From IMG/VR virus record IMGVR_UViG_3300045988_057866: DNA of 58,147 nucleotides. The stretch is one strand, 5' to 3'. The translations under genes and the position numbers were made by a program. Under the pieces are notes generated by a model, which saw nothing but the letters and a program-made list of their open reading frames with translations, did not search any database and had not been told where the DNA came from. The stretch is from a virus. Shown piece by piece: positions 1-58,147 of this stretch (positions within the stretch are counted from its first letter, which is position 1; each line of letters starts with the position of its first letter).

Positions 1-99
1 ATTTTTTTGTGGATAAATGACCCAAAACGGGACGGAAAGGAGTGAGAGCGTGAATATAAGGACGCTAAAAGCAACAAAATTAAGGGCAGCAGCGTACAA
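1..99. repeat. Terminal direct repeat, identical to 58049-58147 (circular-assembly overlap or terminal redundancy)
   Basis: Compared by eye. Both copies start ATTTTTTTGTGGATAAATGACCC and end GGGCAGCAGCGTACAA, and match base for base over 99 nt. Confidence 0.9.
16..33 (+). promoter_or_regulatory. Copy of recurring motif AATGACCCAAAACGGGAC (core ACCCAAAACGGG), in the leader of the first late gene
   Basis: The 18-mer is identical to 40777-40794. Related copies lie at 32239-32256, 32774-32790 and 40509-40522. Function is unknown. Confidence 0.4.
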
Positions 100-640
100 T
101 CCAAGAAAGGATTTGCAGCCGGAGGACGCAGAGTACCAGAAGCTCCGCCGTTCCATTGAGGAGTTCGGCTATGTAGAGCCTATTATCTGGAACGAAAGAA
201 CAGGAACTGTCGTCGGAGGCCACCAGAGGCTCAAAGTTCTGCTCGAACAGGGAGCAGTGGAAATCGAGTGCGTAGTGGTAGACCTCGAAGAAAAGGACGA
301 GAAAATCCTCAATGTGCTGCTCAACAAGGTAAAGGGACGTTGGGACATTGGAAAGCTGACCGACCTTTTGCAGGAGCTTGAGGAAACCGGGGACTTAGAG
401 CTGACCGGCTATGAGGACTGGGAGTTACAGGGACTACTCATGCAGTATGACCACATTAAAGACCTCATGGAGGAAGATTTTTCGGACTATGGGGACGATA
501 AAGAGCGCAGCACCTTTGTTATGACATTCAGTCTCCCAGCAGGCGCAAGGGAAACCGTAGAAAACTATGTGAAGAACACCGCCAATGCGAAAGAGGAGCT
601 TGCGACGACGATTATCAACAAGGTAAAGGAGGGCTTGTAA
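50..640 (+). CDS. ParB-like nuclease domain protein, copy 1
   Basis: GTG at 50 sits 7 nt after AAAGGAG (36-42). ParB/Srx-type motif VVGGHQRLKVL is present. The protein aligns with the downstream paralogue from its first residues (AAAYNPRKDL vs RATYNPRIDL). The ORF-track ATG at 17 lies inside a repeated non-coding motif. Confidence 0.75.
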   Translation: MNIRTLKATKLRAAAYNPRKDLQPEDAEYQKLRRSIEEFGYVEPIIWNERTGTVVGGHQRLKVLLEQGAVEIECVVVDLEEKDEKILNVLLNKVKGRWDIGKLTDLLQELEETGDLELTGYEDWELQGLLMQYDHIKDLMEEDFSDYGDDKERSTFVMTFSLPAGARETVENYVKNTANAKEELATTIINKVKEGL

Positions 641-1209
641 TGCAGATTGAAAGAAAAAAGATTTCCGACATGGAAAGAGCAACCTACAACCCTCGTATCG
701 ACCTTATCCCCGGAGACATGGAGTACGAGAACCTGCGCAAGAGCATTAAGACCTACGGCATGATTATCCCGGTAATCTGGAATAAGAGGACGAACCGGGT
801 AGTAGGCGGCCACCAGCGATTAACCGTGCTTGAGAATGAGGGAGAAACAGAGGTAGATGTATCTGTGGTTGACCTCGACGAGACGCAGGAACGCCAGCTC
901 AACGTTGCGCTGAACAAAGTAGAGGGCGGCTGGGATAATGAGAAACTGGCGGAGCTGCTTACGGAGCTGGGAGAGGACGCAACCCTCACGGGATTTACGC
1001 AGCAGGAAATCGACAGCCTCACAAATGACATTGACGGCCTTATCGACGGAGACGCCGTGGACGAGGAACTGAAAAGCATTGAGGAGTTGTTCAACATCAG
1101 CCTCACATTTGACAAGGCAGACCAAGCAGACCTCAAAGCCTATGTGAAAGACTTCGGCAAAGAGGCGCTTGTGGAGCTGATTATTCAGAAAGCAAAGGGG
1201 GAAATTTAG
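640..1209 (+). CDS. ParB-like nuclease domain protein, copy 2 (tandem paralogue)
   Basis: The start overlaps the upstream stop (TAATG). Motif VVGGHQRLTVL is present, with the same domain layout as copy 1. Confidence 0.8.
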   Translation: MQIERKKISDMERATYNPRIDLIPGDMEYENLRKSIKTYGMIIPVIWNKRTNRVVGGHQRLTVLENEGETEVDVSVVDLDETQERQLNVALNKVEGGWDNEKLAELLTELGEDATLTGFTQQEIDSLTNDIDGLIDGDAVDEELKSIEELFNISLTFDKADQADLKAYVKDFGKEALVELIIQKAKGEI

Positions 1210-1210
1210 C

Positions 1211-2230
1211 ATGGGTTGTAAATGCGGAACACAGGTTATTTTATGCAATCTCCCGATACGCTTCGACACCTACAAAGGGTGCAGCCACGGGTGTAAATAC
1301 TGCTTCGTGCAGAAAAAGGCGAATATCGCCAAAATCCAGAGGGACGAGACCGTAGAGGCCCTGCGCTCTTTTATTGAGGGTAAGAGAGGTCGAGAGACGG
1401 CGTGGTGCGACTGGAATATTCCTATCCATTGGGGCGGAATGAGCGACCCATTCCAGCCGATTGAAAAGAATATCAGAGCCAGCTACGAGTGTTTGAAGCT
1501 GCTGGCAGAAACGCAGTACCCATTCGTCGTAAGCACAAAGGGCAGGCTCGCAGCGGAGCCGGAATATCTTGACCTGCTGGAAAAATGCAACTGCGTGGTG
1601 CAGGTTTCTATGGTATGCAGCAAATACGACCAACTGGAACCCGGAACCCCACCGTATGAGGAGCGACTAAAAATGGTCGAGACCCTTGCTGGACGGGTGC
1701 AGAGGGTTATTGTCAGAATACAGCCGTATATGCCGGAAGTTTTCAGAGACGTTATGAAGAACATTCCGAGACTGGCAGCCGCAGGCGTTTACGGTATCGT
1801 AGTCGAGGGAATGAAGTTCTACAAAGGCAAGAAAGGCATGGTGAAAATCGGCGGCGACAACTGTTATCCGTTGGGCGTACTCAGACCGCAGTTCGAGAGC
1901 GTTCGGGCAGAGGCGCACCGACACGGCATGAAGTTTTACGCCGGAGAGAACCGCCTCAGAGCAATGGGCGACAGTATGTGTTGCTGCGGCATTGACGGCC
2001 TTGAGGGATTTAAGGGCAACGACTACAACCTCTGTATGCTTCTGAACGGGAAGAACCCGGAGCCAACCGAGACTATGAAACAAATCGGGACAGGCGGGTG
2101 CTTCCAGAGCCTTAACCAGATTGCCGGTATCAACAAGAAAATCAATAGCCAGTCTTTCTACGGCCTCATGCAGGAGGAGCTTGGAAACAAGACAGACTAT
2201 TACAAACGGCTCTTTGGCTTAGAAGAATAG
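1211..2230 (+). CDS. Radical SAM protein (SplB / DNA-photolyase-like COG1533 type)
   Basis: N-terminal CX3CX2C cluster in YKGCSHGCKYCF. At 339 aa, its size and layout resemble spore-photoproduct-lyase-like radical SAM enzymes. Confidence 0.7.
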   Translation: MGCKCGTQVILCNLPIRFDTYKGCSHGCKYCFVQKKANIAKIQRDETVEALRSFIEGKRGRETAWCDWNIPIHWGGMSDPFQPIEKNIRASYECLKLLAETQYPFVVSTKGRLAAEPEYLDLLEKCNCVVQVSMVCSKYDQLEPGTPPYEERLKMVETLAGRVQRVIVRIQPYMPEVFRDVMKNIPRLAAAGVYGIVVEGMKFYKGKKGMVKIGGDNCYPLGVLRPQFESVRAEAHRHGMKFYAGENRLRAMGDSMCCCGIDGLEGFKGNDYNLCMLLNGKNPEPTETMKQIGTGGCFQSLNQIAGINKKINSQSFYGLMQEELGNKTDYYKRLFGLEE

Positions 2231-2255
2231 GCTGCCAGTAAAGGAGAGGAGGACA

Positions 2256-2753
2256 ATGCCAAAATGGACTGATAAGCCGTGGGAACGTCAAAAGGGCGAA
2301 AGCGAAAAGGCATTTGAGGCATTCGTTACTTACCGGGATATGGGAGAAAAGCGGACGCTGACAGCCGTTGCGGAAAAGTTGCAAAAAAGTGGTACTTTAA
2401 TTCGACGCTGGAAAAGCACATGGGATTGGGCTGAGCGTGTCCGAGCCTATGACAATGAGCTGGAAAAAGAGGCTCACACCAAAGCCGTAAAAGACCGCAA
2501 AGCAATGGTAGACCGCCATATCGGGATAGCAATGCAACTCCAAAAGAAAGCCCTTGAAGCGTTGGGACACTTATCAGCCGAGGAAATGTCCGCCAAAGAC
2601 ATCAAGGAATTTATCAAAATGGCGACAGAACTTGAAAGGCTCAACAGAACATTGGAGGAAGACAGCACACAGGAGAGCAACAACTCCGACACGCTTGCTG
2701 ACAGTATCATAGAGGCATACAAGAAGCGAAAGGAGGCGGAGGACGATGCTTGA
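2256..2753 (+). CDS. terS: Putative terminase small subunit
   Basis: A 165-aa HTH-like protein directly upstream of terL and overlapping it, with a good RBS (AAAGGAGAGGAGG). The call is mostly positional. Confidence 0.55.
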   Translation: MPKWTDKPWERQKGESEKAFEAFVTYRDMGEKRTLTAVAEKLQKSGTLIRRWKSTWDWAERVRAYDNELEKEAHTKAVKDRKAMVDRHIGIAMQLQKKALEALGHLSAEEMSAKDIKEFIKMATELERLNRTLEEDSTQESNNSDTLADSIIEAYKKRKEAEDDA

Positions 2754-4152
2754 CAGCGAGGCTATTTTGTATTATGCCGACCACCCGGTAGAGTTTGTCG
2801 AGGACGTTATCGGGGCGAAACCCGACGCACAACAAGCAAAGATACTCCGCAGCGTTGGAAAGAACCAGCTCACAACCGTAAGAAGCGGCCACGGCGTAGG
2901 AAAAAGTACGGTTGAGGCGTGGGTGGTTATTTGGTTTATGGTTACGAGGCCATTCCCGAAGATACCATGCACAGCACCGACGCAGCACCAGTTATTTGAT
3001 ATTCTTTGGGCGGAGGTCAGCAAGTGGTTGAGGCATAACAAAGCCCTCTCCAATGAGCTGATATGGACAAAGGAAAAGGTCTACATGAGAGGCTACCCGG
3101 AGGAATGGTTCGCAGTAGCCAGAACAGCCAGCAAGCCGGACGCTCTGCAAGGATTTCATGCGGACGACGTTCTGTATATCATAGACGAGGCCAGCGGTGT
3201 AGACGACAGTATATTTGAGCCGGTACTTGGTGCGTTATCAACACCGGGCGCAAGGCTTTTAATGTGTGGGAACCCGACGCAGTTGTCGGGCTTTTTTTAT
3301 GAGAGCCACACCAAGAACAGAGCGAGCTACGCAGCGTTCCACATCGACGGGCGGAACAGCAGCAGGGTATCGCAGGATTTTGTTCAGACAATCATCAATA
3401 TGTATGGGGAGGACAGCGACGTATTCCGTGTACGAGTGGCCGGAGAGTTCCCGTTGCAGGAGGACGATATTTATATTCCACTTTCACTCGTAGAAAATTC
3501 CATTATGACGGAGTTTTCTCCCCGAAAACACCCGGATTTGGTTCATATCGGGTGCGACGTTGCCCGTTTCGGAGACGATAAGACGGTAATCGGCTACAAG
3601 GTCGATGAAAAAGTCACGTTCTACAAGAAACGGCAGGGACAGGACACTATGAAAACAGCGGACGACATCGTTATGTTAGGAGAGGAGCTGATACAGCGAT
3701 ACAAGCTGACAGACCCTATCCCGGTAAAGATAGACGACGGCGGCGTTGGTGGTGGCGTGGTAGACCGCTTACGCCAGATAAAGAGGCACAACCCGGAGCG
3801 GTTCTGGTGGCTTGAGGTTTACCCGGTCAAGTTCGGCCAGAGGATAAAACACAAGTATTTCCACGACAGCACCACATTTATGATGTCGGTTGTAAAGAAG
3901 CTGTTACAGTCTTATGACGACGACGGCAGCAGGAAGCCGGTAGAACTGATATTGCCGGACGACAACGACCTAGTAGCGCAGCTTTCCGGCAGGAAGTATG
4001 AGCTGACAGAGGCCAGCAAGATAAAAATTGAGAGTAAGGACGCAGTTAAGAAGCGAGGGCAGCCAAGCCCGGACGAGGCCGACTGCGTTCTTCTTTTATG
4101 TTTACCAGTTAAGCCACCAAAAAAGCACAGGGAGGTGAGAAAGAATGGCTAA
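2746..4152 (+). CDS. terL: Terminase large subunit
   Basis: Walker A-like SGHGVGKST and Walker B-like VLYIIDEASGV are present, followed by a nuclease-like C-terminal half. Length is 468 aa. Confidence 0.9.
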   Translation: MLDSEAILYYADHPVEFVEDVIGAKPDAQQAKILRSVGKNQLTTVRSGHGVGKSTVEAWVVIWFMVTRPFPKIPCTAPTQHQLFDILWAEVSKWLRHNKALSNELIWTKEKVYMRGYPEEWFAVARTASKPDALQGFHADDVLYIIDEASGVDDSIFEPVLGALSTPGARLLMCGNPTQLSGFFYESHTKNRASYAAFHIDGRNSSRVSQDFVQTIINMYGEDSDVFRVRVAGEFPLQEDDIYIPLSLVENSIMTEFSPRKHPDLVHIGCDVARFGDDKTVIGYKVDEKVTFYKKRQGQDTMKTADDIVMLGEELIQRYKLTDPIPVKIDDGGVGGGVVDRLRQIKRHNPERFWWLEVYPVKFGQRIKHKYFHDSTTFMMSVVKKLLQSYDDDGSRKPVELILPDDNDLVAQLSGRKYELTEASKIKIESKDAVKKRGQPSPDEADCVLLLCLPVKPPKKHREVRKNG

Positions 4153-5725
4153 GAGCAAACAGAGAATGGAGGCCCGCATTATCAAGGAGCATAAGCAGCA
4201 GGCCCCGGTCACAAAGGCGGACGTATCAGTACAGGTTACGCCGGAGGACGCATTCAACGCCGGGGACTGGATAATGCCGATGAATGACCGCATAGGGCTG
4301 AGAACCCTTGTGAAGCACAGCACCATTCTCCCTCAGTGTATCAGAGCATACAAGAACAATATCGCCGGTTTCGGTATCGGCGTGAGATATGTTGACGACG
4401 TAGAGGAAACCCCGGAAATGGCAGCAGAGTACAGCAGAGCGGAGGAGATTATCGAGCTGCTGAACATTGAGCAGGACACCAAAGAGGTGTTCGAGGACAT
4501 CATCGAGGCGAGGGAGACCTACGGAGCCGCTTACATTGAGGTTATTCGGGACGTTGCCGGGGACGTGGTTCAGATTGAGTTCATCAAGGACACGCCCTCT
4601 GTTTATAAGACAAAGCCTCTTGAGCCGTACATCGGCTCGATGTACTACCACCACGGGAAAGAACTTGAGCGTAAGAAACGCTTTTGCAAATTCAAGCAGG
4701 AGGTCGGAGGCAAAACGGTCTACTTCAAGGAGTTTGGCGACCCTCGAATTATGGATAGGAGAGACGGCAAGTACCTTGGGGAGGGCGAAACGCTTGACCT
4801 GCAATATCAGGCCAACGAGATTATGGAGTTCGCCATTGGCACGGAGCCATACGGCGAGGTGCGCTGGATAGGTCAGACGCTCGGCGTAGACGGCAGCAGG
4901 AAAGCAGAAAACCTCAATAACAACTACTTTGAGAACGGCAGGCACACGCCTCTTATGATTATGATTAAGGGCGGAACGCTGACGGACGAGAGTTTCGAGA
5001 AGCTGCAGCAGTACATGAACGACATCAAGGGAGAGGCCGGTCAACACGCCTTTATTATCCTTGAGACGGAGAGCAGCGACGGGCGAACAGATTTCGACCA
5101 GCAGGAGAAGCCGGAAATCGAAGTGAAAGACCTTGCGAACATCTTACAGAAAGACGAGCTTTTTCAAGATTACCTTGATAACAACCGCCGCAAGGTGCAG
5201 TCCTCTTTCCAGTTGCCAGACCTTTATGTTGGCTATACGACGGACTTCAACAGAGCAACAGCACAGACGGCGCAAGAGGTCACAGAGGAGCAGGTGTTCC
5301 AGCCGGAGCGAAAGAGCCTCGCATGGGCGATTAACAACCGCCTGTTGAATGGTTATAAGTTCCAGTATGTTGAGACTTATTTCCTTGAGCCGGACATTTC
5401 AAATCCAGACGACCTATACAAGCTGCTTACCGTTGGCAATAACGCCGGAGGTCTTACCCCGAACCTTGCAAAGAGAATTATTTATAAGGCATTGGGCGAG
5501 GACAGCGAGGACTACCCGGAGAACCCGGACGAGGCAGCATGGGGCGACATTCCACTGTCTTATAACAAGTCGCAGAGCAGCGGCATGGGATTTGACCTCG
5601 GACAGCTCACCATGAGCTTACAAAAGCAGATTGAGAAAGCAGCCGGGAACCACGACGATGCTGTTGTTGCCGTGATGAAAGAGGTTAAGAGCCTTTTGAA
5701 GCAAATGGATAAGGAGGCGAGCTGA
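4145..5725 (+). CDS. Portal protein
   Basis: A 526-aa ORF immediately after terL and overlapping it, with portal-typical size and position. Confidence 0.85.
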   Translation: MAKSKQRMEARIIKEHKQQAPVTKADVSVQVTPEDAFNAGDWIMPMNDRIGLRTLVKHSTILPQCIRAYKNNIAGFGIGVRYVDDVEETPEMAAEYSRAEEIIELLNIEQDTKEVFEDIIEARETYGAAYIEVIRDVAGDVVQIEFIKDTPSVYKTKPLEPYIGSMYYHHGKELERKKRFCKFKQEVGGKTVYFKEFGDPRIMDRRDGKYLGEGETLDLQYQANEIMEFAIGTEPYGEVRWIGQTLGVDGSRKAENLNNNYFENGRHTPLMIMIKGGTLTDESFEKLQQYMNDIKGEAGQHAFIILETESSDGRTDFDQQEKPEIEVKDLANILQKDELFQDYLDNNRRKVQSSFQLPDLYVGYTTDFNRATAQTAQEVTEEQVFQPERKSLAWAINNRLLNGYKFQYVETYFLEPDISNPDDLYKLLTVGNNAGGLTPNLAKRIIYKALGEDSEDYPENPDEAAWGDIPLSYNKSQSSGMGFDLGQLTMSLQKQIEKAAGNHDDAVVAVMKEVKSLLKQMDKEAS

Positions 5726-5726
5726 T

Positions 5727-6695
5727 ATGTGTTTGAAATGCGGCCCGCTGATTAAAGCCATTGACGCATACATCGAAAAGGCAGACGGCGGCCTCTCCGA
5801 CGCTCTCAAGGAGGAGGGCTACACCAAAGCAAAAAAGACCGTCAAGTACATTGAGGACATGGAGGACGGTGTTTCGGAGGCACTTCTGGACGAGACAGAT
5901 TATATCGTCGGGGAGGTTGAAAAGGCGGTAGACCTCGAAGCCTTTGCAGCGGACATCTGGCCGAAAGTGAAACTGAACGACGGAGTAAAGGCAAAGCTCG
6001 TTACAGTGTTCAAAGAACAGTTCGACAAGTTCATGCCGGAATTTGTCGAGGCGTACATCAAGCAGACGGACAGAGGATTGAAGCTGACGCAGGTATCGAA
6101 GCGCACAACGGCATGGATAGAGCGTTGGAGCAGTGACCTCGGAGAGATTATGAAGCTCAACAGCCACAAGGAAATTGAGAACATACTCAAAAAGGGGCTT
6201 GAGAACGGCGATAGTATTTCGACCTTTACCCGTGCTATCCTCGACAGCGGAATACGGGACGAGTATTACAAGGCCCGCAGGGTGTCGGTCACGGAGGTTT
6301 TGAGGGCGCACAGCGTAGCGCAGCAGGAAGCATTCATGCAGTCCCCGGCGGTTGAGGAGAAGATGTGGAAGCACACCGGGGAATACAGGAACGAACCCCG
6401 ACAGAACCATGTTGACATGGACGGCCAGAGGGTTCCTGTAAATGAGCCTTTCGAGCTGGTAGGCGCAGACGGAGGCACATACGAGTGTATGTACCCTCGT
6501 GACCCGTCATTACCGCCGGAGGAGAGTATCAACTGCCATTGCATTTGCCAGCCGGTGGTGAGTGAGGAAATCCTCGGTCTTTCCCTTGAGGAACGACAGG
6601 CATTGCAGCAGGAAGCCGTTGACGAAATGGACGACGAATGGGAGCGAGAGCTGGACGAGAGAAACAAGGCGAAAGCCGGGATAGAGGAGGAGTAG
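5727..6695 (+). CDS. Minor head / head morphogenesis protein (SPP1 gp7 / Mu F-like)
   Basis: It follows the portal gene. The C-terminal region MYPRDPSLPPEESINCHCICQP resembles the gp7/F-like domain. Confidence 0.7.
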   Translation: MCLKCGPLIKAIDAYIEKADGGLSDALKEEGYTKAKKTVKYIEDMEDGVSEALLDETDYIVGEVEKAVDLEAFAADIWPKVKLNDGVKAKLVTVFKEQFDKFMPEFVEAYIKQTDRGLKLTQVSKRTTAWIERWSSDLGEIMKLNSHKEIENILKKGLENGDSISTFTRAILDSGIRDEYYKARRVSVTEVLRAHSVAQQEAFMQSPAVEEKMWKHTGEYRNEPRQNHVDMDGQRVPVNEPFELVGADGGTYECMYPRDPSLPPEESINCHCICQPVVSEEILGLSLEERQALQQEAVDEMDDEWERELDERNKAKAGIEEE

Positions 6696-6698
6696 CGC

Positions 6699-6908
6699 AT
6701 GAAAATTAAGGTTTCTGTTACTGACAAGGGACACACATCGGTAATTGTGGACGGCGTAGAGCTTAATATGCTTGCAGAGGGCTTTACACTTTCGCAAAAC
6801 GCCGGAGAAATCCCGGTGCTTACACTCAGAGTTCCGATTATCGACGGAGCCGACATTGAGTTGCCGGACGGAATTGTTATTGCGAACATCGAGAAGCCGG
6901 AGGAATAA
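6699..6908 (+). CDS. Hypothetical small protein
   Basis: A 69-aa ORF with an RBS (GGAGGAG) 7 nt upstream. Confidence 0.5.
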   Translation: MKIKVSVTDKGHTSVIVDGVELNMLAEGFTLSQNAGEIPVLTLRVPIIDGADIELPDGIVIANIEKPEE

Positions 6909-7022
6909 CCCTCTTGCTTTCTCAGACGGAGCAGGAGTTCCCAAAACGATACAGGCGGGGAAATTACCGTCTGGACAAATAACGGCGTTTCAGAGCCGTT
7001 CAGAGCTTTTACACGATAAGAG

Positions 7023-7043
7023 GCAGCGGTGACGCTGCTTTTT
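7023..7043 (+). terminator. Rho-independent terminator-like hairpin
   Basis: GCAGCG-GTGA-CGCTGC is followed by TTTTT. It lies inside the 5' extension of the ORF-track call 7029..8477, which argues for the downstream ATG. Confidence 0.55.
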
Positions 7044-7079
7044 ATATTTTCAGAGCCTTTGAAAGGAGGTGAAAAGGGC

Positions 7080-8477
7080 ATGAGAAAGGGCTTAAAGAAA
7101 GCCTACGAAATCACGGACGCTAAAATCAGTTTTGTTTCACTGGTAGACAAGGCAGCCAATAAGCGTCAGTTCCTTTTGAAGAAAGCGGACGACGGAAAAG
7201 CGTCGTTTACGACCTACGGCAGAATTATCAAGGCGGACGCAGAGAGCCACTATGTTACCGGTATTGTGTACGAACCTATGGAGGAGGACAGCCACGGCAA
7301 CTACATGACCGAGGAGGAAATCACCAAAGCGGCGTACTGGTTTGCGAAGAATGGCGACAAGGTGGACTTGCAGCACAGTTTTGATGTTCTGGACGGAGCA
7401 ACCGTCGTGGAAAACTGGATTGCGAAAGCAGATTTTGAAATCGACGGCGAGACAATCCGAAAGGGAACATGGCTTATGACCGTTGAGGTAACGGACGAGA
7501 GCGTGTGGGAAGCCATTGAAAAGGGCGACATCACAGGCTTTAGCATGGGCGGAGTTGGAAATTACAGTGAGGAGGACGTAGAGTTGGACGAAGTGACAAA
7601 GCAGGCAGCGGGCAGCTCAAAGAAAGGGTTGCTGAAACAGTTGGCGGCGGCATTGGGTGTCAATGTCGTGGAAAAGGGTGCTATGGCGGAGCTTTACGAG
7701 GAGCGCAGCAAAGGCAGTCTTTTTTGGAACGCCTTTAACTCCCTTGAGGAGATTTTATACAAGTATGACCCGATTACGGGACGCTGGCAGTATGAAGCGA
7801 ATGAGGACAAGGTGCGTGAGTGCCTTGAGGACTTTGCTTCTATCATCACCAGCATTTTGACCGGGAAAGAAAGTATCACGAAAGCCATTGAAGCTGACCG
7901 CCCGGAGGGGATTGAAAAGGCCGGTAAGAAAATGAGCACCAAGAACAAGGATACCCTGTCGGGCATTTATGAAAGTCTCGGCACATTCCTTAAAGAGTTC
8001 GACGACCCGGAGGAGAATCTGGACGATGAAAAGAATAAATCCAGAGAGGACGAGACCGGGGCGGAGGACGACAAAACCAAAAAGAAAGACGAGGAGGAAA
8101 AAGAAGTGACTAAACAGGAAGTTGAAGCGATTGTTACAAAGTCCCTTGAGGCTGCTATCGCAAAGGCTATGGGCGCAGGCGAGGCGGACGACAAGGGCGA
8201 GGCCGCAGCACAGGCGCAGGCAGCAGACGTTGAGAAGTCCGAGGAGCTTACCCCGGAGAGTATCGACGCAATGGTACAGGCGGCAGTAGAAAAGGCTCTC
8301 AAGCCGCAGGAGGAGCCTCATGTTACTACCGAACAGGTGCAGAACATGATTACCAAAGCGGTTGAGAACGCTACCGCCTCTGTTCTGAAAAGCAGAGGGC
8401 TTCCGAGCAATTTCAACGGCGACGGAAGCGTACAGAAGTCAGCAGGTGAGGAACATTACCTGCACGGCATTCTCTAA
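7080..8477 (+). CDS. XkdF-like prohead serine protease fused to an acidic/lysine-rich scaffold-like C-terminal region
   Basis: ATG at 7080 follows AAAGGAGGTG. The N-terminal KISFVSLVDKAANKRQFLLKK matches the XkdF-type protease family as remembered. The C-terminal half is E/K/D/A-rich and coiled-coil-like. Confidence 0.65.
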   Translation: MRKGLKKAYEITDAKISFVSLVDKAANKRQFLLKKADDGKASFTTYGRIIKADAESHYVTGIVYEPMEEDSHGNYMTEEEITKAAYWFAKNGDKVDLQHSFDVLDGATVVENWIAKADFEIDGETIRKGTWLMTVEVTDESVWEAIEKGDITGFSMGGVGNYSEEDVELDEVTKQAAGSSKKGLLKQLAAALGVNVVEKGAMAELYEERSKGSLFWNAFNSLEEILYKYDPITGRWQYEANEDKVRECLEDFASIITSILTGKESITKAIEADRPEGIEKAGKKMSTKNKDTLSGIYESLGTFLKEFDDPEENLDDEKNKSREDETGAEDDKTKKKDEEEKEVTKQEVEAIVTKSLEAAIAKAMGAGEADDKGEAAAQAQAADVEKSEELTPESIDAMVQAAVEKALKPQEEPHVTTEQVQNMITKAVENATASVLKSRGLPSNFNGDGSVQKSAGEEHYLHGIL

Positions 8478-8503
8478 TACAACATAAGGAGGAAAAACAG
8501 AAT

Positions 8504-9550
8504 ATGAACAGCAACAGCACAATCATCAGAAAAGCGGCCATTTCCACTGGTTCGCTCACTTCCGGGCTGCTTAACCCGGAACAGGCCCGAAAGTTCATTC
8601 AGCAGACTTTCGACGCTACCAACCTCGGCGGCCTTATCCGCCATGAGCAGCGTACCGCAAAGACTGGCGAAATCGACAAGATTGGTATTGCCAGCCGTAT
8701 TGTCCGTAAAAAGACAGAGAACACAGACGACGGCTATCGTGCAGGCGTAAACACTTCCCAGATTGAATATGCGACTACCGCTATTCGACTTCCGTGGGAA
8801 ATCACTGAGGAGAGCCTGCGTGAGAACATCGAGGGCCAGAACCTCGAAAAGATTATCACCGACCTTATGACCGCACAGCTCGGTGTTGACCTTGAGGACT
8901 TGTACCTCAACGGTAACGAGGGTGCCGGTACTGCAAAGGCGTTCTCCGCTACGGAGACTTACAAGGTCGGTGATACCGTAACCTACAACGGCAGCGTCTA
9001 CGAGTTCCAGAAAGCACACGCAGCAGGCGCATGGAATGACAGCGATGTGAGAGAAATCGGTGAGGCCGGTGATGTTGATTTCCTTAAAATCAACGACGGC
9101 TGGCTCAAGCAGATTGGCAACGGCGGCCATGTACTCGACGTCTCCACTCAGAGCGATATGAGCCTCGATATGTTCTACAAGGCACTCGGCTCTATTCCGA
9201 ACAAGTACAACAACGGCAAGCTCCGCTGGCTCATGTCTCCTAAGAGAGCGCAGGAGTGGGAACTGTTCCTACTTAACAAGGTTGTAAATGCAGGCGGCGC
9301 AGTGCCGGAGAGCGTTTACAGCAGCCCGGCTCGTATTCCTACTGTTGAATGCCCGTCTCTTTCTGACGACCGCATTCTGCTTACCGACCCGAAGAACCTT
9401 ATCGTCGTAAACACTTACGATGTGAAGATTCGCAAGACCACAGAGGGCAAGGAAGCAATCATGCAGGATAAGCGTTTCTACGTTACCCATTTGGACTACG
9501 ACCCGATTATCGAGGAGCTGGACGCTACTGCCATGATTAAGCTGAAATAA
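8504..9550 (+). CDS. Major capsid protein
   Basis: A 348-aa ORF directly after the protease/scaffold gene, with a strong RBS (AAGGAGG). Position and size fit an HK97-fold capsid protein. Confidence 0.75.
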   Translation: MNSNSTIIRKAAISTGSLTSGLLNPEQARKFIQQTFDATNLGGLIRHEQRTAKTGEIDKIGIASRIVRKKTENTDDGYRAGVNTSQIEYATTAIRLPWEITEESLRENIEGQNLEKIITDLMTAQLGVDLEDLYLNGNEGAGTAKAFSATETYKVGDTVTYNGSVYEFQKAHAAGAWNDSDVREIGEAGDVDFLKINDGWLKQIGNGGHVLDVSTQSDMSLDMFYKALGSIPNKYNNGKLRWLMSPKRAQEWELFLLNKVVNAGGAVPESVYSSPARIPTVECPSLSDDRILLTDPKNLIVVNTYDVKIRKTTEGKEAIMQDKRFYVTHLDYDPIIEELDATAMIKLK

Positions 9551-9563
9551 GGAGGGCTGTCCT

Positions 9564-9959
9564 ATGTATCATTTGAGACTGATTAAAGCCCTCTCTTATA
9601 CCGGCCTCGTAAGCGCAACACAGAAGAACCCGGACACCTTTACGGAGGATAAGGCTATTGCGGACGACGCAGTAGCCTCCGGCTATTTCACACTGATTGA
9701 GGACGAGGCAGAGGAGGAGCAGCAGGAAGCCAAGTACCACCTCGATAAGGCGCAGCTCGACGAAATGAAGTTCGACGACCTCAAGAAACTTGCGGCTGAC
9801 ATGGGTATCGACATCACCGGCATTAAGAAAAAGGCCGACCTCGTGGACGCTATCGCAGCCGTTGAGGTTGAACCGGGAGAGCCGGTGGACGATGAAAACG
9901 AGGTTGACTACGGCGAGGACGCAGGCAGCCCGACAATGATTGAGCTGCAGGAGCAGTAA
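9564..9959 (+). CDS. Hypothetical protein with a Rho-N/SAP-like motif
   Basis: LKKLAADMGIDITGIKKKADLVDAI resembles the Rho termination factor N-terminal (SAP-like) motif. The protein has acidic linkers. Confidence 0.5.
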   Translation: MYHLRLIKALSYTGLVSATQKNPDTFTEDKAIADDAVASGYFTLIEDEAEEEQQEAKYHLDKAQLDEMKFDDLKKLAADMGIDITGIKKKADLVDAIAAVEVEPGEPVDDENEVDYGEDAGSPTMIELQEQ

Positions 9960-9973
9960 CAGGAGGTGCAGAC

Positions 9974-10357
9974 ATGGCAGACAGACCGTGGGTTACACCA
10001 GACGAGGTAAGGGAGTATTCCGAGATACCAGCGGTTCAGAAGCGCAGCGACGCAAGGCTCACGGTGGATATTGCGAGAGCGGAGCAGTATATCATCACAT
10101 ATACGCACAATTCATTCAAAGATATGGAGGAGGTTCCGCAGGCGGTCAAGACGGCAGTTCTTATACTGGCGGAGGCTTACGCTCACAATGCCATTGTCGC
10201 AGCCAAAGAGGTAAAGTCGGAGACATTCGACGATTACAGCTACACCGCAGAGTCAACGCAGATAAGCGTAGAGGCATTAGACCTCGCCGCCCTGCTTGAC
10301 GACTTTGTTATCACGGAGCCGAGAAACGGCGTAACACTTCGCATGAGGAAATTGTAG
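9974..10357 (+). CDS. Head-tail connector (gp6-like)
   Basis: Position after the capsid gene, size 127 aa, good RBS. The N-terminal WVTPDEVREY pattern is typical of gp6-like connectors. Confidence 0.55.
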   Translation: MADRPWVTPDEVREYSEIPAVQKRSDARLTVDIARAEQYIITYTHNSFKDMEEVPQAVKTAVLILAEAYAHNAIVAAKEVKSETFDDYSYTAESTQISVEALDLAALLDDFVITEPRNGVTLRMRKL

Positions 10358-10368
10358 GGAGGTGCTGA

Positions 10369-10734
10369 ATGAGTTTAGAGAACCTTTTGAACCACACCTG
10401 CAATATTTATCACGCAAGGGAGGAGCAGAAATCACCCGGTTACGGGTTGCCTGCCTCTCCCTCTTTTTATTACCCGGAGGAGCCGGACGTTGCGGAGCAG
10501 GAGTGCCACTTCGGAGTGCGCTCGCAGAGCGTCACTATCACACAGACGCAGCCGGTAAACATCATGGACGCAAAGATAAAGCTCACACTTCCAATCGGGG
10601 CAGACATTCGCCTAAACGACAAGATTGTGGACTGCAAAACCGGGCTTGAGTACACGGCAGAGCAGCCCGTCGATGTAAGAGGACATCACCTATTCGCCTA
10701 TATCAAGAAGATTGGGGAGGAGAAGATGTTATGA
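10369..10734 (+). CDS. Head closure / head-tail adaptor protein
   Basis: Positional call. 121 aa, with an RBS (GGGAGGTG). Confidence 0.5.
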   Translation: MSLENLLNHTCNIYHAREEQKSPGYGLPASPSFYYPEEPDVAEQECHFGVRSQSVTITQTQPVNIMDAKIKLTLPIGADIRLNDKIVDCKTGLEYTAEQPVDVRGHHLFAYIKKIGEEKML

Positions 10735-11246
10735 GCAGGTTAGACATCGACATGACAGAATTCAAAGAGTTTTTCGGAAAAATGGAGCAGTTTGCGAAAG
10801 GGCAATTCAAAGAGGAGCTTATCGAGTATGTAGATACGATAGGCTTCGATTTTTTGCGGGTTGTGCAGGACGAAATCGTGCGCCGCAAGGTTATCGACAC
10901 AAGATTGTTGCTCGCCAGCTTTGAAAAAGGCAGTGCAGGCAACATTTGGGAGATTGCCGACGGAGGGCTGACGCTGGAAGTCGGAACCAATGTGGAGTAT
11001 GCGACGTATGTTCACGACGGACACTGGACGAACAGCAAGGGCGTAGCGCAGCGGTGGGTTCCCGGTTACTGGGAGGGAGACCGCTTCATATACGACCCGG
11101 CGGCAAAGACGGGTATGTTGCTGAAACAGAAGTGGGTAAAAGGCAACCCGTACTTTGACAGCGCAATCCGTATCTACAACAAAATTTTTCAAGCCAGCCT
11201 TGAGGTCAAGCTGGAAGAATGGCTCGACAAGTATCTTGGCGGCTGA
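10731..11246 (+). CDS. HK97 gp10-family tail-component protein
   Basis: The YATYVHDGHWT motif and the position in the head-tail joining block support the call. Confidence 0.6.
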   Translation: MSRLDIDMTEFKEFFGKMEQFAKGQFKEELIEYVDTIGFDFLRVVQDEIVRRKVIDTRLLLASFEKGSAGNIWEIADGGLTLEVGTNVEYATYVHDGHWTNSKGVAQRWVPGYWEGDRFIYDPAAKTGMLLKQKWVKGNPYFDSAIRIYNKIFQASLEVKLEEWLDKYLGG

Positions 11247-11260
11247 TAGGAGGCGGGAAA

Positions 11261-11821
11261 GTGCTTGAGCAGGAATTAGCCAGCATTATCAAATTCACGC
11301 TCGACAGAGCAGGAAACCCGTCGCCGTACTACTGGAACGTACAGGAGAACTTCTGCGTACCAGCAGCTTATTTCCCTACGCCGGAGATTATGACAGGAGG
11401 AGAAACGCTACGGACGTATTCTATGGACTACGCATGGTATATCATGTTTTTCCACCATACGGCGCAGGAGGCGTATGCTCTTGGGCTTTCAGTTCTTACG
11501 GCGATTAAGGGCAGCAGGAACCTCATACCGCTCATAACGGAAACGGGAGAGCCAGCAGGAGGGAAACTGCGAATAGACGACCCCTCACTCAAGATTTTGG
11601 ACGACGGGGCCGCACAACTTACGCTGAATTGGAGGAGCCGCAGGCCGTATGACATGACCGAGGCGACGAAAATGCAGACGTTTGAGGTGGAGGGCTGGAA
11701 AAACCCGGATATTTACATCGAAAGAGTGATACCGGCGGCCTTTGCAGAGGCTATCACGCATTGCAAGACCATGTACCCGACACCGCCACAAAACGCCGGG
11801 ACAATACCCGGTAAACCATAA
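11261..11821 (+). CDS. Tail completion / tail terminator-like protein
   Basis: GTG at 11261 sits 7 nt after AGGAGG (11248-11253) and just after the upstream stop. The ORF-track ATG at 11219 would overlap the previous gene and has no RBS. The functional call is positional. Confidence 0.5.
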   Translation: MLEQELASIIKFTLDRAGNPSPYYWNVQENFCVPAAYFPTPEIMTGGETLRTYSMDYAWYIMFFHHTAQEAYALGLSVLTAIKGSRNLIPLITETGEPAGGKLRIDDPSLKILDDGAAQLTLNWRSRRPYDMTEATKMQTFEVEGWKNPDIYIERVIPAAFAEAITHCKTMYPTPPQNAGTIPGKP

Positions 11822-11833
11822 GGAGGAGCTTTT

Positions 11834-12055
11834 ATGGCACAGAAAGACACGGCAGCCGGAGTAACCGAGGAGAAAACCGTCGAAAAAGCAGCGGCTCCGA
11901 AGTTCCCGGTGGAGAAACTGGCTGCGCATTGCAGGCAGCTTTTTGGCGTTTCCTCTTGCACCTTTGCAGGGGCGACGCAGGGCATGACGGGAGAACACAC
12001 CGTCGAAGAAATGAAAGCGCACATCAAGAAATGGTGCGGACAGGAGGTTAAGTAA
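11834..12055 (+). CDS. Hypothetical small protein upstream of sheath
   Basis: A 73-aa ORF with an RBS (AAGGAGGAG). Confidence 0.5.
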   Translation: MAQKDTAAGVTEEKTVEKAAAPKFPVEKLAAHCRQLFGVSSCTFAGATQGMTGEHTVEEMKAHIKKWCGQEVK

Positions 12056-13393
12056 ATGGCAGGAGGAACATTCGACAAGCAGGTTGGTAAAGACCGTCCG
12101 GGTACTTATATCAACTTCCAGAGCGGCAAGCACGACACCGTAGGCGGCAGTGACCGTGGTATCGTCATTATCCCGCTCAAGAACCACAACTACGGCCCCA
12201 AAGGGGAATTTATCACCCTTACGGCAGCAGCCCCGGACGCTGCGTATGCAAAGCTGGGTTACAGCATTTACGACAGCGACGACAATCGCCAGATGTTGCT
12301 TATTCGTGAGGCGTTCAAGAAAGCCGCAACGGTCATTGTTTACCGTGTGAACGGAGGAACCGAAGCGAAAGTAACCGCTGCGCCGGTTACTGCGAAAGCA
12401 AAATATCCCGGCACGAGAGGTAATCAGTTCAGCTTTACTGTTTCCGAGAACCCGGTAGAGGGCTTTGACGTACAGGTAAACCTCGCAGGCAGCAAGGTAG
12501 CGGAGTACACCGGTCTCAAGACCGTAGAGGAACTGGTAGCGCAGGATTGCGAGTATATCACATTCAGCGGTACCGGCGCACTGGTTAAGAACGCCGGGGC
12601 AAACCTTACCGGCGGAACTGATGTAACCATGCAGAACGCCGATGTAACAGCACTGCTCGACGCAAGCGAGGGCGTGAAGTTCAACTGTATGTGCTTCCCG
12701 TTCGCGGAGGCAGCTCTGCAGGCGGCAGCAAAGACCAAAATCAAGTACATTCGTGAGAACATCGGAAAGGGTGTTCAGATTGCTATTCCGAACACGGCCT
12801 CTGGCGATTATGAGGGCGTTATCAATGTTACCAACAGCGTAACAGTTGACGGCGTTGACCTCACAGCGGAGGAGGCTTGCGCTTGGGTTGCGGCAGCGAC
12901 GGCAGCAGCAAAGAACACGCAGAGTAACACCTACGTCGAGTACGACGGTGCAACCGCCGTTGTAGGCGCAAAAACTCACGAGGAAGCGGTAGCGGCTATC
13001 AAGAACGGTGAGTTTTTCTTCTCCGTAAGCGAGGAGAGCAAAGTTGTTGTTGAGTACGACATCAACAGCCTTGTGAGCTTCAAGGACGGCAAGGACAAGT
13101 CCTACCGCAAGAACAGAGTTATCCGTGTGTTTGATACTTTCGGAGAGGCTTTGCAGCTCAACTTCCCTCCGAACAAATATGACAATGACCCGGACGGCTG
13201 GGACATCATGGAGGGCATTGGCCGCTCGCTCTTGAAGAAATTCAGAGACGCAGGGGCTATCAAGAACGTAGACCTCGACAACGACTTTCTTGTTGACAGA
13301 GAGCTTTCCGAGGGAGATGAGACCTACTTCAATGTCGGCCTCGAACCCGTTGACAGCTCCGAGAAAATCTACTTCACGGTCACTACACGATAA
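12056..13393 (+). CDS. Contractile tail sheath protein (XkdK-like)
   Basis: The N-terminus MAGGTFDKQVGKDRPGTYINFQS is typical of PBSX XkdK-type sheaths. Length is 445 aa and a tube gene follows. Confidence 0.85.
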   Translation: MAGGTFDKQVGKDRPGTYINFQSGKHDTVGGSDRGIVIIPLKNHNYGPKGEFITLTAAAPDAAYAKLGYSIYDSDDNRQMLLIREAFKKAATVIVYRVNGGTEAKVTAAPVTAKAKYPGTRGNQFSFTVSENPVEGFDVQVNLAGSKVAEYTGLKTVEELVAQDCEYITFSGTGALVKNAGANLTGGTDVTMQNADVTALLDASEGVKFNCMCFPFAEAALQAAAKTKIKYIRENIGKGVQIAIPNTASGDYEGVINVTNSVTVDGVDLTAEEACAWVAAATAAAKNTQSNTYVEYDGATAVVGAKTHEEAVAAIKNGEFFFSVSEESKVVVEYDINSLVSFKDGKDKSYRKNRVIRVFDTFGEALQLNFPPNKYDNDPDGWDIMEGIGRSLLKKFRDAGAIKNVDLDNDFLVDRELSEGDETYFNVGLEPVDSSEKIYFTVTTR

Positions 13394-13408
13394 GGAGGAT
13401 AAGCGGAT

Positions 13409-13837
13409 ATGGAATATAACAAAAATCCGATTTCCCTTAGAGAGGGAAAGGTATTCATTGACGGCGTAGAATGCCTTGATAGTGTCAACTGCACTATCAA
13501 ATTTACGCCGGACGTTTGGACGGGCAAGCAGTTGGGCGAGCGTTCCAACAGCAGTCGTTGGCTTGGCTTTGCCATCACCGGCACTATCACCCGCCGCCGC
13601 TCCAACAACTGGCTCAAGACCAAGATTAAGGAATACGCAGCCAGCGGAGCGACCCCGGAGCTTACTATTCAGGGCATTATGAACGATGCCAACAGCGACT
13701 ACTACGCAGCTCACGGCTCCGACGTGACAACCGTTGTCGGCTGCGTACTTACCGGCGATTTGCCTCTTACTGCGCTTGACAGCGAGGGACAGGTCGTAGA
13801 CGACGCTATCAACTTCAACGGCAAAGACCTCGTATAA
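13409..13837 (+). CDS. Tail tube protein (XkdM-like)
   Basis: A 142-aa ORF immediately after the sheath gene, with a strong RBS. Confidence 0.8.
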   Translation: MEYNKNPISLREGKVFIDGVECLDSVNCTIKFTPDVWTGKQLGERSNSSRWLGFAITGTITRRRSNNWLKTKIKEYAASGATPELTIQGIMNDANSDYYAAHGSDVTTVVGCVLTGDLPLTALDSEGQVVDDAINFNGKDLV

Positions 13838-13862
13838 GGTCTGAAACCAGAACCAACGAAAC

Positions 13863-13899
13863 AGCCCCTCGACGGCCAGAAACCGGGAGGGGCTTTATT
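13863..13899 (+). terminator. Hairpin with a weak T-tract after the tube gene (possible attenuating terminator)
   Basis: AGCCCCTC (13863-13870) pairs with GAGGGGCT (13887-13894) and is followed by TTATT. Confidence 0.4.
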
Positions 13900-13922
13900 C
13901 ATTGTAAAGGAGAAAATTCATC

Positions 13923-14390
13923 ATGGCTAAGAAAGATTTGAAATATTTTATGCGCAGCACTGAGGCAGAAGTTGTTACCGCTCCCGGCCCGGAGAGTTTC
14001 AAGGACGAGGACGGCAATGTTATCCAGTTTGAAATCAAGGTGCTTTCGCAGGAGGAAATCAACCGTATCAACGACAACTACCGCCGCCACAGCATGGCAA
14101 CCGACAAGAAAGGCAATCCGCTCGTAAATGGTGGCGAGGTTGTTTGGAAAACTGAGAGGGACAGCGCAAAGGCCAGCCGTCACATGATTGTTGAGGCATT
14201 GCAGTACCCAGACCTCAAAGACCCGGAGCTGATGAAGTATTACGGCTGCGTGGACGTAACAGATATGCCTCTCAAGGTATTCCCGAAGCCGGACGAGTAC
14301 CAGCACGTTTCCCGTATCGTTATGCAGGCCCTCGGCCTTATGAGCAAGGTTACTGACGACGAGGACGTAGAAGCAGCAAAAAACTCATAA
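13923..14390 (+). CDS. Tail assembly chaperone (XkdN-like), zero-frame product
   Basis: A 155-aa acidic protein between the tube and tape measure genes. It ends 4 nt after an A_AAA_AAC slippery heptamer. Confidence 0.7.
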   Translation: MAKKDLKYFMRSTEAEVVTAPGPESFKDEDGNVIQFEIKVLSQEEINRINDNYRRHSMATDKKGNPLVNGGEVVWKTERDSAKASRHMIVEALQYPDLKDPELMKYYGCVDVTDMPLKVFPKPDEYQHVSRIVMQALGLMSKVTDDEDVEAAKNS

Positions 14391-14551
14391 ACACTCCCGG
14401 CGGAGACGGATATTGGGCGAGTATCTTGTGGCAGCGGCATAACCTCCGCATGGAGGAATTTTATGCCATGCCACGGAGATTGCAGCTCTTGTATATTGCG
14501 TCTGAGCTTGAGGAGGACAGGAACCCTACGAGGCGAGATACAAGGCAGTGA
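13923..14551 (+). CDS. Tail assembly chaperone, predicted -1 frameshift product (join 13923..14384, 14384..14551)
   Basis: The -1 frame is open from 14357 to the TGA at 14549-14551. The slippery heptamer A_AAA_AAC lies at 14378-14384 in the correct phase. The extension reads LINTPGGDGYWASILWQRHNLRMEEFYAMPRRLQLLYIASELEEDRNPTRRDTRQ. Confidence 0.55.
14378..14384 (+). promoter_or_regulatory. Programmed -1 ribosomal frameshift slippery site A_AAA_AAC
   Basis: The zero-frame codons are GCA AAA AAC TCA TAA, so the heptamer fits X_XXY_YYZ phasing. Confidence 0.55.
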
Positions 14552-14552
14552 T

Positions 14553-15563
14553 TTATTCGTCCCCGATGTCGAGCGTCCATATTCTTTTCAGCGGGATTTT
14601 TTGCTTTATTTCATCATCGAGAGAGGAGTAGCAGGCGAGCAGTTCTTCGATAATTTCCTTTTTCGACCATAAGCGAACCTTGAAGAATTGCATAGCGCGT
14701 TCACGCTCAACAGAGGAGCGGAAACCACTCCACGAAACCAAGAGGCCGTATTCAGCACCGACATTCGCCATAGTGCCTATGAGCTGGTCTAAAATGATAC
14801 GGTCAATAGCATCATTCGTGGATTTCACCTGTACGCAGATTTTCGGAGAGGAGAACCCAAGACTACCGGCAGAAGCAAGAATGTCAACGCCGTGGTCGGG
14901 GCCTTTTGGACTGACGTGGGTAACGAAACCTTTCGCCCGGAGGATTGCAGCAACGATGTGAGCAAGGCCGTCGCCCTTGAAGTTCTGAATTATGAAATCG
15001 GAGATAGCGTCAAGAGATTCGGTCTCAATGTCCCGAAACGGGGAATTTTCCGGGGGGGGGGTAAACGCTTGTTCACTATTTGGGGCAGGACGGAACAGGG
15101 AAACAGATTTCTTTATTCTGGCCTCCTGCTTTATTTGGCAGGTGGTAATAGCAGCACCAAGCGAGTATTGAATATCCTGCTCAAAAACGCTTTTCGGAAC
15201 ATCAGAGAACCACTCGACAGAGCGGGAGTGACGGTAACAGTCCTCGGCCTCTGTATCAAAGGCATATTCGCCCACGATTTTTCCGAAATGGAGTATTCCG
15301 GGCAGATTTTTACTCGGAGTGATAACCCAATCATCGACGGACATTCGGCTGCTGAAAATGTGAGCTTGGCTTGCAAAATTTAAGGCCGCCCTCTCCTTGA
15401 GGGTTGGGACTTTTTCGAGGAAATACTGCTGGATTGCAGCTCTCCCGGAAAAGGAATTTAGTGGTTTATCTATTTCTTCAAACGTGAAGTAGATTTTATT
15501 GTTTTCAAGGAACCGTGCTTCATGCTCCCCAAAGCGTCCGGCACGGCACAACCATATAGACAT
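14553..15563 (-). CDS. Mrr-family (type IV-like) restriction endonuclease; a moron on the opposite strand inside the tail module
   Basis: The C-terminal Mrr_cat-like PD-(D/E)xK core reads GPDHGVDILA...ICVQVKS. The N-terminal MSIWLCRAGRFGEHE... resembles a common N-terminal domain of 'restriction endonuclease' proteins. ATG at 15563 sits 9 nt after GGGAGG; the ORF-track GTG at 15569 is too close to that RBS. Confidence 0.7.
   Translation of the reverse strand: MSIWLCRAGRFGEHEARFLENNKIYFTFEEIDKPLNSFSGRAAIQQYFLEKVPTLKERAALNFASQAHIFSSRMSVDDWVITPSKNLPGILHFGKIVGEYAFDTEAEDCYRHSRSVEWFSDVPKSVFEQDIQYSLGAAITTCQIKQEARIKKSVSLFRPAPNSEQAFTPPPENSPFRDIETESLDAISDFIIQNFKGDGLAHIVAAILRAKGFVTHVSPKGPDHGVDILASAGSLGFSSPKICVQVKSTNDAIDRIILDQLIGTMANVGAEYGLLVSWSGFRSSVERERAMQFFKVRLWSKKEIIEELLACYSSLDDEIKQKIPLKRIWTLDIGDE
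15052..15061. repeat. G10 (C10 on the coding strand) homopolymer inside the Mrr-like gene
   Basis: Counted by eye: ten consecutive G at 15052-15061. They encode T-P-P-P in the linker between the N-terminal domain and the nuclease domain. Confidence 0.9.
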
Positions 15564-15695
15564 AGGCACAGACCTCCCATTTTTTCTTAAATATTACCAC
15601 GGGAGGAAGCGAAAAAGGGTCAAGTACCCAAAAAGCGGCAAAAGAAATCGAAATAAAAAATTTAGCCCCGAAACAGGACAGAGGAGGTGAGGATA

Positions 15696-18600
15696 ATGCA
15701 AGAATTAAAAGCCAGATTTAGTCTGCTGGACGACATGAGCGCACAGATAGAACGAATTGCAGAGGCCGGTATGCAAATGGTTGAGCAGTTTGAGGACGCA
15801 GGCAGCGCAGCCGGAGACGCTTTTGACGGTATCGAGAGCGGCGTTGCGACAGCGGCAGGCTCAGTAGACGGCGTTGCAACCTCTATCGGTAATGTGCAGG
15901 AGGCGACAGACAGTGCAGCAGCCGCTATGGACGATTACGGAAACGCTGCAACCGGGGCGGCAGGACAGGCGGACGCACTGGCGAACTCAGCGGAAAGCGC
16001 AGCAGAGGCGGCGGAATCGTTTACAGACGCAGCGGACGGCTACGGGAATGCAGCAGAGCAGGCAGCCTCACAGACCGATTACTGGACGGAGGCAGTCGGA
16101 AACTACGATAAGAGCGCATTGGAGGCGGTTTACTCTACGGAGGAGCTTGTCGAAATGGGCTTCAAGTCAGCGGATGCACTGGAAGAACAGGAACGAATGT
16201 TTGAACTGTGCGAACAGTCGGCCAGCAATTTGAGCAAGAGCATAGAGGCTACTTCCGATATACAGTCCGATTTGAACGCAGCCATGGAGCAGGCGGCAGA
16301 GGTAATGACAAGTGTTGCCGACAATGAAAATGTTTCTGCAGAGACTAAAGCGGAGCTTTCAAAAGCTGCGGTCGAAGCAGCAGAGGCAATGTCGGAACTG
16401 AACGCGGCGCAGCAGGACGCAGAGGCAGCTATGGCGGAATATGACGCTGTTATGACTTCCGGGACGACAGACCTCGGAGAACTTGAAAGTGCGGCGGAAC
16501 GAGCCGGGATTGCAGCGGAGAACCTTGCGGCAGCAAACGGCAGGGCCAGCGAAGCGACCGACGAACTCTCAAAAGCAACCGAACAGGCCAGCGAGGAAGC
16601 GGAGAAAGCAGAAAAGAAAGGCACAGACGCAGTTGAGGGCATTGCACAAGCCCTTGCAGCGGCCGGAATCACTGCAATGGTAAAAGATATTGCCGATTCT
16701 GCTTACGAGCTTGTTGAGGCGTTCAGTGAGGCAGAGAGTACGGTTGTGAAAGCAACCGGAGCAAGCGGAGAAGCACTCGACGGGCTTACGGCAAGCATGA
16801 TGGACGCTTACGCAGCTTCAAAATCCGGTTCACTTGATGATACAGCCGGAGCTATCGGAGAGATTAACACCCGTATGGCACTTACCGGCGAGGAACTTAC
16901 AAAGGTTACAGGGCAGTTCCTTGACTACGCAGAGATTACAGGAACGAATGTCGTAGGTTCCGTTCAGAACGTCACCAAGATTATGAATAAGTGGGGCGTT
17001 GAGGCGACGGACGTTGAGAGCGTTCTTGATAAACTCGCATACGCCGGGCAGATTTCCGGTATTTCTGTTGATAGTTTGAGCAGCACCCTTATTACGGGTT
17101 CGGCTTCATTACAGGAAATGGGATTGTCTCTCGATAATGCGATTAGTTTGCTTGCAAGCCTTGAACTTTACGGCATGAACAGCACGACAGTTGTTACGGC
17201 TATGAGAACGGCTGTAAAGAACTTTTCAGCAGACGGTCTCGACGCTCAGACAGCATTACAGAGTACCATAACAGAGATTGCCAATATGGAGAACGCTGCA
17301 GACGCTACGGCTCTTGCTATTGACACATTCGGCAGCAGAGCCGGTGTAGATATGGCAAACGCTATCAGAAGCGGAGCAATCAGTATAGAGACCTTAACGG
17401 GAAATCTCGATGTTGCACAAGGAACATTGAGCAGCACCGCAGAGACAGCACAGACCCTCGACCAGAAATGGGAGCAGGCAAGCAAGAACATCAATTCGGC
17501 ATTCACGACGACGGTACAGCCTACGGTCGATAAACTTTCGAGCAGATTCGCAGATTTGGCAAACTCCGTCGGAGACTTCTTAAACGACCACCCAACGGTT
17601 ACAAAAGCAATTACAGCGATAGGAGTTGGAGCGGGAACAGTGGCAGTTGCTATTGCTGGCGTTGCGTTTGCAACATCTTCCGCAATACCGGCTATTGTTT
17701 CGTTTGGCGTTTCTCTGAACGCTGCACTTGGCCCGATTGGCTGGGTAGCACTCGGAATTACGGCGGTGACGGCGGCGGTAGCGGCGTTTGTTGCTATGTC
17801 GGACGATGAGCAGGCGGCAACGGAACGACTGACCTATTCAGCAAGAGAGCACGAGGCGACCCTCGAACAGCTTAATGCTGAATATGACGAGGCAGTAAGC
17901 AAATACGGAGCCAGCTCGGAGCAGGCCGGAGAACTTGCAGTACAGATTTCACGGCTTGAGGCAGCTTACGGAGACGCAGGAAAAACCATAGGACAGTTCA
18001 TTGAGGAGATTGAGCAGACCGGAGAGGCGATTGCAGACATTCAGACAAAATACGACGATGCGGTAACTTCGGCCTCTGATTTGGAAAAAGGCTCGATGAA
18101 CCTTGCTAGTCAGCTTATGGTTCTTTCGAGCCAGAGCGACATTACCAGTGCTGACCTCGATTTGATGAGTGGCATTGTTGATAAATTGAACGACAACTAC
18201 GGAGAACTCTCTCTTGCTGTTGACAAAACCACTGGAAAGCTGAATATGTCGGTTCCGGAGCTTTATTCGTTTATACAGGAAAAGGCCGACGAACAGAAAA
18301 AGACGGCAGCCACAGACGCACTCACAGAGGCAATCTCGAAATACGGAGAGGCACGGAAGCAAATGCAGGACGCTTCAACGGAGGTTGGTGCAGCGTGGGA
18401 TAACTACCAAGAAATGACCGAGAAATGGCGCACAGAGCATCCGATAAAGGCGTATTTGGGCGAGGGTGCCGAAATGAACTGGGACAAAGACCTCGGACAG
18501 GCTTTTGATGATTGGGAGGCGTTGAAAGACGCTTCGGCGGAAGCTTCGGAGAATTACAATCAGCTTGAGGAACAGATTCGCCAGTATTGCGAGACCCTTG

Positions 18601-20150
18601 GTTACACCACAGAGGAAACAGACGAGTTCATTTCGCAGCTTGAAGCGTCGGCAGATTCAATGAACAGTCTTTCGGACGCAACGCAGAGCGCAGAGGAAGA
18701 TACACTGTCATACCAAGAGGCGGTATCGACCGCATACGACGGCGTTCGTTCTAAGGTAGAGGAATTATGCACTGCATACGATGAAGCCTATGCAGCGGCG
18801 CTTGAGAGCTTTCAAGGCCAGTTTGGATTGTTTGACGAGGCAAGCACAACCTCGGAGGAATACATGAATGCGACTGTTGCGAACGCACAGGCGGCCATGG
18901 ACAGCCAGTTGGCATATTGGGACACTTACCTCTCGAATGTTGAAACCTTGAAATCTGTTTCGGCAGAGGACTTGGGAGTAACGCAGGAGAATTACGAGGC
19001 GTTAATGGCGTATGCACAGTCTGGAACCGAGGAGGCTGCCGGGCTTGCAGCGAGCATGGCAGACGCAATCAATAACGGGAATACGGAGGCTGTTGCAGCC
19101 CTCGCAAATACCGTTGGAGAGGTACAGGCAAAGCAAGAGGAAGCGTCGCAGGCTGTAGCAGACTGGCAGACGAATTTCACGGCTTCTCTCGGAGAAATCG
19201 AGCAGGAAATGTCAACGGCAATCGAGGGCATGGACTTATCAGAGGAGGCGCAGGCAAGTGCGAAAGCAACAATATCCGCCTACATCGAGCAGATAAGTTC
19301 GAGCGCAGGAGAAGCCTCAAAAGCGGCAGAGGGAGTTGTTGAAGCTATCCGTACAGCTCTTTCTTCCGCAGAAAACGATGCGAAAGTTAATGTTGATGTT
19401 GAGTATAAGCCAAATACGGAAAGTCTTGACAATCTTACGATTCCAGAGAAAACCGGAGAGGCAAAATACGAGATTGATACAAGCCAGATTGAAGCGTACA
19501 CCATGCCGGACACATCGGCGGAGGCGGAGTACAAGCTCAACTCCACGATTGTTGACAATTACACGCCGGAGGACAAAGAGGCGGACGCTATTTACGATGT
19601 CAATTCGCTTGCGGTTGACAACTGGCGACCACCAAACAAGACGGCGACGCTCACCTACAATATTACAACCTCTGGAAGCGTACCGGGTCATGCAAACGGT
19701 ACGACGAATGCGGAGAGCTTGTTCCTCGCAGGTGAGAACGGGCCGGAGCTTGTAGCGAGACCGGCGGCAGCATACGCAAACGGCACGACAGACAGCACGG
19801 ACTACTTTATCGCTGGCGAAAATGGGCCGGAGCTTATCATCGGTGAGCAGGGCAGCACCGTATTCCCGACGGAGGAGACGGACAGGCTGATAGGCGCACT
19901 GAACGACAGAGAGAAGCCGTTGCGGGTAAGGGAGACATCGGGAAGCAGTACCGGCAAAGAGAAAACGTCGGAAGATGTGAAGCGTATTCTCCTTGAAATC
20001 GCAGGCAGCGGCGCAATCGAAGTCGGAGGAAGCGGCGGAGCCGATAAGGAGACCATTCTTGAGGTTCTGTACGACCATTTGAAGCCGGTTCTTATGAACA
20101 TTATCCAGAGCGAAATTTACGAGGAGGGAGAGCTGTCTTATGAGTACTAA
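15696..20150 (+). CDS. Tail tape measure protein
   Basis: About 1484 aa. The protein is A/E-rich and coiled-coil-like, with a central hydrophobic block (TAIGVGAGTVAVAIAGVAFATSSAIPAIVSFGV...). ATG at 15696 follows GGAGGTGAGG. Confidence 0.9.
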   Translation: MQELKARFSLLDDMSAQIERIAEAGMQMVEQFEDAGSAAGDAFDGIESGVATAAGSVDGVATSIGNVQEATDSAAAAMDDYGNAATGAAGQADALANSAESAAEAAESFTDAADGYGNAAEQAASQTDYWTEAVGNYDKSALEAVYSTEELVEMGFKSADALEEQERMFELCEQSASNLSKSIEATSDIQSDLNAAMEQAAEVMTSVADNENVSAETKAELSKAAVEAAEAMSELNAAQQDAEAAMAEYDAVMTSGTTDLGELESAAERAGIAAENLAAANGRASEATDELSKATEQASEEAEKAEKKGTDAVEGIAQALAAAGITAMVKDIADSAYELVEAFSEAESTVVKATGASGEALDGLTASMMDAYAASKSGSLDDTAGAIGEINTRMALTGEELTKVTGQFLDYAEITGTNVVGSVQNVTKIMNKWGVEATDVESVLDKLAYAGQISGISVDSLSSTLITGSASLQEMGLSLDNAISLLASLELYGMNSTTVVTAMRTAVKNFSADGLDAQTALQSTITEIANMENAADATALAIDTFGSRAGVDMANAIRSGAISIETLTGNLDVAQGTLSSTAETAQTLDQKWEQASKNINSAFTTTVQPTVDKLSSRFADLANSVGDFLNDHPTVTKAITAIGVGAGTVAVAIAGVAFATSSAIPAIVSFGVSLNAALGPIGWVALGITAVTAAVAAFVAMSDDEQAATERLTYSAREHEATLEQLNAEYDEAVSKYGASSEQAGELAVQISRLEAAYGDAGKTIGQFIEEIEQTGEAIADIQTKYDDAVTSASDLEKGSMNLASQLMVLSSQSDITSADLDLMSGIVDKLNDNYGELSLAVDKTTGKLNMSVPELYSFIQEKADEQKKTAATDALTEAISKYGEARKQMQDASTEVGAAWDNYQEMTEKWRTEHPIKAYLGEGAEMNWDKDLGQAFDDWEALKDASAEASENYNQLEEQIRQYCETLGYTTEETDEFISQLEASADSMNSLSDATQSAEEDTLSYQEAVSTAYDGVRSKVEELCTAYDEAYAAALESFQGQFGLFDEASTTSEEYMNATVANAQAAMDSQLAYWDTYLSNVETLKSVSAEDLGVTQENYEALMAYAQSGTEEAAGLAASMADAINNGNTEAVAALANTVGEVQAKQEEASQAVADWQTNFTASLGEIEQEMSTAIEGMDLSEEAQASAKATISAYIEQISSSAGEASKAAEGVVEAIRTALSSAENDAKVNVDVEYKPNTESLDNLTIPEKTGEAKYEIDTSQIEAYTMPDTSAEAEYKLNSTIVDNYTPEDKEADAIYDVNSLAVDNWRPPNKTATLTYNITTSGSVPGHANGTTNAESLFLAGENGPELVARPAAAYANGTTDSTDYFIAGENGPELIIGEQGSTVFPTEETDRLIGALNDREKPLRVRETSGSSTGKEKTSEDVKRILLEIAGSGAIEVGGSGGADKETILEVLYDHLKPVLMNIIQSEIYEEGELSYEY

Positions 20151-20799
20151 GTACCAGATGTGGTTGACATACAACGCAGAAAAAGAGAAGATTCAGCTCC
20201 CCGTCCTCCCGGAGAGCTTTGAGGTAAACAACGGCAGCAACAACGAAAGCATGAACATCACGGGGCTGGGCGAAATTGTTATCATGCAGAGCCGCCCAGC
20301 CCTGCAATTTAGCTGGTCTTGCTTTTTCCCGGCGACCAAGTTTCCGGGGCTGCAGGTCAGCAAGATTACAAAGCCCCTCACGCTTGTTCAGAAAATCAAC
20401 ACATGGAAAGCCAGCAAGAAGCCGGTACATCTTATTGTAACGGCCTGTGGCGTAGATGTTTATGCCACAATCGAGGAGTTTACCTACTCAGAGGAGGGCG
20501 GAGACCCCGGAACGTATCAGTACAGCATAAAGCTGAAAGAATACCGGGAGATTACCGTCCGACAGGTTAAGGTGAATATTCCAAAGGCGACGGCAACCGT
20601 GAAGAAAGAGACACCGAGGGTCAACAACTCGGCGCAGCCAAAGACCTATACGGTAAAGAGCGGCGATTGTCTCTGGAACATTGCCAAGAAGTTTTACGGC
20701 AATGGGGCGCAATACACCAAGATTTACAATGCAAACAAAGGGGTAATAGGAGGGAACCCGAACCTCATTTACCCCGGACAGGTTTTGACAATACCGTAA
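20140..20799 (+). CDS. LysM-domain tail protein (XkdP-like)
   Basis: C-terminal LysM motif YTVKSGDCLWNIAKKFYGNGAQYTKIYNANK...IYPGQVLTIP, and a position right after the tape measure gene. Confidence 0.8.
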   Translation: MSTKYQMWLTYNAEKEKIQLPVLPESFEVNNGSNNESMNITGLGEIVIMQSRPALQFSWSCFFPATKFPGLQVSKITKPLTLVQKINTWKASKKPVHLIVTACGVDVYATIEEFTYSEEGGDPGTYQYSIKLKEYREITVRQVKVNIPKATATVKKETPRVNNSAQPKTYTVKSGDCLWNIAKKFYGNGAQYTKIYNANKGVIGGNPNLIYPGQVLTIP

Positions 20800-20811
20800 G
20801 GAGGCGAGGAC

Positions 20812-22035
20812 ATGGCACAAGGGGTTAGCCTTATTGTTGTCAAAGGAACACAAGGCTACGATGTGACCGAACTCGTTGAGCAGATTAAGTGGAGAGGCAG
20901 AAAAGGAAGCAGCTCCCGAACCCTTACGGTAAAGCTGATTGACGACGACGGTTACAAACACGCCCGAAGCGGGATTGATGTAGAGCAGGGGCAGCAGTGC
21001 CTATTCAATTACAACGGGAAAGAGCTTTTCCGTGGAATTATTATGAAGCAGGTGCAGAACAGCAAGAAGCGGCTCACGTTTACAGCCTATGACAACGGGA
21101 TTTACCTTGCGAATAACAAGGACACATTCACCTATGAGAATAAGACGGCCAGCGACGTGTTCAAGGATTGCTGCACGAGGTTCGGCCTGCCAATGGGAGA
21201 AGTTGCGAACTGCACTTATAAAATCCCGGAGCTTACCAAGAGTAAGACAACGGCGTTTGACGCTATTGCAGACGCTCTCAGCCTTGATTTCGACGCAACG
21301 GGCATAAGACACTACGTTTCCAGCGAAAAGGGCAAAATCAAGCTGCTCACGAGGCGAGAGAACATCATGCAGTGGGTTATCGAGGTAGGCCAGAACCTTT
21401 CAACCTACACCTATACCCGCAGCATTGAGGACATCAAAACCCGCATAAAGCTGGTATCGAAAGAGGGGACGACCATTGCGGAGAGGAAGAACAGCTCCCT
21501 CGAAAGCAAGATAGGCGTATTCCAGAACATCGACCAGCCGGACGAAAGCCTCACAAAGGCGCAGATAAATGACCTTATTGACAGTATGCTCGATGAACAG
21601 AGTACGCCGGAGCGCACTCTCGATGTTGAGGCGGTTGGGATACCAGATGTTATATCGGGTATCGGGGTTTATATCATCATCAAAGAATTAGGGCTGTCCC
21701 GGACGTTCTATGTGGACGAGGACACCCACATATTCGAGGACAACAAGCACACCATGACGCTGAAACTGAACTATGCAAACGACCTTTCCAAACCGGGAAA
21801 GGCCAGCGGAGCGCAGACCGGCGGAGGCGAGCATAAGGTAGGCGATATTGTTCAGTTCAACGGCGGATACCACTATGTAAGCAGCACAGCAGGAAGCCCG
21901 ACAGGAAGCAAGTGTGCAGCCGGTAAAGCAAAAATCACACTGGTTGCAAAGGGAGCAAAACACCCGTGGCATTTGATACACCAAGACAGCAGTTCAAGGG
22001 TCTACGGCTGGGTTGACGACGGAACATTCAGTTAG
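20812..22035 (+). CDS. XkdQ / gpD-like baseplate hub-associated tail protein with an SH3-like C-terminus
   Basis: Position and size (407 aa) in the xkd-like order. The C-terminal GDIVQFNGGYHYVSS...VYGWVDDGTF looks SH3-like. Confidence 0.6.
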   Translation: MAQGVSLIVVKGTQGYDVTELVEQIKWRGRKGSSSRTLTVKLIDDDGYKHARSGIDVEQGQQCLFNYNGKELFRGIIMKQVQNSKKRLTFTAYDNGIYLANNKDTFTYENKTASDVFKDCCTRFGLPMGEVANCTYKIPELTKSKTTAFDAIADALSLDFDATGIRHYVSSEKGKIKLLTRRENIMQWVIEVGQNLSTYTYTRSIEDIKTRIKLVSKEGTTIAERKNSSLESKIGVFQNIDQPDESLTKAQINDLIDSMLDEQSTPERTLDVEAVGIPDVISGIGVYIIIKELGLSRTFYVDEDTHIFEDNKHTMTLKLNYANDLSKPGKASGAQTGGGEHKVGDIVQFNGGYHYVSSTAGSPTGSKCAAGKAKITLVAKGAKHPWHLIHQDSSSRVYGWVDDGTFS

Positions 22036-22046
22036 GAGGTGCGGAT

Positions 22047-22418
22047 ATGGAAGAAAGCGAACAGACGAGCCTCAAGGGGCTTTTTCAAGGTATGTGCGGC
22101 GGTGATGTGCAGGTATTACAGGGCATTGTAAAGTCCGCAAGCCCTCTGAAAATTCAGATTGTCAACGACGAAAAGTTGGTTATCGGGCCGAACATCACCT
22201 ATGTACCGAGGCACTTAACAAACTACACGACGACCTGCTCTCTTTCCAAAGGGGCAAGGGGGAGCGTGAACGGGCCTACATCTGACGGCAGCAGGCTCAC
22301 GGACTTCAATTTCAGCGGCAGCATTACGGTATATAATGCGCTGCAAGCCGGGGAGACAGTACACATTCTGTCATTCAACCATGGCAAACAATACTATGTA
22401 CTGGATAGGATAAGCTGA
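22047..22418 (+). CDS. XkdR-like small baseplate protein
   Basis: Positional call in the xkd-like order. 123 aa, with a good RBS. Confidence 0.5.
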   Translation: MEESEQTSLKGLFQGMCGGDVQVLQGIVKSASPLKIQIVNDEKLVIGPNITYVPRHLTNYTTTCSLSKGARGSVNGPTSDGSRLTDFNFSGSITVYNALQAGETVHILSFNHGKQYYVLDRIS

Positions 22419-22419
22419 C

Positions 22420-22827
22420 GTGGACGAGGTTTTTATTCCTATCCCTATCGACGAGGTAACAGAGGCGGAGGAGCAGCCGTCATTGACATACCGCCTTGAC
22501 CTCGATAACGGCAGGATTGTGGGGAAAGTGGACGGGCTGGAAGCAGTAAACCAAGCTATACGGAAAGCAATCATCACACCCCGTTTCAAGTGCCTTATCT
22601 ACGACGACCAGTACGGCAGTGAAGTGGAGGAGGCAATTATCACAAAGGACGCAAGCCCGGAATACATCGAGGCAGTAACAGAGGGATTTATCAAAGACGC
22701 TCTTGCGCCGGACACCCGGATATTGGAGATTTACGACTTTGAGTTTGAGTTCCAAGAGGATAAAGCCTATGTGTATTTTAAGGCGGACACCATTTACGGA
22801 AAAACAGAGATAGAGGAGGTGATTTAG
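22420..22827 (+). CDS. XkdS / gp25-W-like baseplate protein
   Basis: Positional call. GTG start 1 nt after the upstream stop. 135 aa. Confidence 0.5.
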   Translation: MDEVFIPIPIDEVTEAEEQPSLTYRLDLDNGRIVGKVDGLEAVNQAIRKAIITPRFKCLIYDDQYGSEVEEAIITKDASPEYIEAVTEGFIKDALAPDTRILEIYDFEFEFQEDKAYVYFKADTIYGKTEIEEVI

Positions 22828-22828
22828 A

Positions 22829-23938
22829 GTGTTTGAAGATTACACATACGAGCTGCTTATGGAAGATGTTCTCAACAATGCCCCGGAGGGAATTGACACG
22901 AGACAGGGCAGCGTATTTTACGACGCAGTTTCCGGGCCGGTAATGAAAATCGCAAAGCTCTACACCGACCTTGACCTCATTGTTGAAATGACGAGCGTTT
23001 CAACGGCAGTCGGGGACGCATTGGACGTAAAGGCCGGTGAATACGGCGTTACGAGACTGGCGGCCACGAAAGCAAAGTACAGGGTATCATTCGAGGGAAC
23101 GCAGCCGGAGTTAGGAGAGAGATTTTACAGCGACGGCAAATATTTCGTTCTGAGAGAGGACGCAGAAGCGAGCGTGTTCTACCTTGAGGCAGAGAACGTC
23201 GGAGAGGACGGCAACGAGATTTACAGCGGAACCCCGGCAGTCCCGGTCAACAGCATTGAGGGGCTTGAGGCTGCGACGTTTGGAGAGATTTACGAGCGAG
23301 GCAGCGACAGTGAGGGCGACGAAAGCCTCAGAAGCCGTGTGCAGGAGAAAATCGCAGGCCCGGCAGAGAACGGCAATAAGCAGCATTACAAGACATGGTG
23401 CGAGGGCCGGGAGGGTGTCGGCAGGGCGAGAATATTTCCGCTATGGAACGGGCCGAACACGGTCAAGGGTGTTCTGATTGATACCACCGGGAAGCCGTGT
23501 GGAAATGCAAAGGTGGCGGAGGTTCAGCACTACATCGACCCGGCGACAATGGGCTACACGGCAGTTGTTGACGGGAAAAGCTATGTTGTGGGCGACGGGC
23601 TGGGAGAGGGTGTGGCAAACCTCGGAGCGCATTTCACGGCAGCAGCGGCCACGCCTCTTACCGTTTCAATTTCCTTTTCGGCGGAGATTGCCAGCGGAGC
23701 AACGAAAGACGCAGTACGGCAGGAGGCAACAACGGCCATTGCGGAGTATTTCAAAGAGCTGGTATTAAAGACCACGGAGGCGGCGGACATTGTTGTGCGT
23801 GTTTCCAATATCGGAGCTATTTTGAGCAGCCTTACCACCCTGCTTGATTACAGCGATTTGAAGCTGAACGGCAGCGCACACAATATCATTCCCGGAGAGG
23901 ACGACGTACCTATCGTTGGGGAGGTGGTTATTGAATGA
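22829..23938 (+). CDS. Baseplate J-like protein (XkdT-like)
   Basis: 369 aa, with a GTG start after GAGGAGGTG. Position and size fit baseplate J family proteins. Confidence 0.7.
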   Translation: MFEDYTYELLMEDVLNNAPEGIDTRQGSVFYDAVSGPVMKIAKLYTDLDLIVEMTSVSTAVGDALDVKAGEYGVTRLAATKAKYRVSFEGTQPELGERFYSDGKYFVLREDAEASVFYLEAENVGEDGNEIYSGTPAVPVNSIEGLEAATFGEIYERGSDSEGDESLRSRVQEKIAGPAENGNKQHYKTWCEGREGVGRARIFPLWNGPNTVKGVLIDTTGKPCGNAKVAEVQHYIDPATMGYTAVVDGKSYVVGDGLGEGVANLGAHFTAAAATPLTVSISFSAEIASGATKDAVRQEATTAIAEYFKELVLKTTEAADIVVRVSNIGAILSSLTTLLDYSDLKLNGSAHNIIPGEDDVPIVGEVVIE

Positions 23939-24744
23939 GGTTCTATGAGAAGCAGTTCGAGAACAACTTCGAGGAGCTGATAACCTACTACCCACGATTT
24001 TACCGGGACGTGTACGAAATGGTGGAAATCCTAAAGGCAAACGGCAGGGTATTTGACCGAATGGAGGGAGACATCGAGCAGACGTACCTCAACTGTTTTA
24101 TCGAGTACGCCGACGAGGAGACAATCAAAAAACTGGAAGATTTTCTTGATATAAGACTTAACAAGAGTAGGACGCTTGAGGAGCGCAGGAGGCTCGTTAA
24201 GTCTTATTTTATTGGCTTCGGAAAAGTCTCCGCCACCATGCTCAAGGAAATGATACAGAGCTACACCGGCGCAGAGGTTGAGTGCAAATTTGAACCATTC
24301 GACGAGGCCGGAAACAATATGCTCTACCTCAATTTCCAGAGAGGCAAGGAACCGACGCTCTACATGAGTGACATCAACCTGCTTCTCTCGAAGAAAATAC
24401 CGGCCCATATCAAGTGGAGGGCGGCGGTCACATACCGTTTTCCTATTGGCATTGGGAAGCGCAGGACGCACTACCCGTGTTCCTATGAGTTTTGCGGAAC
24501 AAAGCCGGAGCCGGTTCTGGTTGCTTCTACACATGGCATTGAGACGGTCACAGCACCCGGAGCCACCAATGCAGTTATGACCTATAAGAACAGCAGCGAG
24601 GGCGGCGTAACGCCGGAGGCAGGAACTACGCCGAACATTTCCACCCTTGCACACAATGACGCAATTAACGCCGCAGCAGAGGCAGCAGTGACCTCCTGCG
24701 GCGTTAATTATATCCCGTGTGGGACTATTTACACATCGCAGTAA
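23935..24744 (+). CDS. XkdU-like tail protein (gpI-like)
   Basis: It follows baseplate J with an overlapping start. The N-terminal YYPRFYRDVYEMVEILKA pattern is typical of this family as remembered. Confidence 0.55.
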   Translation: MRFYEKQFENNFEELITYYPRFYRDVYEMVEILKANGRVFDRMEGDIEQTYLNCFIEYADEETIKKLEDFLDIRLNKSRTLEERRRLVKSYFIGFGKVSATMLKEMIQSYTGAEVECKFEPFDEAGNNMLYLNFQRGKEPTLYMSDINLLLSKKIPAHIKWRAAVTYRFPIGIGKRRTHYPCSYEFCGTKPEPVLVASTHGIETVTAPGATNAVMTYKNSSEGGVTPEAGTTPNISTLAHNDAINAAAEAAVTSCGVNYIPCGTIYTSQ

Positions 24745-24756
24745 GGAGGCAGCGCA

Positions 24757-25068
24757 ATGGCATTTTGGACAGATGTTTTCTTGAACAAAGTTCGACAGGA
24801 CTGGCTCAAGAGGATTGTGAAAATCCAGTATTACGCCGGAGGGGTCTGGTATGACGCAATGATTACCAATAAGACCATTGAGGGCGACACGCTGAAAATC
24901 ACAAGCCAGACAACAGACAGCAAAGCCCTTGTTGTAACCAGCGTAAGGCTGATTGACACGGGCGGAGACGTAGCCGGGCAGATTTCGGAGAGTATCACGA
25001 AACTTGATACGCAGGGTGTTATCACCCTTTGGGAGTTTCCGCTCTACGAGATTACCAGCACACAGTAA
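24757..25068 (+). CDS. Hypothetical tail-fibre-module protein
   Basis: A 103-aa ORF with a strong RBS. Confidence 0.5.
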   Translation: MAFWTDVFLNKVRQDWLKRIVKIQYYAGGVWYDAMITNKTIEGDTLKITSQTTDSKALVVTSVRLIDTGGDVAGQISESITKLDTQGVITLWEFPLYEITSTQ

Positions 25069-25083
25069 GGAGGTGAAGAACAG

Positions 25084-25620
25084 ATGTATAGCAATTTACA
25101 GTGGCTCGACCATGCAGTGACACCAGACCGCACATTCAAAATGCAGACCAACAGCGACGGAACGGTGACACTCACACCGGCGGGCAAAGTTATCCAGCAG
25201 GGAACGAACATGAGTGCGGCCAACTTCAACAACATGGAAATGGGGCTGACCGACCATGACCTCGCCGTGAAGATTTTTATTATGGCTCTTAGACAGATTG
25301 AGAGCCGCACGACGGACAGTGAGGCAGACATCGACGAGCTGGCAGCGGATATTCTGGCAGAGGTTACGCCGGAGGAGCAGACCGTAACACTGACAAATGG
25401 GGCGAGATACCCGTTCAACAGCAGCAGCAAGAGTGTGAGCCTCAAGGCGAACCGCAAGACCAAAAACTACACGGTGGAATATGAGGTAAGCAGCTCTGAC
25501 GGCAACGTGGGAGAAATTGTTGCAGGCAGCAAGGCTCTCAATGGCTTCTCTATGGCGTTCACCGGCAGCGCAAAGACCGTAACCGTAAAACTGAAAATCA
25601 GAGGAGGAATTATCGCATGA
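25084..25620 (+). CDS. Hypothetical tail-fibre-module protein
   Basis: A 178-aa ORF with a strong RBS. Confidence 0.5.
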   Translation: MYSNLQWLDHAVTPDRTFKMQTNSDGTVTLTPAGKVIQQGTNMSAANFNNMEMGLTDHDLAVKIFIMALRQIESRTTDSEADIDELAADILAEVTPEEQTVTLTNGARYPFNSSSKSVSLKANRKTKNYTVEYEVSSSDGNVGEIVAGSKALNGFSMAFTGSAKTVTVKLKIRGGIIA

Positions 25621-25985
25621 AAGTAATTGAGATTAACGAGGGTTCAAAAATCCCTTATGAAGTGAGCAAGACAAAGATTTGCTTTGACGACGACCTCACA
25701 ATCAACCTTGCAAAGAGACAGGAGGACTGGCCGGTACACATCGACATTCTCACCGACGGGGACGGTGTTCTTGTAACCGGAGCAGAGAGTGGCAACTACT
25801 ATGTTGCGCAGATTGACATTCCGGCAAGGGAATACAAGAAGCCGGAGGCAACAGAGGAGACAGCAACCGTCGAGGAGGGTGGAGAGCAGGCGGGTACAAC
25901 CGACGCTCCGCAGCCGGAGCCGTTACCGCTGGATATGGAAAAGGTTACGCTCACACTTTGGGCGTTGGTAAATTACGAGGCATAA
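25617..25985 (+). CDS. Hypothetical tail-fibre-module protein
   Basis: A 122-aa ORF with an overlapping start. Confidence 0.5.
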   Translation: MKVIEINEGSKIPYEVSKTKICFDDDLTINLAKRQEDWPVHIDILTDGDGVLVTGAESGNYYVAQIDIPAREYKKPEATEETATVEEGGEQAGTTDAPQPEPLPLDMEKVTLTLWALVNYEA

Positions 25986-26000
25986 GGAGGAAAAGAGACA

Positions 26001-27071
26001 ATGAGTAATTTTGATTTATCGAGCCTTGCGCTCGCTTCTGCGTTCCCTACGAACAAAATTCTGACAGACGACAAAGGGCTGCCGTCTGTCATGGTTTACA
26101 TTCCGAAATTTAAGATGTCAGACGTTATCGACGGAGCCGGGGACAGCACTCACCCGGCTTTTATTGTCAATGGAGTTGAAAAGGACGGCATTTACATTTC
26201 CAAGTACCAGAACGTCGCATACAACAACAGAGCCTACTCGCTGCCGGGTGAAGACCCGAAAGTAAGTATCACGGCAGACACCGCCCGTAAATACTGCGAG
26301 GACAAAGGTGCAGGCTGGCACATGATGTCCGCTATGGAATGGGGCGCACTTGCTTTATGGTGCAAGAAAAACGGCTGGATGCCTTGGGGTAATAACAACT
26401 ACGGCAAGGACACCAGAGAGACCATGAAGAAAGGCGTACCGGCCAAGTATGAGAGCGACGGCAGAACCGCTACTATCCTTACCGGCACTGGCCCGGTGGA
26501 GTATTCCCACAACAAGCAGCTCGACGGAATTTACGACCTCAACGGCAACGTGTGGGAGTGGAGCGACGGCATGAGACTTGTTTACGGTGAGCTGCAGGTG
26601 CTTGAGAACAACAACGCAGCAGACAGCTCCAACAGCAAGGCGGCCAGCTCCGCAGCATGGAAAGCAATCGACGGAACTACCGGCGCACTAATTGCCCCGG
26701 ACGGCAGCGGCACAACGACCAACTCTCTCAAACTGGATATGGTAAGCAGCAAGGGTAAATGGATTACCGGCACACTGTCCGACAAGAAAGATGAGGGACG
26801 AGGCTGCAGCTTCGCAAGCGTGACCGCAGATACCAATGTTTGCGACAAGGCGAAAGCGATTTTGTATGCGCTTGCTATGCTGCCGGATAGCACCACATTT
26901 GACTACGAGGGCGACTACTTCTGGTTTAACAACGGCAACGCCGAGCGTTTCCCGTTTCGTGGTGGCTTCTGGAGCTACGGTGCGCGTGCGGGTCTGTTCT
27001 GCACGTCGTTGAACAGCCCTCGTTCCAGTTCCTACTGGTACCTCGGCTTCCGCTCCGCTTTTTATGAATAA
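26001..27071 (+). CDS. DGR target protein 1: FGE-sulfatase / C-type-lectin-fold protein, probable receptor-binding tail fibre protein
   Basis: It carries GAGWHMMSAMEWGALALW and YDLNGNVWEWSDG motifs (FGE-like CLec fold). VR1 occupies the last 39 codons, and the gene is the last in the tail module. Confidence 0.85.
   Translation: MSNFDLSSLALASAFPTNKILTDDKGLPSVMVYIPKFKMSDVIDGAGDSTHPAFIVNGVEKDGIYISKYQNVAYNNRAYSLPGEDPKVSITADTARKYCEDKGAGWHMMSAMEWGALALWCKKNGWMPWGNNNYGKDTRETMKKGVPAKYESDGRTATILTGTGPVEYSHNKQLDGIYDLNGNVWEWSDGMRLVYGELQVLENNNAADSSNSKAASSAAWKAIDGTTGALIAPDGSGTTTNSLKLDMVSSKGKWITGTLSDKKDEGRGCSFASVTADTNVCDKAKAILYALAMLPDSTTFDYEGDYFWFNNGNAERFPFRGGFWSYGARAGLFCTSLNSPRSSSYWYLGFRSAFYE
26944..27059 (+). 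repeat. DGR variable repeat VR1
   Basis: It aligns without gaps to TR 27564-27679 (offset 620). There are 16 mismatches: 15 at TR adenines and 1 silent C-to-G at 27008. Confidence 0.9.
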
Positions 27072-27099
27072 CTGCAAACTGATTACTGATTAACTGACT

Positions 27100-27119
27100 G
27101 GGAGGACGGTAGTCCTCCC
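27100..27119 (+). promoter_or_regulatory. GC-rich hairpin downstream of VR1 (candidate DGR target-recognition hairpin; may also terminate the late operon)
   Basis: GGGAGGAC-GGTA-GTCCTCCC has a perfect 8-bp stem and a 4-nt loop. It starts 40 nt after VR1 ends and is followed by TATATTTTT. Confidence 0.6.
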
Positions 27120-27149
27120 TATATTTTTGTAAGCAGAGGAGCAGAGTTC

Positions 27150-27539
27150 ATGGCAGAAGCAGAAAAGCAGTACAGCAAGGAAACAACGAGTTTCCTGCTG
27201 AAAGAAAAGATTGCCGACATGATAAAGTACGGCAAAAAGGCTGTGGCGAATTTTCCTCGGCGAGAACGCCAGACGGCAGACGAGATACGCCGGACAATGC
27301 TCAACATGTACCGGCTATCAATCACTATCGAAAAGAAATATTACAAGAAAACCACTCTACAAGACCTCGATATTGAATTGGACGTGCTGCGACACCTTAT
27401 ACGGTTGGCGCAGGACAAAGACTACTACGACCAGAATATGGCACCGCCGTTATCATTCCATAAATACGAGGTTTGGAGCGGGCTTCTCAACGAGATAGGC
27501 CGTATCATTGGCGGATATATGAAATACGCAAAGCAATAA
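27150..27539 (+). CDS. avd: Accessory variability determinant (Avd-like four-helix-bundle protein)
   Basis: A 129-aa basic helical protein between the target gene and TR. The FPRRERQTADEIRR segment resembles the Avd / 23S-rRNA-IVS protein family. Confidence 0.8.
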   Translation: MAEAEKQYSKETTSFLLKEKIADMIKYGKKAVANFPRRERQTADEIRRTMLNMYRLSITIEKKYYKKTTLQDLDIELDVLRHLIRLAQDKDYYDQNMAPPLSFHKYEVWSGLLNEIGRIIGGYMKYAKQ

Positions 27540-27563
27540 AAAGTTTTGGGGAGTAAGCCGGAT

Positions 27564-27679
27564 AGCGTTTCCCGATTCGTGGTGGCAACTGGAACAACGG
27601 TGCGAATGCGGGTCTGTTCTACACGAACTTGAACAACCCTCGTTCCAATTCCAACTGGAACATCGGCTTCCGCTCCGCT
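27564..27679 (+). repeat. DGR template repeat (TR)
   Basis: A non-coding copy of VR1/VR2. In the VR reading frame the variable positions are AAC/AAT codons, and the frame opens with a TAG (27563-27565). I counted 25 adenines in the 116 bp by hand. Confidence 0.9.
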
Positions 27680-27893
27680 CTGCCTCTATGCCGGACGGTT
27701 GGGCGTAAATCTTACGGGATTGCGCACGGAGCATAGAGCCAAAGGGGTTTGCTTCCCTCCCCGGCCAGTACAGACCGTGGGAAAAGATTAAATTGCCGTG
27801 AAAACGCCCGAATATGGCGCAGGAGGAGGCGAGAATAACAGCTACGGACGAGGCGGAAACGTCTCACACGGCGGAAATGGAGAAAAGTTGAAT
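27564..27893 (+). ncRNA. Predicted DGR RNA (TR plus spacer region up to the RT start)
   Basis: This follows the TR-spacer-RT arrangement known from the Bordetella phage BPP-1 DGR. The spacer contains an 8-bp long-range helix, CTCTATGC (27684-27691) pairing with GCATAGAG (27731-27738). The transcript ends are not determined. Confidence 0.4.
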
Positions 27894-29213
27894 ATGACAA
27901 CGGAGATTTCACCAGAAAAGATACCGGGCATGGTGACGCTCGATGATATATACGATGAAATTTGCAGCTATGAGGGACTGTACCAATCACACCTTGAGGC
28001 CAGAAAGGGTAAGAGATACCGTGACGACGTTTTGGTGTTTACGGACAGGCTGGAAGAAAACCTTATTGAGCTGCAAAACGAACTTATTTGGCAGACCTAC
28101 AAAGTCGGCAAGTACAGGCAGTTTTATGTTCGGGAACCGAAGCTGCGCCTCGTAATGGCGTTGCAATACCGTGACAGGATTGTGCAGTGGGCGATTTACA
28201 GACAGCTTTACCCGTTCTACGACAAAATGTTTATTGAGGATTCCTACGCCTGCAGGAGGGGGAAAGGCTCCCATAAGGCGGCGGACAAACTTCAATACTG
28301 GCTGCGACAGGTCAGCAGGAAACCCGGAAAATGGTATTACTTGAAGCTGGATATAAGCAAGTATTTTTACAGGGTAGACCACCTTGTATTACTTGATATT
28401 TTGAGCCGGAGGATAAAAGACCCTCGGCTCTTTCGGCTTCTTAGGGAGATTATTAACAGCGAGGACACCCGTTTCGGGCTTCCGGCCGGTGTTAGCCCGG
28501 ACGAATGCCCAGAGGAGGACTGGCTGAGTGATGTAGGAATGCCGATTGGCAACCTCACATCACAACTATTTGCGAACATTTACCTCAATGAGTTAGACCA
28601 GCTCTGTAAACACGAGCTGCATTTACACTATTACATTCGCTATATGGACGATGTAATTATCCTTTTGCCAGACAAGAAAGAGCTGGCAAGAGTAAAGGCA
28701 ATCATTGAGGAATTCCTCAACGATTATTTGCACCTCGACCTCAATAACAAGACGGCTATACGCCCCTGCAGTCTCGGCATTGATTTCGTGGGCTATCACA
28801 TTTGGGCGACCCATAGGAAACTCAAGAAGCAGACGGCCCGCAAGATTATCCATGCGGTTGACTGGATGTGCGAACAGGGAGAGAAAGGCAATATGAGTAA
28901 AGAGGAGTTTGAGCGCAGAGTGGCCTCATACAGAGGCATTTTATTACACTGCGACAGCTATGGTCTGAGAAAGAAGCTGAACAGCATTTATTTTGACCAT
29001 GTTGTTGCAGAGGAGCCGGAGAAGCAGGAAGCCAAACAGAAGCCGGAGTGCGCCGAGAGAAAATGCTACACTTGCCAGAATTTCCGCAGAGAGTTTTTCT
29101 GCGGTTATGGAGCTTGCAGGTGCGACATTTACGGCTCTTTGGACGTAGACCAAAAGGAACGACACCCGGACAGAACAGCGGCGACTTGCCCGGACTATAC
29201 ACCAAACGAATAG
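27894..29213 (+). CDS. DGR reverse transcriptase with a Cys-rich C-terminal extension
   Basis: It has the DGR-type motif 4 IGNLTSQ (IGxxxSQ) and the catalytic YMDDVI box. The first in-frame ATG is 27894 (MTTEISPEK...). The ORF-track GTG at 27798 would add a G-rich leader overlapping the spacer RNA. Confidence 0.9.
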   Translation: MTTEISPEKIPGMVTLDDIYDEICSYEGLYQSHLEARKGKRYRDDVLVFTDRLEENLIELQNELIWQTYKVGKYRQFYVREPKLRLVMALQYRDRIVQWAIYRQLYPFYDKMFIEDSYACRRGKGSHKAADKLQYWLRQVSRKPGKWYYLKLDISKYFYRVDHLVLLDILSRRIKDPRLFRLLREIINSEDTRFGLPAGVSPDECPEEDWLSDVGMPIGNLTSQLFANIYLNELDQLCKHELHLHYYIRYMDDVIILLPDKKELARVKAIIEEFLNDYLHLDLNNKTAIRPCSLGIDFVGYHIWATHRKLKKQTARKIIHAVDWMCEQGEKGNMSKEEFERRVASYRGILLHCDSYGLRKKLNSIYFDHVVAEEPEKQEAKQKPECAERKCYTCQNFRREFFCGYGACRCDIYGSLDVDQKERHPDRTAATCPDYTPNE

Positions 29214-29230
29214 AAAAGGAGGGTATTGGA

Positions 29231-29536
29231 GTGTATATCGACGGAGATACGATAATCAGAGCGGCGGCTATTCTCGGTGCGCTTATTGCGCTGGGAACCG
29301 CCGCTTATGCTGTAATCAAGTGGTTTCAGACGCAGGAAAAACAGACGGTTGACATCGAGGAGCTGCGAAAGAAAGAGGAGCAGGACTTAAAGGAACTGCG
29401 AGACGAACAGTGCCTCATTAGTTACGCTATGCTGGCTTGCCTTGACGGTTTGAAGCAGCTTAATTGTAACGGGGCAGTTACAGAGGCTCACAACAAACTT
29501 GAGAAGCACCTCAACCAGAAAGCACACAGACAGTAA
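29231..29536 (+). CDS. Lysis-cassette membrane protein (single TM plus coiled coil)
   Basis: GTG at 29231 follows AAGGAGGG. The TM segment is AAAILGALIALGTAAYAVIKWF. The ORF-track start at 29048 lies inside the RT gene. Confidence 0.5.
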   Translation: MYIDGDTIIRAAAILGALIALGTAAYAVIKWFQTQEKQTVDIEELRKKEEQDLKELRDEQCLISYAMLACLDGLKQLNCNGAVTEAHNKLEKHLNQKAHRQ

Positions 29537-29548
29537 CAGGAGGCGGAC

Positions 29549-29881
29549 ATGAGAAGAAAGGAAACAAGACGTGAAGTGCGAAAGAAGCCCTCCCAGAAAA
29601 AGAGCAGCGTTGGAGTTATGGATATTATTTTGATTATTGTCGGAATTTCATTGCTGCTTTTCACAACGGCCATGATAAAGCTCTTTAGAGAGTACGGAGC
29701 CGTCCCGGACACCCTTATCACCTGCGTATTTGCAACCCTCGGAGGAGAGTGCGGCATTATGGGGTGGATAAAGACCACCAAAGACCGCAACAAGGAACAC
29801 CAGTGGGAACAGGAGGACAAAGCGGAGGCGAAAAAGGAAGCCCTCAAGCAGGAGGAACAGTCGCCGGACGGCAATATGTAA
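29549..29881 (+). CDS. Putative holin (two TM segments)
   Basis: 110 aa, with hydrophobic segments VMDIILIIVGISLLLFTTAMI and LITCVFATLGGECGIMGWI. It lies directly upstream of the endolysin gene. Confidence 0.6.
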   Translation: MRRKETRREVRKKPSQKKSSVGVMDIILIIVGISLLLFTTAMIKLFREYGAVPDTLITCVFATLGGECGIMGWIKTTKDRNKEHQWEQEDKAEAKKEALKQEEQSPDGNM

Positions 29882-29890
29882 GGAGGTACT

Positions 29891-31408
29891 ATGGGACTTA
29901 CGGGAAAGAATGTTGAGGAAAAGATATGGAATTTCCTCATTGGTAAAGGGTTTAGCAAAGCCGGAGCTGCCGGGCTCATGGGGAATTTGTTCGCAGAGAG
30001 CGGCCTCGACCCGAAAAATTTACAGAACAGTTTCGAGAAGAAACTAGGACACACGGACGACAGCTACACCGCCGCCGTGGATAACGGCACATACAGCAAC
30101 TTTGTAAAGGACAGCGCAGGATATGGGCTTGCGCAGTGGACGTATTGGAGCCGTAAACAGAATATGCTTGAGTTTGCACGAGCCGCAGGCAAGTCTATCG
30201 GAGACTTGGAAATGCAGCTCGATTTTTTATTTAAGGAGCTTTCGGAGGGGTACAAGACGGTACTGGCGGCACTGAAAGCGGCAACGTCCGTAAAAGCAGC
30301 CAGCGACAATGTGTTGCTGAACTTCGAGAAACCGGCAGACCAGAGCGACGCAGTAAAAACAAAAAGGGCCAGCTACGGCCAGACCTACTACGACAAATAT
30401 GCAGGGACGGGCGCAGCGGCAGAAAACGGAGGTAACATTATGGGATATACAAACAGTTCACTCGTAGATTGCACAGTGAAAAGCCCGAACCACAGCGGGC
30501 AGAGAACGCACAAGATTGACCGTATCACACCGCATTGTGTAGTGGGCCAGCTCACGGCGGAGAGCATTGGCGGCTGCTTCACAAAGCAGAGCGTACGGGC
30601 CTCTTGCAACTACGGTATCGGCAAGGACGGCAGAGTAGTTCTCTGCGTAGACGAGAAAAACAGAAGCTGGTGCAGTTCCAGCGACGCCAACGACCAGAGA
30701 GCGGTAACGATTGAGTGCGCTTCTGATATGGCGGAGCCGTACACCATGAACACCGCAGTTTACAATAAGCTCGTGAAACTTATTGTTGACATCTGCAAGA
30801 GAAATGGACTGAACAAGGTTCTTTGGTTCGGAGACAAGGACAAGAGCCTCAATTACAGCCCGAAAGACGGCGAGTGCGTTCTGACCGTTCATCGTTGGTT
30901 TGCGAATAAGAGTTGTCCGGGCAACTGGCTTTACAGCCGCATGGGACAGCTTGCGACTGCGGTTAATGCAGAGCTTGGCAGCGGCAGTAACACCGGCGGA
31001 ACCTCTAAACCGGCCACAAAGACCGATACAGTAACGAGCTTCCCGGCGACACCGTTCACGGTAAAGGTTCTTATTGACGACCTCAATATCAGAACCGGCG
31101 CAGGCATGGGGTACGCAGTAACCGGCCATTATACTGGCAAGGGTACATTCACTATCACGGAGGTAAAGGGCGGTTGGGGCAAGCTCAAGAGCGGAGCAGG
31201 CTGGATTTATCTTGGAAACCCGTCTTACTGCACCGTACAGGGCGCAGCGGCGACCAACCGCACATACACCGTAAAGGCCGGGGACAGCCTTTGGGCTATC
31301 GCAGCAAAGCAGCTCGGCAACGGCAGCAGATACAAAGAGATTAAGAGCCTCAACGGACTTACCAGCGACGTAATCAACGCCGGACAGGTCTTGAAGCTCC
31401 CGAACTAA
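29891..31408 (+). CDS. Multidomain endolysin: lysozyme-like N-terminal domain, amidase-like domain, SH3-like domain, C-terminal LysM
   Basis: The N-terminal AGAAGLMGNLFAESGLDP...GYGLAQWTYWSR looks like a phage tail lysozyme. The central part has ITPHCVVGQ...AVTIECA...HRWFANKSCPG. The C-terminal LysM reads YTVKAGDSLWAIAAKQLGNGSRYKEIKSLNGL...GQVLKLP. Confidence 0.85.
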   Translation: MGLTGKNVEEKIWNFLIGKGFSKAGAAGLMGNLFAESGLDPKNLQNSFEKKLGHTDDSYTAAVDNGTYSNFVKDSAGYGLAQWTYWSRKQNMLEFARAAGKSIGDLEMQLDFLFKELSEGYKTVLAALKAATSVKAASDNVLLNFEKPADQSDAVKTKRASYGQTYYDKYAGTGAAAENGGNIMGYTNSSLVDCTVKSPNHSGQRTHKIDRITPHCVVGQLTAESIGGCFTKQSVRASCNYGIGKDGRVVLCVDEKNRSWCSSSDANDQRAVTIECASDMAEPYTMNTAVYNKLVKLIVDICKRNGLNKVLWFGDKDKSLNYSPKDGECVLTVHRWFANKSCPGNWLYSRMGQLATAVNAELGSGSNTGGTSKPATKTDTVTSFPATPFTVKVLIDDLNIRTGAGMGYAVTGHYTGKGTFTITEVKGGWGKLKSGAGWIYLGNPSYCTVQGAAATNRTYTVKAGDSLWAIAAKQLGNGSRYKEIKSLNGLTSDVINAGQVLKLPN

Positions 31409-31425
31409 GAGAGGAGGAAACAATC

Positions 31426-31959
31426 ATGCAGGAGTTTATCACAGCACTTCTTACGGCGGTTATTACAGCCGCCGTCCCGGTCATTACCGTTTATGCGGTC
31501 AACGCCCTTAAAAAGGCAGGAGCAAATGCAGAGGCCGACACAGAGGACATCAAAGTAAAGGGCTACATCAATGATATTACGACGGCGGTTGCCGACGCAG
31601 TATCGGCCACCAGTCAGACGTATGTTGACGCATTGAAGCAGGCCGGGAAGTTTACGGCGGAGGCACAGAAAGAGGCAGCAAAGAAAGCCCTAAACGCTTG
31701 TATCGCCTCCCTCACACCGGCGGCCACAAAGTTTATCGAGAGTGCATACGGAGACCTCAAAGAATACCTTTCCAACAAAATTGAGTCGGAGGTACGCAAG
31801 CAGAAGCTCTCAACCAGCATTCCTATCACTTCGGTTATGGAAAGCACCACGGACACAACGGCTGTAGCAGCTTCTACGGCAGCAGCAACCGCAGCCTCAG
31901 TCATTCAGACGGCCATTAGTCAGATTGACGCAGAGGCAAAAGCACCGGCAGCAGAGTGA
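31426..31959 (+). CDS. LL-H family holin-like protein
   Basis: It has an N-terminal TM segment (FITALLTAVITAAVPVITVYAV) followed by SQTYVDALKQAGKFTAEAQKEAAKKAL, a pattern I recall from LL-H holins. Confidence 0.55.
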   Translation: MQEFITALLTAVITAAVPVITVYAVNALKKAGANAEADTEDIKVKGYINDITTAVADAVSATSQTYVDALKQAGKFTAEAQKEAAKKALNACIASLTPAATKFIESAYGDLKEYLSNKIESEVRKQKLSTSIPITSVMESTTDTTAVAASTAAATAASVIQTAISQIDAEAKAPAAE

Positions 31960-32031
31960 CGGTGTAAATATCGGGAATTTGTGAATTTATGATTTATGTT
32001 CTCCGGCGTGATATGCCACCAAAGCGTCGGG

Positions 32032-32077
32032 AAAGCCCCTCTCATGGAGAAATCTGTGGGAGGGGCTTTATTTTTTT
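32032..32077 (+). terminator. Rho-independent terminator at the end of the late/lysis operon
   Basis: AAAGCCCCTC (32032-32041) pairs with GAGGGGCTTT (32060-32069) and is followed by A TTTTTTT. Confidence 0.7.
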
Positions 32078-32178
32078 GCCCTTTTACAGCATATCAGTTA
32101 AAAGTCCACAATTTCGGAACCTAAAATACAGCATAGTCAACAAATGTCCCATTTTGGGGTGTTATTTCTCTAATTTGG

Positions 32179-32207
32179 TTGACTTTGCCCCATATAGGGG
32201 CTATAAT
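32179..32207 (+). promoter_or_regulatory. Sigma-A-type early promoter TTGACT-17-TATAAT
   Basis: The -35 box is at 32179-32184 and the -10 box at 32202-32207, with a 17-nt spacer. The 17-mer TGGTTGACTTTGCCCCA is shared exactly with the promoter at 40466-40482. Confidence 0.7.
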
Positions 32208-32238
32208 GAGGTCACAGTCAAGGAAACAACAAAGACAA

Positions 32239-32256
32239 TTACCCAAAACGGGTCAC
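32239..32256 (+). promoter_or_regulatory. Copy of the ACCCAAAACGGG motif (TTACCCAAAACGGGTCAC) in the 5' leader
   Basis: It lies about 30 nt downstream of the -10 box and 16 nt upstream of the ATG at 32272. ACCC/GGGT are inverted arms. Confidence 0.4.
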
Positions 32257-32271
32257 GGAGGTATAGGAATA

Positions 32272-32759
32272 TGGCAGCAACAAAAGAGCAGGAACGCAAG
32301 GCATTGGCAAGAATTAAGAAAATCGTCGAGGAACTGGGCGAGGATAGTTATATCGGAATGGCCTTTGAGGGTTGTTTCGAGGTAGCAGAGGAGAACATCA
32401 AGAATGACTTTGCTTGCAGCATGAAGCAGAGAGCGGAACACGCTGAAATGGAAGCCGGAAAGTACAAGAAAATGTACGAGGACACCGCAGCAGATTTCGA
32501 GGCAGCAGAGGCAACTATCGCAGGACTTGAGCAGAAAGTTCTCTCAACAGCAGAGGGCGGAGCAATCAAGGCAATCCTTTATCATTACCAGACAGAGGCC
32601 ACAAGACTGGCTGACGAATCAGCTCAGAGAATTGTAGAGCTTGCCGACAACCCGGACACCCCGGAGTTTAGACAGGCAGTGCAGGATAACCGAAACAGCA
32701 AGAAACGCATGGAAGATAGCAAAGCACTTATCCAGAGAGTTCTTGACATTATGGCTTAA
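32272..32759 (+). CDS. Hypothetical early protein (helical)
   Basis: ATG at 32272 follows GGAGG. The ORF-track start at 31989 would span the terminator and promoter, so it is rejected. Confidence 0.6.
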
Positions 32760-32773
32760 ATTTTACCCTTAAA

Positions 32774-32790
32774 TGACCCGAAATGGGTCA
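32774..32790 (+). promoter_or_regulatory. Perfect palindromic variant of the motif: TGACCC-GAAAT-GGGTCA
   Basis: It has 6-bp inverted arms and a 5-nt centre, and starts 15 nt after the stop of the 32272 gene. Confidence 0.4.
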
Positions 32791-32834
32791 CAAAACAAGC
32801 GAGCTGGGGCGCAGATACCCCGGCAGGAGGCAAA

Positions 32835-33041
32835 ATGATAACAGAAGAACAGGCAAGAGCGCAGGGAGCCGATGATATTGATATTTTCTTAGGTATTTGC
32901 AACGAGGAAATCATTCCGTCAAGTAAGCCGTCTCGCCTTGAACAGCTTCACGGAAAAATTGTTGGCACACGAACAGAACCGTATCACGACGTGACAGTAT
33001 ATGAGGACGGTTACGAGGATTGGTTCTACATCGGAGAATAG
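32835..33041 (+). CDS. Hypothetical small protein
   Basis: A 68-aa ORF with an RBS (CAGGAGG). Confidence 0.5.
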   Translation: MITEEQARAQGADDIDIFLGICNEEIIPSSKPSRLEQLHGKIVGTRTEPYHDVTVYEDGYEDWFYIGE

Positions 33042-33051
33042 GAGGCAAAAC

Positions 33052-33702
33052 ATGAGATATTACAGCATTATGCGCCCGGTAATGCCGGGCAGCTACCCGA
33101 AAAAGGCAGCAGCACAGGAGATTGAGAACTTCGACGAGAAAACATTCTGCGAGGAGATTGGCCGGGAGGCATTGGGCTACATCGACTACTCGGAGGAGCT
33201 TACAGAGAGCGAGGCTGCAGACTATGAGCTGGTTCCGGCAAAGGAGAACAAAGAGGAAATCACAAATAAAATCGACGCTCTGTTTGAGGAGCTTGTACCG
33301 GCCTCCGGGAAAGCAGATACCGTCGCCGGAGAAATTATTAGAGCGGTTTGCAGGATTGGCTATCGCTGGTTCAATGATGGAGACATGGTCGGCGTTGGAT
33401 ATGGGAAAGAGACCTGCAACCCGGCAGCGAGATACCTTGCGGAGAAAGCCGGAAGCAGGGTTGAGAGGGCTATATCGGATATGTGGGGAGATTTCCTCCC
33501 GGATGACATTTACGAGAAGCGATTACAGACCCTTAATGCGGAAGTCTTGGCGTTCCTTGATTTACACCCGGAGCTGAAAGGACAGCCGAATAGCGAGGAT
33601 ATGTGGGACTATAAGGACGAGGCAGAGGACGTAGACGACGACTACGAGGACGACGAGGAAGAATATGAGGAGGAAGATTACGAGGACGAGGAGGACTGGT
33701 AA
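33052..33702 (+). CDS. Hypothetical protein with an extremely acidic C-terminal tail
   Basis: ATG at 33052 follows TAGGAGG. The tail reads EDVDDDYEDDEEEYEEEDYEDEEDW. The N-terminal MRYYSIMRPVMPGSYPK resembles domains found in polyvalent and leading-region proteins. Confidence 0.6.
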   Translation: MRYYSIMRPVMPGSYPKKAAAQEIENFDEKTFCEEIGREALGYIDYSEELTESEAADYELVPAKENKEEITNKIDALFEELVPASGKADTVAGEIIRAVCRIGYRWFNDGDMVGVGYGKETCNPAARYLAEKAGSRVERAISDMWGDFLPDDIYEKRLQTLNAEVLAFLDLHPELKGQPNSEDMWDYKDEAEDVDDDYEDDEEEYEEEDYEDEEDW

Positions 33703-33746
33703 TCGCTCCCTTAGATACAAATTTTCAAAATGGAGGACAAGAAACA

Positions 33747-34670
33747 ATGAGTGAAAGAAAATATTTCCCTATCAATGAGAGCAGCGCAAGAACAGCGCAC
33801 AACATGATGTCTATGAGAGACTATTCCGAGGGCAGCACCACAAGCGCATACCGCAGCGAGGTTGACAAGGCGTATGAGCTGGCGGATAAGGTTGCAGAGA
33901 AAAGACCGGCAGAGGCAGAGAGAGCCTACCGACTGGCGGAACGCTACGCAAAGAAAATGGCGGAGTATTACAACAAGGACAGCAGTATCGGCATGATGTG
34001 TCCGTCGGTTCTTATCAGCGGAGCCGGTAACTTCCCGACCAAAAAGAAAGAGAGACAGGTCGCAGCATGGGAGCGTAACCACCAGTTCTACAACGACATT
34101 CAGAGTATTCTCAGAAAGATTGAGGGTATTCTCTACGGCAAGGAAATCATCAAGTCCGACGACGAGAGGGCAATCGAGAAGTTGGAGGAGAAACTGGAAG
34201 ATTTGAAGAACCTGCAGGAACTTATGAAAGCGGCGAATAAGGCTATCCGCTTGAAAGATACAGAGGCAGGCGACGACAGACTGAGAGAGCTTGGTTTCAG
34301 CGAGGAGGAAATCAAGAAGCTGCGCACCCCGGATTTCTGCAACAGATTGGGTTATGCGAGCTATGAACTCACGAACAACAATGCGAATATCCACCGTATC
34401 GAGGGGCGTATTAAGAGCCTCAAGGCGGCCAAAGAGAGAGGAACCTCGGAGCAGGAGTTCAAGACCTTTAAGGCGGTGGAGAACACGGAAGCCATGCGAT
34501 ACCAGATTATCTTCGACGGAAAGCCGGAGGCAGATGTCCGTACCCTGCTGAAATCCAACGGGTTCAAGTGGGCTCCGTCGCAGGGAGTATGGCAGCGTCA
34601 GATTACCGCAAACGGTAAGTGGGCGTTCAACAGAGTTATTGAGAAGTTAAAGGAAATGGAGGAGGAATAA
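33747..34670 (+). CDS. DUF3560-like protein
   Basis: The C-terminal LKSNGFKWAPSQGVWQRQ motif resembles DUF3560 proteins of conjugative elements, as remembered. Confidence 0.5.
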   Translation: MSERKYFPINESSARTAHNMMSMRDYSEGSTTSAYRSEVDKAYELADKVAEKRPAEAERAYRLAERYAKKMAEYYNKDSSIGMMCPSVLISGAGNFPTKKKERQVAAWERNHQFYNDIQSILRKIEGILYGKEIIKSDDERAIEKLEEKLEDLKNLQELMKAANKAIRLKDTEAGDDRLRELGFSEEEIKKLRTPDFCNRLGYASYELTNNNANIHRIEGRIKSLKAAKERGTSEQEFKTFKAVENTEAMRYQIIFDGKPEADVRTLLKSNGFKWAPSQGVWQRQITANGKWAFNRVIEKLKEMEEE

Positions 34671-34673
34671 GGT

Positions 34674-35246
34674 ATGCTGCAAAATCTCAAATATTACAAG
34701 GAGAGCCGGGCCATGCAGGAGGCCGTAGAGGGAGAAATCCACAAGCACGGCCAGTATTACACCACCTGCGTAATCGGGGTATATTCACTCACGAGCGGTA
34801 TTAAGGCGTTCCCGTGCGGGATTGGGGACGACTACGAGCTGAAAGGCGAGGAGTTGGTACAGGTGCTTGAGTTTATCCAGAAGCAGCGAGAGGCAATCGC
34901 CTCCCGCTACCTTGTTAAGACCTACGAGGGCTGGCAGGAAAGTGGCCTCCCGACATTCGAGGACTACTGTAAGCCGGGAGATACCGTGGACGAGGTAATG
35001 GTGGACTACTTTATGAACTGCGTACCGCCGGTTTCTATGAGTGGTTCGTGTGCGCAGGCAGGCGAGGCGTACAACCATGTGCCGGACGACAAGAACAGAT
35101 ACAGAGCAACCTATCTGACGTTTTTACGTCTCTCGTCCTCTCGGTGGCGATTTGCCGGGTATTGTTACGCCGGGGAGACAACTAACCGGGTAGAGGTGGA
35201 AACGAGCCTTGAGAGGCGCATTAAGGAGGCAAGGACAAATGGATAA
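34674..35246 (+). CDS. Hypothetical protein
   Basis: A 190-aa ORF with an RBS (GAGGAGG). Confidence 0.5.
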   Translation: MLQNLKYYKESRAMQEAVEGEIHKHGQYYTTCVIGVYSLTSGIKAFPCGIGDDYELKGEELVQVLEFIQKQREAIASRYLVKTYEGWQESGLPTFEDYCKPGDTVDEVMVDYFMNCVPPVSMSGSCAQAGEAYNHVPDDKNRYRATYLTFLRLSSSRWRFAGYCYAGETTNRVEVETSLERRIKEARTNG

Positions 35247-35922
35247 GGACTACAAAGAGAAGATTAGAAAACTGCTGGCGTTGGCAGAAAGCCCGAATGA
35301 GCATGAGGCACGGGCGGCACTTCTGAAAGCCCGCCAGCTCATGGCGGAGCATAAGCTCACGGAGGCGGAGTTGAAAGATGTTGAGAAACAGCAGGTAAAG
35401 GACGTGAGAACCGACATCACCTGCAGCAAGAGGAGAGACCCGTGGATAGTAAGCCTCTCGGCGATTATCGGAGAGAACTATTGCTGCAAAGGGTACAGAT
35501 ACCGCAGGTACGGAGAACAGACGAACTGTATCGGGTTTATCGGCCTTGAGGACGACGTAGAGATATGCGTCGCAGTTTTCAAATACGCCGTCGATTGCGT
35601 CCTCTCAGAGATTAAGAACATCAAGAAAGAGAACGCCTGCTATTACAGCGACTATGTAAAGAGGCTCTGCAACAGCTACGGCTATGGATTTACCGCCGGA
35701 GTTTCGGAGGCATTCAGAAAGCAGCAGGAAGAAAATGAGCAGGGCTGGGGACTGGTTCTGGTTATGCCGAAAGAGGTCGAGGAGGCTTCACAGCATTTGG
35801 GACATGAGCAGTTCCAGAGCAGAGCGCAGAAGCATTTGCAGGGCAGCGAGTATTACAGAGGCTTTGAGGAGGGGACGGAGTTTGACCCGACAAAGAGACT
35901 GGGAGAGGAGGCGACGGTATGA
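35239..35922 (+). CDS. DUF2786-like protein
   Basis: ATG at 35239 follows AAGGAGG. The N-terminal KIRKLLALAESPNEHEARAALLKARQLMAEHKL is the DUF2786 signature as remembered. Confidence 0.55.
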   Translation: MDKDYKEKIRKLLALAESPNEHEARAALLKARQLMAEHKLTEAELKDVEKQQVKDVRTDITCSKRRDPWIVSLSAIIGENYCCKGYRYRRYGEQTNCIGFIGLEDDVEICVAVFKYAVDCVLSEIKNIKKENACYYSDYVKRLCNSYGYGFTAGVSEAFRKQQEENEQGWGLVLVMPKEVEEASQHLGHEQFQSRAQKHLQGSEYYRGFEEGTEFDPTKRLGEEATV

Positions 35923-36425
35923 GCGCAGGATATTACAAGCTGAAAGCAGCGGTTGACAAGGATTGTGTAAAGGACGGCGGAACCATGCACCCGGAGGGGT
36001 GTGTGGCCTGCGGAGGAAAGTGCTCCCATAAGTATTGCGATAAGTTCAAGTGGGTTATCGACAGAGCCAAAGCCTATGGGGAGGCTACCGGGCTGAACTG
36101 GGAGGATGTTCTTGACGGCTGGGAGACCGACAGAAACTATTGGTACATGAACTACTATCAGGACTGTAACCAGCCGGAAATCAAAGCAGGGAAAGTGAGG
36201 GTATTCGGAACGATACTTGAGTTGAAAGAGGCTATCGGAGAAATGAAGTTCCGTTGCCCGTCCTGCGGAAAAGAAAGCCTGAACCCTTATGAATGTAAAG
36301 CGTGTGGCTGGAAAGTTTACGGCCTGCTGGGAGACATGGGGAAAGGCGTTTTTGTCTATGTAAAGGAACAACTCAGAGGAGAGACCATGTTCATGCCGAT
36401 ATCTTGGGAGGAGGACAAAGTATGA
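35919..36425 (+). CDS. Cys-rich (zinc-ribbon-like) hypothetical protein
   Basis: CVACGGKCSHKYC and CPSCGKESLNPYECKACG motifs. 168 aa. Confidence 0.5.
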   Translation: MSAGYYKLKAAVDKDCVKDGGTMHPEGCVACGGKCSHKYCDKFKWVIDRAKAYGEATGLNWEDVLDGWETDRNYWYMNYYQDCNQPEIKAGKVRVFGTILELKEAIGEMKFRCPSCGKESLNPYECKACGWKVYGLLGDMGKGVFVYVKEQLRGETMFMPISWEEDKV

Positions 36426-36802
36426 TTTTCAGAAACGGCACCCACGCAGAGGAGTGGGCGGCAGCAATCTACCGGGCAGAAGCACACCGGGACGACGATA
36501 CAGCGAACCCGTACTTCGGGGCGAGCCTCTTTCTTATCACGGCGGTTCCGGGCCTGTATGACCGGGTAAAGGAACACATTCACAACGGCTGGGCGGACTA
36601 TTCGGAAATGCTTGAAATGAACCTATCCAGTGGCGAGAGGCTTATTGTCGAGTTGGCCGGGAACTTTTACAACGGCGGTTTCTTCGACGGATACAAGCCG
36701 TCGGACATTATCGAGAAACTGGACGCAGATACCGTGGAGCTTGTCGCCAGAGCCTTTGTACTGCGGAGACAACGCATTGACATGAATATGATTTTTGACT
36801 GA
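36422..36802 (+). CDS. Hypothetical protein
   Basis: ATG at 36422 follows GGGAGGAGG and overlaps the upstream stop (ATGA). Confidence 0.5.
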   Translation: MIFRNGTHAEEWAAAIYRAEAHRDDDTANPYFGASLFLITAVPGLYDRVKEHIHNGWADYSEMLEMNLSSGERLIVELAGNFYNGGFFDGYKPSDIIEKLDADTVELVARAFVLRRQRIDMNMIFD

Positions 36803-36831
36803 AAAAAGTTGAAAAAAATTCTCGGAAATGG

Positions 36832-36860
36832 TTGGGTTTCGGAACCCAAAAGAGTATAAT
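36832..36860 (+). promoter_or_regulatory. Sigma-A-type promoter TTGGGT-17-TATAAT with an embedded palindrome TTGGGTT-TCGG-AACCCAA
   Basis: It has the same AATGGTTG upstream context as the other two early promoters. The downstream ACAGTCAAGGGAAAC resembles ACAGTCAAGGAAAC after the 32179 promoter. Confidence 0.55.
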
Positions 36861-36922
36861 ATAATTACAGTCAAGGGAAACCAAGACGAGTAAGGCAGGC
36901 AAGGGTCGGAAAGGAGGACTTC

Positions 36923-37063
36923 ATGGAGGAAATGACAAAGGAAGAAATGCAGAGATACCTCATCAAGGAAGCGCAGAGAGGTAGCACGGAATTGGAAGCA
37001 TACAGAAACTTGATGGAGATTCTTGGTATCGAATTTCCGAACGACAACAAAAAAGCCGACTAA
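36923..37063 (+). CDS. Hypothetical small protein (46 aa, below the ORF-track cutoff)
   Basis: ATG at 36923 follows AAAGGAGG. The protein reads MEEMTKEEMQRYLIKEAQRGSTELEAYRNLMEILGIEFPNDNKKAD and the gene is followed by the GCCGACTA/TAGTCGGC hairpin. Confidence 0.45.
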   Translation: MEEMTKEEMQRYLIKEAQRGSTELEAYRNLMEILGIEFPNDNKKAD

Positions 37064-37097
37064 ATAGTCGGCAAGGCACGAGTAAGGGAGGGCGGGC

Positions 37098-37370
37098 TTG
37101 CCACCGCTCCCCACTCTTAAAATATTATATCACGCATTCAGCGGAATGGCAAGAGATAGGAGGTACAGAAGTTTGGCAAAAACAGGGCGGCCACTCAAGG
37201 AAAAGACCGTGTTATCACATAATGTAAAAGTCCGTCTTGACGACGAGACCCACGACAGATTACTCATTTACTGCGGGAAGAACCATGAGAAAGCCGCAGT
37301 TATCAGAGAGGCACTGAAAGCGTTCCTCGATACGGCAGGAGTACCCCACTGGGAGGACAAGGCAGAGTGA
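37098..37370 (+). CDS. Ribbon-helix-helix (CopG/MetJ-like) protein
   Basis: VKVRLDDETHDRLLIYCGKNHEKAAVIREALKAFLD has an RHH-like beta-alpha-alpha pattern. A TTG start at 37098 follows AGGGAGGG; ATG at 37146 is an alternative. Confidence 0.5.
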   Translation: MPPLPTLKILYHAFSGMARDRRYRSLAKTGRPLKEKTVLSHNVKVRLDDETHDRLLIYCGKNHEKAAVIREALKAFLDTAGVPHWEDKAE

Positions 37371-37630
37371 AAAAGGCAGGCAGAAAGCCGCAGATTATTT
37401 CCGACACGGAAAAGACCGAATACCGCCGGAATGGTTCAGAATATTTTCGGAAACACTTGGAACGGGCATGGAATTTCCAAAAATAAATCATTTAACGGTT
37501 AATTTAATTAACGAGTAACAGAGGGAAGAAACACCTGTATTCGAGAGTTTCCGGGGAGAAAACAGAACTATTCCGGCATTTCGGAAGTGTAATAGTTACA
37601 TAATCGACCATTCGACGACGAAAACACCAC

Positions 37631-37670
37631 AAAGTAAAGTATAGTAAAGTAAAGGAAAGTAAAGTAAATA
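37631..37670. repeat. Imperfect pentanucleotide tandem repeat (AAAGT)x8
   Basis: The units read AAAGT AAAGT ATAGT AAAGT AAAGG AAAGT AAAGT AAATA. The repeat ends 35 nt upstream of the ATG at 37706. Confidence 0.85.
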
Positions 37671-37705
37671 ATATTTATGCGATAATTCGGAAGGGAGGTT
37701 ACACT

Positions 37706-38020
37706 ATGGCTCGTAGATTTAATAACACCGCAAAGCGTCACAATCACCTTACGGCAGAGGAAAAGTGGGAGAGAGAAACCACACAGCTCCGTGCACTTGC
37801 TACCTCACAGTTTGGAGAGTATTGCAAGAATCGTTTCAACGTCCCGGAGGTGGAGGAAGCCGAAAAGGCGTTCAAGGAAGCCTTGCGGCAGATTTCAGAC
37901 CCGGAGCTGAGAAACACGCTTGACATGGCGACGGGAAAAATCTCATACGCCTATGAAATCTTAGGATTTTGTGCTGGACATTTTGCGCAGGACAGTAGGA
38001 GCCGGGCCGCATTTTTTTAG
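37706..38020 (+). CDS. Hypothetical protein
   Basis: A 104-aa ORF with an RBS (GGAAGGGAGG). Confidence 0.5.
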   Translation: MARRFNNTAKRHNHLTAEEKWERETTQLRALATSQFGEYCKNRFNVPEVEEAEKAFKEALRQISDPELRNTLDMATGKISYAYEILGFCAGHFAQDSRSRAAFF

Positions 38021-38033
38021 GCTTATTAGTGAT

Positions 38034-38069
38034 AACCTTAGAAGTATCACAAATAATATTTCTAAGGTT
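38034..38069. repeat. Perfect 10-bp inverted repeat AACCTTAGAA-N16-TTCTAAGGTT (candidate attP core for the serine recombinase)
   Basis: Read by eye. It lies 42 nt from the 3' end of the recombinase gene, in a non-coding AT-rich region. Confidence 0.35.
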
Positions 38070-38080
38070 GTAAGCAAAAT

Positions 38081-38108
38081 AAGCCGCCCCGCAAAGGGAC
38101 GGCTTTTG
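38081..38108. terminator. Bidirectional Rho-independent terminator
   Basis: AAGCCGCCC pairs with GGGACGGCTT (one bulge). T-runs flank it on both strands (TTTTG on plus, TTATTTT on minus). It sits between two convergent genes. Confidence 0.65.
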
Positions 38109-38110
38109 TA

Positions 38111-39694
38111 TTACTCGATTTTGGGCGGCAACTTCGGATAAAGCACCAGCTCGAAATTATCAAATGGGCCATTTCGCCCGGAACGTTCATTCTTTGTGTA
38201 CTCGACCTTTTCAAGAACCTCTTTGAGCATTTCGTTTTTTGCTTGAGCAGAGGGGAGAACGGGGTACACTTCGAGGAGCTTTTCGACCTTTGGTATTACG
38301 TTAAGGCGACTTGCTGCACGTTCCTTATCCGCCTGCACTTCGGCGGTAAGGGTAGAAATATCTTCCTCGGCAGCAGCAATACGCTCGGTGAGAGAGCGGG
38401 AGCGCACAAGGAAAGTGTCGGTATCGTAAACACCCTGTTCCAAAAGGTCGTGGGTACGGTCGAGTTGCTTGTGCAGCGTTTCGAGTTCGGCCACAGTTTT
38501 GCGCAGAGCTTTTTGTTTGAGGTCGAGGATGGCTTGCTCGTCCGCTGGGAGTTTATCAGACCATTCGAGGCGATAACCGTCCAGCCATGAGGAGAGAGCC
38601 TGCAGTAACCGTTCTTCGACGTATTCATACTTTGAGCCTACATTGTCGCAGATACGGTTGTGACAGATGAGAATATCAATCCGGCCTCTCCGCAGGACGA
38701 TACTGCGGCCACATTTCCCGCAGACCAAAATACCAGCCAGAGGATTTACCACGGAATTTCGCTTCGGAACCGGCGGCGGGCCGGAGCGTTTGAGCAGGTC
38801 TTGAGCTTTCTGGAAAATGGCTTCGTCAACTATCGCAGAGTGCAGACCGTCAACGTAGATTACCTCTTCGGCAGGAGCCTTGTACCGCTCAACCTCAATG
38901 GAGTTGTTGACAATCCTTTTCTTGGATTTGTTCACACCCCAGCGGACTTTGCCAATGTATGCAGGATTTTGTAAAATGCACTGCACAGTCCTGTCATTCC
39001 AATATTGAGCAGAGGAGGGCGGAGCTACACCCAAACTGTCGAGCCGCTTCGAGATAGTGTATGTTCCGAGCCGCCGGACTTCGCCGTTATCGTCCTCCTC
39101 GCCAGAGGTATAGAGTTTGAAAATAAAGCGGACGATATCAGCCTGTTCTTCAACAGGGCGGAGCGTCCAGCCCTTATCGCCCTTAATGCGGACACGCTCA
39201 TACCCGTAAGGTGCAAGCCCGGACACCCATTTGCCCTCTTTTGCAGAGGCGTTCCGACCACGGACTAAGCGGCGTTTTATTGTTTTATATTCTCGGCGGG
39301 ACATGAACAGGCCGAACTCGAAATATTCTTCGTCAAATTCGTTCGCTGGGTCGTACACTTTCAACGGCGTAATGATTTTAGTACCGGAGTATTTGAAAGC
39401 CTGCGCCATAACACCTTGGTCGATTGTGTCACCACGGGCAAGACGCTCGACCTCAACGACGAGAACACCCTCCCACTTTCCGTCCTCGACCTCTTGCAGG
39501 AGCTTTTGGACGACGGGGCGGGCGGCTATTGTTTCGCCAGAGACGATTTCACGGTAGATTTGAGTGATATTATAATGCCCTCGTTTTGCAACTTCGAGCA
39601 GGAGTTTTTCGTGACGGGCCAGAGTTTCACCCTCGCCGTGAGCCTCCGCCTCGATGTCGGCACGGGATTTACGCAAGTAAAGGCAGTAAGCCAA
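38111..39694 (-). CDS. int: Large serine recombinase (integrase)
   Basis: It has an N-terminal resolvase-type catalytic region YLRKSRAD, a recombinase domain, and a zinc-ribbon GILVCGKCGR...ICHNRICDN followed by a coiled coil. The TTG at 39694 sits 8 nt after GAGGAGG. The ORF-track ATG at 39727 has no RBS. Confidence 0.85.
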   Translation of the reverse strand: MAYCLYLRKSRADIEAEAHGEGETLARHEKLLLEVAKRGHYNITQIYREIVSGETIAARPVVQKLLQEVEDGKWEGVLVVEVERLARGDTIDQGVMAQAFKYSGTKIITPLKVYDPANEFDEEYFEFGLFMSRREYKTIKRRLVRGRNASAKEGKWVSGLAPYGYERVRIKGDKGWTLRPVEEQADIVRFIFKLYTSGEEDDNGEVRRLGTYTISKRLDSLGVAPPSSAQYWNDRTVQCILQNPAYIGKVRWGVNKSKKRIVNNSIEVERYKAPAEEVIYVDGLHSAIVDEAIFQKAQDLLKRSGPPPVPKRNSVVNPLAGILVCGKCGRSIVLRRGRIDILICHNRICDNVGSKYEYVEERLLQALSSWLDGYRLEWSDKLPADEQAILDLKQKALRKTVAELETLHKQLDRTHDLLEQGVYDTDTFLVRSRSLTERIAAAEEDISTLTAEVQADKERAASRLNVIPKVEKLLEVYPVLPSAQAKNEMLKEVLEKVEYTKNERSGRNGPFDNFELVLYPKLPPKIE

Positions 39695-39752
39695 AATAAA
39701 CACCTCCTCAGTAAAAAAGCCCCTCATACAGAGGGGCGGAAATCAACAACGA

Positions 39753-40358
39753 TTACATTGCTGTCTTGCCGGAGAACTCGCCTGTTACGCCGTTCTTGAC
39801 GTTAAAAGCAATTTCCATATCGGCTTGCATGAGCCGGTCAAGCAGAGAAGCAATCTCGTTTTTGAGCTGGGACTGCAAGGCCATGAGGTCAGACAGCACA
39901 ACGGGGTCTGTAACCGCACCGCCAGTAGCTTCAATCTTCTTTTGGATTTCAGAGCGGAGCGACTGCAAGGTACGCAGCAGTTCCTCGTAGAGAGCGATAC
40001 GCTCCGGGCGAGCGCATTTCATATCCCGGTTGAGGAGCCGGTAGAAATCGTCAAAGCATTTTGAGACAGCCGGACGCAGTTCGGCAGGCAGACTGTTAAA
40101 ATGCTTCTGGAAGTTTACGGTATCGTTGTAAAACACGTCCTCACTATGATTTGGACGGTCTGTATATCCAAGCAGGTAGTCGGTAGAAACACCGAAATAC
40201 TTCGCCAGCAGGCAGACGGTATCGAGGTCTGGTTGTTTACCCTCGGTCTCGTAGCCAGAGACGGTGGAACGCTTTTTGTAAATGATTTTTGCTATATCCT
40301 CTTGCGTGAGATTACGCTCTTTACGCAGGGATATGAGGCGGTTTGCGAATTTTGACAT
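39753..40358 (-). CDS. CI-like repressor (XRE-family HTH)
   Basis: N-terminal HTH: LISLRKERNLTQEDIAKIIYKKRSTVSGYETEGKQPDLDTVCLLAKYFGVSTDYLLG. It is divergent from a Cro-like gene and lies next to the integrase. Confidence 0.8.
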   Translation of the reverse strand: MSKFANRLISLRKERNLTQEDIAKIIYKKRSTVSGYETEGKQPDLDTVCLLAKYFGVSTDYLLGYTDRPNHSEDVFYNDTVNFQKHFNSLPAELRPAVSKCFDDFYRLLNRDMKCARPERIALYEELLRTLQSLRSEIQKKIEATGGAVTDPVVLSDLMALQSQLKNEIASLLDRLMQADMEIAFNVKNGVTGEFSGKTAM

Positions 40359-40380
40359 AGTAATGCACCTCCAAAGTTTG

Positions 40381-40409
40381 ATTATATCGGGTTTGCCCCG
40401 TTTTGTGTA
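40381..40409 (-). promoter_or_regulatory. Leftward promoter for the CI-like gene (TACACA-17-TATAAT on the minus strand)
   Basis: The -10 box is at 40381-40386 and the -35 box at 40404-40409. The spacer contains a TTGCCCC box (40393-40399). Confidence 0.5.
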
Positions 40410-40468
40410 GCGATTGCCCCGAAAATCGGCAAAATATAAAAAACAACCGAATATTTCTGGAAAAATGG

Positions 40469-40497
40469 TTGACTTTGCCCCAAACAGGAACTATACT
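40469..40497 (+). promoter_or_regulatory. Rightward early promoter TTGACT-17-TATACT
   Basis: The -35 box is at 40469-40474 and the -10 box at 40492-40497. A TTGCCCC box lies immediately after the -35 box, as in the promoter at 32179. Confidence 0.65.
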
Positions 40498-40548
40498 ATA
40501 ATCACAGCAACCCAAACGGGGGCAAAACGATTGAGAAAGGAGCAAGAA

Positions 40549-40761
40549 ATGAGAGCAAAGCTGAAAGCGTTGCGGGAAGCCAACGGCTACACCCAACAGA
40601 CATTAAGTGACGCTATCGGAATGAGCCGTAGCCACTATTCACAGGTAGAGAGCGGAGACAAACAACCGTCGCTGAAACTGGCACTCCGCATTAAGCGAGC
40701 TTTGAACTACTACGGTGACGACATTTTCGATAACACAATGCCGCCAGTAAGAAAGCGATAA
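40549..40761 (+). CDS. Cro-like XRE-family HTH regulator
   Basis: ATG at 40549 follows AAAGGAG. The 70-aa protein has the HTH segment LKALREANGYTQQTLSDAIGMSRSHYSQVESG. The ORF-track start at 40414 would span the promoter. Confidence 0.75.
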   Translation: MRAKLKALREANGYTQQTLSDAIGMSRSHYSQVESGDKQPSLKLALRIKRALNYYGDDIFDNTMPPVRKR

Positions 40762-40776
40762 ATTTTTTTACCAACG

Positions 40777-40794
40777 AATGACCCAAAACGGGAC
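40777..40794 (+). promoter_or_regulatory. Copy of AATGACCCAAAACGGGAC immediately downstream of the Cro-like gene
   Basis: The 18-mer is identical to 16-33. With its flanks it can form AATGACCC/GGGACATT pairing with one mismatch. Confidence 0.4.
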
Positions 40795-40890
40795 ATTCAA
40801 GACATAGAAAGAGCAAATATATGACGCTGTAAGCGTCGAACCCCTTGTTTCAATCTATGAAAATTTTACACCGGGAGGAGGCGAAAATAA

Positions 40891-41385
40891 ATGGCGAGGC
40901 AGGCAACAAAAGCCTGTGGCAACAGGTACTACGAGGCACGAATGAGAGCAGCAATGTACAACGAGAAGTTCTTGACACGAGCCGGGGCAGTAGAAAGCCT
41001 ACCGGGAGTGACAGAGGACAGCCTCAAGAAATACGAGCTGGATATTAACCGGCCGCCGAACATCGTTGTAGCTCTCATGGCAGATGCCTATAACGAGCCG
41101 GAGTTGCGGAGTTGGTATTGCGCCAACGAGTGTCCGCTCGGTAGGGATTGCAGAGAGATACCCGAAATGCCAGCAGAAAGGGCATTGATAAGGCTGCAGA
41201 ACTCAGTTTACGAAATGCAGGAGGTTACACGGCAGATTGGAAAGCTCATGGAGGACGGGAAACTCTCGGAGGGAGAAAAACTGGCAGTTCCGGGCATTAG
41301 AGAGCAGTTGTTAGAGTTCCGGCGCAGAGCCGATGAAACCCTTGCGGTTCTCGAAAAAGCCGTGAAACAGGGAATATTTACATAG
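40891..41385 (+). CDS. Hypothetical early protein
   Basis: A 164-aa ORF with a strong RBS (GGGAGGAGG). Confidence 0.55.
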   Translation: MARQATKACGNRYYEARMRAAMYNEKFLTRAGAVESLPGVTEDSLKKYELDINRPPNIVVALMADAYNEPELRSWYCANECPLGRDCREIPEMPAERALIRLQNSVYEMQEVTRQIGKLMEDGKLSEGEKLAVPGIREQLLEFRRRADETLAVLEKAVKQGIFT

Positions 41386-41402
41386 CCGAAAGGAGGTGCG
41401 GA

Positions 41403-41606
41403 ATGGTTGAGGCAAATATCGTCAGAGATTTTACCATAGGCAACACCCGGATAAAGATTGCTGACGATTATTGCAGAACAGCCGGGGAAGCCGAGCAGAT
41501 ATTGAGAGACATAGCGGTACAGGCTCAACGGCAGTTGATAGCAGCAGCTTCAATCAAGCGTTATGGACAAGAGGAAAATGCGAACAGTGCCGCCAATGGT
41601 GGTTAG
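41403..41606 (+). CDS. Hypothetical small protein
   Basis: A 67-aa ORF with an RBS (AAAGGAGGTG). Confidence 0.5.
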   Translation: MVEANIVRDFTIGNTRIKIADDYCRTAGEAEQILRDIAVQAQRQLIAAASIKRYGQEENANSAANGG

Positions 41607-42165
41607 CATAGCGGCTGGTGTGGTGTTCTTCACCGCCGGAGTGTACGCAATCAAAGGCAGTGCCACAATGCAGTTGCAGAACACGGAACATCGGACAATC
41701 GTATCGACGCAGGAAGGAAGCCCGACGGTGGAAATCAGTTCGAGCGAACTCACTTACACGCAGTCACCGGCCCCTACATACCAGAGCTTAGTCAAGAGCC
41801 GGGATTGGGACGCAGACGAAAGCCAGATGTTAATGCAAATTGCAATGGCGGAGGCAGAGGGAGAGGACACGGAGGGAAAAGCACTGGTAATGTGCGTAGT
41901 GCTTAACCGTGTATGGAGTGAGGGCTTCCCGGACAGTATCGAGGAGGTAATCTTCCAACCGAAACAGTTTAGCCCGGTATGCGAGGGCGGCAGATATTAC
42001 ACAACAGAGGCGGACGCAGATTGCAGAGCGGCGTTGGAAATGGTTGTGAACGGCTGGGACGAAAGCGAGGGTGCGCTGTACTTTGAGAGCTGCGAAAACA
42101 GCAGTTGGCACAGTCAGAACCTTGAGCTGCTATTCCAGCACGGCGGACACAGATTTTACAGGTAG
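41563..42165 (+). CDS. SleB-type cell wall hydrolase with an N-terminal TM anchor
   Basis: MQIAMAEAEGEDTEGKALVMCVVLNRVWSEGFPDSIEEVIFQPKQFSP matches the Hydrolase_2 (SleB) signature. The TM segment is VVSIAAGVVFFTAGVYAI. ATG at 41578 is an alternative start. Confidence 0.75.
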   Translation: MDKRKMRTVPPMVVSIAAGVVFFTAGVYAIKGSATMQLQNTEHRTIVSTQEGSPTVEISSSELTYTQSPAPTYQSLVKSRDWDADESQMLMQIAMAEAEGEDTEGKALVMCVVLNRVWSEGFPDSIEEVIFQPKQFSPVCEGGRYYTTEADADCRAALEMVVNGWDESEGALYFESCENSSWHSQNLELLFQHGGHRFYR

Positions 42166-42178
42166 GAGGCACAGGACA

Positions 42179-42442
42179 ATGACAAGAGCGCAGGCGAGAC
42201 GCAAGAAAAGACGTAAGGCGAAAATGCAGAGAGCATTAGGCTGGACGCTGATATTTGCATTTGAATTTATCGTGTCGGCAGCACCGGCAGCGATTACAGC
42301 AGCATTTTTAATTCCAATGGCAAATGCCAGCAGACATTATCCCGGAATTGGAGGAGAGTGGATTGCGATTATGCTTGTATTCTGCTTGGTATTCAAGGCA
42401 GTGCATGAGCGCATTTGTGACTGGATTTTCGAGGAGGAATAA
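42179..42442 (+). CDS. Small membrane protein
   Basis: ATG at 42179 follows TAGGAGG. It has a basic N-terminus and two hydrophobic segments. Confidence 0.5.
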   Translation: MTRAQARRKKRRKAKMQRALGWTLIFAFEFIVSAAPAAITAAFLIPMANASRHYPGIGGEWIAIMLVFCLVFKAVHERICDWIFEEE

Positions 42443-42448
42443 ACAGGA

Positions 42449-42625
42449 ATGGCATATTACAACACTTGCCCGGATTGCGGAAGCAATCTTGACCCCGGAG
42501 AGACCTGCGAGTGCAGGACACGACAGCAGTTCCAGACAGGAGGGACAGAAGATGTCAGAGGCAGATTTGAAACAGGAAGCAGAGCAGAGACTCGGAACAG
42601 AGATAGAGAGCTCAGAGTGGGATAA
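42449..42625 (+). CDS. Small zinc-ribbon protein (58 aa, below the ORF-track cutoff)
   Basis: MAYYNTCPDCGSNLDPGETCEC is a pattern common in small Firmicutes-phage proteins. It overlaps the next gene by about 74 nt, so its true extent is uncertain. Confidence 0.35.
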   Translation: MAYYNTCPDCGSNLDPGETCECRTRQQFQTGGTEDVRGRFETGSRAETRNRDRELRVG

Positions 42626-42830
42626 GACAAAGAGCTACGCAGAACGCAAGCTCAAAGGCATTATCGAGAGATTTGGAGACGAGGGAGGAATAAGACGGGA
42701 GCCTTGGTATTTAGCCCAGCTCATAGCTGAAACGGTTCAGCAGAATAGATTCTCTCGGTTCACGATTGAACTCATGGAGCTTAACCAATACGCAGACATG
42801 GAGATAAAAAAAGGACAGCCCGTGTCATAA
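42552..42830 (+). CDS. Hypothetical protein
   Basis: ATG at 42552 follows CAGGAGGGA. The ORF-track start at 42324 overlaps the previous gene. Confidence 0.5.
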   Translation: MSEADLKQEAEQRLGTEIESSEWDKTKSYAERKLKGIIERFGDEGGIRREPWYLAQLIAETVQQNRFSRFTIELMELNQYADMEIKKGQPVS

Positions 42831-42899
42831 ACACGAACCGTCCACTACGCTATATCTCCATTGTAGCACGAAATTTTTCGGATTACAAGGAGGAATATT

Positions 42900-43886
42900 A
42901 TGGACAACAAAAACACATTACAGATTACGGCCCAGTACCCGGCAGAGAGATACAACCTGCTGGTGCCTATGCAGACCGTAGCGGAGATTGCGGAAATCCA
43001 CAAGCCGGTAATGAACGCCGTACAGATTTCCACGAATGAGGCTGACAAGGAAATTTACTTACAGGACAGAAGCAAGGCGAAAGCCGACGGCTGGGCTTTA
43101 ACCAAAAAGGGCCTAAACAAGCTCATGCGAGCCGCAGGTATTAAGATTTTGGGAACACGCCCGATTATCCCGTCCACCTGTCAGAAGTGTGCAGAGGTCA
43201 ACAAGAGCATTGGCAGGCCAGTCAACTGCGGAACCTGCGGTAACAAAGATGTGAAGTTTGAGGCAAGGATTTCCGTACCGCAGCTTACCGGGGAAAACAT
43301 CGAGATTGTGGCCCACAAGGAAATCATCGTTGACGATGTTTCGGTAGGCATGACGGAATTTCAGAAAAAGGAATTTTTGAAGTTCCGCTCGGAAATGTGC
43401 GAGACCAAAGCAATCAACAGAGCCTTGAGAGCGGCTATGCACATCAAAGGCACTTACAGCCTTGCAGAGCTGTCGAAACCGTTTGTTGTGGCGTACCTCG
43501 TACCGAACCTTGATAACGAGGCAGTCAAAGCGGAGGCAGTAAGGCACTTCTTCACATCGGCGCAGGAGCTTTACGGCGGACACAATACAGAGGCCAGACG
43601 TGCAATCTTCATTGAGGACGACGTAGAGGAGGGAATGGAGTACGAGACACCGGGAAAGCCGATTGAGCAGCCGGAGAGCGCAGCTTACAAGGAAGCCCCG
43701 GCAGAGCCACCAAGAGCCACACAGGAACGCCAGCAGGCGGCAGCAGAGGCGGCCCCGGACTTTGACCCGAATTTGTGCGTAGAGTGTGGAGTAAAGGTCA
43801 GCAACGGCGTTGTGAGATACAGCCAGCAGCAGTACGGAAGAACCCTCTGCATGGCTTGTCAGAGAAAACAGGGAGGTAATCAGTAA
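42900..43886 (+). CDS. Hypothetical DNA-binding protein with two zinc-ribbon motifs (possible recombination partner of SbcDC)
   Basis: It carries CQKCAEV...CGTCGNKD and CVECGVKV...CMACQRK motifs, and lies immediately upstream of the nuclease/ATPase gene. The function is only inferred from context. Confidence 0.4.
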   Translation: MDNKNTLQITAQYPAERYNLLVPMQTVAEIAEIHKPVMNAVQISTNEADKEIYLQDRSKAKADGWALTKKGLNKLMRAAGIKILGTRPIIPSTCQKCAEVNKSIGRPVNCGTCGNKDVKFEARISVPQLTGENIEIVAHKEIIVDDVSVGMTEFQKKEFLKFRSEMCETKAINRALRAAMHIKGTYSLAELSKPFVVAYLVPNLDNEAVKAEAVRHFFTSAQELYGGHNTEARRAIFIEDDVEEGMEYETPGKPIEQPESAAYKEAPAEPPRATQERQQAAAEAAPDFDPNLCVECGVKVSNGVVRYSQQQYGRTLCMACQRKQGGNQ

Positions 43887-46800
43887 TGGCAATCAGAATT
43901 TTACATACAGGCGATTTACATATCGGGAATTTCCCCGGCCCGGAGGAAAACGGGGAGAACGTGAGATTTAAGGACATCTGCAAGTGCCTTGACGCACTGG
44001 TGGCAGGCGCAAAGGAACAGAAGCCGGACATTGCGGTAATCGCAGGCGACATCTTTCATCAGGCCAGAGTTTGGAGCGACAGAGGATTGAAAGAGCAGCA
44101 GACGGCGGTACGCTTCCTGCGTGAGCTGGAAAGAATTTGCCCGGTAGTGGTTATGAGAGGAACCCCGAACCACGATAGCGAGGAGCAGTTCAAGACGCTT
44201 GACAGCACCTTTTACGGCGACGACAGCGTACACATCATAACGGAGCCAGACGTAGGCACATACCACAGCTACGACGGCAAGGCGGTACAGATTGCGTGCC
44301 TTCCGGGATTTGACAGAGGCTTTTACAGAGCAAAGCACCCCGGCCTCTCCAAAGAGGAGGAAAACGAGGTATTCACACAGTCAATCGCAGATTTGATTGT
44401 GGGGCTCAAGGCACAGTGCGACGCAGGTAGCCCGACGGTACTGGTATCACACTACACCATTACCGGGTGCAATATGGAGAGCGGGCAGACGGCATTCTTT
44501 AGCCAGTTTGAGCCGGTGGTTTACCCGGACACGCTGCAGGCGGCGGATTTTGACCTCGTTTGCTTCGGACACATTCACAGACCGCAGCAGCTCGACGGCT
44601 GCAAGAACACATTCTACTGCGGAGCGATTTCAGCCCTCAACTTCAACGACGAGGGACAGGAGAGAGGCTACTGGCTGCATGATGTAGAGGACGACGGAAC
44701 AGTACACTCCACATTCCAGCAGCTTCCGACAAGGCAGTATAAAACAATCCGCCTCAAGGACGAGGATGTAGCGGAGATTATCAATGCAGACAGGGCGGAG
44801 GATAAGTTCCCGTTCACGGTGACGGACGTAAAGGGAGACATCGTGAGAGTGCTTTACGACTGCACGGACGAGCATAACAAGGCATTTAACCATACGGTGT
44901 ATGAGGCAGCGCTCTACAACGTGGGCGGAGCCTTTTGGGTACAGGAGATTACACCGCAGAAAATCAGTATCACGGTGGATAAGAAGAGCATGGACGCAGA
45001 CGGAACCCCGGAAAGCAACCTTGCGGAATACATTACAGAGAAAGAGCTTACGCCGGAACGCCTCGGAGAGATTATCGAGCTGGCAAGACCGATTATAGCA
45101 GAGGCAACGGAGAAAGCCACGACAGAGAGACATACAGGGCTGTTCGTCCCGGTTGAGATTGAGGTCAAGAACTACCGCAACTACCGTGAGGAGACATTCT
45201 CATTCGAGGATATTCGCTTTTGCACCATTAACGGCAGCAACGGCGTAGGAAAGAGCAGTTTGTTCATGGACGCAATGGCGGACGCTCTTTTTGAGGAGAC
45301 CAGAGAGGGCGAACTCACCGGCTGGATTTGCAACGACCCGGACGCTCGAAGCGGCGCAATCAAATTCACATTTAAGCTGGGCGAGAGCCTTTACAGAGTA
45401 ACCAGAACCCGTCAGAAGTCCGGCAAGGCGACACTGAATATTTCAGAATTTGTTGAGGGTGAATGGGTAGACCGCTCTAAGGAGAAGTTCAAAGACACCC
45501 AGCAGGAAATCATCAACATCATTGGCATGGATAGCCTCACGCTGAAAGCCTGCGCCCTTATCATGCAAGACCAGTACGGCCTCTTTTTACAGGCGGACAA
45601 GGAAGCCCGCATGAATATCCTCGGAAATATCCTCGGCCTCGGCATTTACGCCGGAATGGAGGAACTGGCAGCGGACAAGGCGACAGAGACTAACAGACAG
45701 ATAAGACAGTTGCAGGATAAGACGGACGTTATCTTGTCGGGCCTGCCGGACAGAGCGGAGCTTGAGGCACAGATTGCAGCGGAGGAGGAAACCAAAGCGA
45801 CCTACGAGCAGGCGGCAGCGGTAAAGACAACGGAGATTGACGGTCTCAAGGTGAAGCTCAACACGCAGTTGGAGGCAGCGAGCCGTGTTATCAAGCTCAA
45901 CGGTAAGATTGCCACACTCGGAACGCAGAAAGCCACCAAAGAGGCAGCAAAGACCTCACAGGTAGGCATTGTGACATCGGCAAACACTATTCTTGCCAAA
46001 GAGGAGGAAATCACGGCGGGCGTGGCAGCCTACAACGGATTGTTGGAAAAGGAAAAAGAGCTGATTAAGGGCAAGGCTACATACGACAACCTTGAGCAGA
46101 GAAAGAAGCAGCTCGAATCCGCCATTGACCTTGCGGAGAAATCTGCAAAGGAACTGGCGCAGAAAAAAGCAGCGATTACGCTCGTGAAGATTGGGCCACT
46201 TGAGGCAGCCATTTCCCGTGCTGCGGAGCTGGAAGAAAAGCACCAGCAGCACGAAAGCACTGCCGGAAAGATTGCGGAACTGGAAAAGGGATTGCCGGAG
46301 TACACGGAGCAGAGACAGGCGGTACTCGACGCAGAGGCGGAGCTGGAACGACTGGAAGCGGACTATGAGAAAGCGAAAGAGAAGCTGTCATACCGCATCA
46401 CGACCCTCAGAGGCAAAGTTGAGCTTCTGGACAACAGCGGTTGCCCGGACGTAGAAAAAGCAAGCTGTAAGTTCCTTGCGGACGCACTGGAAGCCAAGAA
46501 AGCATTGCCGGAGGCAGAGGCGGAACTCACTTCACTTGAGACAGAGTACGCAGCAAACCGTCAGAGCCTTTCAGATACGCTCAGACAGGCGGAAACCGTG
46601 TTCAGCGATAAAATGCACCTCCCGGAGGAAATCGAGGCTCTTAGAGGCGATTTGAGAGTGCTTGAGGCAGCGGAGAAAGAGTACAGCAGCCTTGAGGCAC
46701 AGAGAAACGAGCTGAAACTCATGCAGGAACGCTCGGAGGAGCTGGCAAAGGCGCAGGCCAGCGCAGAGGAGACGGTCACAAAGGGAAAAGCCGAACTGGA

Positions 46801-47749
46801 AAAGGTGACAGCGGAGCTTGAGGCGGTAGAGGCAGCCAACAGAGAGTACGAGAAGTTACAGCAGGACATTTTGACAGCCAGAACATGGCTGGATAAGGAG
46901 AAACAGCTCCCAGTAGCGAGACAGCAAAAAGAGGCGGCAAGCCTGCGTGTTCTGGAATTGAGTGGAGAGATTGAAGAACTCGAAAAGGAACTCGAAGAAA
47001 CCCGCACAGAGCTTGAGGAGGAGCAGAGCAAGACCGTAGGAACGGCAGAGCTGCAGGCACAGGTAGCGGCAGCAGAGGCGGAAATCAAAGCCATGCAGGA
47101 CGCAGCGCAGGCGGCCACGCTGAAACTCGGAGGCTTGAAGAAACAGGCGGAGGAGCTGGCAGAGAAGTTACAGCAGGCGGCAGAGCTGCAGAACCGTGTA
47201 AACGTACTCGGAGGCAAGGCCGCCGGATATGAGGAGCTGAAAAAGGCGTTTTCGCAGGATGGTATTCCTCACAACATTATCCGCAGCATTATCCCGGTAT
47301 TTGAGGCCGCAGCAACGAATATCCTCGGACAGATGTCACAGGGTCGCATGAGCGTTGAGTTCGTGACCGAAAAGGTTCTGAAATCCAACAGCAAGAAAGA
47401 GGTAACGACCCTCGACATCATCATCAACGACGTAGACACCGGGCGACTTCCTTACATGAGCAGAAGCGGTGGCGAGAGGGTAAAAGCAGCACTGTCTGTT
47501 ATCCTTGCCCTTTCAGAGATTAAGAGCAGCAAGGCAGGCGTACAGCTTGGGTTCCTATTCATTGACGAGCCACCGTTCCTCGACGCTCCGGGCGTACAGG
47601 CATATTGCGACGCACTGGAAGCAATTCAGAACAGATACAGTAACCTCAAGGTTATGGCAATCACCCATGACCCGGCCATGAAGTCGAGATTTCCGCAGAG
47701 TGTTGATGTGGTAAAGACGGCAGAGGGCAGTAAGGTAATTTATGAATAG
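43886..47749 (+). CDS. Fused SbcD-like (Mre11) nuclease and SbcC-like (Rad50) ATPase
   Basis: N-terminal calcineurin-like phosphoesterase motifs: HTGDLH, IAGDIFH, GTPNHD, GHIHRP. These are followed by Walker A GSNGVGKSS, about 600 aa of coiled coil, the signature SRSGGERV and Walker B FLFIDEP. Confidence 0.85.
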   Translation: MAIRILHTGDLHIGNFPGPEENGENVRFKDICKCLDALVAGAKEQKPDIAVIAGDIFHQARVWSDRGLKEQQTAVRFLRELERICPVVVMRGTPNHDSEEQFKTLDSTFYGDDSVHIITEPDVGTYHSYDGKAVQIACLPGFDRGFYRAKHPGLSKEEENEVFTQSIADLIVGLKAQCDAGSPTVLVSHYTITGCNMESGQTAFFSQFEPVVYPDTLQAADFDLVCFGHIHRPQQLDGCKNTFYCGAISALNFNDEGQERGYWLHDVEDDGTVHSTFQQLPTRQYKTIRLKDEDVAEIINADRAEDKFPFTVTDVKGDIVRVLYDCTDEHNKAFNHTVYEAALYNVGGAFWVQEITPQKISITVDKKSMDADGTPESNLAEYITEKELTPERLGEIIELARPIIAEATEKATTERHTGLFVPVEIEVKNYRNYREETFSFEDIRFCTINGSNGVGKSSLFMDAMADALFEETREGELTGWICNDPDARSGAIKFTFKLGESLYRVTRTRQKSGKATLNISEFVEGEWVDRSKEKFKDTQQEIINIIGMDSLTLKACALIMQDQYGLFLQADKEARMNILGNILGLGIYAGMEELAADKATETNRQIRQLQDKTDVILSGLPDRAELEAQIAAEEETKATYEQAAAVKTTEIDGLKVKLNTQLEAASRVIKLNGKIATLGTQKATKEAAKTSQVGIVTSANTILAKEEEITAGVAAYNGLLEKEKELIKGKATYDNLEQRKKQLESAIDLAEKSAKELAQKKAAITLVKIGPLEAAISRAAELEEKHQQHESTAGKIAELEKGLPEYTEQRQAVLDAEAELERLEADYEKAKEKLSYRITTLRGKVELLDNSGCPDVEKASCKFLADALEAKKALPEAEAELTSLETEYAANRQSLSDTLRQAETVFSDKMHLPEEIEALRGDLRVLEAAEKEYSSLEAQRNELKLMQERSEELAKAQASAEETVTKGKAELEKVTAELEAVEAANREYEKLQQDILTARTWLDKEKQLPVARQQKEAASLRVLELSGEIEELEKELEETRTELEEEQSKTVGTAELQAQVAAAEAEIKAMQDAAQAATLKLGGLKKQAEELAEKLQQAAELQNRVNVLGGKAAGYEELKKAFSQDGIPHNIIRSIIPVFEAAATNILGQMSQGRMSVEFVTEKVLKSNSKKEVTTLDIIINDVDTGRLPYMSRSGGERVKAALSVILALSEIKSSKAGVQLGFLFIDEPPFLDAPGVQAYCDALEAIQNRYSNLKVMAITHDPAMKSRFPQSVDVVKTAEGSKVIYE

Positions 47750-47807
47750 AAAACATCACTTCTGGGGAGTTTTCTCCCCGGAAAACCCCGAAAAGGAGGT
47801 GTAATCG

Positions 47808-48650
47808 TTGGGACGACCACGAAAACAGACGGTAGACTACTTTCCACATTTTGTAGGAGCCGACAGCAAGACAAAATTCATACTGGAAAATAAGTGGGGA
47901 AACGACGGCTATGCTTTTTGGTTCAAGTTATTGGAGCTTCTTGGCCGCAGCGACGGTCATTGTTACGACTGTTCAGTAAGCGCAAACAAGATGTACCTCG
48001 TTTCACTGGCAAGGGTAAGTGAGGAGACGGCGGACGACATCTTAGAGACGCTGGCGGAGCTTGGAAAGATTGACAAGGAATTATGGGACACACACAAGCT
48101 CATTTGGTGCCAGAGGCTCGTTGACAACCTGCAGCAGGTTTACGCAAAGAGAACAGTACAGATACCGTGCAAGCCATTCACGGAACCGGCAGCCCCTACA
48201 CCTGCACCGGCAGAGCCGCCTCAGAAGAAAGAGGAGCCAGAGTCGGAGGCGGAGGAGAAGCCGAAAAAGAGAGGCAGACCCACAAAAAGAAAGTCCGTAC
48301 TCAAGGTAAAACAGCAGGAATTGTTTGAGAAATTCTATGCGGCATACCCGAAAAAGCAGGACAGAGCCTCGGCAGAAAAGGCATGGGCGAAGATTGAGCC
48401 GGAGCCGGACGAGGCAATGACAGAGAAGATTATACAGGCGGTTGAGCTGTCAAAGAAATACGATAACCGTTTCAGAGAGAGACAGTACACGCCGTTACCG
48501 GCCTCGTGGCTGAACGCCAAAGGCTATTTGAACGAATTTGCACAGGAGGGAGGAAGCAGCTATGGAGCTTACCAGAATAGGAGAAGCAGCGGGTCAACGA
48601 CAGACCCCGGAGGATTTACGCCGTCGGGAGGATTCAAAGGCAGCGAATAA
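47808..48650 (+). CDS. Replication initiation / replisome organiser protein (DUF4373, Lin1244-like N-terminal domain)
   Basis: TTG start after AAAGGAGGTG. YFPHFVGADSKTKFILENKWGNDGYAFWFKLLELL matches the DUF4373 pattern as remembered. Confidence 0.65.
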   Translation: MGRPRKQTVDYFPHFVGADSKTKFILENKWGNDGYAFWFKLLELLGRSDGHCYDCSVSANKMYLVSLARVSEETADDILETLAELGKIDKELWDTHKLIWCQRLVDNLQQVYAKRTVQIPCKPFTEPAAPTPAPAEPPQKKEEPESEAEEKPKKRGRPTKRKSVLKVKQQELFEKFYAAYPKKQDRASAEKAWAKIEPEPDEAMTEKIIQAVELSKKYDNRFRERQYTPLPASWLNAKGYLNEFAQEGGSSYGAYQNRRSSGSTTDPGGFTPSGGFKGSE

Positions 48651-48651
48651 C

Positions 48652-49506
48652 ATGGTTACGCCGCAGGAAGCGAAAGAGAAAGGTATTCCGTGGCGTGTAG
48701 CACCGCCGGAGCCGCAGGTGTGCCAGTTTTGCGGCCAGCCAATACAGCCGCAGGGCATTGTGTTACAAAACATGGTTTTCCTTTGGAGACCAAACGTGCG
48801 CTGCACCTGTGAAAAGGCGGTTGCCTACTGGCAGGAATACGACCGCAAGCAGGCGGAGGAAAAGGCCCGAAAAGAGGACGAGGAACGCAGGAGGGCCATG
48901 CAGAGCAGGATTGACCGCCTACTCGGAAACAGCGGCATTAAGAAGCGTTTCCAGCAGAGAACATTCCCGAACTTCCGAACAGACACGCCGGGCCGCCAGA
49001 AGAATTACAGAGTTGCCAAAGAGTATGCGGACAATTTTGCATACCACAAGGCAAAGGGCGACGGTCTCTACATAGAGGGAACGAACGGAACGGGCAAGAC
49101 ACATCTTGCGGCGGCGATTGCCTTACAGCTTATCGGCGAGGGAATACCCGTAATATGCAAGACATCGAGCGACTTGCTTCTGGACGTGAAAAAGGCATTT
49201 GACAACGAGGGAGTTACGGAGGCGCAGGTGCTGGACGCATACAAAAAGGCGGACTTGCTTATCATTGACGACCTCGGAAAAGAGCAGTGCAGCGATTGGA
49301 GCATGAGTACCCTCTACTCCATTCTGAATGACCGCTACGAGGACATGAAGCCGACCATTGTAACGACCAATTACAACACCGACGGTCTTATAAACGCCCT
49401 TACACCAAAGGGATTTGACAATACGAAAATCGTGGCAATTATCAGCCGCCTACGAGAAACCAGCACCGTAATGACTATGGCGTGGGAAGATTGCAGGGGC
49501 AAGTAA
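48652..49506 (+). CDS. DnaC / IstB-like helicase loader ATPase
   Basis: Walker A GTNGTGKTHLAAAIA and Walker B LLIIDDLGKE. ATG at 48652 sits 1 nt after the upstream stop. ATG at 48562 (with an AGGAGGGAGG RBS) is an alternative that would overlap the previous gene by 89 nt. Confidence 0.8.
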   Translation: MVTPQEAKEKGIPWRVAPPEPQVCQFCGQPIQPQGIVLQNMVFLWRPNVRCTCEKAVAYWQEYDRKQAEEKARKEDEERRRAMQSRIDRLLGNSGIKKRFQQRTFPNFRTDTPGRQKNYRVAKEYADNFAYHKAKGDGLYIEGTNGTGKTHLAAAIALQLIGEGIPVICKTSSDLLLDVKKAFDNEGVTEAQVLDAYKKADLLIIDDLGKEQCSDWSMSTLYSILNDRYEDMKPTIVTTNYNTDGLINALTPKGFDNTKIVAIISRLRETSTVMTMAWEDCRGK

Positions 49507-49515
49507 GGAGGACAC

Positions 49516-49707
49516 ATGGACGACGGCATATTTACGATACAGGTTCGCAAATGCAAGAGGTGTGGACGGCTGCTTACAAGTAAAGAAGCCGTCGAGCGTG
49601 GATATGGCTGCCAGTGCGCAAAGAACGCCCGGAAAGAGGAGGAAGCACAGAAGCCAATACCGGGGCAGCGGAACATATTCGATTATTTGCAGGACGAGGA
49701 GGAATAA
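49516..49707 (+). CDS. Small CxxC...GxGxxC zinc-binding protein (DUF6011-like)
   Basis: CKRCGRLLTSKEAVERGYGCQC motif. 63 aa. Confidence 0.5.
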   Translation: MDDGIFTIQVRKCKRCGRLLTSKEAVERGYGCQCAKNARKEEEAQKPIPGQRNIFDYLQDEEE

Positions 49708-49709
49708 GC

Positions 49710-50051
49710 GTGACAAGCGAAAACGAAAAAGAAAACCGGGAGAAGTTATTCCGGCTTATGCAGGAGAACCCGGAGCTGCCAGTTGTGGCTATGGTTGACA
49801 GTGAAATTGTTGCTGACGACGGTTACAATCGCTGGCTTGGAGTGTGGGGCTGCAGCTACATTGGAGAGTACCTTATCGGGGAGGAACACCTCTTTTTCAG
49901 AGAGGACGACGACCCCTCGGAGGTTGACAGAGTTTTATCGGAGAGATACGGCGACGATTATTATGCAGACATGACGGGCAAACAGGAAGCGGAGGCATAC
50001 GCAGGCTTGCCGTGGATAAAGGCAATCATCGTATATATTGACTTGCCATAA
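49710..50051 (+). CDS. Hypothetical protein
   Basis: GTG at 49710 follows GGAGGAA. The ORF-track start at 49614 overlaps the previous gene. Confidence 0.45.
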   Translation: MTSENEKENREKLFRLMQENPELPVVAMVDSEIVADDGYNRWLGVWGCSYIGEYLIGEEHLFFREDDDPSEVDRVLSERYGDDYYADMTGKQEAEAYAGLPWIKAIIVYIDLP

Positions 50052-50060
50052 CAAGGAGGA

Positions 50061-50312
50061 ATGGACATGGGATATTTGAAAGAAGTACACGGAATGACAT
50101 TACTCGGCAAAACGCCGGAGGGGACTTGCCCGGAATGCGCAGTAGAGCACGACCCGGAGCAGCCACACAACCTGGACAGCCTTGCATATCAGTATAAATT
50201 CTACGACCAGCACGGACGCTGGCCAACGTGGGCGGACGCTATGGCACATTGCCCGGAGGAGGTAAAAGAAGTTTGGACGCAGGCTTTGAGAGAGCGAGGT
50301 GTCAAAGTATGA
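50061..50312 (+). CDS. Hypothetical protein
   Basis: An 83-aa ORF after AAGGAGG. ATG at 50067 has better RBS spacing. Confidence 0.5.
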   Translation: MDMGYLKEVHGMTLLGKTPEGTCPECAVEHDPEQPHNLDSLAYQYKFYDQHGRWPTWADAMAHCPEEVKEVWTQALRERGVKV

Positions 50313-50632
50313 AAAAGTTGGAACAAAAGTATATGGACGTTCTCGAAAAGCACGATTGGTCGGTAAGCAGTTACACCGACGACGGCAGGGTAGAAATTGA
50401 GACCTATTCACCGGCTGGCGAGGATTTTCTTATGTGCGTGGAGGTAGAAAACTTTCCGAGAGCCGTAGCAGAATACGCAGCCGGATTTGATGTTGACGAA
50501 CACATAGAAATGTGGATTGAGGCAAAGAGAAGCGGAACCAACGGCGTTCCGTCGGCCCGTGAGCTTGTGCATGACGCAGAGGCTATTGACAAAATGCTTG
50601 ATGAACTTGCGGACGCATTGGCAGCAGCATAA
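50309..50632 (+). CDS. Hypothetical protein
   Basis: ATG at 50309 overlaps the upstream stop (ATGA). 107 aa. Confidence 0.5.
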   Translation: MKKLEQKYMDVLEKHDWSVSSYTDDGRVEIETYSPAGEDFLMCVEVENFPRAVAEYAAGFDVDEHIEMWIEAKRSGTNGVPSARELVHDAEAIDKMLDELADALAAA

Positions 50633-50657
50633 AACCAGAAAACAGGAGGAAAACACA

Positions 50658-51794
50658 ATGGCAGAAATGAAAATTAGACACACGGAAACTGCAGGAGATT
50701 ACAGCTCCGAGACAGTATTCGAGGGAAAAGACCTTGAATTTATCCACGAGGATTTGCTCAAGACTTTGTTCGGAGCAAAGAATGCAGCACCGGCCCCGGA
50801 GGGAAAGAAAGAGGTCAAGCTCGCAGCGGTAGAGACTAAGCAGCCGGGAGTAGAGGGAAACGTCGTAGCAATTTACGACAACGCCGGTATTCCCTCATTC
50901 ATGTATAAATTTACCCGTGTAAGTAATAAGGAGCTGTTCGGCGGCGGCGATAAGCCTCACCCGGCATTTGTTATCGGCGGAGAGGTTTACGACGAGATTT
51001 ATATTTCAGTCTACCAGAACTGCGAAATTAACGGGAAGCCGTACAGCTTGCCATATCAGAAGCCGTGGACGAACCTTACCAATGATGAAGCGTCAGAGGC
51101 TTGCTTCAACAAGGGTGAGGGCTGGCACCTTATGACCGCAGCAGAGTGGGGACTGATTGCAAATATCAGCCTCAAGAACGGAACTCTCCCTCACGGGAAT
51201 ACCAACAACGGCCAGTACCACGCAGACGCAAGCGAAAAAGGTGTGAAGTACGACGGAGGCGACGGCAGAACCCTTACCGGCAGCGGCCCAGCCACATGGA
51301 CGCACAATCACACCCCGGAGGGCGTACACGATTTATGCGGAAACGTATGGGAAATGCTTAGAGGACTGCGTATCAAAGACGGCGTACTGTATGCAGCAAA
51401 GGACAACGACGCAGCACTCAACATCGACCTCACACAGGAGGGAGACGACTGGCACAGAATTAAGGACAATTCCGGCAATGTCGTAAAGGTATCGGTAGAC
51501 GGCAGTATCAAGATTACCACATACCCGTCCATTGAGCAGGACTACACCGGGGACTGCTGGGAGGACGTAGACATCGACTGCGAGAGCGAACAGCTCAAGG
51601 AACTTGCATTGTTCGCAGGGGAGCCAAAAGCATACCTCTATATCGACAGCACCAGCGGAGAATACTTCCCGATTCGTGGTGGCTACTGGCACTCCGGTGC
51701 GGATGCGGGTCTGTTCTGCACGCACTTGAACAACCCTCGTTCCAATTCCAGCTGGAACATCGGCTTCCGCTCCGCTTATTTCAAGAAACACTGA
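50658..51794 (+). CDS. DGR target protein 2: FGE-sulfatase / C-type-lectin-fold paralogue carrying VR2
   Basis: ATG at 50658 follows CAGGAGGAA. GEGWHLMTAAEWGLIANI and HDLCGNVWEMLRG motifs are present, and it is homologous to target 1 along most of its length. VR2 lies in the last roughly 43 codons. Confidence 0.85.
   Translation: MAEMKIRHTETAGDYSSETVFEGKDLEFIHEDLLKTLFGAKNAAPAPEGKKEVKLAAVETKQPGVEGNVVAIYDNAGIPSFMYKFTRVSNKELFGGGDKPHPAFVIGGEVYDEIYISVYQNCEINGKPYSLPYQKPWTNLTNDEASEACFNKGEGWHLMTAAEWGLIANISLKNGTLPHGNTNNGQYHADASEKGVKYDGGDGRTLTGSGPATWTHNHTPEGVHDLCGNVWEMLRGLRIKDGVLYAAKDNDAALNIDLTQEGDDWHRIKDNSGNVVKVSVDGSIKITTYPSIEQDYTGDCWEDVDIDCESEQLKELALFAGEPKAYLYIDSTSGEYFPIRGGYWHSGADAGLFCTHLNNPRSNSSWNIGFRSAYFKKH
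51666..51776 (+). repeat. DGR variable repeat VR2 (remote, about 24.1 kb from TR)
   Basis: It aligns without gaps to TR 27569-27679 (offset 24097). There are 8 mismatches, all at TR adenines (27587, 27593, 27596, 27597, 27605, 27621, 27626, 27654). Confidence 0.9.
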
Positions 51795-51818
51795 TAACTG
51801 CTTACTGAGCAACTGACA

Positions 51819-51838
51819 GGGGCGGCGATAGTCGCCCC
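51819..51838 (+). promoter_or_regulatory. GC-rich hairpin downstream of VR2 (counterpart of 27100-27119)
   Basis: GGGGCGGC-GATA-GTCGCCCC has an 8-bp stem with one G-T pair and a 4-nt loop. It starts 42 nt after VR2 ends. Confidence 0.55.
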
Positions 51839-51860
51839 ATACAGAAAGGAGGCGGAGGAA

Positions 51861-52181
51861 ACGGCCAAGCGAGGAGATATTTACTACATCAGAGGGACAG
51901 AGACGACAGGCAGCGAGCAGGGCGGAAACAGACCGGCAGTAATCGTGAGCAACAACACCGGGAACCACCATGCGCCGGTAGTAGAAGTCGTTTACCTTAC
52001 AACAAAGAGAAAGACCACCATTCCGACGCATGTTTATATCAATTCAGCCCGGAGGCCGTCAATAGCCCTCTGCGAGCAGATTGTAACGGTATGCAAAAGC
52101 AGGCTCAAGGAACATATCGGGAGCGTAAGCGTGGCGGAAATGAGAAAAATTGACCGGGCTTTGCAGACAAGTCTCGGAATA
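51861..52181 (+). other. MazF/PemK-like toxin module with no canonical start codon and no stop codon
   Basis: (ACG)AKRGDIYYIRGTETTGSEQGGNRPAVIVSNNTGN...PTHVYI...ALCEQIVTVCKSRL...MRKIDRALQTSLGI is a full-length PemK/MazF-like sequence. ACG sits where ATG is expected, 8 nt after AAAGGAGGCGGAGG. The frame runs on into the next gene. Confidence 0.6.
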
Positions 52182-52751
52182 CAGGAAACAGGAGGAGAGA
52201 ATATGCAGGTAACAATCAAAACCCCATTCGGGGAAATGAGCTTTAATATGACGCAGGACAAGGCCAATGACCTTATGAAGAAAGCACTGGACTACGCAAC
52301 CGGGCAGGAGGAGAAAGAGGAAACACCCGCCAGACCTGCCAGCGTACCGCAGGAGCCGCCGAAAACTATCAAGCCAAAGGATAAGCCACGCAGCAGAGTT
52401 GAGAGCCTTTTCGGGGATTTCAGAGGCGCAGGCGTAGCACAGGAAGAAAAGGAAGAACCGGAGGAGCCGGAGGAGTACAGAGGGTTTTTGCTTATTAAGT
52501 GCCAGCATTGTGGAAAGGTCAAAGGATTTTGCAGCAAAACCCCGATGTCAAAGTACACCTGTGAGAGCTGTGGAAAGGTTACGCCGCTGCATGGCCTTAA
52601 AATGGCCCATTTACATTGCAAATGCGGGAGTTACTGGAAGTACAAGACCAACATCACCGACGAAACATTTGACTACAACTGTTTGAACTGCGGAAACCCG
52701 GTAAGCATGCAGTTGAACAACCGCAGAAACACATACGTCACAATCGAGTAA
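51945..52751 (+). CDS. ORF as a gene caller would report it: truncated MazF-like region fused in frame to a zinc-ribbon protein (internal RBS and ATG at 52203)
   Basis: The first canonical start is GTG at 51945, inside the MazF-like domain. GGAGG at 52191-52195 plus ATG at 52203 suggest an independent start for the C-terminal part, which has CQHCGK...CESCGK...CKCG...CLNCGN motifs. Confidence 0.5.
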   Translation: MSNNTGNHHAPVVEVVYLTTKRKTTIPTHVYINSARRPSIALCEQIVTVCKSRLKEHIGSVSVAEMRKIDRALQTSLGIQETGGENMQVTIKTPFGEMSFNMTQDKANDLMKKALDYATGQEEKEETPARPASVPQEPPKTIKPKDKPRSRVESLFGDFRGAGVAQEEKEEPEEPEEYRGFLLIKCQHCGKVKGFCSKTPMSKYTCESCGKVTPLHGLKMAHLHCKCGSYWKYKTNITDETFDYNCLNCGNPVSMQLNNRRNTYVTIE

Positions 52752-52764
52752 GGAGGGCGGCGGA

Positions 52765-53445
52765 ATGATATTCAGAAAGATTTGCAATGACACCAGTACC
52801 ATGAGCGCAACCGAGCTGGCCCATAATTTTGTTTTCGTGAAGAACAGGGAAGCGTGGTACAGGGATTTTGACCGTGAAATCCCTGTAAGAGACCTTATGA
52901 GAGAGATTTGTGCGAAACACGCAGCACCGGCGGACGCAGACGAACTCACAGACGAGGAGCTGGACGAAATTCTTTACGATAACCTGCAGTTCGGTACAGA
53001 CGACCTTGAGGGCGTATTCGCATTACTGTATATGGCCCTTTTTGGAATGGCAGATGCGAGGGCGTGGCTGGAAAGATACGAGACCACGGGCCTGCCGACC
53101 ACGAACCGCCCGGAGGTATTGCAGGAGTGTGTAAACACCTACGGAGCAGAGGCACAAGTGGATATGGCGGTAGAAGAAATGAGCGAGCTTACAAAGGCAT
53201 TGCTCAAGTACCGTCGCAAAGAAGCACAGGGCAGCAAAGACCTCGAAGCAGCGAGAGAGAACATTCTTGAGGAGGTGGCGGACGTTATCATCATGCTTAC
53301 CCAGCTTATTATGATTTACGGAGGCAGAGACCTTGTGCAGGAGACCATAGAAAACAAAGTAGACCGACAGATAAAGAGACTTGCGAATACCGAGGGAGAA
53401 ACCGGCTCGGAAGTAGCGCAGGAGGTATTGCAGCCAGCGACATAA
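52765..53445 (+). CDS. MazG-like nucleotide pyrophosphohydrolase domain protein with an unknown N-terminal domain
   Basis: The C-terminal half has the paired acidic helices VEEMSELTKALLKYRR and ILEEVADVIIML typical of all-alpha MazG-type NTP-PPases. Confidence 0.65.
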   Translation: MIFRKICNDTSTMSATELAHNFVFVKNREAWYRDFDREIPVRDLMREICAKHAAPADADELTDEELDEILYDNLQFGTDDLEGVFALLYMALFGMADARAWLERYETTGLPTTNRPEVLQECVNTYGAEAQVDMAVEEMSELTKALLKYRRKEAQGSKDLEAARENILEEVADVIIMLTQLIMIYGGRDLVQETIENKVDRQIKRLANTEGETGSEVAQEVLQPAT

Positions 53446-53457
53446 AGGAGGTGTAGC

Positions 53458-53691
53458 ATGGTAGTGGTTTACATTTTGGCAGGTATCGGAGGACTTTGCT
53501 TGCTTGGGTTTGTCGGAATGGTTCTTTTGTTCATTTTTTCATCAGCACCAGACCCGGAGGAAGAAAAAAATGACGAGGAAAAGACGTACACCTGTGCGCT
53601 GACGGACTGCAACTGCATTTATGTTGGCGGGCGTGGAAGCTGTATCACTTGCCCAATCAGAGAGGAGGCGGAGAAGATTGGCAACCGATAG
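53458..53691 (+). CDS. Small membrane protein with a Cys-rich tail
   Basis: The TM segment is VVVYILAGIGGLCLLGFVGMVLLFIF, followed by CALTDCNC...CITCP. Confidence 0.5.
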   Translation: MVVVYILAGIGGLCLLGFVGMVLLFIFSSAPDPEEEKNDEEKTYTCALTDCNCIYVGGRGSCITCPIREEAEKIGNR

Positions 53692-53692
53692 A

Positions 53693-53902
53693 ATGGATAA
53701 AAATGCGGAGGGGTACGCCGACCCAACCGCCGGAGGAGCATGGAACAATATTAGAGAAAAGGAACGCCGAAAAGAAGCGGCCCGTATGGCTGTAATCAGT
53801 AACCTTATCCCGATTTTGAAGCAGACTGCGGAGTTGGCCGGGTTCGAGGTTGTAGGGCGTATCGCCCTCAGAGACAAGGCAACCGGGAAAGAATACAGAT
53901 AG
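53693..53902 (+). CDS. Hypothetical small protein
   Basis: ATG at 53693, 69 aa. The ORF-track start at 53621 overlaps the previous gene. Confidence 0.45.
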   Translation: MDKNAEGYADPTAGGAWNNIREKERRKEAARMAVISNLIPILKQTAELAGFEVVGRIALRDKATGKEYR

Positions 53903-53911
53903 GAGTCAGAT

Positions 53912-54535
53912 ATGGGAAATGAGAGCATAGAAGAAATACCACGACACAGGAAGTGCAGATATTATGTTCCCGGAGGTTTTACGGAGTTGGGAAAAAACTA
54001 CTGCGCACCAAACGCAAAGACGCTCGGAGAACAATGGGAGCAGCGGCAGGAGATTAACGTCGAGGATTGCGACAAGTGCGGCCATTACAAATGCAAGTAT
54101 ATCGAATACCCTTTGACGATACAGGAGCTTGAGATAACAGACCCGGAGGCGTGGGGAATAGTATTTGAGCCAGTAAAAGTGAGATTATGCGAGGACAACA
54201 AAACATATTTCGGAATTTTGCTGGGAGAGTTCCCGTGGAAAACACGAGCCTCATTCAACGAGGAGGAGGGAAAACTCAAAATTTCAACAATCACAAACCC
54301 ATGTATTTTGCTACCAAAGCAAAAGAAAGTTGTTTTCGGCTGCGAGAGCTGGTGGAGCAGGATAAAGCCGGGAGAGGATATTTCGGACATAACAGACGAG
54401 GATATAGACAATACGTGGTATGTGAAGTTGTTAAGAGGGCTTGCGAAAAAGGAGGTGTTTGAGAATGGAGCAGCGGAAAGAAATGACAAGAAGTCTCTCG
54501 TTGCTGACGGAAAAACTAATAAATCCACACAATGA
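53912..54535 (+). CDS. Hypothetical protein
   Basis: A 207-aa ORF with an RBS (TAGGAG). Confidence 0.5.
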   Translation: MGNESIEEIPRHRKCRYYVPGGFTELGKNYCAPNAKTLGEQWEQRQEINVEDCDKCGHYKCKYIEYPLTIQELEITDPEAWGIVFEPVKVRLCEDNKTYFGILLGEFPWKTRASFNEEEGKLKISTITNPCILLPKQKKVVFGCESWWSRIKPGEDISDITDEDIDNTWYVKLLRGLAKKEVFENGAAERNDKKSLVADGKTNKSTQ

Positions 54536-54929
54536 CCCTCGGATATATTGGGCGAAAGAGGTTACATTCGATTATTCGAGCAGCCACGCCATACGGGTTG
54601 ACTACATGAAATTCAAGCCCGTCAACAACACGGTTGGAGGGATTGAAAAGGGAGATTTCTACTGTTACGAGGTAAAGTCTTCGATTGAGGATTTTCGTTC
54701 AAAGAACGGCCACAACTTCATAGGCGATTTCAATTATTACATTATGCCGGAGGAGGTTTATGCGGCGGTAAGCTTGGAAATCCCTTATGCGGTTGGGGTA
54801 TATTGCCCGGACGGAGCGGAATTGCACTCGGTCAAGAAAGCCAAAAGGAAAGACCGGGAGCGGCCTGTTTCAGAAATGCTTTTAATGATGTTCCGCTCGG
54901 CAGCAAGGGAAAGGAGACGGGGCGATTGA
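54465..54929 (+). CDS. PD-(D/E)xK nuclease-like protein (MmcB-like)
   Basis: ATG at 54465 follows AAGGAGG. The pattern IRVDYMKF...DFYCYEVKSSIEDF fits a D...E-x-K nuclease core. Confidence 0.4.
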   Translation: MEQRKEMTRSLSLLTEKLINPHNDPRIYWAKEVTFDYSSSHAIRVDYMKFKPVNNTVGGIEKGDFYCYEVKSSIEDFRSKNGHNFIGDFNYYIMPEEVYAAVSLEIPYAVGVYCPDGAELHSVKKAKRKDRERPVSEMLLMMFRSAARERRRGD

Positions 54930-55111
54930 TGAAGAACACTGGAGCCGACAAGCCTTATTACGCCCGGATTGACGCAAGGAAAATCTACGGCAAACGCTTT
55001 TTTGATAGTTTGCCAAAGAGAGAAAAAAGACGCCTCGAAAAAGAAGTTGAGAAAATGTATAGAAAATTCGACGAGGCGATAAAAGAAAAATTTCACAGGA
55101 GGATAACATGA
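54929..55111 (+). CDS. Hypothetical small basic protein
   Basis: ATG at 54929 overlaps the upstream stop. 60 aa. Confidence 0.4.
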   Translation: MKNTGADKPYYARIDARKIYGKRFFDSLPKREKRRLEKEVEKMYRKFDEAIKEKFHRRIT

Positions 55112-55431
55112 ACGTAGTAATTTTAACAGGTAGGCTTACGGCGGATGTTGAGCTGAGATATACCCAGCAGGGAACGCCCTGCACCAACTTCAACCTCGCA
55201 GTAGACAGAGCCAGCAAGGACGATACGGCAGACTTCCCGACAATCGTTGCATGGGATAAGACGGCATTATTCCTCAACGAATACATGAGAAAGGGTAGCA
55301 AGATTGTTGTTCGAGGAGAAATCAGAACCAGAAACTACAATGACAGCGACGGAAAGAGCCGAAAGATAACGGAAGTTGTTGCAGACCGAGTGGAATTTGC
55401 AGACAGCAAAACTCAAGGCCCGTTTGCGTAA
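55108..55431 (+). CDS. ssb: Single-stranded DNA-binding protein (short form)
   Basis: OB-fold SSB pattern: MNVVILTGRLTADVELRYTQQGTPCTNFNLAVDR...IVVRGEIRTRNY...TEVVADRVEF. Confidence 0.85.
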   Translation: MNVVILTGRLTADVELRYTQQGTPCTNFNLAVDRASKDDTADFPTIVAWDKTALFLNEYMRKGSKIVVRGEIRTRNYNDSDGKSRKITEVVADRVEFADSKTQGPFA

Positions 55432-55440
55432 GGAGGCAGC

Positions 55441-55797
55441 ATGGATATATTAGATGTTTGCATAACCGGGATTGTTTCAGAGGAGGAACTCAACCGAGTT
55501 GTGCGTGTGACAATCGACACGGATTGCTGGGGCCAGACAGCCAGAGTGACCGGCGCATTTTTCAAGAACGACTGGGAGAGGTTCAAGCAGCGCAAGAGCT
55601 ACCCGGAAAGCAAGATAATTTCCGAGGGGAGCATACCGTATTTCGAGGGACTTAGTGATGATGAATTTCACACCATGAAGTACGGGGCCAAACTCAGCGA
55701 ATTTTCCGACACGGAGATAGCGGAGGAATTTAACCGACGACTGGATAGCCCGTTTCATAAAATCAAACTGAAAGGGCAGGCATACATCGGAAAGTAG
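55441..55797 (+). CDS. Hypothetical protein
   Basis: A 118-aa ORF with a strong RBS. Confidence 0.5.
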   Translation: MDILDVCITGIVSEEELNRVVRVTIDTDCWGQTARVTGAFFKNDWERFKQRKSYPESKIISEGSIPYFEGLSDDEFHTMKYGAKLSEFSDTEIAEEFNRRLDSPFHKIKLKGQAYIGK

Positions 55798-55808
55798 GGA
55801 GGAGAGAC

Positions 55809-56186
55809 GTGGTATCAGTAAAGGATTTCAAGCCGGGCCAGACAGCCTACATCTTAACCAGAAAGAGAGGCAGAACACAGGAGCATTTTGTTTCACAGTG
55901 TGTTGTCGTATCGGTTGGAAGAAAGTATGTAAAGACAGCCAAGCAGGAAAGTGACATTCGCACATCAGACTTTTACAATGCGAGAGGCGACGACGATTAC
56001 CTCTGCGAGGTCGATTACTGCAACACCGGGCGCAAACTGTTCCCGACGCAGCAGGCAGCTCTTGAGGATATTGAAAGAGATATGCTGAAAAGCTGGATTT
56101 CAAAAGCAACCGACTATTCAAGAATAGATTCATATACGGTACAGCAGCTCAGAAAGGTTAAGGAGATTTTGGAGGGTGGCGCATAA
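55809..56186 (+). CDS. Hypothetical protein
   Basis: GTG start after GGGAGGAGAG. 125 aa. Confidence 0.5.
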   Translation: MVSVKDFKPGQTAYILTRKRGRTQEHFVSQCVVVSVGRKYVKTAKQESDIRTSDFYNARGDDDYLCEVDYCNTGRKLFPTQQAALEDIERDMLKSWISKATDYSRIDSYTVQQLRKVKEILEGGA

Positions 56187-56419
56187 TGGAACATTACAAG
56201 ACAGAACGACGCATATCGGACAGAGAAAAATTATCAGTTCACGGCGTTGATATTTGCAAACTTATCGAAAAGCAGGGAAAGCGGCAGCTCTTTGAGGAAC
56301 TTGCGGACAGCATGGAGTACGGTACACCGTATTGCGTAGTAATCGAAAAGAAAATTTTGAACGACGGACTTTCGAGTACGCTCTTGCTTGACATTAAGTT
56401 CAAAAAAATGGAGGAATAG
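56186..56419 (+). CDS. Hypothetical protein
   Basis: A 77-aa ORF whose start overlaps the upstream stop. Confidence 0.5.
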   Translation: MEHYKTERRISDREKLSVHGVDICKLIEKQGKRQLFEELADSMEYGTPYCVVIEKKILNDGLSSTLLLDIKFKKMEE

Positions 56420-56424
56420 AAAAC

Positions 56425-56721
56425 ATGAGCAAAAAGAGAAACAGAACAGCAGAGGAAAAGGCGATCCACGAGGAAGCGGTGCGCCTTAGAAAAATGACAG
56501 ACCGACAGCTTGTGGAGGAGTTTCATAGAGCGGCGGAGCCGGAAGTAAGCCTCTCGTCCTCTTGCGAGGCGCAGGACGAGGCAGAAGCGGCAGACCCTAA
56601 CCGAGATACATCGACAATAGAAAAGCTGCTCTCTGCGCTTTCAGACGGTGAGTGCAAGGGTATTAAGGGAGCGACAGCCTACAAGATTACGCAGTTTGCG
56701 ACAGAAAAGGGGCTGATTTAA
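56425..56721 (+). CDS. Hypothetical protein
   Basis: A 98-aa ORF with an RBS (GGAGGAA). Confidence 0.5.
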   Translation: MSKKRNRTAEEKAIHEEAVRLRKMTDRQLVEEFHRAAEPEVSLSSSCEAQDEAEAADPNRDTSTIEKLLSALSDGECKGIKGATAYKITQFATEKGLI

Positions 56722-57227
56722 TGGACGAGAGACACTACAAGGCGGTTATGACCGGCAGGAGAAGCAGAGTGGCCGGGGAATATTGGGAGAATATGCTGGA
56801 AGCGGCTTGCAGACACTACCGCCTCCACGAACAGGCAGAAATCACAAAGACCCCGGAACCGATGAAGCCATTAGGCAGACCGAACAGCAGAGGCCAGTTC
56901 CTTGCCTGCTACACCAAACAGGCGCAGCCAGACTACAAAGGAACCCTCAAGGGTGGAAAAGCTATCGTATTTGAGGCCAAGCACACGGACAGCGACAGAA
57001 TGCAGCGCAGCGTGATAAGCGAGGAGCAAGAAAAGCAGCTCAACCGACATGAGAAGCTGGGAGCGGAGTGCTTCGTTATGGTTTCCTTTGGATTTGAGCA
57101 GTATTTCAAGATACCGTGGGCGGTTTTTAGAGATATGAAAGACAACTACGGCAGGAAGTACATAACGCCGGAGGACGTACAGGAGTACAAAATCCGCTAT
57201 GTGGGCGGTGTGCTTCAATTTTTGTAA
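56721..57227 (+). CDS. recU: RecU-like Holliday junction resolvase
   Basis: GEYWENMLEAAC..Y......I.KTPEP...........F......DYKGTLKGGKAIVFEAKHT follows the RecU layout as remembered. 168 aa. Confidence 0.55.
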   Translation: MDERHYKAVMTGRRSRVAGEYWENMLEAACRHYRLHEQAEITKTPEPMKPLGRPNSRGQFLACYTKQAQPDYKGTLKGGKAIVFEAKHTDSDRMQRSVISEEQEKQLNRHEKLGAECFVMVSFGFEQYFKIPWAVFRDMKDNYGRKYITPEDVQEYKIRYVGGVLQFL

Positions 57228-57278
57228 CAGAAAACAGGGAGGCGAACTCCCGGAGAAAATAAAAGGAGGGAGCTATCC

Positions 57279-57932
57279 GTGAAGAAGAAAACAGAGATAC
57301 AGGCACTCATTGAAGCCGCTGTAATGGCGGCAACGGAAGCCTGCATGAAAGGCATTGACGAGAAACTGCAGGCAGCGGTAAACCTCGGAGTGACAATCGG
57401 GGCCGCAGCCGGAGCAGAGGTCGGAGCAGCAGCGGCAGTAAAGGCCGTGGAGAGAGAAAGACAGAAATTCAAGAAGCAGCAGTACGATTATAAGTACCAC
57501 AACACGAAACTGCTGTTGAGAAATTACCGCCGCCTAAATGAGTATTACAAAAACGCCGTATTTAGTACCGACGGCGCAGAGGAGGCGGATGAGAATTTTG
57601 AGGAAATCATGCAGAACATGGGCCGCCCGGCAGACGAGGAGATATTCGTAGAGAGTATTCAGAAGAACTACATCGCCACCAGAATTATTATGACCCATGT
57701 AAATAAAATGCTGGAATGTTACAAGATTATGTGCGAGCGTTCCAGCAGGGCCGACGACGCAAGACATTGGCGAGTGTTGGAGAACCTTTATATCGCAGAG
57801 AACTACACCACAGCGGAGGAAATTGCGAAGCAGGAGAAAATCGACAGGAGAACCGTGTACCGTGACGTGGATATTTGCGCAGCGGATATGACAGCTCTTT
57901 TGTTTGGAATTGGCGGTATAGACCGCTTTTGA
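57279..57932 (+). CDS. ArpU / sigma-70 region-4-like late transcriptional regulator
   Basis: The C-terminal HTH YTTAEEIAKQEKIDRRTVYRDVDICAADMTALLFGI and the LLLRNYRRLNEYY segment support the call. It is the last gene before the packaging/late genes on the circular map. Confidence 0.5.
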   Translation: MKKKTEIQALIEAAVMAATEACMKGIDEKLQAAVNLGVTIGAAAGAEVGAAAAVKAVERERQKFKKQQYDYKYHNTKLLLRNYRRLNEYYKNAVFSTDGAEEADENFEEIMQNMGRPADEEIFVESIQKNYIATRIIMTHVNKMLECYKIMCERSSRADDARHWRVLENLYIAENYTTAEEIAKQEKIDRRTVYRDVDICAADMTALLFGIGGIDRF

Positions 57933-58013
57933 GAGGCGAATGTCACAAAGCCGCCATTGCATTTCCACTATGGAGCTGATAAAATGGTATGCGGTAAAGT
58001 GCGAAAAAGAGAG

Positions 58014-58056
58014 ATACACAGTTTGGCGGAGTTATCCACAGACTGTGTATTTTTTT
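58014..58056 (+). terminator. Rho-independent terminator between the late regulator gene and the late operon
   Basis: ATACACAGT (58014-58022) pairs with ACTGTGTAT (58042-58050) and is followed by TTTTTT. The T-run corresponds to bases 3-8 of the window. Confidence 0.6.
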
Positions 58057-58147
58057 GTGGATAAATGACCCAAAACGGGACGGAAAGGAGTGAGAGCGTG
58101 AATATAAGGACGCTAAAAGCAACAAAATTAAGGGCAGCAGCGTACAA
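58049..58147. repeat. Second copy of the 99-bp terminal repeat
   Basis: It is identical to 1-99 and contains a duplicate of the motif copy and of the ParB-like gene start. Confidence 0.9.

Follow-up and report, generated by a model that had tools for sequence, protein, structure and literature searches.

A BPP-1-type DGR with one template repeat and two C-type-lectin-fold target genes in a temperate gut phage

To our knowledge, no natural machinery other than DGRs carries out targeted hypermutation of proteins in prokaryotes; DGRs are particularly frequent in gut phages. In the DGR of Bordetella phage BPP-1 (mtd-avd-TR-brt), the diversified protein is Mtd, which is trimeric and has three domains, and donor and recipient carry a pair of imperfect repeats, IMH and IMH*. 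Cryo-EM work on BPP-1 identified RNA duplexes around the template repeat (TR) as needed for cis-priming and termination, and past its variable repeat (VR) lies a GC-rich 8-bp hairpin with a GRNA loop; for such hairpins, a consensus and a distance of 4–34 bp from the VR have been reported (Guo 2011). Other target proteins are simpler: TaqVP (PDB 5VF4), from a chromosomal DGR of the thermophile Thermus aquaticus, is a monomer that consists of one CLec-fold domain (FGE subtype). Two target genes per TR are found in the gut phage DGRs nd4 and nd12, whose "tentaclins" are both CLec proteins encoded inside the cassette, with the VR of target 1 at the N-terminus and Ig domains after it (Baykov 2023). 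More generally, many phage-associated DGRs have nonadjacent targets within 50 kb, and there are cases in which IMH is identical to IMH*, such that recognition must extend downstream; high-confidence inverted repeats past the IMH are present in only 34% of DGRs (Wu 2018).

Here, we analyze a stretch of viral DNA of 58,147 nt (hereafter the window), from a temperate phage of the human gut whose 58,048-bp genome is complete and was assembled as a circle, and whose host is probably a member of the Lachnospiraceae or other Clostridia. Annotated phage records include no close relative at the DNA level, the best aligning over 23% of the query with a match of 73.7%. With a probability of roughly 95%, we consider the locus a functional or very recently functional DGR of the BPP-1 type, with the order target-avd-TR-RT (Table 1). 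The canonical architecture that an earlier note had read from the sequence holds up for all four parts, and BPP-1 shares both the gene order and the place of the cassette, where the structural module passes from tail to lysis genes. Here, baseplate and tail genes lie upstream of the cassette and an endolysin gene (29891–31408) downstream, which bears out the tail/lysis junction named in that note. The extent it gave, 26001–29213, is too narrow, however, as it leaves out a third repeat (VR2) and the second target gene that carries it; the parts listed there also lack the ACTG arrays and hairpins past the VRs and the structured RNA around the TR. DGRs of this kind are already well known, and the example adds no new principle.

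Table 1. Coordinates of the DGR features in the window
Feature	Position	Strand	Evidence or remark
Target gene 1, single-domain FGE-type C-type-lectin-fold variable protein, 356 aa	26001–27071	+	FGE-sulfatase, TaqVP, phrog_2889
VR1, variable repeat (recipient) in target gene 1	26944–27059	+	15/16 mismatches to TR at TR adenines
4x ACTG array after VR1, candidate target-site recognition element	27071–27096	+	Repeat pattern
GC-rich 8-bp hairpin/cruciform, loop GGTA (GRNA), 40 nt past VR1	27100–27119	+	Inverted repeat
avd, accessory variability determinant, 129 aa	27150–27539	+	bAvd, DivGenRetAVD
Upstream strand GGGGAGTAAGCC of 12-bp long-range RNA duplex	27548–27559	+	Pairs with 27746–27757; analogue of BPP-1 avd:Sp "cPRT Stop" duplex
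TR, noncoding template repeat (donor)	27564–27679	+	25 adenines in 116 nt
Template:primer-like duplex	27679–27690 with 27732–27743	+	Covariation
Structured spacer of DGR RNA	27680–27800	+	RNAalifold, covariation
Putative UACG-capped stem in spacer	27703–27725	+	Read from the sequence only
Invariant AAAGGGG	27741–27747	+	A27743, candidate priming adenosine
Stop-duplex downstream strand	27746–27757	+	Partner of 27548–27559
Spacer hairpin, A-rich tract behind	27758–27782	+	
DGR reverse transcriptase (RT), 439 aa	27894–29213	+	RVT_1, Brt match, motifs
Target gene 2, paralogous FGE/CLec variable protein, 378 aa	50658–51794	+	FGE-sulfatase, phrog_2889, identity to target 1
VR2, second variable repeat, in target gene 2	51666–51776	+	All mismatches to TR at adenines
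4x ACTG array after VR2	51790–51815	+	Repeat pattern
GC-rich 8-bp hairpin, loop GATA (GRNA), 42 nt past VR2	51819–51838	+	Inverted repeat; no T-run behind

An ungapped alignment of TR with VR1 has 16 mismatches, the number counted by hand in the earlier note: rather than being spread over all four TR bases, 15 fall on exactly the TR adenines listed there. Given the composition of the TR, the probability that A accounts for 15 or more of them is 1.7e-11 (hypergeometric). The single non-A difference in VR1 is C27628 to G. Homology between VR2 and TR begins only at TR 27569, i.e. 5 nt shorter at the 5' side than in VR1, and over TR 27569–27679 all 8 of the 8 mismatches are at TR adenines. Read in the VR frame, the TR is RFPIRGGNWNNGANAGLFYTNLNNPRSNSNWNIGFRSA, in which 10 codons are AAY and 14 contain an A in total, confirming the AAY design that was suspected here and that is shared with BPP-1. 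No substitution at the TR adenines can produce a stop codon in these codons, and up to ~1.5e14 protein variants are possible per target.

All three repeats close with the same A-free, GC-rich 17-mer, TCGGCTTCCGCTCCGCT, of which the window has exactly three copies (starts 27043, 27663, and 51760; 0.05 expected by chance), and past it the TR/VR homology breaks off abruptly. The invariance of this 3' end was correctly noted before, and its GC content fits the IMH-like region for which it was taken, but it is not VR-specific: IMH and IMH* are identical here, there is no pair of imperfect repeats as in BPP-1, and the 17-mer therefore cannot alone mark the recipient. VR1 is likewise C-terminal as described, yet it does not make up the last 39 codons of its gene, as three further codons (F Y E) separate its end at 27059 from the stop.

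Comparison with near-identical phages reveals that the two kinds of repeats behave differently: 21 of 21 VR copies are distinct, while 11 TR copies amount to 3 sequences only, and all 24 of the TR-adenine columns compared vary among VR copies. For example, VR1 of one relative (L001) differs from that of the window at 22 of 116 nt, against 3 mismatches in the 2187 nt ahead of it; positions 24757–26000 are identical, and target gene 1 outside VR1 differs at 3 of 943 nt. An even spread of VR differences between sister genomes over the four TR bases is contradicted by the observed pattern. Within this lineage, information passes from TR to VR, with non-A polymorphisms of a TR (columns 9, 80, and 104) reappearing in the VR1 and VR2 that belong to it. 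A nearly constant TR, VRs that vary at TR adenines, and mirrored non-A changes are what the proposed adenine-directed mutagenic retrohoming leads one to expect. The same bias extends to more distant relatives: among 127 loci encoding RTs 36–99% identical to the one studied here, nearly all have the VR-TR-RT arrangement with A-biased TR/VR mismatches, and their pooled TR-to-VR changes comprise 884 A to G, 450 A to T, and 306 A to C, against 223 for all non-A changes.

As such, the relatives provide strong comparative evidence that the DGR is active in this lineage. A DGR that was active in the ancestors of the lineage and is now inactive in this genome, with its VRs frozen, is quite improbable. 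The one non-A change in VR1 could be a later point mutation, but every ORF is intact, as are the duplexes of the RNA and the target-site hairpins of both VRs, and the catalytic motifs are present. Moreover, genomes that are 99% identical to the window have different VRs, so the VRs have diversified more recently than nearly everything else in these genomes has diverged.

Both target genes are predicted to encode FGE-subtype C-type-lectin-fold proteins with the VR at the C-terminus, and BPP-1 likewise has its VR at the C-terminus of a CLec-fold protein. For target 1, the ORF and the fold named in the earlier note are supported by matches to Pfam FGE-sulfatase (3.4e-8), phrog_2889 (4e-126), and TaqVP (4.6e-48), the best match with a solved structure, whose alignment includes the C-terminal VR. 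The likeness to TaqVP is one of sequence only, and in contrast to that chromosomal protein the target is phage-encoded, lies behind tail genes, and is duplicated; it also differs from Mtd in being a single-domain, TaqVP-like protein. Its role is probably host recognition, judging by gene position. The receptor-binding function previously proposed for it fits this position, which is its sole basis, and target 1 has no recognizable tail-attachment domain. Target 2 matches FGE-sulfatase (1.4e-5) and phrog_2889 (4e-105) and shares 37% identity with target 1, but its gene is separated from the cassette by 24 kb and lies among early/replication-side genes. This two-target layout, which also occurs in relatives, is absent from BPP-1; it resembles nd4 and nd12 in the number of CLec targets per TR, and differs from them in that the second target is distant, the targets are paralogous, and both VRs are C-terminal. 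It agrees with the phage DGRs surveyed by Wu (2018) both in having a nonadjacent target and in the identity of IMH and IMH*.

We consider it less likely still that the DGR is real with VR1 as its sole true target, the second gene being a paralogue that is TR-like by descent and not retrohomed. VR2 is indeed remote from the cassette, sits in a different gene module, and has the shorter 5' homology to TR. However, each of its eight differences is at a TR adenine, and VR2 copies in relatives all differ from one another, again at A positions, while following non-A polymorphisms of their own TR, as is the case for L096 (L002 TR). In one relative, VR2 is identical to its TR; unmutated TR-to-VR transfer has also been seen experimentally in BPP-1 (Guo 2011). 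VR2 further shares its ACTG array and GRNA hairpin with VR1, and its distance is within the 50 kb documented for phage DGRs (Wu 2018).

Two further genes complete the cassette. The Avd-like ORF scores 92 bits against the NCBIfam equivalog DivGenRetAVD (cut-off 80), matches Pfam bAvd (2.6e-24), and belongs to the same family as BPP-1 Avd, with 25% identity, all in line with its first description. The RT ORF and its motifs were also located as described, i.e. IGNLTSQ (28545–28565) and YMDD (28641–28652), which conform to the [I/L]GxxxSQ of motif 4 and to YxDD, and IGxLTSQ and YMDD are common to this enzyme and Brt. It matches Pfam RVT_1 (5.9e-24), and its best PDB match is the BPP-1 Brt chain 8ub7_A (328 aa, 1.6e-48), whereas the best-scoring RT of a group II intron reaches 2e-19; in a direct comparison, it is 33% identical to Brt, from which it differs by an extra Cys-rich C-terminal tail of ~60 aa (~29040–29210). 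By these sequence comparisons, the RT belongs to the DGR clade, with Brt as its closest solved member. Among annotated phage records, the closest RTs (52–60% identity) are those of Clostridium phage Saumur, Faecalibacterium phage FP_Lagaffe, Bacillus phage BalMu-1, and Dulem virus 37, which, as here, are gut or Firmicutes temperate phages.

NCBIfam has no model for DGR RTs, and the top model there is the group II intron RT TIGR04416, with 135.6 bits against a cut-off of 300. Models of defense RTs score lower (bits/cut-off: Drt3a 59/200, Drt2 42/390, retron 33/235, and AbiA 18/250), and an Rfam scan of the whole window finds no family, including group II intron or retron RNA. We thus reject a group II intron RT/maturase, as well as a retron, Abi, or DRT defense RT; the group II intron, retron, and Abi clades had been named beforehand as incompatible with a DGR. 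An arrangement without any retroelement, in which ordinary paralogous C-terminal modules and a pseudogene fragment diverge through normal mutation or recombination and merely neighbor an unrelated RT (e.g. of a group II intron, retron, or Abi/DRT system), could draw on these matches, but they are far under their cut-offs, and no such intron or retron RNA is found in the window. Further points against it are the variation of the VRs beside a noncoding, invariant TR, the presence of an avd gene, and the position of Brt as closest solved RT; the A-specific mismatches (P about 2e-11) refute it.

The RNA also has the layout of BPP-1. A template:primer duplex and a stop duplex surround the TR, the former right behind the initiation region and the latter joining the avd-TR junction to the spacer over 11–12 bp, followed by a stem-loop and adenosines. 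Both are supported by covariation: RNAalifold on 39 loci identifies 10 base pairs with compensatory changes, 96.4% of cells are paired compared with at most 68.5% for slid partners, and covariation scores 0.46 compared with at most 0.17. Of 80 distinct related loci, 65 have a stop-type duplex of at least 11 bp, formed by 51 different pairs of sequences, while mismatched partners used as a control reach 10 bp in 12% of cases. That the duplexes for cis-priming and termination covary in this distant clade of Firmicutes phages supports the generality of the BPP-1 mechanism.

In the mechanism we propose, the RNA that extends from the avd 3' flank through the TR into the spacer folds by means of these two duplexes (Table 1). 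By analogy with BPP-1, the RT-Avd complex would prime cDNA in cis from the spacer adenosine of an invariant AAAGG motif; both cis-priming and the exact initiation nucleotide are inferred by homology. The RT would then copy the TR from its GC-rich 3' end, with misincorporation opposite the 25 template adenines, until synthesis halts at the upstream duplex. The cDNA would replace the homologous VR in two genes, one beside the cassette and one 24 kb off, the recipient being told from the donor by the ACTG array and hairpin past the shared 17-mer. As a result, the 14 A-containing codons would be randomized at the C-terminal ligand-binding face of two TaqVP-like proteins.

Sequences downstream of the VRs are consistent with such a distinction. 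The ACTG arrays consist of four repeats 7–8 nt apart, and the window has only two of this type, each directly past a VR. In the clade, 57 of 82 distinct VR flanks contain at least three ACTG, as against 0 of 81 TR flanks. The VR1 hairpin fits the published consensus, although both hairpins lie slightly beyond the published range (Guo 2011), at 40–42 nt from the VR end compared with 4 nt in BPP-1. Three stem positions differ between the VR1 and VR2 hairpins with pairing preserved, and such a hairpin occurs 30–45 nt downstream of 109 of 118 clade VRs, with compensatory stem changes and the ACTG array ahead of it, a far higher share than in the survey by Wu (2018). The downstream flank of the window TR has neither ACTG array nor GRNA hairpin. 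Across the clade, however, a GC hairpin with some kind of 4-nt loop is present in 41 of 117 TR flanks, so the hairpin alone does not fully discriminate VR from TR.

We infer that the VR-specific signals are the array and hairpin, which probably serve in recognition, and not the shared 17-mer; because the IMH-like segment is the same in TR and VRs, discrimination between donor and recipient would rest on these elements. A bolder and rather doubtful extension is that target-site recognition in this clade of Clostridia-phage DGRs relies on a sequence-defined module of four ACTG plus GRNA hairpin that has no counterpart in BPP-1, from which the array is absent. If this were true, the module would act as a portable tag, through which one TR diversifies a second, nonvirion protein of the early region, and phage DGRs would be put to uses other than receptor binding. 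In any case, array and hairpin offer a concrete, testable candidate for marking recipients where IMH equals IMH*, which is relevant to DGR engineering for directed evolution. The VR1 hairpin may also serve, or even serve only, as a terminator, since a T-run, TATATTTTT, follows it. The phage is an unusually clean example in having a complete genome, one TR, and two paralogous targets in different gene modules, and more than 20 natural VR variants are at hand from near-identical phages.

We find that the cassette at the junction of the tail and lysis genes belongs to a DGR of the BPP-1 type, with two targets, that is active or was so until very recently, a reading to which we assign a probability of about 95%. 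The earlier note counted 16 mismatches between the template repeat (TR) and the first variable repeat (VR1), 15 of them on TR adenines, and an ungapped comparison reproduces this position by position. With 25 A in the 116 nt of TR, at least 15 of 16 mismatches would fall on A with P = 1.7e-11. The AAY design proposed for TR also holds, i.e. 10 AAY codons among 14 A-containing codons in all. These A-containing codons make ~1.5e14 protein variants possible, and no substitution at TR adenines can create a stop codon. A minor correction concerns VR1, described as the last 39 codons of its gene, which ends three codons before the stop. The A-free 17-mer TCGGCTTCCGCTCCGCT is present in 3 copies in the window against 0.05 expected; the third lies beyond the interval first reported and is part of a second variable repeat, VR2, which is homologous to TR from 27569 on and has all 8 of its mismatches at TR adenines.

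Features of the DGR and its two targets in the window
Feature	Position	Description
Target 1	26001-27071	gene carrying VR1
VR1	26944-27059	variable repeat
ACTG array after VR1	27071-27096	four ACTG motifs, 7-8 nt spacing
Hairpin after VR1	27100-27119	8-bp GC-rich stem, 4-nt loop GGTA
avd	27150-27539	
Upstream duplex	27548-27559 with 27746-27757	GGGGAGTAAGCC with GGTTTGCTTCCC; first strand is the 12 nt immediately before TR
TR	27564-27679	reads RFPIRGGNWNNGANAGLFYTNLNNPRSNSNWNIGFRSA in the VR frame
Sole non-A mismatch, TR vs VR1	27628	C to G, ungapped comparison
Duplex after TR	27679-27690 with 27732-27743	consensus structure
Invariant AAAGGGG	27741-27747	
Hairpin (A-rich tract after it)	27758-27782	
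RT	27894-29213	
RT motif IGNLTSQ	28545-28565	
RT motif YMDD	28641-28652	
Target 2	50658-51794	gene carrying VR2
VR2	51666-51776	second variable repeat
ACTG array after VR2	51790-51815	four ACTG motifs, 7-8 nt spacing
Hairpin after VR2	51819-51838	8-bp GC-rich stem, 4-nt loop GATA

Scans with the RT recovered 80 loci in IMG/VR and 66 among GTDB genome representatives, with Lachnospiraceae and other Clostridia making up most of the bacterial records. Flanking DNA was sufficient at 127 loci, nearly all of which have a VR-(avd)-TR-RT arrangement with A-biased mismatches, a context that identifies the RT clade as a DGR clade; the pooled changes number 1640 at A vs 223 at C, G and T combined. When IMG/VR was searched with a strict A-to-N pattern built on the TR of the window, there were zero matches. 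The relatives have C, not T, at TR position 80, and allowing Y at this position yields 10 loci in the metagenome scan.

Identity to the window is 96-99% for five contigs in IMG/VR and for several from human gut metagenomes. For example, the near-identical phage L001 matches the window at every base of 24757-26000; its target gene has 3 differences in 943 nt outside the VR, compared with 22 of 116 nt in VR1. Within this close lineage, 11 TR copies comprise 3 sequences, the VR copies are all distinct (21/21), and every TR-adenine column compared (24/24) varies among the VRs. Specifically, non-A polymorphisms of TR at columns 9, 80 and 104 (positions along TR) are mirrored in the VR1 and VR2 that share a genome with that TR, which is direct evidence that information flows from TR to VR. 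In the related locus L176 (human gut contig OODO01000081.1), VR2 is identical to its own TR, at every adenine, and reflects a transfer without mutation or else a target that had just been reset; unmutated transfers also arise in BPP-1 homing assays. It is possible, but unlikely, that the DGR is a frozen fossil in this individual genome, given that its parts are intact and that 99%-identical sisters carry different VRs.

Singleton VR changes at non-A template positions in the close lineage are all to G on the sense strand (6/6; C to G twice and T to G 4 times). They fall at TR columns 40, 57, 65, 66, 67 and 106 in VR copies of the window and of loci L004, L005, L082 and L084, and several adjoin mutated adenines. 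This G bias is confined to the 6 close-lineage singletons and is not seen in the clade-wide pool.

Three observations contradict the view that VR2 is no true target: it differs from TR only at A, it follows the TR polymorphisms, and it has an ACTG array and a hairpin of its own. Target 2, a 37%-identical paralogue of target 1 from the same PHROG, is located 24 kb downstream of it amid early/replication-side genes, and the two-target layout is kept in relatives down to 72-79% RT identity. TR/VR homology ends abruptly past the GC-rich 17-mer, and the IMH-like segment is therefore identical in donor and recipients. According to Wu et al. (2018), the 3' ends of VR and TR (IMH and IMH*) are identical in some DGRs, so that recognition must reach downstream, and non-adjacent targets within 50 kb are frequent in phage DGRs. 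As such, both features are within known variation.

The window contains only two 4x ACTG arrays, each between a VR end and a GRNA hairpin. Across the clade, at least 3 ACTG motifs are present in 57 of 82 distinct VR flanks vs none of 81 TR flanks. The array is not in BPP-1, and no description of such an array turned up in the literature searched. The hairpins that follow differ at three stem positions with pairing retained, and a hairpin lies 30-45 nt past the VR in 109 of the clade's 118 VRs, with loops mostly GATA or GGTA and many stem sequences. They fit the DGR hairpin/cruciform that experiments found to be needed for efficient homing (7-10-bp GC stems, GRNA loops; Guo et al. 2011), with a spacing slightly above the 4-34 bp of that paper. 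We also considered the hairpins as mere terminators; a T-run follows the VR1 hairpin but not the VR2 hairpin, so the function common to both is not termination.

Taken together, the A-specific mismatches, the presence of Avd, the missed cut-offs of other RT families and the lack of RNAs from introns or retrons exclude both a non-DGR origin of the repeats and an RT of another class. The protein assignments of the earlier note stand. The Avd-like ORF matches Pfam bAvd (2.6e-24) and the NCBIfam Avd equivalog (92 bits vs a curated cut-off of 80). The RT has both motifs reported for it, and its best solved relative is the 328-residue chain 8ub7_A (1.6e-48), whereas group II intron RTs reach 2e-19 at best. 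This structure aligns with the RT exactly as Brt, the BPP-1 RT, does, and direct comparison with Brt gives 33% identity. NCBIfam has no DGR-RT model, and the RT scores far under the cut-offs of its group II, Drt, retron and AbiA models. Rfam gave zero matches, to introns and retrons or to anything else, and has no curated family for the RNA of this DGR; ARAGORN likewise predicted no tRNA. The FGE/C-type-lectin fold of target 1 is borne out by matches to Pfam FGE-sulfatase and to PDB 5VF4 (4.6e-48), i.e. TaqVP, a single-domain, monomeric DGR variable protein of Thermus aquaticus with the FGE-subtype C-type-lectin fold, and the latter alignment extends through the C-terminal variable region. Read by eye, both targets appear to lack a signal peptide and any recognisable domain for attachment to the tail.

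The RT also carries a Cys-rich C-terminal extension, ERKCYxCxxF..FCGYxACxC..GSLDVDQxERHPD..C (window ~29040-29210, RT residues ~383-439), which is kept in 15 of ~80 related DGR RTs and is missing from the remaining relatives and from Brt. Searches of Pfam and PDB gave nothing significant for it (best E-values 3.7 and 4.6), and a protein search returned two uninformative fragments only. This tail may bind a metal.

A consensus RNA structure was derived from the TR 3' end plus 120 nt aligned across 39 diverse loci, with compensatory changes at 10 of its pairs. Paired cells reach 96.4%, compared with a maximum of 68.5% when partners are slid, and the covariation score is 0.46 vs a maximum of 0.17. 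A duplex equivalent to the one upstream of TR, of at least 11 bp, is found in 65 of 80 distinct loci and involves 51 different sequence pairs, while controls with mismatched partners reached 10 bp in just 12% of cases. The layout of these elements is the one described for the BPP-1 RT-Avd-RNA particle, in which the priming adenosine closes the TR:spacer template:primer duplex, an 11-bp duplex of the avd end with the spacer, ~two nt farther on, is the cDNA synthesis stop, and a stem-loop comes next, together with adenosines. If the analogy holds, priming would take place at an adenosine of the AAAGG motif, with A27743 as the candidate, and the cDNA would start exactly where TR/VR homology ends.

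Temperate gut phages commonly carry DGRs, and these are well catalogued. What is modestly new here is the ACTG array, the backing that covariation in a Firmicutes-phage clade gives to the RNA model from BPP-1, a conserved second target among early genes, and the unannotated RT tail.

An exact 99-bp terminal direct repeat (1-99 = 58049-58147) indicates that the window is a complete genome, assembled as a circle of 58,048 bp. Genes for terminase, portal, tape-measure, baseplate and tail proteins precede the cassette, and small membrane proteins and an endolysin come after it, in agreement with the tail/lysis placement first proposed; a serine integrase, an SbcCD-like nuclease and a DnaC-like loader lie farther on. 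Megablast of the cassette against annotated phage records gave no close named phage, only Dulem virus 37 (73.7%, partial). The genome representatives include no close host, and since their best RT match is just 81% (a Lachnospiraceae MAG), the placement of the host is only rough. Human gut metagenome contigs of 92-276 kb carry near-identical copies of the cassette (L171/L172, L175 and L170/L176), which suggests a phage integrated as a prophage in bacterial chromosomes.

Other repeats and genes of the phage are also of note. A 42-nt direct repeat (79% identical; 32176-32217 and 40466-40507) has a TTGACT..TATAAT-like promoter and is possibly a regulatory site repeated on either side of the lysogeny region, and a 44-nt repeat (73% identical; 3491-3534 and 47747-47790) is centred on the terminator-like hairpin GGGGAGTTTTCTCCCC. 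Directly after target 2, the ORF at 51945-52751 is MazF-like at its N-terminus (phrog_1936, 2e-18) and rich in Cys in its C-terminal half, and is followed by a MazG-like NTP pyrophosphohydrolase (52765-53445). Lastly, the C-terminal 75 residues of the tail protein at 20812-22035 (phrog_400) match part of phrog_20388, which is also the family of the phage's own endolysin (29891-31408), and may be a tail-associated lysin or binding module.

Follow-up and report, generated by a model that had tools for sequence, protein, structure and literature searches.

A distal variable repeat in the early region of a Clostridia gut myophage as the probable second target of a single DGR

Target 2 and the DGR cassette

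The window, that is, the whole 58,147-nucleotide stretch of viral DNA analysed here (IMG/VR record IMGVR_UViG_3300045988_057866), carries one template repeat (TR) and two target genes, each containing a variable repeat (VR1 and VR2, respectively) (Table 1). Target 1 is preceded by baseplate genes assigned to phrog_6 and phrog_521, and its encoding within the tail/baseplate module, a feature of Mtd-like receptor-binding proteins, is not shared by target 2. The translation of the DGR reverse transcriptase (RT) contains IGNLTSQ, which we take to be the [I/L/V]GxxxSQ signature of DGR-RTs, and its C-terminal extension is Cys-rich. The initial annotation had assigned target 2 to positions 50658-51838. 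The start of this interval was retained, whereas the ORF was found to close at 51794 and position 51838 to be the last base of a downstream hairpin.

Table 1. Coordinates of the two DGR targets, the DGR cassette and neighbouring features in the window
Feature	Coordinates	Strand	Remarks
Target-1 gene, 356 aa	26001..27071	+	Closes baseplate/tail module; VR1 = 26949-27059
VR1 cis elements	27071..27119	+	ACTG heptads 27071-27096; hairpin GGGAGGAC-GGTA-GTCCTCCC 27100-27119
Avd accessory protein	27150..27539	+	Pfam bAvd, E=2.6e-24
TR, template repeat	27564..27679	+	VR2-matching part 27569-27679; 24 adenines
DGR reverse transcriptase, 471 aa	27798..29213	+	Pfam RVT_1, E=7.7e-24
Target-2 gene, 378 aa	50658..51794	+	ORF with upstream AGGAGG ribosome-binding site; VR2 at its C-terminus
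VR2, variable repeat	51666..51776	+	Codons 337-373 of target 2
GC-rich 3' boundary GGCTTCCGCTCCGCT, IMH-like	51762..51776	+	Identical in TR, VR1 and VR2
Four ACTG motifs, ~7-nt spacing	51790..51815	+	Between VR2 and hairpin; overlap stop codon
VR2 hairpin GGGGCGGC-GATA-GTCGCCCC	51819..51838	+	8-bp GC-rich stem, 4-nt GRNA-type loop; DNA folding
PemK/MazF-domain ORF, downstream neighbour	51861..52751	+	Pfam PF02452, E=6e-27; phrog_1936; not part of DGR

Target 2 is laid out as an N-terminal, family-specific segment of approximately 70 aa plus linker, followed by a C-type-lectin/FGE-type domain that ends in VR2. The N-terminal segment is small and conserved, and the linker is variable and rich in A, P, E and K. 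The protein matched Pfam PF03781 (above the cut-off) and phrog_2889, and a profile search found the Thermus aquaticus variable protein TaqVP (5VF4) at E=1.3e-55, with residues 70-374 covered by the match. An AlphaFold2 model built from 42 sequences had a pLDDT of only 64, and both the VR and the N-terminus were poorly modelled, with pLDDT values of 28-45 across residues 321-366 (the VR region). When this model was searched with Foldseek, 5VF4 was matched at E=4e-22 (TM 0.66, 30% identity), and the remaining matches were generic tail-fibre lectins. On profile and model comparison, target 2 is classed as a C-type-lectin-fold DGR variable protein of the FGE-sulfatase subtype, TaqVP/TvpA-like, with its VR at the C-terminal end. 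TaqVP, an FGE-type C-type-lectin DGR variable protein with a C-terminal VR like that of target 2, is the closest solved structure. It is a cellular DGR target, whereas the phage protein adds an N-terminal segment of approximately 45 aa and a linker. Because the model was poor over the VR, solvent exposure of the variable residues of VR2 was assumed by carrying it over from TaqVP and Mtd.

Target 1 and target 2 shared 37% identity over 337 aa (E=2e-61) and had unlike N-termini, in agreement with the earlier view of two homologous proteins differing at their N-termini, and target 2 is an old paralogue of the tail-tip target. When its N-terminal 70 aa were compared with 1.84 billion representatives, 7 matches were obtained, mostly short fragments, and no other domain was recognisable. 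A profile of the same segment found no match among all ORFs of the window, and the model was of low confidence there. With no homologue detected outside the family, the N-terminal 70 aa gave no clue to a docking partner.

Information flow from TR to VR2

In an ungapped re-alignment of VR2 with the matching part of TR, 103 of 111 positions were identical. All eight mismatches (TR 27587, 27593, 27596, 27597, 27605, 27621, 27626 and 27654) fell on a TR adenine and none on another base, where A makes up 24 of the 111 TR bases (hypergeometric P=1.7e-6), as had been stated in the initial annotation. Just 8 of the 24 TR adenines were substituted in the window's own VR2. VR1 differed from TR by 15 A-mismatches and one non-A mismatch, at positions other than those of VR2, and at one site the peptide read NWNN in TR, YWHS in VR2 and FWSY in VR1, exactly as had been quoted. 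The distance from TR to VR2 was measured at 24,097 bp, compared to the approximately 24.1 kb given earlier. In the frame of the target-2 ORF, codon positions 1-2 hold all 24 TR adenines, 10 AAY codons among them, and with the adenines confined to these positions no stop codons arise. A third TR-like copy was not found on either strand of the window.

Natural variation of target 2 was examined in 21 variants with at least 93% identity. Columns with four or more residue types were found only at positions 339, 343, 345, 346, 349, 354, 356, 358, 359, 363, 365, 367 and 368, and these 13 hypervariable columns coincide with adenine-containing TR codons. Mean entropy was 0.91 bits within the VR and 0.07 bits elsewhere. 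One 90%-identity cluster of target 2 contained 2002 distinct sequences. In the scaffold (codons 1-336) dN/dS was 0.05-0.08, compared to 10-17 nonsynonymous and 1-2 synonymous differences in the VR, and the scaffold outside the VR is held constant by strong purifying selection. The check on VR2 hypervariability proposed in the initial annotation was thereby answered in its favour: near-identical genomes varied exactly at the A-containing codons, and did so independently of VR1.

Base changes outside the adenines were also copied. In contig 2854381245_000003, two non-A changes private to its TR, C>G at the equivalent of 27572 and C>T at the equivalent of 27667, recurred in both VR1 and VR2, the latter change falling in the GGCTTCCGCTCCGCT boundary. 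Similarly, the T at 27643 is specific to the window and common to its TR, VR1 and VR2, and relatives have C in all three. Among four divergent genomes, each VR followed its own TR with 0-1 non-A mismatches, with the exception of VR2 of Dulem virus 37, which had 4. Moreover, VR2 mismatches fell only, or almost only, on TR adenines in four close and four distant relatives. Non-A changes that are private to one TR and mirrored in both VRs constitute, at the level of sequence, direct comparative evidence that one TR feeds both. Hypervariable A-codons, a constrained scaffold and private TR changes present in both VRs were found together, and therefore one TR/RT appears actively to serve both targets, as first proposed from the TR/VR pairs.

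The two VRs are also followed by similar cis elements. The ACTG heptad pattern matched four times in the whole window, compared to 0.08 matches expected, and only 3' of VR1 and VR2. It was kept in relatives and in phage Saumur. The hairpins of VR1 and VR2 both satisfy the published rule for DGR targets, namely a GC stem of 7-10 bp with a 4-nt GRNA loop (PMC3240598). Among relatives, stem sequences varied and complementarity was kept, with GATA, GGTA, GAAA, GGAA or GAGA as loops. The 42 nt from the end of VR2 to the hairpin is slightly above the range of 4-34 bp given in PMC3240598. The heptad array between VR and hairpin is a candidate additional recognition element.

VR2 is very probably a genuine and currently active second target of the phage's single DGR. 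The Avd-RT complex would reverse-transcribe TR RNA and misincorporate opposite adenines, and the resulting cDNA would replace either VR1 or VR2. Each VR would be recognised by the same package, in which TR homology up to GGCTTCCGCTCCGCT is followed first by four ACTG heptads and then by a GC hairpin that has a GRNA loop. At VR2, 13-14 codons (10 AAY together with ATT, TAC, ACG and ATC) would be recoded, for which the codon table allows approximately 10^14 protein variants, and the recoded part would form the C-terminal binding surface of the TaqVP-like C-type-lectin protein. The biochemical homing steps are proposed by analogy with BPP-1; comparison established the flow of information from TR to VR2, its hypervariability and cis elements, the fold of the protein and the accessory status of the gene.

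Two other explanations for a TR-like repeat at this distance were weighed against active homing. If VR2 were a relic, a duplicated target that has lost homing and retained its likeness to TR, the few substitutions in the window's copy (8 of 24 adenines) and the four non-A mismatches in Dulem virus 37 would be accounted for. However, a relic would not be expected to receive private non-A changes from TR or to be hypervariable at A-codons among variants at least 93% identical, and the intact cis elements and the strong purifying selection on the scaffold contradict it as well. This reading was rejected as highly improbable. Assemblers are known to be confused by hypervariable repeats, and the second copy might then have been a chimera or a duplication artefact, as the initial annotation had cautioned. 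However, at least five independent IMG/VR contigs show the same gene order, as do 58.1-kb assemblies from ENA and JGI and the complete genome deposited for Dulem virus 37, and outside the VR the two genes share just 37% identity. The recurrent order and the low identity exclude an assembly artefact, to which we attach a negligible probability. All refuting conditions set in the initial annotation were checked, and none was borne out.

Genomic setting of target 2 in the window and in relatives

Upstream of target 2 are a replication initiator, a DnaC/IstB-like ATPase and small ORFs, and downstream are the PemK/MazF-domain ORF and a MazG-like gene. ORF and domain comparisons thus upheld the placement of the gene in a replication/accessory, non-structural region with a MazF-like neighbour. 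Genes from 40.9 kb round to the lysis genes are all co-oriented, and orientation and spacing suggest that target 2 is co-transcribed with the early genes, which the initial annotation had stated outright. A promoter and terminator scan of 47-58 kb gave counts no higher than those in shuffled sequence.

The PemK/MazF-domain ORF has ACG at 51861 in place of the ATG of relatives, with no canonical start ahead of the domain, and an in-frame fusion joins the domain to a Cys-rich C-terminal part. A separate antitoxin gene was not identified for this ORF, and it was not classed as a MazF/PemK toxin-antitoxin module. A functional link between MazF and target 2 was considered and rejected: the two are conserved as neighbours only within the close clade, and not in Dulem 37, Lagaffe, Saumur or Blautia prophages, and many relatives have MazF but lack target 2.

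The gene is kept at this position in relatives at 56-68% identity and is missing from many syntenic relatives. Elsewhere, orthologues occupy either the interval from the lysis genes to the integrase or a different early region. In every relative examined they were found in non-structural regions and never in the structural module. Target 2 has a type I R-M methyltransferase and Lar nearby in Dulem 37, and DarA_C, YopX and SSB nearby in a Blautia prophage, whereas in Lagaffe and Saumur the distal target heads the early region. Because the orthologues always lie in non-structural hot spots and are often missing from relatives, target 2 is an accessory gene. In phage databases, the target-2 locus matched only Dulem virus 37 and one fragment by blastn, and for 25 kb of the window megablast gave no match in the phage collection.

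Known systems and the possible role of target 2

The system shares with the DGR of Bordetella phage BPP-1 (mtd-avd-TR-brt; PMC3240598) the adenine-specific transfer from TR to VR, the Avd and RT proteins, a C-type-lectin-fold gene with the VR at its 3' end, a GC-rich boundary on the 3' side and the 8-bp GC hairpin with its GRNA loop. BPP-1 has one adjacent target, whereas the window has two, of which the second is 24 kb distant and lies outside the tail module. From the end of the VR to the hairpin there are 40-42 nt here, with ACTG heptads among them, compared to the 4-34 bp given for BPP-1 and elements related to it. The variable protein belongs to the FGE/TaqVP subtype and is not orthologous to Mtd.

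Closer counterparts are found in the Clostridia myophages Lagaffe (a Faecalibacterium phage, PMC11792537) and Saumur (a Clostridium phage), which likewise combine Avd, TR and RT with two FGE-type targets, one in the tail module and the other in the early or recombination/replication region. In both phages the mismatches between TR and VR2 were verified here to be A-only. Both VRs of Lagaffe vary among cognate genomes (PMC11792537). The putative non-adjacent DGR target of Saumur was found in the present analysis; its record carries no DGR-target annotation for this gene, and the paper naming Saumur makes no mention of a DGR. These second targets align with that of the window at only 32-39% identity over residues ~65-376, with the N-terminal segment unaligned. 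In the second target of Lagaffe, gp40, the VR is internal and is followed by a C-terminal extension of 115 aa, and the flanking repeats are ATCTG/CTCTG, unlike those of the window.

The initial annotation had rated the novelty of a distal target too highly, as distal second VRs in gut prophages were already published (PMC5758913, PMC11792537, PMC12629997). Prophages with one target beside the RT cassette and the other elsewhere in the same prophage, less than 50 kb away, were described by Wu et al. 2018 (PMC5758913) and in a Nature 2025 survey (PMC12629997), and in gut prophages distal VRs occur near counter-defence genes (PMC12629997). Non-adjacent phage DGR targets are thus known (Wu 2018; Lagaffe 2024; Nature 2025), and target 2 is a further example. 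Both PMC5758913 and PMC12629997 are at survey level, whereas a single family is followed here in its clade, its cis elements, its presence/absence polymorphism and its evolution in concert with TR. The two-target DGRs with tentaclins (PMC10743442) also come from gut phages and combine one TR with two C-lec targets, the second likewise without an assigned role. Their two targets are of unrelated topology and both lie in the cassette, whereas those described here are paralogues and the second is remote.

Target 2 may be a diversified ligand-binding module tethered via the conserved N-terminal segment and the flexible linker, and its role was considered under two readings. A second adhesin or receptor-binding protein is tentatively placed slightly ahead of an intracellular, non-virion binder. 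As a virion-borne protein, which we regard as plausible at somewhat under even odds, target 2 would dock on the tail or capsid by its N-terminal segment, and host or substrate binding would be broadened or switched independently of target 1. Target 2 and its paralogue in the tail module have the same fold and are similar in size, and a small conserved N-terminal segment that leads through the variable linker into a binding domain is typical of a tethered binding module. A Peduoviridae DGR 'antireceptor' likewise has an N-terminal extension of approximately 75 aa ahead of the same domain. Late read-through is possible because the genes from 40.9 kb to lysis are co-oriented, and the phage DGR targets published so far are for the most part tail proteins (PMC10743442, PMC12629997). 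Against a place in the virion, however, are the lack of a structural-module location in any relative examined, the dispensability of the gene in many syntenic relatives, and an N-terminus unlike target 1, the other window ORFs and known structural proteins. The Lagaffe and Saumur papers contain no virion proteomics.

The same genomic context favours a non-virion, early-expressed diversified binder, a possibility to which we give less credence. Such a protein would have its site of action within the infected cell or lysogen, where it might be directed at variable host targets of defence or takeover, or it would leave the cell at lysis as a soluble lectin. The context is consistently non-structural (DnaC-like and MazF/MazG-like genes in the window, and the settings in Dulem 37, the Blautia prophage, Lagaffe and Saumur), counter-defence genes lie near distal VRs in the Nature 2025 survey (PMC12629997), and the presence/absence polymorphism is of the kind that accessory or moron genes typically show. 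In bacteria, CLec DGR targets that are intracellular are known (PMC10907252). However, accessory hot spots may merely mark where insertions are tolerated, target 2 has no signal peptide, partner domain or homology indicating an intracellular function, and no demonstrated phage precedent is known. The narrower proposal that target 2 is an early-expressed, DGR-diversified intracellular binder serving as a counter-defence or host-takeover factor, and not a virion protein, is unlikely on present evidence. It was put forward on circumstantial grounds, namely that the gene is dispensable in relatives, that the accessory hot spots in which it lies are always non-structural, and that its neighbours there are often anti-restriction, methylase or toxin-like genes. 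If true, hypermutation would fit a phage factor to variable host proteins, as a phage-side 'adaptive' anti-immunity module.

Saumur has as its host E. clostridioformis YL32, of the OMM12 mouse-gut model community, and Lagaffe has F. prausnitzii A2-165. Both phages are inducible in culture, and therefore the role of the distal target is directly testable.

These findings present a very clean natural case of one TR/RT maintaining two separated targets, with comparative proof of flow into both. They also delineate a sizeable clade of Clostridia gut myophages, comprising Dulem 37, Lagaffe and Saumur as well as the window clade, in which the tail-tip lectin has a paralogue that is maintained away from the structural genes.

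TR, its two copies and the elements beside them

When the template repeat (TR) of the diversity-generating retroelement (DGR) was re-aligned to both strands of the window, two copies were found, VR1 in the tail-module target 1 and VR2 in the remote target 2, and no third copy was present on either strand of the whole window. The initial annotation had reported eight mismatches between TR and VR2, all at TR adenines, and this was reproduced: 8 of 111 positions differed, 8/8 of them at adenines (24 adenines in the TR segment; chance probability 1.7e-6). VR1 showed 15 adenine mismatches and one non-adenine mismatch to TR, and its adenine set differed from that of VR2. In the target-2 frame TR reads FPIRGGNWNNGANAGLFYTNLNNPRSNSNWNIGFRSA, with 24/24 adenines at codon positions 1 or 2 and 10 AAY codons. 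The peptide comparisons quoted earlier were right, and the two targets were 37% identical over 337 residues and differed at their N-termini, as described.

Coordinates of the DGR components, target 2 and their neighbors
Feature	Position	Description
VR1	26949-27059	copy of TR in target 1
ACTG motifs at VR1	27071-27096	four, ~7-nt spacing, between VR end and hairpin
Hairpin after VR1	27100-27119	8-bp GC-rich stem, loop GGTA
TR	27569-27679	template repeat
Avd	between targets 1 and 2	bAvd, E=2.6e-24
Reverse transcriptase (RT)	between targets 1 and 2	RVT_1, E=7.7e-24; contains IGNLTSQ
Target-2 ORF	50658-51794	ATG to stop, 378 aa, AGGAGG upstream
VR2	51666-51776	copy of TR in target 2
ACTG motifs at VR2	51790-51815	four, ~7-nt spacing, between VR end and hairpin
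Hairpin after VR2	51819-51838	8-bp GC-rich stem, loop GATA
PemK/MazF-domain ORF	51798-52751 (+)	toxin domain and Cys-rich part
Upstream of target 2		replication initiator, DnaC/IstB-like ATPase, four small ORFs
Downstream of target 2		PemK/MazF-domain ORF, MazG-like pyrophosphohydrolase, SSB, RecU

The GC-rich 15-mer GGCTTCCGCTCCGCT forms the 3' end of TR, VR1 and VR2 alike, and beyond it the flanks of VR1 and VR2 resemble each other and are both unlike that of TR. A triple-ACTG pattern was matched four times in the 58-kb window, compared to 0.08 expected, and only at VR1 and VR2. The motifs were kept across the clade (six further loci, including Clostridium phage Saumur), whereas phage Lagaffe has ATCTG/CTCTG repeats in their place. 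This array is possibly an extra target-recognition element; no description of it was found in the target-recognition paper (PMC3240598). Both hairpins conform to the rule given there for BPP-1 and other phage DGRs, a 7-10 bp GC stem with a 4-nt GRNA loop at a variable distance from the VR. The relatives' VR1 and VR2 have the same layout downstream, with stems that vary in sequence and retain complementarity, and with GATA, GGTA, GAAA, GGAA or GAGA loops. The segment 27100-27130 comprises the VR1 hairpin and, after it, TATATTTTTG, and might also serve as an intrinsic terminator where the tail operon ends; the VR2 hairpin has no such T-run. At its C-terminus the RT has a Cys-rich extension (CAERKCYTCQNF...CGYGACRC; window 29000-29213, residues ~403-471), alignable only in RTs approximately 70% identical or more; DGR RTs of greater divergence stop near residue 400.

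Variation at VR2 among related genomes

Five IMG/VR contigs carried a target-2 gene 93-97% identical to that of the window, with TR and VR1 on the same contig in three of the five. Differences between the window and these genes clustered in the 111-bp VR at TR-adenine columns, and each VR2 differed from its own TR by 9-16 adenine and 0-1 non-adenine mismatches. Contig 2854381245_000003 gave the clearest evidence: two private non-adenine TR changes were both found in its own VR1 and VR2. Position 27643 is T in the window TR and C in all relatives, and in each genome VR1 and VR2 matched the local TR. The pattern also held in four genomes at greater divergence, one of them the complete Dulem virus 37: their TRs differed from that of the window at many non-adenine positions, and VR1 and VR2 tracked them, the sole exception being Dulem VR2 with four non-adenine mismatches. 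Change in concert with TR is expected at both targets if TR is transferred to each VR, and it bears out the proposal that one TR and RT serve two targets.

Protein searches returned more than 1000 target-2 homologues, one 90% cluster alone holding 2002 distinct sequences. Among 21 variants of at least 93% identity, only 13 columns had at least four residue types, all from adenine-containing TR codons, and mean entropy was 0.91 bits in the VR versus 0.07 elsewhere. VR2 is thus hypervariable across near-identical variants. Outside the VR, dN/dS was 0.05-0.08, and inside it there were 10-17 nonsynonymous versus 1-2 synonymous differences, indicating a functional target-2 gene whose scaffold is conserved and whose tip is diversified. 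As judged from these sequence comparisons, the diversification mechanism at VR2 appears secure.

The 21-kb contig IMGVR_UViG_2833214634_000003 has TR and the first 63 aa of RT approximately 3 kb downstream of VR2 (nine mismatches, adenine-only), followed by genes normally 3' of the lysis genes. The stretch that begins at SSB, takes in the structural genes and ends at Avd is absent. The contig represents either a misassembly or what is left of a prophage after a deletion.

Genomic setting of target 2

The window comprises an entire phage genome of approximately 58.1 kb, circularly permuted: its last gene (57279-57932) is joined to the first (17-640) in relatives. An identical target-2 protein was found in human metagenome assemblies, on contigs of 58.1 kb (ENA ERZ28659272, human sample SAMEA2737721; JGI 3300029135), and no near match to the window was found in the phage collection searched. 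Two tandem ParB_N-like paralogues, ~41% identical (17-640 and 640-1209), immediately precede the terminase genes. A single 1287-aa ORF (43886-47749) with a calcineurin-like phosphoesterase domain and an SMC/AAA_23 ATPase looks like a fused SbcD-SbcC-type nuclease.

The baseplate/tail module ends with target 1, with phrog_6 and phrog_521 upstream. The neighbors of target 2 confirmed its location among early/replication genes beside a MazF-like module, outside the structural genes. Target 2 is separated from its neighbors by 25 and 66 nt and its hairpin is not followed by a terminator-like T-run, so that co-transcription with the neighbors is plausible; promoter and terminator scans around target 2 were uninformative. 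In the PemK/MazF-domain ORF, the toxin domain is not preceded by an ATG, GTG or TTG. At the site of the relatives' ATG the ORF has ACG (51861), which stands behind AAGGAGG; one further relative also has ACG. Gene callers cut the ORF back to a GTG at 51945. The toxin domain continues stop-free into a Cys-rich C-terminal part, within which an ATG with an RBS of its own occurs at 52170, and the fusion is kept in relatives.

Target 2 occupied this position in relatives whose target 2 was only 56-68% identical, and was elsewhere or absent in others. In another set, including Dulem virus 37, the orthologue lay between lysis genes and integrase, and in a Blautia sp. MSJ-19 prophage beside DarA_C-, YopX- and SSB-encoding genes. 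Many relatives with DnaC-to-MazF-to-MazG synteny, found via the DnaC-like protein, had no target 2 there, and contig 3300045988_033670 had the DGR RT and no target 2 at the site. In the relatives examined, target 2 was never in the structural module. This presence or absence at varied non-structural sites indicates an accessory gene in accessory-gene hot spots.

Role of target 2 and comparison with known DGRs

Targets 1 and 2 both matched Pfam FGE-sulfatase and phrog_2889, and a target-2 orthologue profile matched the Thermus aquaticus DGR variable protein TaqVP (5VF4) over residues 70-374 (E=1.3e-55). The AlphaFold2 model (pLDDT 64, pTM 0.71) matched 5VF4 with a Foldseek E=4e-22 and TM 0.66. 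The N-terminal ~40 residues, modeled with low confidence as a beta-hairpin and helix, are conserved in orthologues and lead into a variable linker rich in A/P/E/K; searches outside the family and among the other window ORFs detected no relatives of this segment. The fold search also returned BFVD H7BVC4, a 146-aa viral protein that matches part of target 2 at 92% identity, so unnamed pieces of the lineage's distal target already exist in public protein databases.

Two features of target 2 speak for a second virion-borne adhesin, to which we assign a probability of roughly 0.45: it is a paralogue of the tail-tip target, and it is built as an anchor, a linker and a binding domain. A non-virion role is somewhat less probable; it is favored by the invariably non-structural location of target 2, by its dispensability and by the lack of a recognizable attachment domain.

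A catalogue of non-adjacent DGR targets within prophages was compiled by Wu et al. (PMC5758913), and two-target cassettes with unrelated proteins have been described (PMC10743442). Faecalibacterium phage Lagaffe is reported in a 2024 study (PMC11792537) to have a second VR, and both of its VRs to vary specifically at adenines when cognate genomes are compared; the present analysis confirmed that the second VR lies in gp40, where the recombination/replication genes begin. Four gut prophage species are reported to have a distal second VR close to counter-defence genes (Nature 2025; PMC12629997). In Saumur (ON453901.1; Enterocloster clostridioformis prophage), a second target not annotated as such (44213-45193, minus strand) was found in the early region, adjoining the replication initiator and a PAPS-reductase-like gene, with ACTG repeats, a hairpin with a GAGA loop and mismatches to the Saumur TR that are confined to adenines. 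The prophage can be induced in the OMM12 strain YL32, which makes Saumur experimentally tractable. Given these published systems, the window does not represent a new kind of system, and its second target is a well-supported further case of already known distal DGR targets.
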